Below, piece after piece: positions 1 to 64,000 of a stretch of DNA of 64,000 bases; position 1 is the stretch's first letter; each line of letters starts with the position of its first letter. Source of the DNA: Eledone cirrhosa (lineage: Eukaryota); contig OZ024755.1 of NCBI GenBank assembly GCA_964016885.1, forward strand, positions 3,720,001 through 3,784,000. Direction: 5' to 3'. The notes below the pieces were generated by a model, which saw only the letters and a list, made by a program, of their open reading frames with translations, was not told where the DNA came from and did no database searches. Position numbers and translations under genes: made by a program.

Positions 1-1952
1 AGAAAGATGAACAAAAAAATGAGGTTGATGAAACAAAGAAAAGATATTCTAGAAAGGAAAGAAAATGCAAAGTTGGTTTGCGATATTAAGAGTTGAAATT
101 AGTAAAACAGAGCGCTGCTTTGAAACAAGGACAATGGAAACTTAATGAAATGAATAGCTTGGCAATAGATTGGTAAAGATGGTAACTTGTTGGAACAACA
201 TAGTTTTGTTTGATTTGCTTTGGAATTTGTTGTGAGTCTCTCCATTGATGTGGTCCAACTCTGGCAAGATGGAACATCACCAAACACTTGACAACTTTCA
301 ATAGAATACAGAACAGACTGCTATTGGGGGTAACACGAGAGTTAAATGTCTGGTATAGTGTAGAATAGAAAGTTATATATATATATTATATATAATAAAT
401 TGAAGTGAAAACCAACAGGTGCATGTGTTTTTATTGGCAACATGACCCTTCCAAAGTATAACAATATCTGTTTCAACATGTGTCGAAATATATATAGAGG
501 GGGGGGGGTGAAGGAGACAACAATAAAATCACATAACAGGATAATTGAAACAACTGTAGCTTTGTGAAATATGTGGTTGACCGCTACAACCTTGAGTGTA
601 GGGAGAGATGGAGAGAGAGGGGATGGAGAGAGAGATGGAGAGAGAGAGAGATGGAGAGAAAGAGAGATAGAGAAATATATATATAGAGAGAGTGAAGAAT
701 TGAATTTCCATGGAAACATTAGTGAGCAGTGGAGATATATGAATGGGATGTATCAACCACTGATTCACAACATATTTCTAAGCTTCGTTTCCTCTACGTC
801 TCTCTCTCTCTCTCTCTCTCACATCTCTATATCACTCTCTCTCTCCCTCACATCACTATACCCCTCTCCCCCTCTCTCTCACATCTCTATATCACTCTCT
901 CTCTCTCTATATATATATCTTGTTATTATTTTGTTATTTATGTCAAAATTATTATTATTATTATTATTATTTTTTTTTTTTGTTTCAAATTATATTTTTA
1001 CTGTTTCATGACAATGATTATAAAATAATTACTGGAATAATTTCAATTTTTTAAATTGAATTAACAATGATAATGATAATAATGAAAATGATAATAATAA
1101 TAATAATGATGATAATGATGTGATGATGATGACAATAGTGATGATGACAATGATAATGGCAATGTCACCAACAACTATAATAACTAATAGTGAAATAAAA
1201 TAGAAAAAAAAAGAATGTAGGCTTGATAACAACAACAGTACCAACAACAACAACAACAACAGCAACCAAAAAATAACAACAGCAACAACAACAACAGCTG
1301 AATTATAAAATAATGTTAGAAGGATAAAAATAAAAAAAAATTAAATATATAATAAATATATAATAAATATTAAGACTAAAAATAATAAAATGATGATGAT
1401 GGGGAGGTGGAAGGGGAGGACGTAGAATACCCCCCCCCCCCCCCAAAAAAAATGTACTTAAATTGCAATAGATTCAAACTTAATACACTGAAGTGAATTG
1501 AATGTTCAATATATTGTAAAAAGTATGAAATAAATCAGTAAAAATAAATTTAATTATAACATTAGCGACTGCATCTAAAATATAATCATTCTGAAGTGAA
1601 GTATTAAAAAATATATACTGTACATGTGGTGTGGAATCAGTAAATACTGTACTGTACATGTGGTGTGTACATGTGGTGTGTACATGTGGTGTGTACATGT
1701 ATGTATATTTTGATATATGATGATGATTATATATATTATATATATATTATATTATAAATATATATATATATATACATATATATATACACATATACATATA
1801 TATAAGTATATATATGTATATAAGTATATATATATACATATATATATAAGTATATATATGTATATAAGTATATATATATACTTATATATATATGTATATA
1901 TATATATATAAGTATATATATATACTTATATATATATGTATATATATATATA

Positions 1953-2158
1953 TAGGAAAAAGAGTCAAGACCCCGACGGCTGAGCTCCGGCCATTTCGAC
2001 AGCTAGATCCGAACAGTTCAGATCTAGCTGTCGAAACGGCCGGAGCTCAGCCGTCGGGGTCTTGACTCTTTTTCCTACTATCCACTCTACTATCCATAGT
2101 ATCAAGTTCTCTGGTACGATATGGTCCACCTGGTTCCTTACCACACTTTCTTTGTTTT
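1953..2158 (+). mobile_element. Fold-back hairpin element, family H1 (probable Penelope-like terminal repeat remnant)
   Basis: About 58-bp near-perfect inverted arms plus an ~80-nt 3' tail, with (TA)n on both sides. The right arm has the hammerhead 3' half GAAACGGC..GCCGTC. Confidence 0.8.
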
Positions 2159-2187
2159 ATATACATATACATATATATATATATATA

Positions 2188-2506
2188 TCTTGCTCAAGGA
2201 AACAACACATCACCCGGTCTGAGTTCAATTCTCAGACCGGGTGATGTGTTGTTTCCTTGAGCAAGAGACTTTATTTCACATTGCTCCAGTTTACTCAGCT
2301 GTTGAAATAAGGTGATAGGGACTGGGGTCCCTATCATTCCACTGCAAAGTGGATGTGTAGGCGCCACGGCAAAAAAGCACCCAGCACTCACTGTAAATGA
2401 GGTTGGTGTTAGGAAGGGCATCCAGCTGTAGAAATCAAGCCAGAATCAGTTCCCGTCCCACCCTTGCAAGCATGGAAAAGCGGACGTAAAATGAAATGAA
2501 ATGAAT
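2188..2506 (+). mobile_element. CORE-like tRNA-derived SINE with RTE-type tail and 5' fold-back
   Basis: B-box GAGTTCAATTC, TCCTTGAGCAAGA-like core, and tail GCATGGAAAAGCGGACGTAAAATGA resembling the RTE 3' end at 7490. Confidence 0.7.
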
Positions 2507-2520
2507 GATATATATATATA

Positions 2521-2774
2521 AGTAGAAGGGGTATTTAATTTGTTGGAAATCCGACAAATATACAAATATAAATGTTTATAACTGATTTAGAGCACTCAAC
2601 AAGTTCCTGGAGTAAATATTCAATGATATTAAATAAATGGAAACTATATTTATAAAACCATATTTATTTTATTATATATATTTCAAGGGTACCACCAAAG
2701 TGTTTTGGTACCCTTGAAATATATATAATAAAATAAATATGGTTTTATATATATGGTTTCCATTTATTTAATAT

Positions 2775-2780
<6 letters not shown>
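2521..2780 (-). mobile_element. Penelope-like terminal repeat, family H2, with inverted duplication
   Basis: Palindrome centred on TTCAAGGGTACCA..TGGTACCCTTGAA, which is the hammerhead stem II seen at 22833 and 47455. (TA)n flanks. Confidence 0.7.
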
Positions 2781-2805
<25 letters not shown>

Positions 2806-2895
2806 ATAAAGAGTTGGGACCCGACGGTTGAGCTGTTGCCATTTCAAGAGCTAGTTTCATACTCTACAACTCCAAGTATTGAGTACTCTGTGAAA
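2806..2895 (+). mobile_element. H1 partial copy (left arm joined directly to tail)
   Basis: GGGACCCGACGGTTGAGCT... followed by ACTCTAC..AAGTATTGAGTACTCTG, next to (TA)n. Confidence 0.6.
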
Positions 2896-3457
2896 TAGAT
2901 GGAAAAACTATGATGATGATAATGACTTCCAACTTATCACTGTTCCCATCCGTTCTCCTTACAACTCTACCTGCTCTCTCTCTCATATACTTCCATCACT
3001 TCTCTAACCAATTCCTTCACGCCTGACTGCCAACCCTCTCAATGTTCATATCACTCCTTCATGTAGAACCATATCGAAACCTTTCTCCAGATCAATAAAC
3101 TAAACTAAAAAAAAACCCAACAAATTCTTCCACTTCTAAAAGTCCCGGTACTTTTCCTGTAACTCCCTCACAATATAAATTCCATCAGTCATTCATTGTC
3201 CCAGCACAAATCCCAACTACATTTAATCAATCTTCACTCCCCCCCCCCCCATCTTCCTCTCTAACACTATTTCCAATAATTCCATTCCATGTTTCAATAA
3301 TGTAATAGCTCTATATGAGTCACAGTCTGTAGGATCAGTTTTCCTTATGTACAGAGAAATGGTTGAGAATACTCAATTCCCAAGCCACAGAAATATGGTC
3401 TTCTTTCACTACCAACCCACAAATTTCTGTCATTCTCTTCACACTTTTCATTGCATT

Positions 3458-3894
3458 TAACCCTTTAACATTTACTCTACATATACTATTGCATTTTTGT
3501 CGTAAAGGCTTTATTTTATATAATTATCTCACAGAATATCGAATCAACGTGATTTTGATGTTATTTATTTTGAGAACAATACCTTAACATCAGTATGAGC
3601 AACCAGTTACTGCTGGTTTCTTATATGACTGATTATCTGACAGAATATCGAATCAACGTGATTTTGATGTTATTTATTTTGAGAACAATACCTTAACATC
3701 AGTATGAACAACCAGTTACTGCCGGTTTCTTATATGATTATCTTACAGAATATCGAATCAACGAGATTTTGATGTTATTTATTTTGAGAACAATACCTTA
3801 ACATAAGTATCAGCAACCAGTTACTGCCGGTTTCAACAGAAAGAGGTGAGAGAATTGTGGCCGGATGTGACTGGTTTAAATGTTAAAGGGTTAA
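3458..3894 (+). mobile_element. piggyBac-type MITE with internal ~109-bp triplication
   Basis: TTAA|CCCTTTAACATTTA ... TAAATGTTAAAGGG|TTAA. CAGAATATCGAATCAACG occurs three times. Confidence 0.8.
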
Positions 3895-4328
3895 TACACC
3901 TCTTGCAACAGTTGGCCCTCTTCCACTCTTTACTTTCCTCAATGCTTTCTCCATTCCTTCCTCCACTATCTCCTCTGCCAGTTCAAGACCTGGATTTCTC
4001 TCCATGTTGCCAGCCCATTCGTTCTCCACATTCAACAACCTCTCCATATATATCTTTCACCTTTATATTCTAAATATGTTTATGTATAAATGGTAAAATC
4101 AAAATATAGTGGAGAGCGAAACTTCAAAGAAATAAATATTGTATTTAACTAACAGAGAGTGGCTCTTTAAAGTGGTGTATAAATTACTGGACTGCAATAT
4201 TTTTTTTTTTTATCGATTGACAAGATTCCAGAGCACATGGGTGGAACTTGTCAAATTGGACCAAGGAAATAATGTTTCCATTGGTCTTTCTAATTTCTAA
4301 TACCATCTATAGGTTGCAACTACTGGCA

Positions 4329-4537
4329 GAAAGAGCAACATGAAATAAAGTGTCTTGCTCAAGGATATAATGCATTACCCAGTCTGGTAATCAAACTCAC
4401 AACCTCACAATTGTGAATCCAATTCTCTAACCACTAAATATGTACATCAATGAGGTACATTGCTTGGTCTAGGAATTGAACTCACAACCTCACGATTGTG
4501 AATCCAATTCTCTAACAACTAAGTCACGCAACTTCAC
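4329..4537 (-). mobile_element. CORE-like SINE fragment with duplicated head
   Basis: GAAATAAAGTGTCTTGCTCAAGG plus two copies of AACTCACAACCTCAC..GTGAATCCAATTCTCTAAC. Confidence 0.6.
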
Positions 4538-5614
4538 AGTATTTTACCTGCAATTTAGTTATTGATTCTTGAGAATATATCATATAGCGTCTAGTCATTA
4601 TACTTGGCAGTCTTTCATTTGCACTAACCCATCTACTCACTATTAAGCAACAACAACAACAATAGTAATACATTCATAATGGTCGAATGATGATTGTGCT
4701 GTGTTACACACGGACATCATATTATATTCACCTCAATCAACGAAGCAGGGAAGGAATAGAATTCCCTCCATTTCTCAGTTGAGTGGTTAGCATCAGAAAC
4801 AACGCACATCTATAATATATTTGTTCTTTAAAAAAAAAAAAGGAAAAAGAAAAGAAAAAAGAAAAGAGAACCAAAATGAAAAATAAAACCATAGAAAATA
4901 TCCCAAATTTTCAAAACCAACTTCCGGCAAACTTGAGGTATTTGGCATTCTTATTTGCCAACTGACTTCACACCAGTGAATAATCACAATATTTGGGCAG
5001 TTAGTTTTGTCTATAAAACTTTCATTTTAGTTATTAATAACCATTAATTCGAAAACATGTTTGGGAGGTGTGGGATTTCATATTACAGAAGAGAAAAAAA
5101 AAACTTCCCAAAAAAGCAAAGAATTTAAATGAAAACCATTGCTTCATTTGTTTGTTAGTTTCACTTATTTTCCACTCATACATATTCAGGTGAACATGAC
5201 TAGCTTTTAAACTAGATGTAGATCTATTATATATTGATTTCTTTATATAGCACCAAGGCAATATAACATAGAGTGACAAATAATATTTATAATAAACAAT
5301 GTTAAAATACAAGTGTGTTGTTACATAATGAAACAAGGTGAAATATGTTTGGATAATATTGATTTCTTACATTGGAACAAAACCACATATCATTAGTTGA
5401 GGAAATGCTGTCAAGCTCCTGTTTCTTTTGTTCAGCGAATCAGATTTTTTTTCTTTCCCACTTAGTCAGGGAGAGAAGGGCAGAACCTATGTGTCAATGC
5501 CTGTTCATTTTTTTCAGGGGACCTCCAAGACTAGCAAGGAAGGCAAGGAGCTATTTTCAAAATGAAAGCTTGGTTCCATTCTTGCAATAGAACAAACTCT
5601 ACCAAATATATGCA

Positions 5615-6104
5615 TTAACCCTTTAGTATTTAAACTGGCCATATCCAGCCAGAATTCTCTGACCTCTTTCTGTTCAAACTGGCTGTAACTGGTCATAACC
5701 AGTCACCAATACCAATGTTAAGGTAATAACATCAACATCTCATAGCTTTGTGAGGTAAAGCCTTTACCATGAAAATACAGTAGTATATATAGAGTAATGT
5801 AAATGTTATGTGAGATATTATGTGAGGTAAAGCCTTTACCATGAAAATACAATAGTATATATAGAGTAATGTAAATGTTATGTGAGATATTATGTGAGGT
5901 AAAGCCTTTACCATGAAAATACAATAGTATATATAGAGTAATGTAAATGTTATGTGAGATATTATGTGAGGTAAAGCCTTTACCATGAAAATACAATAGT
6001 ATATATAGAGTAATGTGAATGTTATGTGAGATATTATGTGAGGTAAAGCCTTTACCATGAAAATACAGTAGTATATATAGAGTAATGTGAATGCTGAAGA
6101 GTTA
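5615..6104 (-). mobile_element. Same piggyBac-type MITE carrying a 72-bp minisatellite (~5 copies, 5750-6093)
   Basis: TTAACCCTTTAG start, GAAGAGTTAA end. Unit GTGAGGTAAAGCCTTTACCATGAAAATACAATAG... Confidence 0.8.
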
Positions 6105-6304
6105 AACACAAACACCATTTTGGCAGTCTGGTATTTCTTGATAAGAGAAAAGCAGCCTGTCAGTTATGTTTGTTGTCAAGATAAGATCTAATAAATCATG
6201 TCAAACTGAGACAATCTAGATTTACCTGAAAGGCTTGTGAGACATGTTTAATAGTATATATGTAAATAAGACGTTATTGCTCCAGTCTGGCCACAAAACA
6301 CTTA

Positions 6305-6782
6305 GCAAACACCTTACACCAACCTCTGCTAATGGCACCTGACAAACCAACCTATACTAACAACACCTGTACTAATGGCACCTGACAAACTAAGCTGTAC
6401 TAACGACACCTGACAAACCAACCTGTATTAATGACACCTGACAAACTAAGCTGTACTAACGACACCTGACAAACCAACCTGTACTAACGACACCTTACAC
6501 CAACCTCTACTAACGACACCTGACAAACCAACCTGTACTAACGACACCTTACACCAACCTCTACTAACGACACCTGACAAACCAACCTGTACTAACGACA
6601 CCTTACACCAACCTCTACTAACGACACCTGACAAACCAACCTGTACTAACGACACCTTACACCAACCTCTACTAATGACACCTGACAAACTAACCTGTAC
6701 TAATGACACCTGACAAACCAACCTGTACTAATGACACCTGACAAACTAAGCTGTACTAATGACACCTGACAAACCAACCTGT
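6305..6782 (+). repeat. 26/28-bp minisatellite with 54-bp dimer structure
   Basis: AACCTCTACTAACGACACCTGACAAACC alternates with AACCTGTACTAACGACACCTTACACC. Confidence 0.9.
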
Positions 6783-6837
6783 GACCCAACCTCCAAATTA
6801 AACATATAAAATACATTCACAAAAAAACTAATGTAAA

Positions 6838-7030
6838 TAATTGTTTCTATTTTTGGCACAAGGCCAGCAATTATCCCAGTGTATTACTGGTACTTTATTT
6901 TGTCGACCCCATAAGGATGAAAGGCAAAGTTAACCTTGACGGAATTTGAACTCAGATCATAAAGGGCCGTAACTCTATGCTGCAAAGAATGGCGTCCAAC
7001 TCTCTACCAATACTGCCAATCCACCGCCCT
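6838..7030 (-). mobile_element. SINE family A (tRNA head, Meta-like central domain), full length
   Basis: Family consensus has A-box TGGCAGTATCGG, B-box GAGTTCAAATCC, GCCTTTCATCCTTACGGGGTCGATAAAATAAAGTACCAG and tail GGCCTTGTGCCAAAAGTAGAAACAATT. Confidence 0.9.
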
Positions 7031-7127
7031 AATGTAAATAATGACCAAAGAAAATATATCAAAGAAATCTCTTTGTCTTCTCCTTCAAGATGAACTCATG
7101 ATTTCACTACGAAAACTTGGTTACCTG

Positions 7128-7240
7128 TGGCAAATCGAGGTCAACTTGCCCTTTCATCCTTACGGGGTCGATAAAATAAAGTACTAGTAATGCACTGGGA
7201 TAATTGCTGGCCTTGTGCCAAAAGTATAAACAATTATTAT
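7128..7240 (+). mobile_element. SINE A, 5' truncated
   Basis: Central domain plus tail. Confidence 0.85.
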
Positions 7241-7489
7241 TAAATAAATATTTTTGTTTACTAGACAAAAAATGGCCACCAGCATTAAATAAATAATATA
7301 TTTAATATACTTTAATTTAGTTTTCAACAGCTTACAGTAAAGAAGAAACCTTATAGATTTATCTAACTTTACTGTTTCAAATCCCACAGCTTTATCTGAT
7401 TAATTTTCAGAAGCTTTTTAAATCTTAATTTTTTTTCTTTTCTGTATAATATGATTGGATTGTGCTAAAACTTTAAGACTAGTAAGTCC

Positions 7490-8328
7490 ATCATCTTCAT
7501 CATTGTTTAACATCTAGCTTCTACGCTAGCATGGGTTAGATGGGAGTTGTTCCACTTGAGGCAAGATTGGTTGGGTGACCGTGTCTCGCTCGTATAGGAC
7601 TATCTGGCAGGATACCCTTCCTAGCACCAACCACATTTACAGTGTGGACTGGGAGCTTTTTACTGAGTTACCTACACGGCCACATTACAGCGTGGACTGT
7701 GTATTTTTTTGTCGTGACACCTACACGACCTCATGTATTTGGACTGGATGTTGTGGTACCAACTTTACAGAGAAAGGGTGGTGTTGGTGGGAGTGGGAGG
7801 ATGGAGTAGGGGTAGTGGGTTGGGGTGTATATTTGGTTAAGAGGTGCCTACTGACTGTAGGTTTTGCTTTGTACATAGGCAAGGCGGGTCTTCTGTATTA
7901 CTGCGTGGCACCAAAGATCTCGTTCCAGTGACATTGTCTTAGAGAGGTGCAAGTGTGTAAGGTCGGAATTTATCAGATCGTCCCAGGTTTTTATGGGTCT
8001 ACCTACTCCGTAACTTCCATCAATTTTGATCGCCCTGCACTTTTTTATACAGCTGTCGTCTTTCATGCGCATCACGCGACCATACCAATGTAGTCTTCTC
8101 TCAAGTAAACAGCATCTGATCCCTCTTATTCCTAATTTCTCTCTTAGTTCATTTATGTTTTGCCGTTTGCGTATATTACTATTACACATCGAACGGAGCA
8201 TGCATGCTTCGTTCCTTTCCAGTCTGCATAGATCCTCTGCTCACAATGCCCATGTCTCACTGCCATGTAACATTGCTGTTCATATACAGGCATAATAAAA
8301 TCTGCCTTTCATTTTTAGAGAGAATCCA
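7490..8328 (-). mobile_element. RTE-clade LINE, 5'-truncated 3' end (pseudogenised)
   Basis: Translation MLHGSETWAL..RRLHWYGRVMRM..GRPIKTW is typical of an RTE ORF C-terminus, with in-frame stops. 3' UTR ends in a (TGA)n-type tail. Confidence 0.85.
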
Positions 8329-9025
8329 TACATATATATTCTTGGTGTTTAAATATCAGTTAAATTAAGATGATTCTGTATTCTTGGGAGTATAACAATG
8401 TTGAACATACCCAATAATGGTTCTGGCAAAAACAGGAACTTTGTAAAAGGAATGTCATTAAGATTGACTAATGGTCATTGTATTGTAGATATTAAAGGAA
8501 ATTGCTTTTGGCATTTAATGAAAGGTATTGTTGAGACTAATACCAACATGCCTTCCTTTATTGCTTTATGTCATGGTTTTTGCATAAATTAAATTTTCTT
8601 GTAGATCCTTCATTTTATTGCCAATTTTATTCTGTTCTGCAAGCCTTCTGAGACTAATTTTCTTTTAGCAGCATAAAACTGCACCTATTTCAAATTTTAG
8701 TAAATTAGCATTGATGTTCCGAACACAAATACTACCACGGCATTTGTATAGAGACATCACGTCATCAAGAAGCTATCCATCGATCCTATATTCCTGCAGA
8801 ACCTTCTAAGACCCTCCCAGAAATAAGTGGACAAAGGCGGCGGCAAAGAAGAAGGTGATGAGGAAAGAGAAGAAGATGTAGTAGGAGAAGGCAAAGAAGA
8901 AGCAGCATATATATATCATCATCATCATCATCAATATATATATATATTTATTTGTGATTGCCTCATCGAATAGTACTTGCTGTGTGGCAGCTACAACTTT
9001 GGTTTATACCTAAAATATATATATA

Positions 9026-9190
9026 TCATCATCATCGATTAATGTCCATCTTCCACACTAGCATGGGTTAGATGGGTCCCATTTAGAGGCAAGTTGTATC
9101 CGGTGTCTGTGTCTCGCTCATAGGGGATGTTTCTGGCTGGTTTTCTATGACTTGATGCCCTTCCTAACGCCAACCACATTGACAGTGTGG
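9026..9190 (-). mobile_element. RTE 3' UTR fragment
   Basis: Similar to 7490-7650 (CTAGCATGGGTTAGATGGG..GTGTCTCGCTC..). Confidence 0.7.
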
Positions 9191-9409
9191 GCTGGGGGGA
9201 AAGGGTTATATGCATGTGTGTGTGTATATAATTTTTCCTTCCTTTTCTTTCCTTCCTGGCTTTTTGATTGAGAAAAGGCCTTGGGCACACCGCTGATCTC
9301 GGTTTTACAGCTGATGAAGGATTTCTTTTCTTCTCTTTTTTCGTCAATACTACCTTCTTAAACTTTGTTTTCAGTAACCACACAGCTCATTTCGTTTCTT
9401 ATAATTTTG

Positions 9410-9480
<71 letters not shown>

Positions 9481-9483
<3 letters not shown>

Positions 9484-9624
9484 AAAATGTTTGAGCCCGA
9501 CCGTCAAAATGGCTTGAGCTCTGCCGTCAGGGTCAAACATTTTCCTATTACCCACTCTACTACCCTAAGTATTGAGTACTTTGGTGCGTTATGGTCCATC
9601 TAGTTCCTTACCACACCTCCTTCG

Positions 9625-9626
<2 letters not shown>
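9481..9626 (+). mobile_element. H1 copy
   Basis: AGGAAAATGTTTGA..TCAAACATTTTCCT inverted arms plus the shared tail, flanked by (TA)n. Confidence 0.75.
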
Positions 9627-9662
<36 letters not shown>

Positions 9663-10387
9663 ATAATAATAAATTTGAAACTAAAATCCAAATCTGTTAT
9701 TTTAATAAATATATATATATATATAACCAAAATTAAATTAAGGATGTCATATATATATATAGTTTATATTTAGATCTCACTAATACACTGCTATCTAGAT
9801 ATATGTGGCTTATACTTATTATCCCTGATTGCTCGATACTTACACAATATACCAGCATTTACCAAACCAAACAGCCTAATAATATAGGATCTAGGAACAA
9901 ATTTCATTTTGGGACATTGTTTATTTATAGGGTAAAATGCTTTCTGCTAGTGGAATAATATCATTTGGAATAAATCATGGCCAAGTATGTGTGCATGTGC
10001 ATGATCATGTGTATGTGTGTGTGTGAGTGTGTGTGTGAGTGTGTGTGTGTGGCTTTTCATTTTACCCTTTTTTTTTCTTTGGTTGTTCTTTTTTAAGACC
10101 AGTAGAGAAAAATAGAACAAAGAGTAAGAGAGGAAATGAGATCAGCTACAGTTCAACAGTTCAATGAAGTGCTGTACAATGAAATATAGCATGTTAGAAA
10201 CACAGTAAAAGGACAATGAAAGGCTTCGTACAAACAATGGAAACATCGGTATTAACATGGTTCGTTTGAATAGAAGCAAAAAATAGAAGTTTCTATCTGG
10301 GAAATCAGATGGCATTATTGGTTTGGTCAGTGTAGCCTTACCTGTAATTTATAGAGCAATCAGGCAGATATGAAATACATATCAAAG

Positions 10388-10469
<82 letters not shown>

Positions 10470-10565
10470 ACATGGTACAAGGTAATTTAGTTTGAAAGGG
10501 GAGTAGGGAAATACAATGGACAATTCATTTGTAAAAATGAGGTTATTGCTGTTGCATTTATATAT

Positions 10566-10614
<49 letters not shown>

Positions 10615-10704
10615 CACACACACATGTATATATATATATATTTGCTAGCAGGGAAAGTGGAAGTTAAAACAACAATGATGATGTATATTATTGATAATAT
10701 ATAT

Positions 10705-10823
10705 ATCATCATCATCATCATCATCGTTTAACGTCCATCTTCCATGGGTTTGGACGGGAGTTTTCCCACTTGAGGCAAGATTGGTTGTCCTGCTCGTATA
10801 GGAGGACAACCAATCTTGCCTCA
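10705..10823 (-). mobile_element. RTE 3' tail fragment with 21-bp inverted 5' end
   Basis: TGAGGCAAGATTGGTTGTCCT / AGGACAACCAATCTTGCCTCA, then (TA)n. Confidence 0.7.
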
Positions 10824-11336
10824 TATATATATATAGCTTTTATCCCTACAGACCCTGTAGTAAATGAGATAACGACTAACAAAAGTATATAAACTGGGGA
10901 TGAACCTCTAAAAGTCAATGAAGTTTGACTCCTAGAACCACGTATAGCCAACCAAACTCTGGTTATCAAACAATAGCAGGATAAAGAATAAAGGTTTTTA
11001 TTGTTTTGTAATAGTGTACTATATTATTATCCTTTTAGTCTCCCTCACGCCTCCACTTAACAAAACAACAATATTAAAGAAACAGTAAGGAGACCATAAA
11101 AGATATGGAAGAATGCATTGTTTTTAAGTTTTGCATTTGAAAAGGGGATTATAACCCTGAAATATGTTGAAATATACTGGGTAAAACATTACTTTTTTTC
11201 TGTTTTATTTGCCATTTTTTGCCCTTTATATATTTCTATATTTCAACCGTATTGTACCAGCTTTCTGAAATACTTATAAATTGATTATTACATAATAACT
11301 ATACCACTGTATAGTAGGTAATAGAATAGACTAATG

Positions 11337-11600
11337 TTTTAATATTAACTATAATATTTCTGTTAAGGTATTATAATATTAACTACAATATTTCTGTTAA
11401 GATGTAATATTTCTGTTAAGGTATTATAATATTAACTACAATATTTCTGTTAAAGTGTTGTAATATTTCTGTTAAGGTATTATAATATTAACTATAATAT
11501 TTCTGTTAAAGTGTTGTAATATTTCTGTTAAGGTGTTATAATATTAACTACAATATTTCTGTTAAGATGTAATGTTTCTGTAAAATGTTAAAATATTAAT
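11337..11600 (+). repeat. AT-rich minisatellite
   Basis: AATATTTCTGTTAAGG.. recurs about ten times. Confidence 0.85.
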
Positions 11601-12584
11601 AACCTAACAGAAACTCAGTATAAATAACTAAATATTCTATAATAGGTACTTAATATCTTTATTGTTCCACACCCAAAACTAAATAATAATAATTTTCCAA
11701 TCTTTCTTGCACCAATTCATCGGATCTTCCCTTCCTACTTGAGGTTTATTTAAAAAAAAAATTATTTTTTCTGCAGGCTCTGCTAAACCACGGCAATTTA
11801 CATTGAATATTGATTGCACCCACTTCCTGACACACACAACCCCTTATCCCACCCTGCTAAAAAAAAAAAGAAACGCTTACAGACAAAAAAAATATTAGTG
11901 GCTTCTAGTTCTGTGTATGAAAGAAAGAGGGAGAGAGATAATGAGAAAGCGAGAGAGAGAGAGAAAGAGAGCGAGAGAGAATTAGAGAGAGAAAGAATGG
12001 AAAAGAGCAACAAGTATTTGAATGTTGTTTTAGACTACGAAGTATCATTGGAAAACTAATTGAAGATGAGGTTGATGCAACAGAAATTGGTAATTTAAAG
12101 AATTCTTACTCTTACCATCTCTATTTTGTTTGTTATAATGAGAGAACTAGCAAGAACTGAATGGTCTCTTAACATTTTACTGTAATTCTTTACTCACTTC
12201 CTCTTTATTCTATCACAGCTGAATCTCAACCAAATCATTATGGAACTAATGAAATGGTAAAAAGGGGAAAAAAGACATGAGGAAATATAAAAGAATTTCT
12301 AAGGGAAATGTCATGGGTGCTTTTTTGAAATCTCAGTAAAGGTTACTGCCATTTATTAATCCTAAACATTAATTATGGTTCAAAACAAGCATCCTAATGC
12401 TTCCTTGCAAAGAAATATATATTTTTTTCTTTTAGTGAGCAATTAAAAAAAAAAAAAAAAAAATCTAATTTAATTAAAGATATACTTATTTTTTTAAAAA
12501 TCATTAATATTTAATTAATAATTTCAATTTTTAAAGAGTGATAAAACAAATTAAATAAATGTTGGTGACATGACAAAAAGCACC

Positions 12585-12745
12585 CAGTCTAACCTGTCTA
12601 TTGGTCATTTTGGGGCCACGATAAAAAGCTCATGGATGTTATCCAGCCATCTTTCTAGGGGTCTACCTCTGGGTCTCCTGCCAGTTGGTTTTGCCTGTAA
12701 AATCTGTCCAGTGATTCTTTCTCAAGACATTCTAGCCACATGCCC
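12585..12745 (-). mobile_element. RTE LINE C-terminal fragment
   Basis: Minus strand reads GHVARMS*ERITGQILQAKPTGRRPRGRPLERWLDNI. Confidence 0.7.
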
Positions 12746-13050
12746 ATGGGATTTGCACCTAGAGAGTTCCCCTTCAAGGTACAAGCCTGGGCAAGATGTG
12801 TTTATGGAAGACCAGCAGTCACCTACACATACCAGTCTTCCCTCTCTCCATACCACTGATGTTGTCCAAGGGAAAGGTAATGGCTGATACAGCTTGGCAC
12901 CAGTGACATCGCAACTCATTTCTACAGCTGAGTGAACTGGAGCAACATGAAGTAAAGTGTCTTGCTCAAGAACACTATACAATTCTCAATGCAGGAATCA
13001 ATCTCACAATCTCATGATTATCATCACAACACATTAACAACTAAGCCATG
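12746..13050 (-). mobile_element. CORE-like SINE
   Basis: CAGCTGAGTGAACTGGAGCAACATGAAGTAAAGTGTCTTGCTCAAG matches the family at 2188. Confidence 0.65.
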
Positions 13051-13186
13051 CTCAAGAAAGTAGCCATAATATTTAAAAAAAAAACATGAAAAATCATTAA
13101 AAACTAAAAGACAAAAATCAAAACATAATAGAAATCCCATTTAATATAAAAATGAAAATAAATTTCAAAATTAGTGGACAACGAAC

Positions 13187-13380
13187 CTGTGAAAGTTATC
13201 ATTATATTCCTCCAAGTGACGCAGTGTCTCTTCAGCTTGTTGTAGAGAACTAGCATCATGGATATATGGTTCCAAACAAATGAATAATTGTTTGATTCTT
13301 TTCACCAGTTCACCTGAGCTGTCGAGTTTTTCTTCCATCTCAGAAAATTCAGTTTGTTCATCCGCAGCTGGTGTTGCCAT
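13187..13380 (-). CDS. TBC1D32: First coding exon of a TBC1D32/BROMI (broad-minded) homolog
   Basis: Translation IKQLFICLEPYIHDASSLQQAEETLRHLEEYNDNFH resembles, from recall, the vertebrate BROMI N-terminus [36 protein letters not shown]. Acceptor TTTTCTGCAG (exon starts 13389), ATG at 13380, phase-2 donor CACAG|GTTCGT at 13187/13186. No further exon was identified in 1-13186. Confidence 0.85.
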
Positions 13381-13874
13381 CTCTTTACACTGCAGAAAAT
13401 GGACAACATTTAATAAGTCTACAACATTTATAAAATATATTCATTGTCTATCATTGTTTTTTAGTAAAGAAAATAAATTCAAACAAAACAAAAAATAAAG
13501 TGAAATTAGGTAAAAATAATTCTTATAAATCTAATAAAGATTCTTTGAAAATGTTCTACATTTATATACATTTTTAATGTTTGAATAGGTTTATATGTTG
13601 TGGTAAAGATGTAAGTTTTAATATTTTAGAGAGAATAAAATAAGTATTTAATGTTTTTGACAGACTGACGTAAAGTTGAGTCAATAAACATAACACAACG
13701 TAACATAATATTAAGAAAAAAACACTGTAACTTCAAAATGATGAACTTCGAAACAATGTAAGCCGAGGTATACCTGTACAAGGTGAAAAACTACAGTAAT
13801 GGATTGAAAATGTTGAGGAATTTAATAATAATAATGGGTTATCTGACATGTCCAGCTATTTTAGCAACATTTGT

Positions 13875-14362
13875 GTATAATACTGCCCAATATATCCAGT
13901 TATGGATAGAACACTGTTTAACATGTCCATATATGGATATAACACTGTTTAACATATCAATCTATGGATATAACACTGTTTAACATATCAATCTATGGAT
14001 ATAACATTGTTTAACATGCCCATATATGGATATAACACTGTTTAACATATCAATCTATAGATATAACACTGTTTAACATATCAATCTATGGATAGAACAC
14101 TGTTTAACATGCCCATATATGGATATAACACTGTTTAACATGTCCACATATGGATGTAACACTGTCCAATATATCCATCTATGGATATAACACTGTTTAA
14201 CATGTCCATATATGGATATAATACTGTCTAACATGTCCATATATGGATATAATACTTTCTAACATGTCCATATATGGACATAACACTGTCCAATGTGTCC
14301 ATATATGGATATAACACTGTCCAACATGTCCATATATGGATATAACACTGCCCAACATGTCC
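13875..14362 (+). repeat. 31-bp minisatellite (~15 units)
   Basis: Unit TATGGATATAACACTGTTTAACATGTCCATA. Confidence 0.9.
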
Positions 14363-14461
14363 TATTTTAGAGTACGACATAGTAGAGATGAAGAGAACTG
14401 GAGAGGAAGATGTATTGGTGGATGTTTGATGGTGGAGGGTGAATACATCCTACTAGTTTAA

Positions 14462-15218
14462 CCCTTTACCATTTACATTATATATACTATTGTATTTTCA
14501 TGGTAAACGCTTTATCTCTATGAGATTTTGATATTATTTATTTTCAGAACAATACCTTAACCCTTTAATGTTCCAACCGACCAAAACCGGCCAGAATTCT
14601 CTACCCCTTTCTGTTCAAACTGGCTGTAACTGGTCACTCAAACTGGTGTTAAGGTATTGTTCTCAAAATAAATACTTTCAAAATCTCATAGATTCGATAT
14701 TATGAGACATAATTATGTGAGGTAAAGCCTTTACCATCAAAATACAATAGTATATATAGAGTAATGTAAATGTTATGTGAGATATTATGTGAGGTAAAGC
14801 CTTTACCATTAAAATACAATAGTATATATAGAGTAATGTAAATGTTATGTGAGATATTATGTGAGGTAAAGCCTTTACCATTAAAATACAATAGTATATA
14901 TAGTAATGTAAATGTTATGTGAGGTATTATGTGAGGTAAAGCCTTTACCATGAAAATATAATAGTATATATAGAGTAATGTAAATGTTATGTGAGATAAT
15001 TATGTGAGGTAAAGCCTTTACCATTAAAATACAATAGTATATATAGAGTAATGTAAATGTTATGTGAGGTAAAGCCTTTACCATGAAAATATAATAGTAT
15101 ATATAGTAATGTAAATGCTAAAGGGTTAACATCAGTATGAACAGCCAGTTATGACCGGTTTGAACAGAAAGACGTGAGATAATTCTGGCCAGATACAGCT
15201 GGTTTAAATGCTAAAGGG
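14462..15218 (+). mobile_element. piggyBac-type MITE with a nested inverted copy of its own family (14561-15125)
   Basis: The inner copy is flanked by TTAA and splits AACAATACC TTAA CATCAGTATG, which is intact at ~3576. The inner copy carries the 72-bp minisatellite. Confidence 0.85.
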
Positions 15219-15378
15219 TTAAAGGAAGGGCACTTGGTTGCTATAGCAGTTAGTAGTAGTATCTGTAGTAGTAGTAGTAGTAGTAGTAGTAACAGTGGCA
15301 GTAGTAGTAGTAGTAGATAACTATGACCAGTAGTTGTAAGAGAGACAGAGAAGTGAGAGTATTAGAGAGTGTGATTAT

Positions 15379-15560
15379 TTGGCAGTATTGGTAGAGTGTC
15401 GGACGCCATGCTTTGACGCATAGAGTTACGGCCCTTGCCATTGTGAGTTCAAATCCCGCCGAGGTTAACTTTGCTTTTCATCCTTATGGGGTCGATAAAA
15501 TAAAGTACCAGTAATACACTGGGTATTTGCTGGTCTTGTGCCTAACGTAGAAACAATTAT
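15379..15560 (+). mobile_element. SINE A
   Basis: Near full length match to family consensus. Confidence 0.9.
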
Positions 15561-15813
15561 AAGATGTTAAAGGGACATTCTTTGTCAATTAGTTCAATGG
15601 CCTTCTTTAGGATGTAGTGGAGAATATTTGTGTGTGTGTGTGTGAGTGACAGCAGAACCATCCTCTGTGTGCTTCTGTGTGCGTGAGAGAGAGAAAGAGA
15701 GAGAGATTGTCTGTGTTTATGTATGTGTAGGTGTGTATGTGCATGCATCATGTTTGTGTGTGTGTGTGTGTGATGAAATTGACATTAATAGAGACTCTGC
15801 AACTAATTAGAAC

Positions 15814-15966
15814 TTAATTAGTCAGTAGCATTAACTGACTCTGATTCAGAATAGAGACGTTGATAAAAACATAAAATATCTGATGATGATGATGATGATG
15901 ATATTGTGTATGCTTTTATGTATGCCTCTATTTTGAATCACACTGTGTTAATGCTCTACTAATTAA
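15814..15966. repeat. Degenerate inverted repeat around (TGA)n
   Basis: TTAATTAGT..AGCATTAAC..TGATTCAGAATAGAG versus CTCTATTTTGAATCA..GTTAATGCT..ACTAATTAA. Confidence 0.6.
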
Positions 15967-17146
15967 TTGTTTCTACTTTTGGCACAAAGTCAGCTAATGA
16001 TAAAATAAAATTATATTCTAAAAAAAAAAAAAAATTACCCCCCCCCCCCCTCCGAGGGGGTGTGGCTCTAAGCTATAGCTTATAGGTAAGGCCAGCACTG
16101 GTCAACCAGTACAGGTGAGTATATATCATTGAGGAGGTTAATAAGGCTGAAACACGATTGAAGTTGTCACTACAATTCCAAGATTAAACACCACCCACGA
16201 TTGTGTGTGTTACACAGGTTCAATTTTTAATTAAATTAAAATTTCTCGACTCATTACATTATATTAACAGCGAATTTAGCAGCTGTTGGAAAGCGTACTT
16301 GCTGTAAGTGTCAAATAAAGAGAGACGTCAGTTTCACCATAGCTATAGTACTAGTAGTAGTAGTAGTGGTAGTATTTGTTATTTACAAATGTAGGAACAC
16401 AATCTCACTGCCTGCTTATTAACGGCTATTGTTGTGTTGAGTGAAATTATTAATTGTTAGAAATTACAATTAAAAATTATGGCAGTTATCGGTGTTGATA
16501 TTAAAAAGGTAAATTTAATGAGTGCTTTTTCATTTTCAGAACAGCATTGAATTCGAATCTTTATTCATAATATCTGTAGGAATAAAAGCATGCAGAAGAA
16601 AACACGAAAATAACGGTAAATGCTGTATACGTTGTTGGTGTTAAGATACCACACCATGATGTATAATTAATGAAGTTATTATTGTTCTCGCAGACCTCAG
16701 TAGTAATATGACTGTTATTGTAACGACTCGAAAGGTATAAATGATGATGTTTTTTGTGTTTGTGTGTATGTTTTTGGTTATTTCATTAATAGCTAATTAA
16801 ATACAATTATTTCATAGCGCTTTGTGGTGGTTATGTAAAAAAAATAGGTTTATATGGGAAAAATTAGTTCTGAAAAGAAATATATTTAACGTTACGTGAA
16901 CATAATAAGACAGAAAGAACGAAACGGCTTTACAAAGAAAGTAATTACATTACTGTAATTTCTGGAAGAAATAGAATGTTTGTTATGAAGATTTCTAACG
17001 AAAGTACCGAAGAAAATAAAACAAACAAAATATAGACTTTCGTACGAAAAAAGTTGAATTTCTTAAATGTAAGAAATAAGTATATATTATTATTTTGATA
17101 ATTTTATATTGTGAATATTAAAAAAATAAACGAAATATATTTTTAC

Positions 17147-17265
17147 CGCTGTCAACAGTTGCTCGTCTAAATAGCAGCAATTAACACTGTCACCATACTG
17201 TTTGTATTTTGATTGCTGCTTAGTTACAAAGTGCTTGTTTGTACGAAACTAACATGTCTTATTGG
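17147..17265 (-). promoter_or_regulatory. Candidate TBC1D32 promoter and 5' UTR exon
   Basis: X-box-like GTAACTAAGCAGC (minus, 17215-17227), CCAAT (minus, 17261-17265) and donor G|GTAAAA at 17147. The coding exon has an acceptor just before its ATG, so an upstream exon is required. Confidence 0.35.
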
Positions 17266-17465
17266 TCATTTTTCTATATTGAAATAAAATATTCTTTATA
17301 ATCTTTGTAAAATATTTACTACTTAGGGAAATATTATTATATTTCAACTAAAAAACGTACAAATATATGGGAAACTTTTTAACTTGAGTAAGTTTGATAA
17401 CAATAGTTACTTCCCTTGAATTTGCTCAAAACTCGAACATTGCAGAGTCACTGTCGCGGGATGTG

Positions 17466-17783
17466 CGAGGGTGAGCTGAAAAGTTCATAGGCTATGAAGG
17501 AATGATGCTAGAGCTGTGAAGTTTTGAATGTATTCATTTCAATTCGTCTTATTAATAAATGTATTGTTTCTTTCAAGGAACACTGTTGAAAAATAAACCT
17601 CATTTGGTCATGCCATGAGAGTATCTTGGTCAACCGACCCTCGTATGTTGAAAAATAAACCTCATTTGGTCATGCCATGAGAGTATCTTGGTCAACCGAC
17701 CCTCGTATGTTGAAAAATAAACCTCATTTGGTCATGCCATGAGAGTATCTTGGTCAACCTATCAACTTTCTAGCCGACCCTCG
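17466..17783 (+). mobile_element. Mariner-type MITE with internal 63-bp tandem triplication
   Basis: TIR CGAGGGTGAGCTGAAAAGTT / AACTTTCTAGCCGACCCTCG|TA. Related copies at 57326-57673 and 23073-23146. Confidence 0.75.
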
Positions 17784-17953
17784 TACGCCTTTTATATTTA
17801 TTTACTTAATTCTTTAGTTTTACAGCACCATTAGTGTACGATGAGCTTGGCTGGTCTCGCTTGGTGATCCAGCCATGATCAGTCGGAGACGGTTGCTTCT
17901 GACAGGACCTGCTAGAAAGTGTTTGAGGACTCTGCCTACACGATCCTCTCAGG

Positions 17954-18231
17954 AAGGGGCCTCGTTTGCCTTAAAAATGTGAGGGGGACAAACCAACATT
18001 TGTTGATTCTTAAAGGAGCATAAATTGCTTATGGTGCCTTTCCTGGACCCTATCACATAAGGAACATTTTTCGCTAATTAAATTTTATATGTTCTAATGA
18101 AGTTCTGATATAAAAAAAAATAAGCTTAAATAGAATTTATTATATCAAATAAACAAAAAATAAAATATAGACGTTTGAAAAAGTGGGGGAGGGGGGTTGT
18201 CCCCTGGTACCCTCCTGAAACAAGGCCCTTG
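17954..18231 (+). mobile_element. hAT-type MITE
   Basis: TIR (C/A)AGGGGCCTCGTTT / AAACAAGGCCCTTG with a perfect 8-bp TSD CTCTCAGG. Confidence 0.85.
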
Positions 18232-18935
18232 CTCTCAGGAATAAGTGGACAATGAAGAAGAGAAAATATGTGACGAAACTGTTGTATAGGAGAATCTTTG
18301 TTCTGATACAAACGATACTAAATGATAAAAAAAATAACATACTAATATAATTTATATTCAGAAGTTAATGGAACAAAACTTAAACATTTAGTCTGACTCA
18401 CTACCACATCTGCCTTCCTTATCGATGTTCGATCTTCATATCGAATTTTATAAAGTCTCTTATAAACAAACAAACAAACAAAAATCAATTCTGTACAACT
18501 AGACATTATTTAAATTCCATGATATGCATCGTCTGGTAATTTTATCGCCAAATGGTTGAACAAAATGTAATAAAATAAATTCAGAATATAATATAATCCT
18601 GGAAAAATATAGAATTTCTTTAAAAGAACAAGAAAAATACTACACGTGAATTCAAAATCAAAATATACTTTAATTACAGATAATAAAATGTCATCTTATA
18701 TAATTAAAAGCAATGAAGTTTAGTGAGATGATAGAAACTGGTCATTGAAGAAAGAAAAATATATAGAGATTTTATTTTATTAGTTTTAATCTAGTTGTCA
18801 TTTTATGAACAAGATTCAAACATATTTATTCATCCATATGTACTTTTTGGTGATATATATTCTAAATGTGGCATATATTACAACACAAGGCTTGTAAACT
18901 TTGTAAATAGTTGTGTGTGCCTGTATATATATATA

Positions 18936-19120
18936 GGAAAAGAGTCAGGACCCCGACGGCTGAGCTCCGGCCGTTTCGACAGCGTTCAGAAATAGCTGTC
19001 GAAACGGCCGGAGCTCAGCCGTCGGGGTCCTGACTCTTTTCCTATAACCCACTCCACTACCCTAAGTATCGAGTACTCTGGTGCGTTATGGTCCACCTGG
19101 TTCCTTACCACACTTCCTTC

Positions 19121-19122
<2 letters not shown>
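18936..19122 (+). mobile_element. H1 copy
   Basis: About 48-bp perfect arms, GAAA at 19001, GTC at 19021-19023, shared tail, (TA)n flanks. Confidence 0.8.
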
Positions 19123-19165
<43 letters not shown>

Positions 19166-19172
19166 TTAATAT

Positions 19173-19219
19173 CAGGGACGTACGTTTCGTTGGGCCGGAG
19201 GGCCAACATGTTCAACCTG
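19173..19219 (-). ncRNA. Decayed minimal hammerhead motif
   Basis: Minus strand reads CAGG TTGAACA TGTTGG..CCAAC GAAA CGTACG TC CCTG. The CTGANGA box has two substitutions. Adjacent to (TA)n. Confidence 0.5.
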
Positions 19220-19320
19220 TGTTGATAGAAACGAACAGGAAAGGGAGATGATTACTGTAAAAAAAAAAAACAACTACTCAATAGGTTAGTATCTTCGATG
19301 GAAGGATGGCTCAAGAAGAT

Positions 19321-19460
19321 ATTCATTTTATTATTGAAGTGATTGATGTCTACAGGACTAGAACTGTTTCATTCGTAAGAAATTATCAAGAAATCCTGAT
19401 AATTACATACGAATGAAATAGTTCTAGTCCAGTGGAAGGAACTTCTATAATAAATTGAAT
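19321..19460. repeat. Inverted repeat with decayed hammerhead-like arms
   Basis: GGACTAGAACTGTTTCATTCGTA / TACGAATGAAATAGTTCTAGTCC; the right arm reads CTGATAA..GAAT GAAA TAGTTCTAGTC. Confidence 0.5.
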
Positions 19461-20784
19461 ACATAGCGAGCAGCGTAGCAAAATAAGTCGAGGTAGTGGG
19501 GAGGCCGCCTGCGTCAAAGATGATATTGCAAAATTAGCAACAGGTAAAAAAAACTATGTTGTCACCAGGCTTCGAAATAAAGGTACACAGTTTCGACTCT
19601 CTACCGACAGTACTGCTGGTCCATTCATGGGGATTGGGATGGGGTCTAACAAGGCAGTTAAATACTATCTTGAAGAATCTTACAAGACCAAAACAAAACA
19701 GAACTTACGCGAAATTTCATGGCGAGGACAAAGAGAAAAACCTAATATTTTCTCCAGAGTCTTTGTTGCTACTACATTCATATTTAACGTCTTACATTCT
19801 TCCACCCTGTCAGATGTTCTTTCCCATCCCTCAGATCAAAAATATCATAGACAATTCCATCTTTTCTCCAGCACAATGAGTAAAAAATTGCAATACTTAA
19901 CTGACATTGAAGAGAGAGAGAGAGGGAGAGAACAGTTTTGAAAATATTTTGATAAGTATTTGCAATATTGAAAGTATATAGGAATAAATGAACTGTCCTG
20001 TAGTTAATCACATCGGATAACATCATTTTAATGTCGTTATACTAAAAATCAATAGATTTAGGGGAAAAAAAACAGCAAAAAGAAGAAAAAAACTTAACTT
20101 TAGCAAAGTTTCTATGAATTGCTGTCTAAAGACTTTGCTGGCAATCTTTTCAATACCATTTTCAATACAGTTTGAACCACGCCTTCCAAGCTAATATTCA
20201 GCAAAGTAAAACGAATTGTAAAGAAAGAAAGAAAAGGTAAAATAAATCTTTAAGTCTTCTCCAAATACTAGACTGGATATTTGTCGTCTGCTTTACTTTA
20301 CAAATCAACATCTAGGTCAGCCATAAGGAAAATTAGTATGATATAGCGATATCGGGATTATATTTATAGAATTTTGTATAAAAGTTATACATGGGGGGTT
20401 ATAACTAACCATACCAATAGAGTAGGGTTTCCTAACATGGGCGTTATCGCCAACTGTTGGCTGAGCGATGAGTAACTGAACAAAAGATGGTGGGTGGCTG
20501 GAAGTTTTGATAGACAATATAGGATTTCGAATATTAAGAAGGTATTTCAACATATGCACCCCCCCCCCCACATACAAAAATCACATGGTGTTCAATTATG
20601 ATTGTATGTATGTATAGTCCCATAACTTCTGATAGAGTCGTAGCGGCGCTGTATTGACATACGGCATTTTGGGTGCATGTTTAGCCTAGCAGAACCCATC
20701 TCCTCTCCAAGCCTGAGTACAACAGATTTCTTCCAGAGAAAGATAGAAAGTGAGAGAGGAGAAATGAGAAAGAGATATAGAGGA

Positions 20785-20876
20785 AGAATCGACCCAAGTA
20801 CTAGACTGGTACTTTTTTTTATCGACCTTCAAAAAATATGAAAGGCAAAGTTGACCTCGGCGGGTTTTGAACTCAA
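20785..20876 (-). mobile_element. SINE A fragment (diverged)
   Basis: Central domain and B-box. Confidence 0.7.
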
Positions 20877-21180
20877 TTATGATTACTGCCGCAGGAAACT
20901 TTACCCGAGTGAGGAATTGAATACAGTGTTGCAGTCTAGTAAACGAACTACAGTGCTGCAATAACTTACAGATGTAAACCGTAATTCTTACTGTAGCTGT
21001 TTAGAACCAGATGGACTTAACTATTGAGAATTAAATATCTTGGCTATGGACATAACACAGCTTGATAGAACATGAGTTGCCAACTTTTTGACTGATTTCT
21101 TGGCATCTTATCGATCAGATCATCCGCTCTCAACATCAGCAGAAACTGTTTAATTGGCGAATGTTTTGTTGGTTTACAAT

Positions 21181-21497
21181 CAGGGCCGGGTTTAATGGGG
21201 AGCAAAGGGGGAAGCTTCCCCGGGCCCCCTACAACGGAGGGGATGGGGCGGGGGTGGTGGTGGTGCACCAGCGGCAGCCGTAGCAATTTATATGTGCCCT
21301 CAGCTGGGCTTTTTAGTTTTAGGATGGTTAGAATTTTTTAATACCTGTATGTATAACTTCTCAATTCCAATATTCTTGTGCCAAGCAAACTTATATACGT
21401 AAAATTGGGGAGTTTGCTGTGTATTCTAATTGTTTGAGTATGAGGGGTCCCAAAACCTGAAGTGACCCAGGTCCCCCAAAGTCTAGATGCAACCCTA
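21181..21497 (+). mobile_element. hAT-type MITE
   Basis: CAGGGCCGG start, TSD TTTACAAT/TTTACATT. Internal sequence shared with 33169-33435. Confidence 0.75.
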
Positions 21498-21836
21498 TTT
21501 ACATTATTGTTCCACCAACCAACCTAACTTACTGAGAAAATATATATGTGCACATGTCTGTGGAATACTCAGCCACTTAGGGGTTAATTTCATAAGCAGG
21601 CTGTTGATTGTTTCGAACAACTGGAACATACATTGACGAAACCGACGGAGGCCCATTCACTTTAATTGTTTACCTTTCAATAAATCAACAGTTTCTCAGA
21701 ATAAAAAAAAAACTTTGAAATACAGAACTGAGAAATTATGGTTTTGGTATGATGGGCGAATGTCTTCGACTATAGCTACCTGTTGACCATTCAGTGGGAC
21801 TTGGTCATTTGGTAGATAGAAACTGTACAGAACCCC

Positions 21837-21876
<40 letters not shown>

Positions 21877-21986
21877 TATATATATAGAGATATGAATTTT
21901 AATATACAATATTTTTATGCCTGGGGTTACTTTTCAACAGTCGATGGATATGAAGCAGTGGTGGAAATTCAGTGTAACAACACAAT

Positions 21987-22123
<137 letters not shown>

Positions 22124-22647
22124 TGCAGTCAATAAAAGAACAAGTTTTCATTCATACAGAACTCAATAATATATACGACCCGTTGTTGCATAACTAAGTC
22201 CAATACACACCCTCTCCCCCTACCCTCTACCCCTACCCTCTACCCCTACCCCAACAATTTACAATATATATGTTTTATATATTTTCATAAAGTTAAAATA
22301 TCTGATATTCAAAAAAAATATTACTTTGTATTTTTAAAGAAAACGATGATTATAGATGATTGAACATAAAAATACTTCCTGAGGTCATATCAAAGAATTT
22401 AATGATCTACCATTTTAGAGGATCAATTACAATATAGGTATTTATTGATATTAGATTCACTCAAGTAGTAAAATACCTTCCCAAAGGACAGCAATCATAA
22501 TCATTATTGATTGATTATATTTAAAGCTATAATTGTAGTTAACTTAATTTCTATTAGCGATGTTTAGGTAAGTAGCAAAGTAATCCCCATCTTAAGTTAT
22601 ATTACCGTAATAATATAATTTTCTGAGCCTCATTATTGTAATTATCA

Positions 22648-22769
22648 TGGCAGTATCGGTAGAGGGTCGGACGTCATGCTTTCCAGCATAGTTACGTCCC
22701 TTTCCGGTCTGAGTTCAAATCCCGCCGAGGTTAATTTTGCCTTTCATCCTTACGGGGTCGATAAAATAA
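22648..22769 (+). mobile_element. SINE A, 3' truncated
   Basis: Head plus central domain. Confidence 0.85.
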
Positions 22770-22824
22770 CATTAAGTTCTTGTCTGAATATGTCACTATC
22801 TGTAAACCAATTTTTGTATTTTTC

Positions 22825-23020
22825 TATTTTATCTGATGAGAGCGTACCAAAATGTTGGTACCTTTAAAATATATATAATAAAATAAAAATGTTTTTATAA
22901 AGATAGCTTCCATTTATTAATATTATTGATATTATACTCCAGAAGAAATTTGTTGAGTGCTTCTAACCTGTTATAAATTAAATTTGTTGAATAATCAACA
23001 AATTAAATAACTCATTGCTT
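22825..23020 (+). mobile_element. H2 copy with decayed minimal hammerhead
   Basis: TATTTTAT CTGATGA GAGCGTACC..GGTACCTTT AAAA TATATA TA ATAAAATA, with GAAA mutated to AAAA. Ends in (TA)n. Confidence 0.7.
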
Positions 23021-23442
23021 ATATATATATATATATATATATGGTTGCAAAAAAAATAAATATATATACTATTGTTGAAAAATAAACCTCATTTGGTCAT
23101 TCCATGAGAGTATCTTGGTCAACCTAAGAACTTTTCAGCCGAGCCACATACTTATACTTTCAAAATATCTTGGTTGAAAATAAACTTAGGTAGCGGCTTT
23201 TTTAGATTTTGGTAGCATCGGTACTGTCGGCGGCATCAGCAACTTCAAAGGGATACCGAAGCTGCAAATATGCCGCAGATCGTGTCTGTGTTATGTCAAT
23301 TACATCAAAAGAAACTTCTCCCCCCTCCCCCTCCTCCTCCTCATTCACAATAACAGCTTCAGATCTCCCCCCTTCCTCCTCTAGCCTTCCTCCGTTTCTT
23401 TTCCACACCTTCTCGTTATATATGCTACACACACACGACTCT

Positions 23443-23499
<57 letters not shown>

Positions 23500-23665
23500 A
23501 ATGAGTTATATGGTTTGTTTATTATCCAACAAAGTTAATTTTACAACAGATTAGAAGCACTCAGCGATTTTTATCTAGATTATCATTAATATCAGTAATA
23601 TTAATAAATGGAAAATATCTTTATATAAGCATATTTATTTTATTATACGTATTTCAAGGGTACTA
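23500..23665 (-). mobile_element. H2 copy, truncated in stem II
   Basis: Reverse complement of the H2 tail up to TTTCAAGGGTAC, (TA)n flanks. Confidence 0.65.
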
Positions 23666-23673
23666 ATATTTAA

Positions 23674-23715
<42 letters not shown>

Positions 23716-23717
<2 letters not shown>

Positions 23718-23879
23718 TAGGGTGTGGTAAAAACCAACTAGACCATAACCCACCATAGTACTCGATATTTGGGGTAGTAGAGTGGGTAATATGAAAAGAT
23801 TCAGAACTCCGACGGCTTCGAGTTCGGATCTAGCCGTCGAAACAGCCGGAGCTCAACCATTGGGGTCCTGAATCTTTTC
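23716..23879 (-). mobile_element. H1 copy (diverged)
   Basis: Reverse complement of the H1 tail and arms, between (TA)n and (CA)n. Confidence 0.7.
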
Positions 23880-24199
23880 ACACACACTCACACACACACA
23901 CACACACACATATATATAGTAAAAGACCGATAATTTTCAAAAAGCCAGTACAATGAGGTTGAAAATATGGAAGGCAAATGATGATATAATACAAAACAAA
24001 GTAATGTTTTACCCAGTATAGTTTAACATGATATTTCGGGGCTAAAACCCCCTTTTCAAATGTGAAGTTGAAAAATTTCAAAACTAAACCAAACGAACGA
24101 TTGAAGTGTTCTTCCTTAACTGGCCTACATGGCGGAGTATCACTATAGTATTCATTCTGCCTCGTGTATTTCTGATCTATTATTTATCCTTGGGTTTAG

Positions 24200-24778
24200 C
24201 TGTCGATAAAATAAAGTACCAGTAACGTACTGGGGTAATTACTGGCCTTGTGCCAATAGTAGAAACAATTATTTATCCTTGGTTTTATCCGAATTCTAGT
24301 TCAACTGGTTTATAATAGATGAACCATGCTATTTATAACTGAAGATATTCATGTATAGCTAGTCATTGACAAGCTCACATCCCGGCCAGGTTAGCTCTGT
24401 TTTTTCCTCCTTATAGGGTCGATAAAATAAAGTACCAGTAATACACTGGTCGATTTAATCGACCTTCTCTTCCCCCTTCAAACTGCTGGCCTTGTGCCTA
24501 AAGTAGAAACAATAGATACATCTTTCGAACACCCTTTTTTTAAAAGAATATTTCAACTAAGTCTATTTTTATCAAAATAATTGTTTCTACTTTTGGCACA
24601 AGGCCTGCAATTATCCCAGTGCATTACTGGTACTTTATTTTATATACCCCGTAAGGATGAAAGGCAAAGCTAACTTCGGCGGGATTTGAACTGAGACCAT
24701 AAAGGACCATAAAGGACCGTAAAAGACCATAACTCTATGCTGCAAAGCATGGCGTCCGACCCTCTTCCTATACTGCTA
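24200..24778. mobile_element. SINE A cluster: 24200-24270(+), 24375-24512(+, long tail), 24578-24778(-)
   Basis: Family consensus; the last copy has an internal GACCATAAAG expansion. Confidence 0.85.
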
Positions 24779-25017
24779 AATGCTCAACCGAGAGCGGGAC
24801 CATGGGGTGGACGGCAAGGAAACAACGTCTGTTTTCTATAGAGAGTTAATGGAAAGTTTTGAGCGATGATGGCCCGGAAGTGGCTCTGGGCACTGACGAG
24901 GACAGTGTCAGCTGATTCTATGGAGGGATTTCAGGTCAGGGATTATGGCTAATTGCCAAATATACCTTAAAATCACAAAGGGGACATTACCAGTCAGGGA
25001 CATACTAGGCGCGGAAA

Positions 25018-29615
<4,598 letters not shown>

Positions 29616-30107
29616 GCTGCCGGTCTTCCCGCTGCTATTACAGCCATACCAACACACGCAACAGTAGCATCAGTATCACCCCCCCCCCCCAGTCACCCCC
29701 CTCTCCTGTCAACACCTCACCCCGGCCCTCACCCACCCGTCTTCCCGCCCACCAACTGACACCCCTCTAGGTGTTTAGTTTGCACCAGGAATCAGTATTT
29801 TTATGTTTTAACCAAGTGGTAAAGGTGTTGGTCTTAACACTTAGGAAATGTCGAATTCTTTGTTGAGAAGATATTTGGACCCTTTATGACCCCTTATTAT
29901 ATTGTTAGGGACCTGTTATGTGTGATGTAGGAGTAGGGTTTAATAGTATAGAAAGAGAACATTGCAATAGGGTGTTGTTGATTGTAGTAGTATGTTGGTA
30001 AGAGGTGTCAACAGGACTATTGTAGTATATTTGGTGTCTTGTAGTAGTAGTAGTAGTAGTAATGTGCGGTAGTTTTGATGGAGTGATGGTGGTGGTAGTA
30101 GTAATGT

Positions 30108-30312
30108 CAGAGCCGGCGTTACTATTTAAGCCAACTAGGCAGCTACTTAGGGCGCAGGCCTGAGAGGGGTGTTATCATTAAGGTTAACCTGGCAGCTACC
30201 TAGGGTGCAGACAACAGAGAGGTGCCACCGTTAAGACAAACTAAGCAACCGTCTAGGACGTAGAGCCCAGAAAGGTACCACCGTTAAGGTCAACTAGGCA
30301 GCCACCTAGGGC
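30108..30312 (+). mobile_element. hAT-like end with ~54-bp subterminal repeats, cut off by a SINE
   Basis: CAGAGCCGGC start; AACTAGGCAGC(T/C)AC(C/T)TAGGG about four times. Confidence 0.5.
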
Positions 30313-30640
30313 ACAAGGCCAGCAATTATCTCAGTGTATTACTGGTACTTTATTTTATCGACCCCTGAAAGGATGAAATGCAAAGTTAACCTCGGCGGGA
30401 TTTGAACTCAGACCAATAAGGGCCGTAACTCTTTGGTGCAAAGCATGGCACCCGACCCTCTACCGATACTACCAATCCACCGCCCTTCTCTTTAATAATT
30501 GTTTCTACTTTTGGCACAAGGCCAGCAATTATCTCAGTGTATTACTGGTACTTTATTTTATCGACCCCGTAAGGATGAAAGGCAAAGTTAACCTCGGCGG
30601 GATTTGAACTCAGAATGGCAAGGGCCGTAACTCTATGCGT
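30311..30640 (-). mobile_element. Two tandem SINE A copies
   Basis: Copies at 30311-30486 and 30497-30640. Confidence 0.9.
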
Positions 30641-30670
30641 CTCTTTAATAATGTGTTCTGGTTTTTGTAT

Positions 30671-30876
30671 AACCCTTTTGTTACCAATTCGACCAAAACC
30701 GACTCTGGGTCTATGAAATAAAGTCACCCATTTTAAAGGTTTACAATTTAAATTAAAATCTTCCAATATAATTTTATGTAAGAACCTTACATTACGTTAC
30801 TATTTTAGTAATGAAATAATTAATAATTAATAATTTAGAGTGTATTTCATTAGAAATGCAGTCATGAAAGGGTTAA
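30671..30876 (+). mobile_element. Second piggyBac-type MITE (related inverse copy at ~40095-40333)
   Basis: TAACCCTTTTGTTACCAA ... GAAAGGGTTAA. The 40200-40333 region is its reverse complement. Confidence 0.65.
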
Positions 30877-32120
30877 ATAGCTTTACAGAAAATTGAAACC
30901 GATTTTGAGAGTTTCCGTGTTTAGAGATTCTACTTCGTGGCAAACGTTACAACAAAGAAGAAGGGAAAAATATTGTTTAAGCTGAAAATAGAATTTGCTG
31001 ACGCTATGAAATAGAATTAGGTGTTATAAAACAATTTACAAGAATGGTAATATTTCTGAAAGTAAACTTCTGGCATGCTAACTTTGGTAAGGTCAGTTAG
31101 CAGGTCATTTATAGAAATCTAAAAATAGGCATCTTATTGATTTTGGAAAATTTGATGTGTACGAGGTAAATGTTCACGTGTATAAATGTTCACGTATATA
31201 AATTCTTTCATATCTCAATTTGAAATGTTTTCTAACGTATTTCAGTCAATCTAAATTTATCTGGATTAGGAAGAAAACTGAACGAACTACGTACGTATAA
31301 CACTTTAAATTGAGAATAAAAATAAAATTGAAGTGTACCAATTCCCAGTTATAGAGAGTCTTATAAAGATAAGCTTTATCGATTCAATTTCAAGACTTCG
31401 TTTCAAATTTAAGTCGTACCCAGTATACTAATGATCTCTAGAAATGCATAACAATCACACATTTGCATTTTATTTCGTTTAAATATGTAGACTAGATGTC
31501 TATAGACTTCGTCGTTGTCACTAGCCTGCAAGTAGCTGTCATTTTATCCCATATATAAGGATTTCAACCACCAGCGTTAACTTAACGGCAATAGGATTCA
31601 AAACATTGCTTATGTATTGAAAACCAGTTTGAAGCATATTGAGAGAAACATTCATTTTTCGATTCATTCTGTCTAAACTATATTGAAACCCAAAGTAAAA
31701 TATAAGCATATTTACATTTACCAACTAATAATATAATAAATATGTTTGGATATTCTCATTCGTAATCTATTTTCCTTGGAGAAGACTTAGAATTCAATAA
31801 CATCTTTACTCCATAAGCTTTGTAACATTTTGCTTCGCACAAATCACTCCTTTGAAACTATATTTTTTGGCACAATCATTTCTTGTATTTGAATAAACAA
31901 GATCATAGTAAAACAATAAATTTTCTTCCCTATTCCTTCTACCCAAGAAACGTTTTGTTTGCTTTCTGTCAAACATTCTAGCTAAACACATTATTTCTTT
32001 CTTTCTGAGCAACAAGTCTTTATTGTTGCTTTAGAAATCAACAATTCTTATCCTCAAAATACTTCGAGACGAATATTTGCTTCCGAATGTACAGCAGTAT
32101 ATCACCGTTTAGACTGAGGA

Positions 32121-32675
32121 TAATTGTTTCTACTTATGACACAAGGCCAGCAATTACTTAGTACATTACTGGTATTTTATTTTATCGACTCCGTAAGGAT
32201 GAAAGGCAAAGTTAACCTCAGTCCATAAAGGGACGTAACTGTGCTGCAAAGCATCGCGTCCGACCCTCTACCTATACTGCCAATTCACCAATGATAAAGA
32301 GATATATCTATCACATGTACACAGTCCACAAATGTAGAGGAGGGGTGTAGTTGATTCTGTTGACTAACAATACTTCTTACTTCCTCAGCTTCAGAGAGAA
32401 AGACTATTATTGAACTGTCCGTGGGGCGGACCTAGGTGTAGAGCAGTCATAGGCAAACTTTAAATTCGTTGGCCTTATGGTTTTCTGATTTAGGCACAAG
32501 ACCAACAATTTGGCGGAGGGAGAAAGTCGATTAAATCGACCCGAGTGCATTATTGGTACTTTATTTTATCACCCCGTAAGAATGAAGAGGAAAGCTAACC
32601 TCGGCGGGATTTGAACTCAGAACGTAAAGGGCCGCAACTATATGCTGCAAAACATGTTGTCCGACGCTCTACCGC
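32121..32675 (-). mobile_element. SINE A copies 32121-32290 and 32476-32675 (long tail)
   Basis: Family consensus. Confidence 0.85.
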
Positions 32676-33168
32676 GTAAACGAAGTGAACATTCTTCAAT
32701 ACATCTTCTACAAGGTACTAAAATATCTACAAATATATTTAGATCACAAACAAAAAATAAAATATTACTTATTTTCCAAGATGAGAAAATTATTTGATGA
32801 CGCAAGGGGAAATTGAAAATGGTTTGTTGAGAAATTAATTCTCCGATGTTAGAAGGCGTGAAAACAAAAGCTGAATTATGAGAATCGTTGAAAAGCCTTC
32901 CATATTTCCATTAAAGAAAATTAGACACATATATGCTCTGTTAGCGTCCAATCAAAATTGGAAAGTAGCATTGAGTATTTCCGCTTGGAAAAGTAATGGA
33001 AAGCACAAATATATTAGTCAATTATATCGCTTTGTAATTCACCTAATATATTGAATATAGATCCTATGTAACGGAAAGACGACTATAAATTAGAAATAGT
33101 GTTCAGGCAGAACATGGAATAATATTTTTGTTTTTATTTTTCTAATTTATGGCCATATCACACTGAAG

Positions 33169-33435
33169 CAGGGCCTGATTTAATGGTGGTGGTGGTGATG
33201 GGAAGAAGCAAAGGGGGAAATTGCCTCAGGCCCACTACAATGTGGGGCCTCACTGGTGACAGCCGTACCAATTAAATTTGTGCCCTCAGCTGGGCTTTTT
33301 AGTTTTAGAATGGTTGTTAGAATTTTTGAATTTAATACCTGTTTGTATAACTTTTCAATTCCAATTACTTGCGCCAAGCTAACTTTGATTTATAAAATGG
33401 GGGGGGGGGGGGGGCTTACTGTGTATTCTAATTTT
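33169..33435 (+). mobile_element. hAT-type MITE, truncated relative of 21181
   Basis: Shares TGTGCCCTCAGCTGGGCTTTTTAGTTTTAG. Confidence 0.7.
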
Positions 33436-33940
33436 CTCTCTTCCTTCTCTCTCTAAAAAAAAAAAAGAAAAAAAATGACCGTTGTTCAGACCCGGAGAGA
33501 GGTGGTCACCATTAAGTTTAAAAGGCTCAAAACAGGCTACATGCCACATGCCATAACGGTGGCTCTAATGACTCCATTACAGGAACATATCATACACTTA
33601 CAGACAAAGCTAACAATAACCTCCCTTTCTGCGGAATATATCTAAATTTTCAAAATTTGAAAAGCATACATTATCAATTAGACCGTGATTGATATTACCA
33701 CCACAAGCATGTGGGAAAAGCAAGCTGAAATTGTGAGAAATTTAAGTAAATTTCAATGGTAATTAGAAAGTATTGATATTTTCAATCATCTATTATTACA
33801 AATTTGTTGAATTTAATTTTAATTATTTCTTTATAAAATTGCATTAGCAGCAAATATTCATAAATTTTGTAATTATATTATACTTAACTGTGCAAAAAAC
33901 TTTAATTAATAATACAATATATATATATATGACTTCATTG

Positions 33941-33980
<40 letters not shown>

Positions 33981-34176
33981 CTTCATTGTCATATGATATA
34001 TGACAGGTAATAATAATTGTGTACTAAAAAAGAAAATTGAGCTCTACCTAAAAGGAAACGGTTTTAGATGTTTCGAGAAGAATGTTTATGATTATATGAT
34101 CACCAAAGATTGAAGGTGTGTATAAATATGTATACTACCTGGATTGAGGGCGTGTGTAAAAATATATACTATCACA

Positions 34177-34453
34177 CAAGGGCCTTGTTTCAGGGGGGTA
34201 CCAGGGGACAAGTCCTCCCCACTTTTCAAAAGTTTATATTTTATTTTTTGTTCATTTGATATAATAAATTCTTTTTAAGCTTATTTTTTTTATATCTGAA
34301 CTTCATTTGAATATATAAAATTTAATTAGCATAAAATGTTATTTATGTGATAGGGTCCAGCAAAGACACAATAAGCAATACTAACATGCTCCTTTAAGAA
34401 TCAACAAATGTTGGTTTGTCCCCCTCACATTTTTAAGGCAAACGAGGCCCCTG
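34177..34453 (-). mobile_element. hAT-type MITE, same family as 17954
   Basis: Reverse complement copy; TSD CTATCACA/CTATTACG. Confidence 0.85.
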
Positions 34454-35186
34454 CTATTACGGACGTGGCTTTTTAGTCCTGCAATACTTTTTATGACCAG
34501 CAATTCAATGCATCACAAAAAATGTCACATATCAAGCGATGCCTGTGCTTGAAGCTTTTTTAAGTGAGGAAAGACTTTGCAAAGGGCCAATTCCACTCTC
34601 TGAACATCGAATGTATTTGTCCATACATACACACTCGATGTGGTTCTATAGGAAAATTCCTCTCTGTGTCTATATAAGCTAAGATGTCCGTGTCTAGTAT
34701 AATTATACAGCCCTCAAACGTGTAATCTGGAATGGTTTTTTGTTTTAATTAATTATTTAAATCAAAGTCCTTTCAAAATTAAACTACTGAGTCAATCTGT
34801 TAATACCAGGTAGCTTTAATTACAAACTTAAGTCCTACTAATCACAGTTATAGAAAGTTCAGAGGGAGTATTAGTAACTGTTGTTAAATTAAAGCTTTTA
34901 ACTTCTAACCTGCAGGAAATGTTTCTTAATTTGTTGAAATACTTCACCAATTAACCACGAATAGTTTGCAGTGAACTGTGTTACTGGAGAATAACAATTT
35001 TATCAGGAGGACTACTGGTGCAGTTTTTTTGTGAACGTATTTAAAAAACACACACAAAAAAAGAGACAAGACCGAATTGTCATGACTGAAAAAAACCTTT
35101 CATTATAAATTTGCTACGTCAGCGTTAACCTATGGTTAAACAACAACAACAACTACAGCAACAATTATTATTACTACTATGCAGAA

Positions 35187-35376
35187 GGGCGGTGAATTGG
35201 CAGTATCGGTGGAGGGTTGGACGTCATGCGTTCCAGCATAGTTACGTCCCTTTACAGTCTGAGTTCAAATCCCGGCGAGGTTAACTTTGCCTTTCATCCT
35301 TACGGGGTCGATAAAATAAAGTAGCAGTAATGTACTGGGGTAATTGCTGGCCTTGTGCCAAAAGTAGAATCAATTA
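35187..35376 (+). mobile_element. SINE A, full length, with probable TSD
   Basis: Family consensus. AATTATTA..TACTACTATG(C/T)AGAA occurs on both sides. Confidence 0.9.
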
Positions 35377-35699
35377 TTACTACTATGTAGAAAGCGAAAA
35401 GAAAGACCCCCCCCCCAAAAAAAAACAAAAAAAAACAGACACCAAACAACCAGATTCTACCTAAAGACCTCCAGTAAACCAATTCCACCTTTCATAAATC
35501 TTTTATGTAAAGATATGTTTGTAGCTTATCTCGTGTACAGATATATATGAATGTAGACAGCAAAAAATAATATATATATCTATATATATATATATAAGCT
35601 ACCAAAAGCGGGACTCTACCTAAAGACCTCCAGCGAACCAGTTTCACCTTCCATATCTCACCCACACATATTTCAGGTGAGATGAATGAAAGTTGTTTA

Positions 35700-35820
35700 C
35701 TGAGCCTACTTCCGTTACAATATTACGACCGCCCATTAGAACAGGTAACTATAGTAACATTTGTCTATATAAAGAACACTGGTCGGTTTAGACAACAGCA
35801 GCGCCCCCTGTCACAGCAAG
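35700..35820. promoter_or_regulatory. Motif cluster: RFX X-box, ETS, GC-box, CTCF-like
   Basis: GTAACTATAGTAAC (35745-35758) fits GTHNYYATRRNAAC. ACTTCCG at 35708, ACCGCCC at 35728, CAGCGCCCCCTGTCA near 35799. Confidence 0.35.
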
Positions 35821-35842
35821 ATATTCATATTTTCATGACTAT

Positions 35843-36247
35843 TTCTGTGTGTGTCTGTGTGTTTGTGTGTCTGTTTGTGTTAGTGTGTGTGTGTGTGTCT
35901 GTGTGGGGTGTCTGTGTGTTTGTTCTTGTGTGTGTGTGTGTGTGTGTGTGTGTGTCTGTTTGTGCTTGTGTGTGTGTGTGTGTGTTTGTGCTTGTGTGTG
36001 TCTGTGAGTATTTGTATGTGTGTGTGTATGTGTGTATGGGTGTGTGTTTGTGTTTGTGAGGGCGGAAAGAAAGAAATGTGGTAGAGAGAGAGACACACAC
36101 ATAATGGAGAGGCAGAGGAGACAGATACGAGAGAGAGAGAGAGAGAGAGATACTAGAGAGTGAGAGAGAGACAGACACAGCTGGTGGAGAGAGAGATAGT
36201 GTTGATGGCGGGGGAGGGAGAGGTGTTGGAGAAAGAAAGGGAGAAGG

Positions 36248-36286
<39 letters not shown>

Positions 36287-36780
36287 ACATAACTCGGAGC
36301 AGAAAAATGTGAAAGAAAGAGAATATGTTTGAGTTAAAAAATATAAGAAAAGACAGCCACTGTGAGAGGGTGGTGTGAGGAGAGAGAGAGAGGGGGTGAG
36401 GAGAGAGAGAGGGAGGTGTGAGGAGAGAGAGAGGGTGGTGTGAGGAGAGAGAGAGAGAGAGTGTGTGTGTATGTGTGAAGGAGGGTAAGACAGACACACA
36501 TATATATATGCACTTACAGACACATACACAGCTACACACACACACACATGTTCACACTTACACAAACACATGCGCACATACACACTTACACGCAGGCATA
36601 TACATAATTGCACACGCATACACGCTCATATAGTCTTACATATACATACATGCATACACATTCACACACAGAAACATGTTGCATACACTCTCACACGTGC
36701 ACACACATACACACATACACTAACAGATACACACGCTCACACCGACATACATACACTAACACACAAACTCTCACAAATAC
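35843..36780. repeat. (TG)n, (GA)n and (CA)n low-complexity block
   Basis: Seen directly. Confidence 0.9.
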
Positions 36781-37702
36781 ACTTTCGCAGAGGAGAATTG
36801 GTAGAGATGTTTAAAGCGCCTGATCATATAATGTCTAGTCGTATCTCTTCCTGCGCTCTATGTTCTGTGTTAAAATCCTACCAAAGTGAACTTTGCTTTT
36901 CATTCTTTCTGGGTATAAAATAAAGTAAGCGTTGATCTGCAGAACTGTTAGAATTGTAAGAGCGGCAGGCGAGATGTCGTCTGCTATCTTTGAATTCTGA
37001 AACTAACGCCTGCCATGGCACTGGTGTCAAACTGGATCGGCTTTCGCCTTACCTTTCGTCTAGAATCGGTTGTTTGTTGTGTGCCTACTATCTTCTTCTT
37101 CTTCTTCTTCTTCTTCTTCTTCGTAGTGGGTTTTGATAGTGAGAGGGGAGACAGAGTCCTTAAATAATCCTTTGTATGTATGTATGTATGTATGTATGTA
37201 TGTATGTATGTATGTATGTATGTATGTATGTATGTATGTATGTGTGAAGAAAGGGTAAAGAAGAGAGAATGAGAGAAAGAGAGAGAGAAAGGGGAAGAGA
37301 ATAAGAGAACGAGAGAAAAAAAGTGAGAGAGAAATGGATGATAAAGAACGAAAGGTAGAGAGGAAGATGGCGACTATACCTCGGAGACACTGGAGAATAT
37401 GAAAAAAACTGAAAAAAAAACGCAGAGTGTATGTGATCAGAATATTATTCACACGCAATCTAAAGCCGTGGTTTAAAACCGACGAATCTGTGTGCGTAAC
37501 AATTCAACAATAAAATCTCTAGTGTTTGTTTTAGCTCCACAAGGTTTTTTTAATCGATAAGTTTTGTCTGATTTTTACTATTTTCTACAAGCCACAAAAA
37601 CAACAAAAGTACGAAAACAAAGCTGCCATGTTAGGGTTTGCTATTTCATTTTCTTGTCTTTCTCTTTGGTTAGTTTTCTTTCCTCTCGTTGTCTCTGTTT
37701 CT

Positions 37703-37880
37703 TGGCAGTATCGCTAGAGCGTCAGACACCATGCTTTGGAGCATAGTTTGTGGCCCTTGCCATTCTGAGTTCAAATACTGCCGAGGTTAACTTTGTCTTT
37801 CATCCTTACGGGGTCGATAAAATAAAGTTTCAGTAATGTACTGGGTAATTGCTGGCCTTGTGCCAAAAGAAGAAACAATT
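37703..37880 (+). mobile_element. SINE A
   Basis: Family consensus. Confidence 0.9.
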
Positions 37881-38206
37881 ATTTAAAATCAAACTAGACT
37901 CGTTTTAATTCAGTATGTTACAATATAATATGATCAGTGGCAGGCTGGCCAGGTTGTCAGGATGCTCAATGGCAAGTGGGCCCCAGGGGGCCCAAGGTAG
38001 CATTGCAGGGCCCATAGTAGCATTGTAGGGCCCACTGTAGTATTTTAGGAGCTAATGCTTTGCTTTCAAAAAATAACTGAGGTCTAAGAGAAAGAATAAT
38101 ATTTTTTTAAAAATAAATAAAACAATTAAGCAAAGCATTTGGTCAACCAATTCCCCAGGGAATGAATAGAAACCAAAATATATGAGGATGTAGTTTATGG
38201 AACACC

Positions 38207-38677
38207 CAAATGATTTAGAAGTCAACCTTAAGTAGGAGCAATAACATTAAGAAAGACATGAACGCCACCACATCATTTTGTTTTGAAAATTTTGAAAGTA
38301 GGTTTATAAGTATGCATTTTCATAAGATTTTCGTAGTTGACTCTGTGGCCCAGTGGTAGGTACTAGAGACGTTGGTGATCCTGGTCTAGGGTTCAATACT
38401 GGTCAAGAGTCTTCTTGATTTTTTTAAAATTTTACATCCCATAGAAAAAAACTGAAAATGTTTACTAGGAACCCTAATCCCGACTAGGATCGAACTTCAG
38501 TCCAGGGTCACGACTGGCTATGCTTCTTCCAACTAGGACACCAAGACAGCTACAAACGGATAATGAAAATTGATAATTATAAACCTACTTTCAAAATCAA
38601 AGTTACAAAGATATAGAGTCGTTCATGACTTTCCTAGAGCTATTAGTCCTATTTAGGGTCGACTTGTCAATCTTCTG
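38207..38677. mobile_element. Long degenerate inverted-repeat element with two convergent tRNA-like units
   Basis: Arms share AAGTC(A/G)ACC..CATGAACG..TTTTGAAAGTAGGTTTATAA. tRNA-like segments at 38339-38411(+) and 38477-38547(-). Confidence 0.7.
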
Positions 38678-38752
38678 TCTCTTTGGTAACAACCTTATTA
38701 ATCCTATGTGTTTAATTTTTGAATTAATTTAATTTGATTATTTTAACAAACA

Positions 38753-38831
<79 letters not shown>

Positions 38832-39441
38832 AATATATATTTAACACCTAAGGAAAAATACTTAGGCTGAAAAAAAAAGATTGCATTGAAGAATTTTCCT
38901 TCTTCTGATATGATTCCTCAAAGGAATGTCAGCTAATGTGGCAGTTGTAAATCCTAAAAGCATTATAAGCAATTAATATGGTGGATTGAGAAATAGACGA
39001 TGCTTGTCAACGGAGACACGAAATTGCACAACATTCAATAGCAGAGAACACAAGAGATTCCATGTAGCGTAGGATTTGCCTTTCTTCTGACCGGATTTAC
39101 AACTACTTAAGGTTTATCATAGATGTTTTAATACCGAATTTAAATATTCTTTATTTGAAGCACAAAGCGTTTTGTGACATTTTAAGTGTGTTTCCCTAAT
39201 TTTGCTTAGATAGAATTTAGCAACATTCCACGACTTGTTTAGTATTTACCAATTTAGATACGTTGATGTTTGTGATCGAGTTGGATTAATACAGTTCGAG
39301 AGATTAAATAAGGTCAACGAACTCGAAGAAGCAAAATACGTTCAGAAATGTCATATATGTTTAATTTCACGGTTTTATTCCTATTCCAAGAAGATAAGAG
39401 AAGAGAAAATGTTATTTACTCACAAAGCAAAATTCAATTTT

Positions 39442-39455
39442 GCCACTAGAGGGCA
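39442..39455 (+). promoter_or_regulatory. CTCF-type core motif
   Basis: GCCACTAGAGGGCA matches the canonical CTCF core. Confidence 0.45.
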
Positions 39456-40701
39456 ATGTTGTGGCGACACAATAATCCTGGTTCAACTTCTTCCAGATAT
39501 TTGAACATAAATTGTCAATAAAGATAAAACTATTCGTAATAACGCTCTACCGAGTATATGCAACATCAACAAAACGATCAAAGTGATTGATTATTCTGAA
39601 GGTTTTGATATAAATTTAGAACTATTGGGGGAGATTTCCATTCTCAACCTTAAGGTCATCCTTTAAGAATCTTTAAATTATGGATTTCTGGCAGAGAGTA
39701 AAGAAATGATGTTTTATCTAAGAACTAATCTCAATTCACTTTTCCAATTACTTCAGCCATAACACAATAAAAAGGGCTCCAGTTAAACGTTAGGATAACA
39801 AATAATGATCCTTATACCCTTGAATATATATAATATATCTATCTATCGATTTGTAATTGTGGAAACTCTGCTGTATTTACAGTAAACGAAGAGAATGAAC
39901 GGTTGGAGTTACTGACCTACCAAGCAAAAATGTCATTCATTGACATTTTTGCTTTAGCATATGGTTTTGTCTTTAGGCATGAAATATTATTGTCATCACA
40001 AGAGTGTAGCAGACAAAAATGTCACAATCCACACGTTTACAAACAGAATACAGTTTGTTTCTTTGACATATTCTTTAAATTCTTTGATATTATTAACCAT
40101 TTCATTATAGTATTTCCAATGAAATACATCTTATTTTAATTAATTAATAAAGAATTTCAGTGGATTTACTAAAATAATTTATTATTTCACTACTAAGATA
40201 GTAACTTAATGTAAGGTTTTTATATAAAATGATGTTGGAAGTTTTAAATTTAAATTGGAAACCTTTAAAATCGATGATTTTATTTCATAGAATCAGAGCT
40301 GGTTTTGGCTGGGTTGGTAATTAAAGGGTTAAAAGTTGTAATAAGGTTAGTGGATTGGCAGTAATAGGTAGAGCGTCGATTATATTTAAGATCGTTAAGA
40401 TTTTTATTAGTACCAGGTTTATATTTATGGCTGTATATAAGTCTATTTTAGATTTTGGTGTTTATTATATTATTGCTAATGTTGGGAATTTTCGTTTTTC
40501 GTCTATTCTTATTACGTTCGTAGTTTTTGCAAGTTGTATTTATACACTCTTCTGTGTATTTGCTATTATTCGGTAGGTGAGTATTTGTTCACCCTTTCAT
40601 TATCTCCATTATTATTCCATCATGGTTTAGAATAATTGTTATGTTTATTAATTTTAATTATATTAATGTTTAAGTTAGGTCAATGTATCGTCATGTTATG
40701 T

Positions 40702-41820
40702 GAGGATTGGCAGAATCGGTAGAGAGTCTGACGCCATGTTAGGGCGGTGGATTGGCAGTATCGGTAGAGAGTCTGACGCCATGCTGGGGCGGTGGATTGG
40801 CAGTATCGGTAGAGAGTCTGACGCCATGTTAGGGCGGTGGATTGGCAGTATCGGTAGAGAGTCTGACGCCATGTTAGGGCGGTGGATTGGCAGTATCGGT
40901 AGAGAGTCTGACGCCATGTTAGGGCGGTGGATTGGCAGTATCGGTAGAGAGTCTGACGCCATGTTAGGGCGGTGGATTGGCAGTATCGGTAGAGAGTCTG
41001 ACGCCATGTTAGGGCGGTGGATTGGCAGTATCGGTAGAGAGTCTGACGCCATGCTAGGGCGGTGGATTGGCAGTATCGGTAGAGGGTCGGATGCCATGTT
41101 AGGGTGGTGGATTGGCAGTATCGGTAGAGAGTCTGACGCCATGTTAGGGCGGTGGATTGGCAGTATCGGTAGAGAGTCTGACGGCATGTTAGGGTGGTGG
41201 ATTGGCAGTATCGGTAGAGAGTCTGACGCCATGTTAGGGCGGTGGATTGGCAGTATCGGTAGAGAGTCTGACGGCATGTTAGGGCGGTGGATTGGCAGTA
41301 TCGGTAGAGAGTCTGACGCCATGTTAGGGCGGTGGATTGGCAGTATCGGTAGAGAGTCTGACGCCATGTTAGGGCGGTGGATTGGCAGTATCGGTAGAGA
41401 GTCTGACGCCATGCTAGGGCGGTGGATTGGCAGTATCGGTAGAGGGTCGGATGCCATGTTAGGGTGGTGGATTGGCAGTATCGGTAGAGAGTCTGACGCC
41501 ATGTTAGGGCGGTGGATTGGCAGTATCGGTAGAGAGTCTGACGCCATGTTAGGGCGGTGGATTGGCAGTATCGGTAGAGAGTCTGACGCCATGTTAGGGC
41601 GGTGGATTGGCAGTATCGGTAGAGAGTCTGACGCCATGCTAGGGCGGTGGATTGGCAGTATCGGTAGAGAGTCTGACGCCATGTTAGGGTGGTGGATTGG
41701 CAGTATCGGTAGAGAGTCTGACGCCATGTTAGGGCGGTGGATTGGCAGTATCGGTAGAGAGTCTGACGGCATGTTAGGGTGGTGGATTGGCAGTATCGGT
41801 AGAGAGTCTGACGCCATGCT
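40702..41820 (+). repeat. 45-bp satellite (~25 units) derived from the SINE A head
   Basis: Unit GGCGGTGGATTGGCAGTATCGGTAGAGAGTCTGACGCCATGTTAG. Confidence 0.95.
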
Positions 41821-41970
41821 TTGCAGCAAAGAGTTACAGCCCTTTATGATCTGAGTTCAAATCCCGTCGCAGTTAACTTTCCCTTTCATCCTTATGGGGT
41901 CGATAAAATAAAGTACCAGTAATGCACTGGGTAATTGCTGGCCTTGTGCCTAAAGTAGAAACAATTATTA
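41778..41970 (+). mobile_element. SINE A body terminating the 45-bp satellite
   Basis: The last satellite unit continues into the B-box, central domain and tail. Confidence 0.9.
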
Positions 41971-41989
41971 TAATGAACTTCATGATGGA

Positions 41990-42567
41990 GAGGACACAGA
42001 TCCAAGCTGACTGGCGATAGGACACAGAGCTGAGCTGACTGGTAATAGGACACAGAGCTGAGCTGACTGGTAATAGGACACAGAGCTGAGCTGACTGACA
42101 ATAGGACACAGAGCTGAGCTGACTGGTAATAGGACACAGAGCTGAGCTGACTGGTAATAGGACACAGAGCTGAGCTGAATGGCAATAGGACACAGATCCA
42201 AACTGACTGGCAATAGGACACAGAGCTGAACTGACTGGTAATAGGACACAGAGCTGAGCTGACTGGCGATAGGACACATAGCTGAGCTGACTGGTAATAG
42301 GACACAGAGCTGAACTGACTGGTAATAGGACACAGAGCTGAGCTGACTGGCGATAGGACACATAGCTGAGCTGACTGGTAATAGGACACAGAGCTGAGTT
42401 GACTGGTAATAGGACACAGAGCTGAGCTGACTGACAATAGGACACAGAGCTGAGCTGACTGGTAATAGGACACAGAGCTGAGCTGACAGACAATAGGACA
42501 CAGAGCTGAGCTGACTGGTAATAGGACACAGAGCTGAGCTGACTGGCAATAGGACACAGAGCTGAAC
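41990..42567 (+). repeat. 28-bp minisatellite (~20 units)
   Basis: Unit GGACACAGAGCTGAGCTGACTGGTAATA. Confidence 0.95.
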
Positions 42568-42699
42568 TAGAAACAATTATTATTCTCTATCGTAATTGAT
42601 AGGTTGTATTCTTTAAAGAACACCTTTGCCCATAGGCTTGATTAATCAGGTTGACGTTTGGGAAAACAAAAGCAACAAAGGTTTCTTTCATGGAGACAT

Positions 42700-42860
42700 C
42701 ATCTTTGGAGTATAGGGAATACATTAAATACGATCATATGAAGTTCAACAACTTCCCCAGGTGTATTAGAGACGTTAAATCAAGTCCAATAACTTCAACT
42801 AGGAACTGAAGCCTGGTCTTGGCTCAACATAAGATTACTTCTCCTTACAGTGGAAGCCGC
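42700..42860 (+). mobile_element. Possible CR1-type LINE 3' remnant
   Basis: TTCAACAACTTCCCCAGGTGTATTAGAGAC reads FNNFPRCIRD, like CR1 ORF2 ends. Highly decayed. Confidence 0.3.
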
Positions 42861-42956
42861 GCTGTTTGTTTTGTCATCCAACATAATTGATGACCAAAAC
42901 ACGCATGTTTATTTATGTCTGTGCAGGAGATGAGGTGAACGTATGTGTGCGTGTGT

Positions 42957-43012
<56 letters not shown>

Positions 43013-43287
43013 ATATATATGTGTGTGTTTGTGTGTGTGGGGGCAAGAGAGGAGGTGAATGTGTGTGTGTGTGTGTGTGTCTGTGCGTGTGTTTCTGTAT
43101 TTGAATGTTGTCTTTCTGTATTTGTAAATAGGAAGAGAGAGACACAAATAGCACGAGAGTGAGAGAGAGAGAGAGAGAGAGGAGGAGGAGGGGAGCATAG
43201 AAAGAGAGAGAGAGATAGGGTGAGAGGGTGAGAGAGAAAGGGAGAGAGAGAGAGTGAAAGAGACATAAATAGCACGAGAGATAGAGT

Positions 43288-43345
<58 letters not shown>

Positions 43346-43538
43346 TATTAAAAATTCCACTTTATGATGAAAGTGAGATGAGTACTTGGAAAGCTGTGAA
43401 AGGAAACAAACTGAAAATAAAAGAGAATAAAAGCCGCCTCACAAATTGATAAATTGGCTGCAATAAAATAGTTGTGGGGTCGTTGTAAACAAATACGTGG
43501 AAGGAATATTAAAAAGATTGGAAAATTTCATAGAGAAG

Positions 43539-44329
<791 letters not shown>

Positions 44330-44717
44330 AGGAGAGAAGTGAATGGCTATTTCACTCAGATACAACACTCAACTAATGAGGAAGTAAGTCGTTCGACTGA
44401 AAAGCTTTGGTCGAATGCTTTCATGAAACGAGAGCTTAAATTGATAGATTTTCGCAATATGTCTAATGACAATATCATTAGAAGGCTATTACAGTGGTGT
44501 TGTTTTATAGATCTACTACACCTGCTTGTATTGCATGACAACAGATAACTACAAGTTTGGTTACTTGACGGTATTGTAGGGAATAATTATAACTCATATG
44601 ACAATATTCTGAATAGCTTTACGCCATTGTATCTAGTCTTCTTTCTAGTATAAAGGAGAGTATGGTCGAAAGGAGAACTGGTAAGGGTGCTTGACTAAAG
44701 GTCATAATATGGTAGGC

Positions 44718-44751
<34 letters not shown>

Positions 44752-44754
<3 letters not shown>

Positions 44755-45077
44755 GATAACAAGTTATCCTTTTAGGTAATCCAGTTAGAGGTTGTGAGTA
44801 CTCTGTACTGTGGATAGTTTTAACGCACGGCGTTGTTTGACTCAACAAGCGGTTTCCTTAGTTAGGTAGCGGGTTTACGAGAATTCTCATGCCATGTGTT
44901 AAACCCTCCAGTATTCCAATGATTTGATCAGAGACACACACTGTATTTAAGGTCGAGTGACGTAACTTTGAGTGATCAGCGGCCTTTAGACTCACCTGAT
45001 CAATGAAACAATTGTTAATACTGTAAATAAAACCCTTTTTGTACAACTCGAAGTTGCGTCACTCGACCTTAAATACA
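44752..45077 (-). mobile_element. Element with a ~32-bp inverted end between TA tracts (possible Penelope-like remnant)
   Basis: TGTATTTAAGGTCGAGTGACGTAACTTTGAGT (44942) and ACTCGAAGTTGCGTCACTCGACCTTAAATACA (to 45077). Contains the GAGTACTCT motif. Confidence 0.5.
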
Positions 45078-45902
45078 TATATTTTATATATATATAATCC
45101 TTATCGAGCCTTCTTCAGATTTTAATCTTCACGTTTATTACTATATATATACGTGTGTGTTTGTGTGTATGTGTTGTTTCTAGCAGGTCCTGTGACCCCT
45201 TAGTTGTTCCCTAAGTTGTCCTTACTACTGTTCCTGCTATATAAATCCACACTGAATGACTTTAGTTGAAGGAATAACAAGACAAACACAGACATGCCAA
45301 AACATACAAAGTCTTATTAGCTTCACTGTTTTTCCACACTTACGTGAGCAACCTGATATTCACACCTGGATATCTACCTCACACCTTAGAACTCTTCACC
45401 CATGGATTACCCACGGATTAACAGTTTTCGAATTGCTAGACCTTTCAATGTCTTTACCAGTTTCAGTTTTCTCCTATCAGTTACTTAGCTGCTTTGCTAA
45501 GTTGTTCTTCGTTAGATACATCAAGAGATTATTATCACCTCTCCATTACATCTAAACGTCTTCTTTATGTTTTAATATTCTCGAGTTAATTGAGTTTCTC
45601 GTTATTTTCCATCATATCTCTGATATTTATTTCAGGAAGGGGTGGGGGTATAGGGTGAGATGGAGGTTCTTAATGCAAGCTTAACATCAGCATGACGAAT
45701 TGAGGTATAACATTAAATTACTTTCTATAGATCGATAGCAATAAGATGTTTCCAGCTAATGGATAGACAAAATCTGAAATCTATTTCAGGAAATTTTATT
45801 TACCATTTTATAAAATAACAGTTTCCTCTTTACCTGAATTTCATCAAGAAACTTAACTATTTCAGTGGCGTAATGTTCCTGGGGTTATTATTACAGTTAT
45901 CT

Positions 45903-46095
45903 AGGGTGGTGCATTGGCAGTGTCGATAGAGCGTCAGACACCATGGTTTACAGCAAAGAGTTACGGCCCTTTATGTTCTGAGTAAAATCCCGCCGTGGTT
46001 AACTTTGCCTTTCATCCTTACGGGGTCGATAAAATAAAACACCAGTAATGCACTGGGGTAATTGCTGGCCTTGTGCCAAAAGTAGAAGCAATTAT
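45903..46095 (+). mobile_element. SINE A
   Basis: Family consensus. Confidence 0.9.
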
Positions 46096-46510
46096 ATATT
46101 TTGAGAACAATACCTTAACATTAGTATGAGTGGTCAGTTACAATCAATTTGAACAGAAAAAAAGTGAGATAATTCTGGCCAGATATGGCCTGTTTAAATT
46201 CCAGAAAGTTTAAACTTACTCAGTTGGTTTATTTCTTGCGGACATAGAATGAACTCATGAAGAGATTCGAAGTAAATAGAAAGCTGTTGATAAGAATCAG
46301 ATTGAGAAGATAGATCGATAATTAAATTAAAAGATATACGATGATTAGACGACAGCTTTCACTTGTTATTGGTTGTCTCTCATTTCTAAACTTACCTCTT
46401 GGCTCTCATTAAAATTAATAATATTATTTCTTATCAATTCTTGATGATAATAATTTCTAAGATTGATCGTTGTCAAGATCGATACCAACGGCATCTTGAT
46501 AACACACACA

Positions 46511-46613
<103 letters not shown>

Positions 46614-46687
46614 TTCGTTTCTGAATTTGTTTAGCAAGGTTCTTTATCTGATATATATATATATACACATACATATATATATACATA

Positions 46688-46842
46688 TTGAAATATGTAT
46701 AATAAAAAAATATGGTTTTATAAATATAGTTTCCATTTATTAATATATTGTATATTTACTCCACTAAACTGTTGAGTGCTTTATATCAGTTATAAACATT
46801 TTAAAGCTTGTTGAATCCCAACAAATTAAATATAACCCCTGC
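46688..46842 (+). mobile_element. H2 copy, 5' truncated at GAAA
   Basis: TTGAAATATGTATAATAAAA..GTTGAGTGCT..CAACAAATTAAAT, between TA-rich tracts. Confidence 0.65.
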
Positions 46843-46942
46843 ATATATATATGTATGTATAATATATACTTTCACACATACAGTTATACACACACTTACA
46901 CACACATATATATATGTAGGGCGGTGGATTGGCAGTATCAGG

Positions 46943-46993
46943 TCCATTACGCGCTGAAGATCCGTTAAGGTGAAACAATTGTTCTCGGTATGG
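46943..46993 (+). ncRNA. Minimal hammerhead motif, a different family
   Basis: CTGAAGA TCCGTTAAGGT GAAA CAATTG TT, with palindromic stem III and imperfect stem I (CCATTACGCG/CTCGGTATGG). An ~95-nt tail then (TA)n follows. Confidence 0.6.
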
Positions 46994-47150
46994 TGAACTA
47001 ACTGTTGTGCTACCACTTCTACCTAACTCGTCCCATGGACTGAGTGCTCTACCACTACAGATATTACCTTCCAGTGTTCTACCACTATATATATATATAT
47101 GAGTGTGTGTGTGTGTGTGTGTGTGTCTGTCTGTATATATATATAATATA

Positions 47151-47272
47151 AGATCAAAAGATGGTTAAAAGAGTTCCAAGTATTTTATTATGCGCATTTC
47201 AAAAACAAATATCATCTCATGATGATATTTTGATCGTATATTATATATATATATATTAACCATCTTTTGATC
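47151..47272 (-). mobile_element. Sister copy of the 52411-52508 hammerhead element, with short inverted end
   Basis: Shares AGATCAAAAGATGGTTAAAAGAGTTCC..TGCGCA with 52411. The right end TTAACCATCTTTTGATCT inverts the left end. Confidence 0.65.
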
Positions 47273-47273
47273 T

Positions 47274-47352
<79 letters not shown>

Positions 47353-47446
47353 AGAGTTAAACAAGGTTCAATGAATACATCAAAACATACACTACCTTGA
47401 TTGAATCTTAACCATCTACTATGTCAGGGTATGTCATGTATCATTT

Positions 47447-47513
47447 TATTTTATCTGATGAGGACGTACTGTTGAACTTAACTCAGTACCTCTGAAATAT
47501 GTATAATAAAATA
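47447..47513 (+). ncRNA. Minimal type I hammerhead ribozyme motif, near intact
   Basis: Stem I TATTTTAT/ATAAAATA; CTGATGA 47455-47461; stem II GGACGTACTG/CAGTACCTCT with one mismatch; GAAA 47494-47497; tiny stem III; predicted cut after 47505. Confidence 0.7.
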
Positions 47514-47568
47514 TAATTGATCACAAGAATATCTATTTTGTTAATATTTTGAATATATATATATATAT

Positions 47569-47757
47569 AACGAAGGAAATGTGGTAAGGAACCAGGAGGA
47601 CCATAACTCACCAAAGTACTCAATACTTAGGGTAGTAGAGTGGGTAATAGGAACGAGTAGGACCCCGACGGCTGAGCTCAAGCCGTTTCGACGGCTAATT
47701 CAGTCCAGAATTAGCCGTCGAAACGGCTTGAGCTCAGCCGTCGGGATCCTACTCGTT

Positions 47758-47760
<3 letters not shown>
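47569..47760 (-). mobile_element. H1 copy
   Basis: AGGAACGAGTAGGA..TCCTACTCGTTCCT arms, reverse tail, (TA)n flanks. Confidence 0.8.
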
Positions 47761-47796
<36 letters not shown>

Positions 47797-48403
47797 CCCT
47801 TCTAATTATATCTAAAATTATACTTGTGGTCGCACTGATGATGACGATGATGATTACCAATGAATTAAGGACTTCAAGTGCAGGAGATATACATATATGA
47901 TATTGTCGTTTCGTTCATGCCTTTCCCAAAGATATCTGCACGGAGTAAGATAAATGAAATAAGATAGATATAGAGGAAAATCGAAACCGGAACGTAATGG
48001 TCGCCTATCTTTTACACGACAGTGCTAAACATTTGGAGGTATATCATTTTAAGTAAATAAATATGAATTATTGATTCACAGGGATGTAAGATAAGAATTT
48101 TGATAGAACATTTGCAAACATACTCTTATACTATATACTGTTTCAGCATGGTGTTTAGTATGTTTATGTGTTCAGTATGTTTATATGTGTTCAGTATGTT
48201 TATATGTTTATTTGCTAATGCCATAGATACGTTTTAATATTAGTTATTTTTGCCCAATTTTTCCCCCTTTGCATATATTTTTTCCAATCAAACATTACGT
48301 TTCTATATCATTCATTTTATTTTCACAGTATGTTTATCAAGTTTCTGTTAAGGCTTGTATATATATATATATGTGTGTGTGTGTATATGTGTGTGTGTAT
48401 ACA

Positions 48404-48434
<31 letters not shown>

Positions 48435-48471
48435 GTGTGCGTGTGTATATATATACATACACACACACACG

Positions 48472-48524
<53 letters not shown>

Positions 48525-49049
48525 TTACAGTTCTATCTTTCAATAGCATATTTCTATTGGTGAAATATTCTTCGTGTCTGTTGGATATATAGGATTATCA
48601 AAATCTCAACACGTATTATTTAATCCGCACTTTGCACAAAATCTGCCGCCGGCTTACACGTTCGGAGGTTCAGATTTTTACAATTTCTTGGGAAGGAAAC
48701 AGGCTTTCTGTTTGTACATTATGCTTAGAATTTTCTTTTATTTTCCATTTAAATTTACTAAAAGGTATATTTCCGATCACTTTGTCTTATATTGAAATGA
48801 TGCGACGTCAGTGGTATTCAGTATCATTTTTGTGGGATCGTTAATGCCCTTTGGAGTAACGTAAACTATCTTTTCTTTCTCTGACGAATTGTTGAGATAA
48901 ATAGGAAGAGAGAAAGAGAGTGAGAGAGAGAGGAAAGAGAGAGAGGAAGGGATGAAAAGGGTAAGGAAAGATAGGGAGATAGATCGATAGAAAGAAAGAG
49001 AGAGGGAGAGAAAGCAAGAAAGAGGGAGGGAGGGAGAGAGAGAGAGAGA

Positions 49050-49120
<71 letters not shown>

Positions 49121-49245
49121 ACAATATGTTTAATCTTTTTTGAAGTTACAAGTTCCTTATATTGTCTTATAATAATGTATATAATGTATAATAATGTATA
49201 AAATGTATAATAATGTATATAATGTATAATAATGTATATAATGTA

Positions 49246-50097
49246 TAATTGTTTCTACTTTTGGCACAAGGCCAGCAATTATCCAGTGCATTACTGGTAC
49301 TTTATTTTATCGACCCCGTAAGGATGAAAGGCAAAGTTAACCTCGGCGGGATTTGAACTCAAACCATAAAGGGGCGTATGTATAATAATGTATATAATGT
49401 ATAATAATGTATATAATGTATAATAATGTATATAATGTATATAATGTATAATAATGTATAAAATATATCTAATGTATAACATGGTTTCTGGTTTCTGCAC
49501 AAGGCCAACAATTTCGGAGGACAATAAAGTCAATTAAATCGACCCCAGTGCATTACTGGTACTTTATTTTATCGACCCCGATAGAATAAAAGATAAAGCT
49601 AACCTCGGCGGGATTTGAACTCAGAACGTAAAGAGACATAACTATATGTTGCAAAGCATGTTATCCGATGCTCTACTGATACAGGTATAACATATACTGT
49701 ATTTCCCGGCGCCGAAGACGCTTCGTCCTCGAGGATGCACCCTAATTTTGACAACCAAAAATTTGAAAGAAAAAAAATAATAAACAACCTTCGGCCTCCA
49801 GGACGCATGGTAGATTTTTGAGACTTATTTTAGGAAAAAAGTAGCGTCTTCGACGCCGGGAAATGCAGTATATAATGTTTATAACGTATATATTGTATAT
49901 AATGTATAACTGTTTCTACTTTTGGCACAAGGCCAGCAATTACCCCAGTGCATTACTGGTACATTATTTTATCGACCCCGTAAGGATGAAAGGCAAAGTA
50001 AACCTCGGCGGGATTTGAACTCAGAATGGCAAGGACCGTAACTCTATGCGTAAAGCATGGCGTCCGACCCTCTACCGATACTGCTAATTCACCACCT
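49246..50097 (-). mobile_element. Three SINE A copies (49246-49375, 49480-49680 long tail, 49908-50097) in a TATAATG-type repeat
   Basis: Family consensus. Confidence 0.85.
49697..49868. mobile_element. Tc1/mariner-superfamily MITE
   Basis: 26-bp TIR CTGTATTTCCCGGCGCCGAAGACGCT, TA TSD. Confidence 0.85.
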
Positions 50098-50589
50098 TAA
50101 ATAATGTATAACATGTGTATAACATATATAATATATATTCTTCATTTTTCTACCGAACATAGTCAACATTCTGCTATTATATCATTTTCGCTAGATTTAA
50201 TTTTGAATAAATAAATCATTGCCAAAAATTAACCAAACGATAAACAAAACGACTCTTACATAAAATTATGATAATATTCTCATCAAATTGTTCTTCTCCA
50301 TTATACACACATCAACTAAATATGAAGATTTGAGGTCTCATATTTTATCTCTAAATATTATTTCTATTGTCATATATGACTGCTCTAGCTGTTACGGAGC
50401 CTGTCAAATAAAAGCTGGCAGCTTCAGTTGGGTTGTCATGGATTATTCTAGAATGAATACAAGTTCATAAAATGCGCCATATTGTCATGTGTCGCAACCA
50501 TACAAGTACATTGACAATCACAGAATAATACATTACACAGAAGAATGTTTTTAAAAGCTCTGCTGTTTCTTCTGAAATTTTCGGATGAT

Positions 50590-50768
50590 TTATGTTGTTA
50601 TGTTGTGTTATGTTATGTTATGTTATGTTATGTTATGTTATGTTATGTTATGTTATGTTATGTTATGTTATGTTATGTTATGTTGTGTTGTGTTGTGTTG
50701 TGTTGTGTTGTATTGTGTTATGTTATGTTATGTTATGTTATGTTATGTTATGTTATGTTATGTTATGT
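50590..50768. repeat. (TTATG)n pentanucleotide repeat
   Basis: Seen directly. Confidence 0.95.
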
Positions 50769-50857
50769 GAAATTCATAATGTAAAGCCGATAAATATTTA
50801 AATATCTTTTAAACTTTTAAAGCTTCAGAAAAGCGATTTGAAGTCTTCTTCTTCTTC

Positions 50858-50951
<94 letters not shown>

Positions 50952-50966
50952 TAGATAGACAGATAG

Positions 50967-50998
<32 letters not shown>

Positions 50999-51445
50999 AG
51001 CCACGAGTACAGTCAGAAGCAACTGTTTATATATAAGATGCCCCCCCCCCCCTCCAAAAAAATATATACACACTTCAACAGCATTCTAATAAATATTACC
51101 TGTACAGGTAATCAAAGTGCGTATATATTTTTTGGGGACACCCTGTATATGTCCATCAGTTGATTGTCATGACCTGAAGATGAAGGAATAGGTAAGAGAA
51201 TAAATACGTACTTTTAAGTGTCCCCTTCACTACATTAACTACGGTTATGACCACAGTCGGTATTGCCGTCAATGTAGACAACAGGCAATAAGCTCTATCT
51301 CTATATTTATATTTAGTTAACTCTCGTATCATTGAGAGGTGATTGTTTTTTAAGTCTTCCGGTTAGGAATCAGTTTATGTACGCCAGATTAATTCTATCA
51401 GATTTTAATATCTTGTTAACGTCGATAACTCCATAACTCTAAACA

Positions 51446-51983
<538 letters not shown>

Positions 51984-52252
51984 AAAAGAGGAATGAAATA
52001 ATCCTGTGAAAGGAAGCCATTTTATTTTCCTATCTCAGTAAGAATAAATATGATGTATCAAATTGAAGATCTTATTAAGTTTATTCGATTTATAGTTCTC
52101 GTTTACATAAATTTCTTATTTACTTACAGCTTGTCTTTGAAAATTAGTTATATTTCAGTGTTTATCCATCTCAACAATTTCTGTTTCCTTTCTCTAGCTA
52201 TTGCTTTACTCCTAATAGACTCTAATCAAGCTTTCAAATATTTCTATGACAA

Positions 52253-52306
<54 letters not shown>

Positions 52307-52313
52307 ATGTGTG

Positions 52314-52368
<55 letters not shown>

Positions 52369-52440
52369 GTGTGTATGTGTGTGTGTATATATATATATAT
52401 ATATAATATAAGATCAAAAGATGGTTAAAAGAGTTCCATG

Positions 52441-52611
<171 letters not shown>

Positions 52612-52717
52612 AGCCTTATCAAGCAGCTAAACCCATTTGTTTGTTGGTAGTACATAATCAGTTTTAGCTATCATAAGCCTCATATCTCTTGAAAAGGTCG
52701 TAACATATGTAGCAAAT

Positions 52718-52836
52718 AATGGTTTCTTATTTAAGCACAAGGCCAGCAATTTTTGGGGAGAGGAGAATGTCGATTAGATTGACCCCAGTTCGTAACTGGT
52801 ACTTTATTTTATCGACCCCGTAAGGATGAAAGGCAA
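52718..52836 (-). mobile_element. SINE A long-tail fragment
   Basis: Tail with GTCGATTAGATTGAC hairpin. Confidence 0.8.
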
Positions 52837-53289
52837 GTAAATAATGTACTAATTATAGACACGTATATGTGGTATGGTCATATACGGTAATATAAAAAGA
52901 TCAACTGTGGTGTGAATAGGTTATGTCTGGAAGGAAGGAGGGCTAGTAAGAGAAGCAGAGGCCGGCAGCCAAAATGATGGCTTGATAATGTCAACCTATG
53001 GACTGGACTTGATCTTTGCTTTTTAAACTCTGCTGTTGGTGATCGAACTTTGTGGAGAAAAATATCTCATGTTCATGCGCAGTCTGCAACTGGGAGAGTT
53101 TAGCGTCAAAGTAGTATATATGATCCCGTCACTCCTGAGGGAGTCGTATTGACATACAGTATTTCTAGGGCATTTTGTTTTTTTAAACCTGGCAGAGCCC
53201 ATCTCTTCTCCAGGTTTGAATATTTGGGACCCGAGAGTATAAGGACAGACAAAGTTAATTCCGGAAAGTAACAGTACCGGTTTCTGGAA

Positions 53290-53472
53290 ATAATTGTTTC
53301 TGCTTTTGGCACAAGGCCAGCAATCACCCAGTGCATTACTGGTACTTTATTTTATCGATCCCGTAAGGATGAAAGGCAAAGTTAACCTCGGCGGGATTTG
53401 AACTCAGAATGGCAAGGGCCGTAACTCTATGCTAGAAAGCATGGTGTCCAACCCTCTACCGATATTGCCAAT
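53290..53472 (-). mobile_element. SINE A
   Basis: Family consensus. Confidence 0.9.
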
Positions 53473-54008
53473 TAGGGTTTTACACAGAAGAATACGTTCA
53501 CCTTGAACATGTTTTATAAACATCCACGAGAATCTAATTTGTTTTTGGATTTCTGAAACTATGAAAAAAATATAAGAAAAATAAATACTAAATAAAGATT
53601 TCTGAGGTAATTGAAACAAATGAATTGAAGTGGAAATTGAATAAATCTGGCAGAAGATATGTTACAATGTATTGTAGAGAATGTGAAACCTCACCCAGAT
53701 AATGTTTTAATTTGTAGTTGTGTTATATTTATTAAAAATGTCTGAAAAATCAATACGTGTAAATAAAAGTCTACTCGGCTTTTTAATGAAATTTTCAACA
53801 AATCTTCAAAAAATATTATTTTTCTTGATGGTGTAGGTGTTTATTTTTAAAAGTAATTTTCATCTGTTTACATCTAATAAAATTTATCATTTTTCTATTT
53901 AATATTTCATTTTGTCTTCACGTCTTCTTCAGGCTACATACACCAATCTCGTTCGTTACCTGTATTACGTCATTAATCCCATGAGAGTCTGCAATGTTTT
54001 CCTTCCAA

Positions 54009-54620
54009 ATAATGGTTTCTTATATAGGCACAAAGCCAGCAATTTTTGGGGGAAGGAACAAAGTCGATTAGATCGACCCCAGTACATTACTGGTACTTTA
54101 TTTTATCGACTCCGTAAGGATGAAAGGCAAAGTTAACCTCGGCGGATTTGAACTCCCAAATAGTAATAATTGCTTCTACTTTTGGCACAAGGCCAGCAAT
54201 TACCCAGTGCATTACTGGTACTTTATTTTATCGACCCCGTAAGGGCGAAAGGCAAAGTTAACCTGGGCGGGATTTGAACTCAGAATGGCAAGGGCCGTAA
54301 CTTTATGCGTCAAAGCATGGTGTCCAACCCTCTACCGATACTGCCAATCCACCGCCCAAATAGTAACAATAATATACATGATAAATCTCACCCAAACAAT
54401 ATTTGCATTGCTTAGTTGTTGTTGTTATTGTTGCTGGATTGGCAGTATCGGTAGAGGGTCGGACGCCATGCTTGCAGCAAAGAGTTACGGCCCTTTATGG
54501 TCTAGGTTCAAATCCCGCCGAGGTTAACTTTGCTTTTCATCCTTACGGGGTCGATAAAATAAAGTACCAGTAATACACTGGGATAATTGCTGGCCTTGTG
54601 CCAAAAGTAGAAACAGTTAT
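54009..54620. mobile_element. SINE A cluster: 54009-54155(-), 54166-54357(-), 54436-54620(+)
   Basis: Family consensus. Confidence 0.9.
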
Positions 54621-55064
54621 TGTTGCTGATGTTTGTGCTGTTGTTGCTGTTGTTATTGTTGTCGTCGTTAGTGGTGGAGGTGGAGGTAGTGGTTAACATT
54701 CACTAAACAGACTGATAATAAAAGGCCTCCCAGCCGAGATCACACAATCTTCTTAGTCTCATCATACATTACTATTCAATACATTTTTTTTTGTTTTCAT
54801 ATTAAAGACGATATGGAGCAATGAATGGGAGATTTGGCTGCTATTTCTAGCATAATGAGTGACAGTACGCACACTTGCTCGATGACTTGTAGAGTTCATT
54901 GAAGAGGTTATCAGTCCAAGGAGACATTGCCTTCTGGAGTTGTTGAAGACAATCGGATTTGCTTCATGACAGCCGCCTGTCCGTAGTGTAGATTAGTCAA
55001 TCAATACATACGTTTCAGAATTTTATTTTAGACCAAACAAACTTGTAGTCATGTTAATAATGAT

Positions 55065-55097
<33 letters not shown>

Positions 55098-55444
55098 TAA
55101 GTAGATCCTGACAAAAGCACACCCAGACAATAACTTGCACACACACACACCACACACATACACACTTCACCAACTACACAAGCTTCATTCAATTAGATAA
55201 AGGCAATCAATTTTACTTTAATCATCTCTAACGGACAGCTGTCGGTTTCCTGACCTAACTTCAGTTATCTTTTAATATGCTTTATACCCAGCAAGTTGTT
55301 CTGGTAAATATGACACATCACACACATTTCAGGCCGTCACATCACTTCAAATAAACTTATATAGAGAGCGGTAGATAAATGAACATATAACAAGCCGTCA
55401 CCAGATGAATACATTAAAACACAACAACAGCAACATAAACATTA

Positions 55445-56303
55445 TAATGGTTTCTGATGTAGACACAAGGCCAAACATTTGAAGGGGAGGGTAAACGCTG
55501 ATTAAATCTACCCCGTGTCTTACTGGTACTTTATTTTATCGACCCCCGTAAGGATGAAGGGCAAGCAAATAATTGTTTCTGTCTTTGGCACAATGCCAGC
55601 AATTATCCCAGTGTATTACTGGTACTTTATTTTATCGACCCCGTAAGGATGAAAGGCAAAGTTAACCTCGGCGGGATTTGAACTCAGACCATAAAGGGCC
55701 GTAAACATTATAATGGTCTCTGATGTAGGCACAAGGCCAACCATTTGGAGGGGAGGAGAAACGTTGATTAAATCGTCCCCAGTGCATTACTGGTACTTTA
55801 TTTTATCGACCCCGTAAGGACGAAAGGCAAATTTAACCTCGGCGGGATTTGAACTCAGAACATAAAGGGCCGTAACTCCATGTTGCAAAGCATAGCGTCC
55901 GACCTTCTACCGATACTGCCAACCCACCAATAAATAATTATATAATAATATAAGAAAAGATTGTGGATTCGTCTCGTCTCGAACTCAGCCCCACTTCATG
56001 ATATCCGAAAACAGCAACATTCATTATATTATAATTAAAGTATAATTATATTATAAATAAAGTACCAGTAATGTACTGGGTAATTGCTGGCCTTGTGCCT
56101 AAAAATAGAAACACTTATTATTATATTGGATTGGCAGTATCGGTAGAGGGTCGGACGTCATGTTTTGCAGCAAACAAAACTTATGGCCTGAGTTCAAATC
56201 CCGCCGAGGTTAACTTTGCCTTTCATCCTTATGGGGTCGATAAAATAAAGTACCAGTAATGCACCGGATAATTGCTGGCCTTGTGCCAAATTTAGAAACA
56301 ATT
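55445..56303. mobile_element. SINE A cluster: three minus copies (55445-55928) and two plus copies (56053-56303)
   Basis: Family consensus. AAACATTATAATGGT is repeated at 55437 and 55703. Confidence 0.9.
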
Positions 56304-56435
56304 ATAATTATATTGATTTAAAAAGAAATATCGAGGCAGAATGTTTCAAATTGATAACTCAGAGAATTAGGATTGTCTAGTGTACGAGCCCTTTACAATA
56401 TAAACCAGGTGAGGGTAAGATCAGATTGTGACCAC

Positions 56436-56637
56436 CAGTGCTGAATTTAGGACAAATGAGGCCCTGTGCTAGTTAAGTTATGAGGCCCCTTTGAACGTTT
56501 GACATTTGAAAAACATTTGAAAAATTCATCGTAAAAATCTTTTTGGCAAGAAGATGGTCTCCCTCTCTCCAGCCCAACGGGTCCCTGTGCCTAAGCACAC
56601 CTAAGCACACCTAAGCACACTGGTAAATCTGGCACCG
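56436..56637. mobile_element. hAT-type MITE
   Basis: TIR CAGTGCTGAATTTA / TAAATCTGGCACCG, TSD GTGACCAC/GTGGCCAC, subterminal CTAAGCACAC x3. Confidence 0.75.
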
Positions 56638-57325
56638 GTGGCCACATTACCACAGTAGTTTGTGTGTGCTGTAAATTGTCAATCATATTTAACCATTCAG
56701 TGCGTGAGGGAAGGAAATTAGACAGTGCACGGAAGAAAATGAAACAGAGACACTCAAAACTGAACTTCATTAATTCCCGAAAGGCAACCCGACACGGAGC
56801 CGAACTGTGTTAGTTAGTTAAAAAGTCATTAACGCTTCCCAAACGATGCCTTAAAAGGAAATGGTGTTTACGTGGAACATTATTGGTTGTTATTAACATT
56901 GTTTTAATTTGAAATTGTCTGAAATTTTATAAAAGGTTTAAAACTAATTTTTTTAGAAGCTAATGGCTGTTATTCCCGACAGGATTTTGTTGTCACTATA
57001 CTTCAGAATAAACAAGATTTGGCGAGACTAATTCCTCACAAGATCAACATTTCATTTAATTAACAATGCTATCGGTTTACAGAATTTGTAGCTAGGAGAC
57101 TACACTATCTAATGTGTCGGTAAAAATACAAAAGAGATTTAGATAATGTTTCTAGCAGGTCGAATGTCCCTGTCGGTTTGTGGGTGTTTCTTTCTTTCAT
57201 CTGGTACCACATGGAAGTAAGAACATTGCCAAGTTCCTGCTGATTGTTATTGTTACTATTGCATCTCTGTTATTAGGGATCTCATGATTCTTATAGTAAA
57301 AAAACAAACGAAAGATCCCACATTG

Positions 57326-57673
57326 GGAGGGTTAGCTGAAATGTTCTTAGGCTGACCAAGATATTCTCATGGAATGACCAAATGAGGTTTATTTTTTAAA
57401 CATAGTTTCTCGAAAGAAACAAGGCAGTTATTAATACGAAGAGTTGGAATTAATGTATGCAAGATTTCACAGCTCTAGCATCATTCCTTCATAGTCAGCC
57501 TATGACCAAGATATTCCCATGAAATGATCAAATGAGGTTTATTTTTCAACATAGTCCCTGGAAAGAAGCAATGCAGTTATTAATAAGAAGAGTTGAAATT
57601 AATGTAAGCAAGATTTCACAGCCCTAGCATCACTCCTTTATAATCAGCTTAGTAACTGTTCAGCCTACACTCG
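57326..57673 (-). mobile_element. Mariner-type MITE with internal ~150-bp duplication
   Basis: Reverse complement of the 17466 family; ends CTACACTCG|TA. Confidence 0.7.
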
Positions 57674-58327
57674 TAATACACGCTAGCAGAATACAAAAAT
57701 GAATATCACCCTTCTCCATGATTCATACTTTAGATAGGAGGGGTTGTTACTATAAATACTTTGATCTTATTTGTATTATCTGTGGCCTCATCCAGAGCCA
57801 AAAGAATACAGCCTCAAGTGGTTTAGTTAATGTTAATATTCCCATATTTACTATCGTGTCACTACATATGTTTCATATGGAATTAATATTTGATAAATGT
57901 TTCGATAACTTCTGTTGATATTTCCAGCTAACGTGTCATTTTCTTTTCACAATGTCCGCCGAACATTGTCTTCGAGATCCTATTTATGGTTGACTCAATA
58001 GCAAATGTCACATAATATCGTTTTTAATGTGAACATCGTGCAGATAATCTAAAGATAAAAATCTTGCCATTCAATGAAGCAAATGGTATAATAAAAGCCG
58101 GGAAATATGCCAAATTATGTATTGGATTTAACCGGTAGTGATGTTTCCTAACAATATTACTTTTTATATTTTTTTGCTCGCCTTATTTTTTCATTCTCTT
58201 TTAATGTGTTTTAAAATCCTGACAGTAAAACATTGCAAAATGATGCCAGGTTTTGTTGCATTTCTTACACTTTATACACATCCCCACTCATAAACAACAT
58301 ATCAATAATATATATATATATACAGTA

Positions 58328-58361
<34 letters not shown>

Positions 58362-58366
<5 letters not shown>

Positions 58367-58541
58367 GAGTCAGGACCCCGACGGCTGAGCTACGGCCGTT
58401 TCGACAGATAGATCTGTCGAAACGGCCGGAGCTCAGCCGTCGGGGTCCTGACTCTTTCCCCATTACCCACTCTACTACCCAAAGTATCGAGTACTCTGGT
58501 GCATTATGGTCCACCTGGTTTCTTACCACACCTTCTTTGTT
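58362..58541 (+). mobile_element. H1 copy
   Basis: GAGTCAGGACCCCGACGG.. inverted arms plus tail, (TA)n flanks. Confidence 0.8.
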
Positions 58542-58563
58542 ATATATATATATGAGTATTATT

Positions 58564-58693
58564 TGCCATTCATCCTTACGGGGTCGATAAATTATAGTAC
58601 CAGTAATGCTCTGGTGTCGATATAATCGACTTTCCCGTCCCCCCCCCAAAATTGCTGGCCTTGTGCCTCTATCAGAAACCATTATTATTAGTA
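58564..58693 (+). mobile_element. SINE A long-tail fragment
   Basis: Central domain plus GTCGATATAATCGAC hairpin and tail. Confidence 0.85.
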
Positions 58694-58719
58694 GCAGCAG
58701 TAGCAGTATTATTATTATT

Positions 58720-60999
58720 GCTCTGTTCGGACGTCCTTTTTGCTCGCTCCCAGTAAGTCGTTTATTTACCTGTTATAATTATTTGTTGCTTAATTTTTCT
58801 TGTTGTGTAAGGGATATAAGTCCTTGGACCATGCCCTGTGAAGGGGTAAGTATAATAATAGTTGGGCCTTTTGGCCCAAATATTTGAACATTTTACTTTT
58901 GAAAATTAAAAAAAAAAAACATGGCTGAGCCACGCCCCCAGCTATATGTCTGCTGTCGTGTGACAACGGCGTAAAACTTGAGAGTAAGGTTAGTGGAATT
59001 CATACAACAAACACCACCACAAACAACGTGAACAAAGACAACAACACTGAGAACACTAATTTTAAAAAAATTACCACACCAACTACAGCAATAACAGCGT
59101 CAACCAAAATACAGGCAACAGAAAAAAATGACAACAAATGCAACAACGAGAAAATAAACAACGATAACAGCAACAATACAAATTGCACCGAAAATAACAA
59201 GAACGATGGCACCAAGAACACAACCAACTACAACAGTGATAACAGCAACAACACCAACAACACCGTTTGTAGCAGTAGCAACAGCACCAACAACAAGACC
59301 AGTAGCAGCAGTAGCGGCAGCAATAATGGTGCCGCTGAAAAAGGGGCCACTTCGCAGGTGTGGCCCGAAATATAGAGACAGTGCTAGTCACGGAGGAGGA
59401 GATGGCAGTGACAAGAGCCATGGTGTCAAGAAACGACAAGCATCACCACCAGCATCACCAAAAACACCAACATCGCAAACAACAAAACACACACACACCC
59501 ATCAGCAACAACAAGAAAACAGCAACAAAATCCCCCCTCCTCCCCAAAAAGTACACAGCCATAAACATGGCAAATAAAGAACTCTTACAACATATAAAGC
59601 AGCACACAGACGTCACAGAAAAAAAACTACTACACCCCACCAACGCCAAGAACTCTCCCGACAAACATAAACATCATTGAAATCAAAATAGAACATTACA
59701 AACTTTTAAAACAAAAATTCCCTAACGCTGTTGGAGACTTCAGAGGGTCGGTTACTAGAGGATATACACCGACATCCTCTTGGAAACACCCATGACCAGC
59801 CAAAGGGATGGTTCTATTGTCCCTTCACCACACGATCAAGGTAAGTGATCCTTTCTCACTTACCCCGCTTCTCATCCAACATGGCCGTACTTAGAATAGG
59901 CAGTATAAATGCACGTGGCCTGGGGTCATCTTGGAAGCAGGGTCACCTGCTCAACGACCTCAGGTCACTAAATATAGATGTGGTGGCCATCAGCGAGACC
60001 AGAATCTCCGAAGCACGAGCCTTCGCAACGATCTTCGGCGGCTACGATGTATACGCATCTCCTAGCCGTCCAGGATCGGGGGGAGGGGTTGCCATGCTTT
60101 TTCGGAGAGGCTTGGATCACGCTATACGGGCCATCTTCCTGGACACAGAAGGTAAGTCGGTGGTGCTGGACGTGGCCGGCAGCGAAGGCAATGTTTTCAG
60201 GCTAGTAGCCGTCTAGGCTCCAACAGGGACAGGACGGCCAGATTTCTTCAGACATCTAGAGACCTTTCTCGGAACGTCCCGTTCTTTAAAGTTAGTGGGC
60301 GACTGGAACTGTATCTTAGATGCACGCTGGAATTATGTGGGGCTAGTAGACAGGGCAGGAGGGTGTAAAAGCCTCAACAACCTGCTCAGACGTTTTGAAC
60401 TGTCTGACAGGTATAGACTGGATTATCCGAATGTGCCAATGTGGACATGGGCAAACCGCATTGGGTCATCCAGATCGTATTTAGATAGAGTATTCTGTAG
60501 GGAAACAGATAAGGCTAGTGTAGGCTGTCCGCAATTTAAAGTAGTCGACTACACGGACCACAATTTGTGATCTGTGAAGTTGACTTAGATAGACTCCATA
60601 GGCAAGGGCCCGGCTACTGGAAGCTGAACGCGTCGTTCCCGGCACGCAAAGCTTACAGAGACCGGATTAGCGAATTAGTAAAGCGTGCGTTGACGGGTGC
60701 GATCGTCAACAACAGATGGCGGTTTACCCTGAAAAGGGCTATTAGAGTAGAATCGATAGGGTTTAGCAAAGGAGTAGTGATAGGGGAAAATAGAGTAGAG
60801 GGAGAGTTAGTTAGAAAGCATTTGAACAATTAGTTAGAAAGCATTGGATCAATCTCAAGCATTTGATAGGGTCGACCATCGGTACCTAACTGCGGTCCTC
60901 GAGGCGGCCGGCTTCGGGCCCGTTTTTAGGGTTTATCGTCCTGTACTGTTCTGTGCCGTCTCTAATGTTTTTCTTCATATTAGCCCTTGTGGCCAATAA
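58720..60999 (+). mobile_element. Tx1/L1-clade non-LTR retrotransposon, decayed, RT domain deleted
   Basis: Low-complexity ORF1 remnant (~58921-59870), then an APE endonuclease from 59881. 20-nt direct repeat at 58674-58693 and 61000-61019. Confidence 0.8.
59881..60830 (+). pseudogene. ORF2 apurinic-like endonuclease domain, disrupted
   Basis: Motifs SINARGL, DVVAISET, GGGVA, VAV*AP (stop at 60214), GDWN, SYLDRVF, TDH, then a frameshift and GPGYWKLN. Confidence 0.85.
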
Positions 61000-61089
61000 A
61001 GAAACCATTATTATTAGTAATAGTAGTAATATAAGCGACAGCAATAACAGTTCTAACTGACTGCAACATTTCAAAAGGAAATCTCTTCG

Positions 61090-61305
61090 TTTCCCTCACC
61101 ACCCCCCCACTGTACTGTCCCCCCCCACTGTTTCTCTCACACACCCTCCCTACTGTTTCTCCCCCCTCCCTACTGTTTCCCTCACCCCTCTACTGTCCCC
61201 CCTTACTGTTTCTCTCACCCCCACCCCACTGTTTATCTCACCCTCCCCTACTGTTTCCCCCCACCCTACTGTTTCTCTCACCCCCTCCTACTGTTTGTCT
61301 CACCT
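61090..61305 (+). repeat. Degenerate ~20-bp repeat CCCTACTGTTTCTCTCAC
   Basis: About ten copies. Confidence 0.8.
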
Positions 61306-61620
61306 TCACTAACTCTACTTTTTACATTCATGAAACCAATACATATCACACAAAGCCCATAACTTCCAATTCACACATTTCAGTATTGTAATTACTACCC
61401 ATTCTCTTACATTCTCTTCTACTCTTCACGCTACTTCAATATTACTAATCTCCACGCACCCTCTCTCTCCCCCTCTAACCCTCTCTCTCCCCCTCTCTCA
61501 TTTTATTTTACCTCCATCCAGAGACATTCATATAAACCTATTGTTTATTGATAGTGCTACATACTTTCAATCTGGACATAAAAGTTCGAATACACTAGAA
61601 GGAAAAACCTATAATAATTA

Positions 61621-62100
61621 TAATTGTTTCTACTTTTTGGCACAAGACCAGCAATTACCCCAGTGCATTACTGGTACTTTATTTTATCGACCCCGTAAGG
61701 ATGAAAGGCAAAGTTAATCTCGGCGAGATTTGAACTCAGACCATAAAGGGCCGTAACTCTTTGCTGCAAAGCATGGCGTCCGACCCTCTACCGATACTGC
61801 CAATCCACCGCTTACATAGTTTCTTACAAGGCCAGTAATTTGGGGGAGGGGAAATTCGATTAAATCTACCCCAGTGCATTACTGGTACTTTATGCTATCG
61901 ACCCCGTAAGGATGAAAGGCAAAGTTAACCTCGGCGGGTTTTGAACTCAGAATGTAAAGGGACATAACTCTATGCTACAAAGCATGATGTCTGACGTTCT
62001 ACCGATACTGCCAACCCACCGCATTATAATGGTTTCTGATTTTAGGAACAAGGCCAGTAATTTTGGTGGGGAGGAGAAAATCGATTAAATCGATCCCAGT
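61621..62100 (-). mobile_element. Three head-to-tail SINE A copies
   Basis: Copies at 61621-61810, 61817-62021 and 62028-62100. Confidence 0.9.
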
Positions 62101-62182
62101 ACACAGAGAAAGAGAGAGAGAGAGAGAGAGAGTGGAATAATAATTGGAAATGATCAAAAAGAAAACTCATGTCGTATTGATT

Positions 62183-62290
62183 AAAATGGCGGGAAATCTA
62201 AAAATGGAAACCATTTTGAAACGGCAATAAAGCAATTTGAATGTAGGTGTCGCTGTAATAGCTGTAAGGTAATTTTGTGTCCGGAAAGAC
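62183..62290 (+). promoter_or_regulatory. Candidate promoter or first non-coding exon of a plus-strand gene
   Basis: AAAATGGCGGGAAA (overlapping YY1 and E2F sites), TTTGAAA, donor AAG|GTAATT at 62269, CCGGAA at 62281. Confidence 0.35.
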
Positions 62291-62839
62291 GCACAACAGC
62301 CGGGGTGGGTGGAGATTGGAGCTATTTTAACCATTACTTCGATTGCTCAATATAATATATATTTGAAGTTATGGATAATTATTGAACCAAAGCTCTTGTT
62401 TGTGGGAGAACAAAAAAGCAAAATCATAGTTCAGAGATACGTACATGCGCACACACACACACACATACATACATACATACATATACACATACATAGACAC
62501 ACGTGTATACATAGTTCAGAGATTAAAAATAAATAATACAAAGGTTTTAGTCCGTTTGTTGTTTTAGTGTTTGTATTTGTCTTGTTGTTGTTATTGTTGT
62601 AGTATTTGTTGTTATTGTTGTAGTATTTGTTATTGTTGTTGTTGTATTTATTTTTTGCTGTTGTTGTATTTGTTGTTACTGTTGTTATATTTGTTGTTGT
62701 ATGTGTTGTTGTTGTATTTAATATAAAAAAAAAATGAGACAAAAAAAACAGTACAGACTAAAATATAAAACAAATCAAACAAAACGAAAAAATCACACCA
62801 AAAAAGAAAAAAAGAAAAAGAAAAACTACTCGAATCTAT

Positions 62840-63140
62840 ATACATAAACACATTGATTCTCTATATATACACTCACCTCTATGCATAAACACATTGACTA
62901 GATATATATACACCCACCTCTATACATAAACACATTGATTCTCTCTATATACACACCTCTATACATAAACACATTAACTCTATATATACACTCACTTCTA
63001 TACATAAACACATTGATTCTCTATATACACACTTCTATATATAAACACATTAACTCTCTATATATACACACTTCTATACATAAACACATTGACTATATAT
63101 ATATATATATACACACACTCACTTCTAGACATAAACACAT
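62840..63140 (+). repeat. ~38-42-bp minisatellite
   Basis: ACATAAACACATTGA.. recurs about eight times. Confidence 0.85.
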
Positions 63141-64000
63141 TTTGGGGAGGGGGAAAGTCCATTAAATCGACCCCAGTATGTTACTGGTACTTTATTTTAT
63201 CAATCATGTAAGGATGAAAGGTAAAGCTAATAGTAATAATAATTGTTTCTACTTTTGGCACAAGGCCAGCAATTACCCAGTGTATTACTGGTACTTTATT
63301 TTATCGGCCCCGTAAGGATGAAAGGCAAAGTTAACCTCGGCGGGATTTGAACTCAGAACGTAAAGGAACGTAACTCTATGCTTCAAAGCATGGTGTCCGA
63401 CACTCTACCGATACTGCCAATCCACCACCTTTTAGTAGTAGTAGCAGTAGTAGTAGTAGTAGTAGTAGTAGTAATAATGACAAACATAAATATACAAAAC
63501 AAATAAACAAAATCAAAACAAAATTAATTCGTAATTTTATGCAAGTCCAACATTTCATGTCGTCTACTTCAGTGATAGACAACCCGATACTCTAAACTAA
63601 TGCAATCAGATATTATTTCAAACAGCAAATTATTTGAGATCGTAATCATGTTTTCAACTAGCAACATAACTGTAGTTTTAAGTAGTTTTATGTATAAGGA
63701 AACAGTAAAAGCTATGCTAGATATCTCAACACATATTTACCTGTTTAGACATGAATGTCTGCTATCAAGTTTCGCTTACATGTATTTATGTTTTTATCGT
63801 GTATCGATCTATTACCACGCACGTTTCATAGATGATTGGCTCTAGGTCGTCCATGGAAGTTATAAACCCGACCCCAACATCAGACTGAATCACTTACATT
63901 ATGTTAACTTTGCCTTTCATCCTTACGGGGTCGATAAAATAAAGTACCAGTAATGCACTGGGATAATTGCTGGCCTTGTGCCAAAAGTAGAAACAATTAT
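63137..64000. mobile_element. SINE A copies 63137-63230(-), 63240-63430(-), 63903-64000(+)
   Basis: Family consensus. Confidence 0.85.

What the first reader, a model, noticed from the sequence alone, without database searches (positions are those of the whole stretch)
2188..10823. Unrelated retroelements share a 5' fold-back centred on a stem-loop and ending at (TA)n
Seen: the CORE-like SINE has perfect 36-bp arms (2188-2223/2231-2266) centred on its tRNA T-loop (GAG TTCAATT CTC). The RTE tail has 21-bp arms (10771-10791/10803-10823). H2 (2521-2780) and most H1 copies are centred on hammerhead stem II. In each case the inverted arm stops at a TA run. Inference: a shared, possibly host-level mechanism. 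The cDNA or a broken end would snap back at an existing hairpin, self-extend, then join (TA)n by microhomology. This differs from L1 twin priming, which inverts without extensive duplication.
Basis: partly seen in the sequence, partly recalled or inferred. Interest (0 to 1): 0.72.

Follow-up and report, generated by a model that had tools for sequence, protein, structure and literature searches.

The report
Two routes to retroelement hairpins
These hairpin-shaped insertions are real but likely arise in two ways: the ribozyme-bearing ones are ends of Penelope-like jumping genes, likely copied twice from opposite sides of a cut TA repeat (a known shape), while a rare minority of SINE and RTE copies likely formed when the half-made DNA copy folded back and copied itself.

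Summary
The palindromes exist at the stated places and far exceed chance, but one shared mechanism is not supported. H1 and H2 are 3' ends of Penelope-like elements (H1 of Hydra type). 27 of 49 random H1 copies are palindromic. The tail-less arm starts at a fixed site, usually carries the spacer (21 antisense, 10 sense), and can be kilobases longer and hold the ORF. It is therefore likely a second cDNA primed from TA, not a fold-back. The inverted-copy-plus-tail shape is published, and this scan reported it before on other DNA of this genome. The SINE and RTE tail are related: the SINE's 3' half is RTE 3' UTR. Their fold-backs recur but are rare (about 0.2% of SINE copies; 0 of 54 and 0 of 46 random copies). 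They replace the 5' head, keep a sense spacer (18 to 1), end variably and share rare variants between arms, which fits first-strand cDNA snap-back. Stops cluster at the T-arm (27 of 35), yet only 5 of 35 use the T-stem. Ending at TA is no commoner than for ordinary copies; TA is the common target.

The parts
1953..2157 (+). H1 copy: 3' end of a Hydra-type Penelope-like element; inverted tail-less arm 1953-2009, sense arm 2021-2077 with the 3' half of a hammerhead, one-sided tail to about 2157
   Evidence: family linked to RT and endonuclease ORF in L077, L267, L273
2158..2187 (.). TA-type microsatellite, target site shared by H1 and the SINE
2188..2223 (-). 36-bp inverted arm replacing the SINE's tRNA-like 5' head; one base of microhomology with the TA run
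2224..2230 (+). T-loop of the SINE head, kept in sense orientation as spacer
2231..2508 (+). SINE body; about 2334-2493 is homologous to the RTE 3' UTR, followed by a short ATG-type repeat tail
2521..2784 (-). H2 copy: 3' end of a second Penelope-like family; tail 2521-2615, 79-bp arms 2616-2694 and 2706-2784 (3 mismatches), spacer 2695-2705 at hammerhead stem II, read by eye as belonging to the tail-less arm
   Evidence: family linked to RT and endonuclease remnants in L067, L103
2806..2895 (+). degraded H1 copy: inverted arm joined to the tail with little overlap
   Evidence: read by eye
7491..8340 (-). ordinary 5'-truncated RTE-like LINE remnant (broken ORF end plus 3' UTR), no fold-back
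9481..9625 (+). H1 copy with short decayed inverted arm between TA runs
10706..10802 (-). RTE-like 3' tail (about 90 nt plus ATG repeats); spacer 10792-10802 in sense orientation
10803..10823 (+). 21-bp inverted arm of the RTE tail, ending at a TA run
18932..19125 (+). H1 palindrome, 52-bp perfect arms, sense spacer (outside the finding's range)
47570..47762 (-). H1 palindrome, 55-bp arms, antisense spacer (outside the finding's range)
58367..58540 (+). H1 palindrome, 43-bp arms (outside the finding's range)

Best explanation
Two processes likely give the same shape: H1 and H2 are 3' ends of Penelope-like elements whose enzyme likely primes two cDNAs from the two ends of a cut TA repeat and joins them head to head, while the rare SINE and RTE hairpins likely form when the first cDNA stalls, folds back and copies itself before joining the target. 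Shown: family identity, rates, polarity, spacer orientation, fixed versus variable arm ends, and TA as the target of ordinary copies too. Inferred for H1/H2: one primer starts at the RNA's far 3' site (giving the tail), the other at a fixed internal site (no tail); local snap-back may help seal the joint. Inferred for SINE/RTE: reverse transcription stalls near the T-arm, at the foot of a predicted stem of the SINE head; the cDNA 3' end pairs with itself by 0-4 bases, is extended for roughly 10-110 bases by the RT or a host polymerase (not distinguished), and is joined to the target by 1-2 bases of microhomology.
For: H1 palindromic in 27 of 49 random copies, H3 in 12 of 22, H2 in 5 of 19, against 0 of 54 SINE and 0 of 46 RTE tails. 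RT and endonuclease ORF with CxCx5C, CxxC and CxH directly upstream of H1. Tail-less arm holds the ORF in L067 and L103. Spacer 21 antisense to 10 sense in hammerhead families against 18 sense to 1 antisense in SINEs, Fisher p 2e-5. T-loop fold-backs: 10 replace the 5' head, 0 the 3' part; the one opposite-polarity hit is another repeat. Stops at SINE positions 52-57 in 27 of 35 (counted by eye; test). Head stem predicted to end at position 55, z -4.6. Four rare variants shared by both arms at 3 of 25 loci. Two RT start sites and both-strand extension shown in vitro for a Penelope-like element (PMC11167929); inverted copy with one-sided tail and TA targets described (PMC8557442).
Against: Some hammerhead copies do have a sense spacer at a hairpin (10 of 31), so snap-back may act there too. 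One SINE locus has an antisense spacer (L280) and two are full twins with both tails; in L285 the arms differ at family-polymorphic sites, as if from two templates. At the SINE's internal 11-bp hairpin, events occur in both polarities (81 and 119 loci) and mostly return to the template, so host DNA-level switching is also at work. Spacer classes were set by a simple extension rule and six mis-paired rows were dropped; raw counts were 24 to 15 (p 4e-5). No enzyme or intermediate was observed. The 2188 junction was not bridged by reads.
Confidence: 0.66

Rival explanations
1. One shared host pathway makes all the hairpins: any stalled cDNA or broken end snaps back at an existing stem-loop and is joined to TA.
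For: All families show hairpins next to TA (65 of 125 random hairpins have TA at an outer end, background 9% per side). Window H2 and SINE centres sit on natural stems. Fold-back at break ends is known in yeast and next to L1 insertions (PMC11724301; bioRxiv 10.1101/2024.12.14.628481).
Against: About 300-fold rate gap; opposite spacer orientation; fixed arm start; ORF-bearing tail-less arms. Only 5 of 35 SINE cases use the T-stem. TA is not enriched over ordinary heads.
Confidence: 0.1
2. SINE and RTE hairpins arise after insertion: a break in the neighbouring TA run is resected into the element, folds back and is rejoined.
For: Terminal events of both polarities exist at the internal hairpin (1 of 15 lose the 5' part, 3 of 15 the 3' part). 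The T-arm is near the 5' flank, so distance could explain the 10 to 0 polarity.
Against: End points cluster at positions 52-57 with only 0-2 bases of pairing in most cases, which DNA structure does not explain but an RNA stall would. The far stronger 11-bp hairpin gives mostly internal, returning switches rather than 5' terminal arms.
Confidence: 0.13
3. The Penelope-like enzyme occasionally captures SINE or RTE RNA and inserts it in its own twin-primed fashion.
For: Head-to-head chimeras of SINE/RTE-type and H1 arms (L036, L082); full twins with two tails (L199, L223, L282, L285); shared TA target.
Against: Spacer orientation 18 to 1 sense, unlike the hammerhead families; variable arm ends; normal RTE-type 3' tails.
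Confidence: 0.09
4. The palindromes are assembly or library artefacts.
For: The 2188 and 10771 arms are perfect, and one search did not bridge the SINE junction.
Against: Arm-to-arm substitutions (71 in 2,493 sites in hammerhead families; also in SINE loci), unique flanks, recurrence on many chromosomes, and strand switches in raw reads of three runs.
Confidence: 0.02

Closest known systems
Insertion units of endonuclease-positive Penelope-like elements, Hydra clade (Craig et al. 2021, PMC8557442)
   Same: Inverted 5'-truncated copy next to the insertion, tail on one end only, hammerhead, CxCx5C linker, TA targets.
   Different: Here most copies are 150-300 bp stubs; tails are about 80-95 bp rather than 30-40; the H1 core is a variant of the canonical sequence.
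Internal initiation by Poseidon-Ac (Frangieh et al. 2024, PMC11167929)
   Same: Two RT start sites bracket the tail; both target strands are cut and extended; AT-rich targets.
   Different: That work is in vitro on another clade and did not resolve how inverted arms are joined.
L1 twin priming and 5' microhomology joining (review PMC10760644)
   Same: Two primers at one target; 5' junction with microhomology; some H1 copies are inversions with almost no overlap.
   Different: Most H1/H2 copies duplicate the arm; SINE cases show one cDNA copied back. The lack of long duplication in L1 inversions is recalled, not read.
Fold-back templated inverted duplications at breaks (yeast, PMC11724301; L1-induced ends, bioRxiv 10.1101/2024.12.14.628481)
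   Same: 3' end self-anneals on about 2 bases, is extended, then end-joined; short inverted duplication.
   Different: There the folded strand is genomic DNA; here it is inferred to be the cDNA, with stops clustered at an RNA structure.
Short replication template switches (PMC5453318, search listing only)
   Same: Matches the returning, both-polarity events at the SINE's internal 11-bp hairpin.
   Different: Does not remove the element's 5' head or end at the target.

Membership tests
Hydra-clade Penelope-like element (H1) | [quoted passage not shown] | tested here: met
   RT-thumb-like and endonuclease-like ORFs in that order upstream of H1 in L077, L273; Pfam GIY-YIG hit is weak, E 0.046, below cut-off; RT identity is by recalled motifs
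Hydra-clade Penelope-like element (H1) | CxCx5C linker, with CxxC and CxH motifs | tested here: met
   definition read in PMC8557442 section 11
Hydra-clade Penelope-like element (H1) | CCHH motif absent | tested here: met
   one cysteine only inside the GIY-YIG core, by inspection of the peptide; no alignment made
Hydra-clade Penelope-like element (H1) | RWK and DKT motifs; placement in the RT tree | not tested
   no full-length ORF examined
Hydra-clade Penelope-like element (H1) | canonical hammerhead | tested here: inconclusive
   stems II and III fold as expected but the core departs from CUGANGA; no Rfam hit at gathering score; cleavage not testable
Penelope-like element (H1, H2) | inverted copy, one-sided tail, TA target | tested here: met
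Penelope-like element (H2) | link to an RT and endonuclease ORF | tested here: met
   H2 lies about 1.5 kb downstream of such ORF remnants in L067 and L103; clade not determined
RTE-dependent tRNA SINE | 3' end shared with the partner LINE | tested here: met
   about 160 nt align with the LINE 3' UTR and tail
CORE-SINE superfamily | CORE central domain | not tested
   resemblance recalled; a CORE SINE is reported from octopus (PMC4758252 passage) but no sequence was compared
RTE clade LINE | RTE-type RT | tested here: inconclusive
   broken ORF end translated; the clade label rests on recalled motifs
L1-type twin-primed inversion (SINE cases) | inversion without long duplication | tested here: not met
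   arms duplicate the body
Break-end fold-back duplication (SINE, RTE cases) | dependence on host polymerase and end joining | not testable with these tools
   only products are seen

The most novel reading that the evidence does not exclude
Stalled cDNA ends self-prime in RTE-driven retrotransposition as a regular third kind of 5' end, beside truncation and twin-primed inversion, with stops set by the RNA's fold; the same sealing step closes Penelope twin cDNAs and now and then joins a SINE or RTE cDNA to a Penelope cDNA at one cut, so the genome holds tens of thousands of records of a shared end-joining step.
Probability: 0.25. Interest if true: 0.65.

Novelty: new variant of a known kind. 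Interest (0 to 1): 0.4.

Why it matters
How non-LTR and Penelope-like insertions close their 5' end is still open. This genome offers two separable natural records: very many twin-primed Penelope stubs, and dozens to hundreds of SINE/RTE copies that look like cDNA snap-back. Spacer orientation separates the two from sequence alone. The Penelope shape is known; the SINE snap-back class is rare, so its genomic effect is small. I found no description of it in searches, which cover open-access text only.

Tried and rejected
Rfam at gathering score found nothing in the window. The repeat finder was swamped by TA runs. Family consensus already palindromic: rejected for the SINE and for H1 (intact 5' halves in L077, L118, L160). 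Laying runs on 1945-2820 did not bridge the SINE junction; other copies dominate the depth. Pfam gave no significant hit for the four ORF pieces. An m1A58-type stop (recalled tRNA chemistry) does not fit, since stops peak at positions 54-56, not 61. Whether ordinary SINE truncations also cluster at the T-arm could not be settled, because older subfamilies with other heads confound alignment ends. A survey for more A-to-G hypermutated copies found only L208 among 275 SINE alignments, and no relative of it among 40 scored candidates. The random sample stayed at 1.18 Mb, so the rates for rare classes have wide limits. The original twin-priming paper was not read.
Full report
Observation. The window lies in a 3.0-Gb animal genome; that its repeats look octopus-like is recalled, not tested. 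A direct scan confirms perfect arms at 2188-2223/2231-2266 (36 bp) and 10771-10791/10803-10823 (21 bp). H2 is a 79-bp palindrome at 2616-2784 with 3 mismatches and a one-sided tail at 2521-2615. The longest perfect arm in 30 simulations was 13 bp. The SINE consensus is not palindromic: none of 29 other top copies is folded back.

Frequencies. I drew 118 evenly spaced 10-kb stretches (1.18 Mb). After dropping three tandem-array loci, 125 hairpins remained, 65 with TA at an outer end, against a 9% per-side background. By family, close palindromes occur in 27 of 49 H1, 12 of 22 H3 and 5 of 19 H2 copies. They occur in 0 of 54 SINE, 0 of 46 RTE-tail and 2 of 161 copies of a second SINE, plus one full twin of that second SINE. 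Genome-wide exact patterns give 10 T-loop fold-backs against 23,896 ordinary copies. A wider pattern gave 68 loci; 35 of the 50 listed belong to this SINE by eye, 4 have no spacer and 11 are another repeat or unclear. That extrapolates to about 48 loci, about 0.2% of copies. For the RTE-tail site, 3 of 4 hits are genuine.

What H1 and H2 are. Long H1 copies run upstream into an RT-thumb-like ORF and an endonuclease-like ORF with CxCx5C, CxxC and CxH and one cysteine in the core. That matches the Hydra clade as defined in PMC8557442 (passages and section 11 read). The Pfam GIY-YIG hit is weak (E 0.046). H2 lies downstream of similar remnants in L067 and L103. The same paper describes the inverted 5' copy, the one-sided tail and TA targets. 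PMC11167929 (parts 1-2 of 4 read) shows both-strand extension and two RT start sites that bracket the tail.

Why these are not simple fold-backs. If the first cDNA folded back, the spacer would always be in element sense and the inverted arm could not reach further 5' than the tail-bearing arm. Instead the spacer is antisense in 21 and sense in 10 decidable copies, window copies included. Six rows that paired neighbouring elements were dropped; raw counts were 24 and 15. The tail-less arm starts at a fixed site. In L067 and L103 it carries the ORF and is kilobases longer. Raw reads of three RAD-seq runs show TA after the internal site (2,603-3,019 reads) and after the tail (7,269-9,917), and opposite-strand joints at L160 710-713. 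Many of those joints come from one start, and a likely restriction site at 718 shapes the depth. H2 centres spread from stem III to well upstream of the ribozyme. The best reading is two cDNAs primed from the two TA ends; local snap-back may seal some joints, as at window H2.

The SINE and RTE cases. The SINE's 3' 160 nt align with the LINE 3' UTR and tail, so the two are partners, not unrelated. All 10 exact T-loop hits replace the 5' head and keep a sense spacer. The opposite-polarity pattern found one hit, from another repeat. Of 11 further SINE loci inspected, 8 are sense, 1 antisense and 2 full twins. Together that is 18 to 1 against 10 to 21 (p 2e-5). Among 25 loci, short arms mostly end between SINE positions 81 and 180 (two rows mis-aligned, two full twins), and three loci share four rare variants between arms. 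L285 has arm differences at family-polymorphic sites. The longer strand stops at positions 52-57 in 27 of 35 (by eye; assumes 30 reachable positions). Only 5 of 35 use the 4-bp T-stem; the rest pair by 0-2 bases. The SINE head is predicted to form a long hairpin whose inner stem ends at position 55 (z -4.6), a plausible RT stall. So the stop, not the hairpin register, is what recurs.

TA. Short arms end at TA-like sequence in 14 of 25 SINE loci. Ordinary heads do so in 12 of 18 random and 19 of 25 top copies (p 0.54 and 0.23). The two fold-backs of the second SINE end in T-rich, non-TA sequence. TA is the target, not a special stop.

A third layer. At the SINE's natural 11-bp hairpin, 81 and 119 loci extend the stem in one or the other direction. 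In the 30 loci inspected (15 each, one locus shared), most return to the template with both SINE ends kept; 1 loses the 5' part and 3 the 3' part. This looks like host template switching and keeps the break-repair rival alive.

Comparison and novelty. Fold-back duplication at break ends is known in yeast (PMC11724301, abstract read) and beside L1 insertions (bioRxiv 10.1101/2024.12.14.628481, passages). Twin priming and 5' microhomology are summarised in PMC10760644 (passages). Also seen: bioRxiv 10.64898/2026.07.22.740005 (part 1 of 5), PMC13282606 (parts 1-2 of 3; no mention of such hairpins there), PMC4758252 (passages), PMC5453318 (listing). No supplements were read; those of PMC8557442 may list these families. 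Searches showed no report of cDNA snap-back in SINEs. Earlier notes of this scan had already read the hammerhead palindromes as head-to-head Penelope ends; two look-ups for the SINE case returned nothing.

Verdict. The Penelope part is known anatomy. The SINE/RTE snap-back is a rare, polar, testable variant. Interest 0.4.

Noticed in passing
L208:1361-1665 (G000:C1, 159.59 Mb): Head-out SINE palindrome without 3' tail, with 15 A-to-G changes among 82 aligned adenines on the same strand in both arms and no T-to-C; looks like an A-to-I hyperedited hairpin RNA written back into DNA. Only such case among 275 SINE alignments.
   Followed up: partly
L036 (G000:C3, 356.38 Mb) and L082:9600-9900: SINE or RTE-type sequence joined head to head with an H1 arm without TA between; may be two different cDNAs meeting at one cut.
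   Followed up: no
L199, L223, L282, L285, L138:5699-5964: Full twin palindromes of SINE or RTE tails with a 3' tail at both outer ends; in L199 and L285 the arms differ as if from two templates.
   Followed up: partly
SINE internal hairpin, window 2305-2334; loci L189-L218: About 200 loci with short template-switch events (stem extension, loop inversion) at one 11-bp hairpin: a natural dataset for switch polarity and length.
   Followed up: partly
window 19300-19480: Third hammerhead family (H3) with a 34-bp fold-back; 12 of 22 random copies are palindromic.
   Followed up: partly
L278, L279, L281, L288: Another tRNA-headed repeat that forms palindromes centred at its 5' end.
   Followed up: no
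window 40700-41820: Tandem array of the roughly 46-bp 5' head of the second SINE in front of a complete copy.
   Followed up: no
window 59880-60880: Broken endonuclease-like ORF region of another LINE, judged by eye.
   Followed up: no
window 13180-13400: Short stretch that looks like a coding exon on the minus strand; the host gene was not examined.
   Followed up: no
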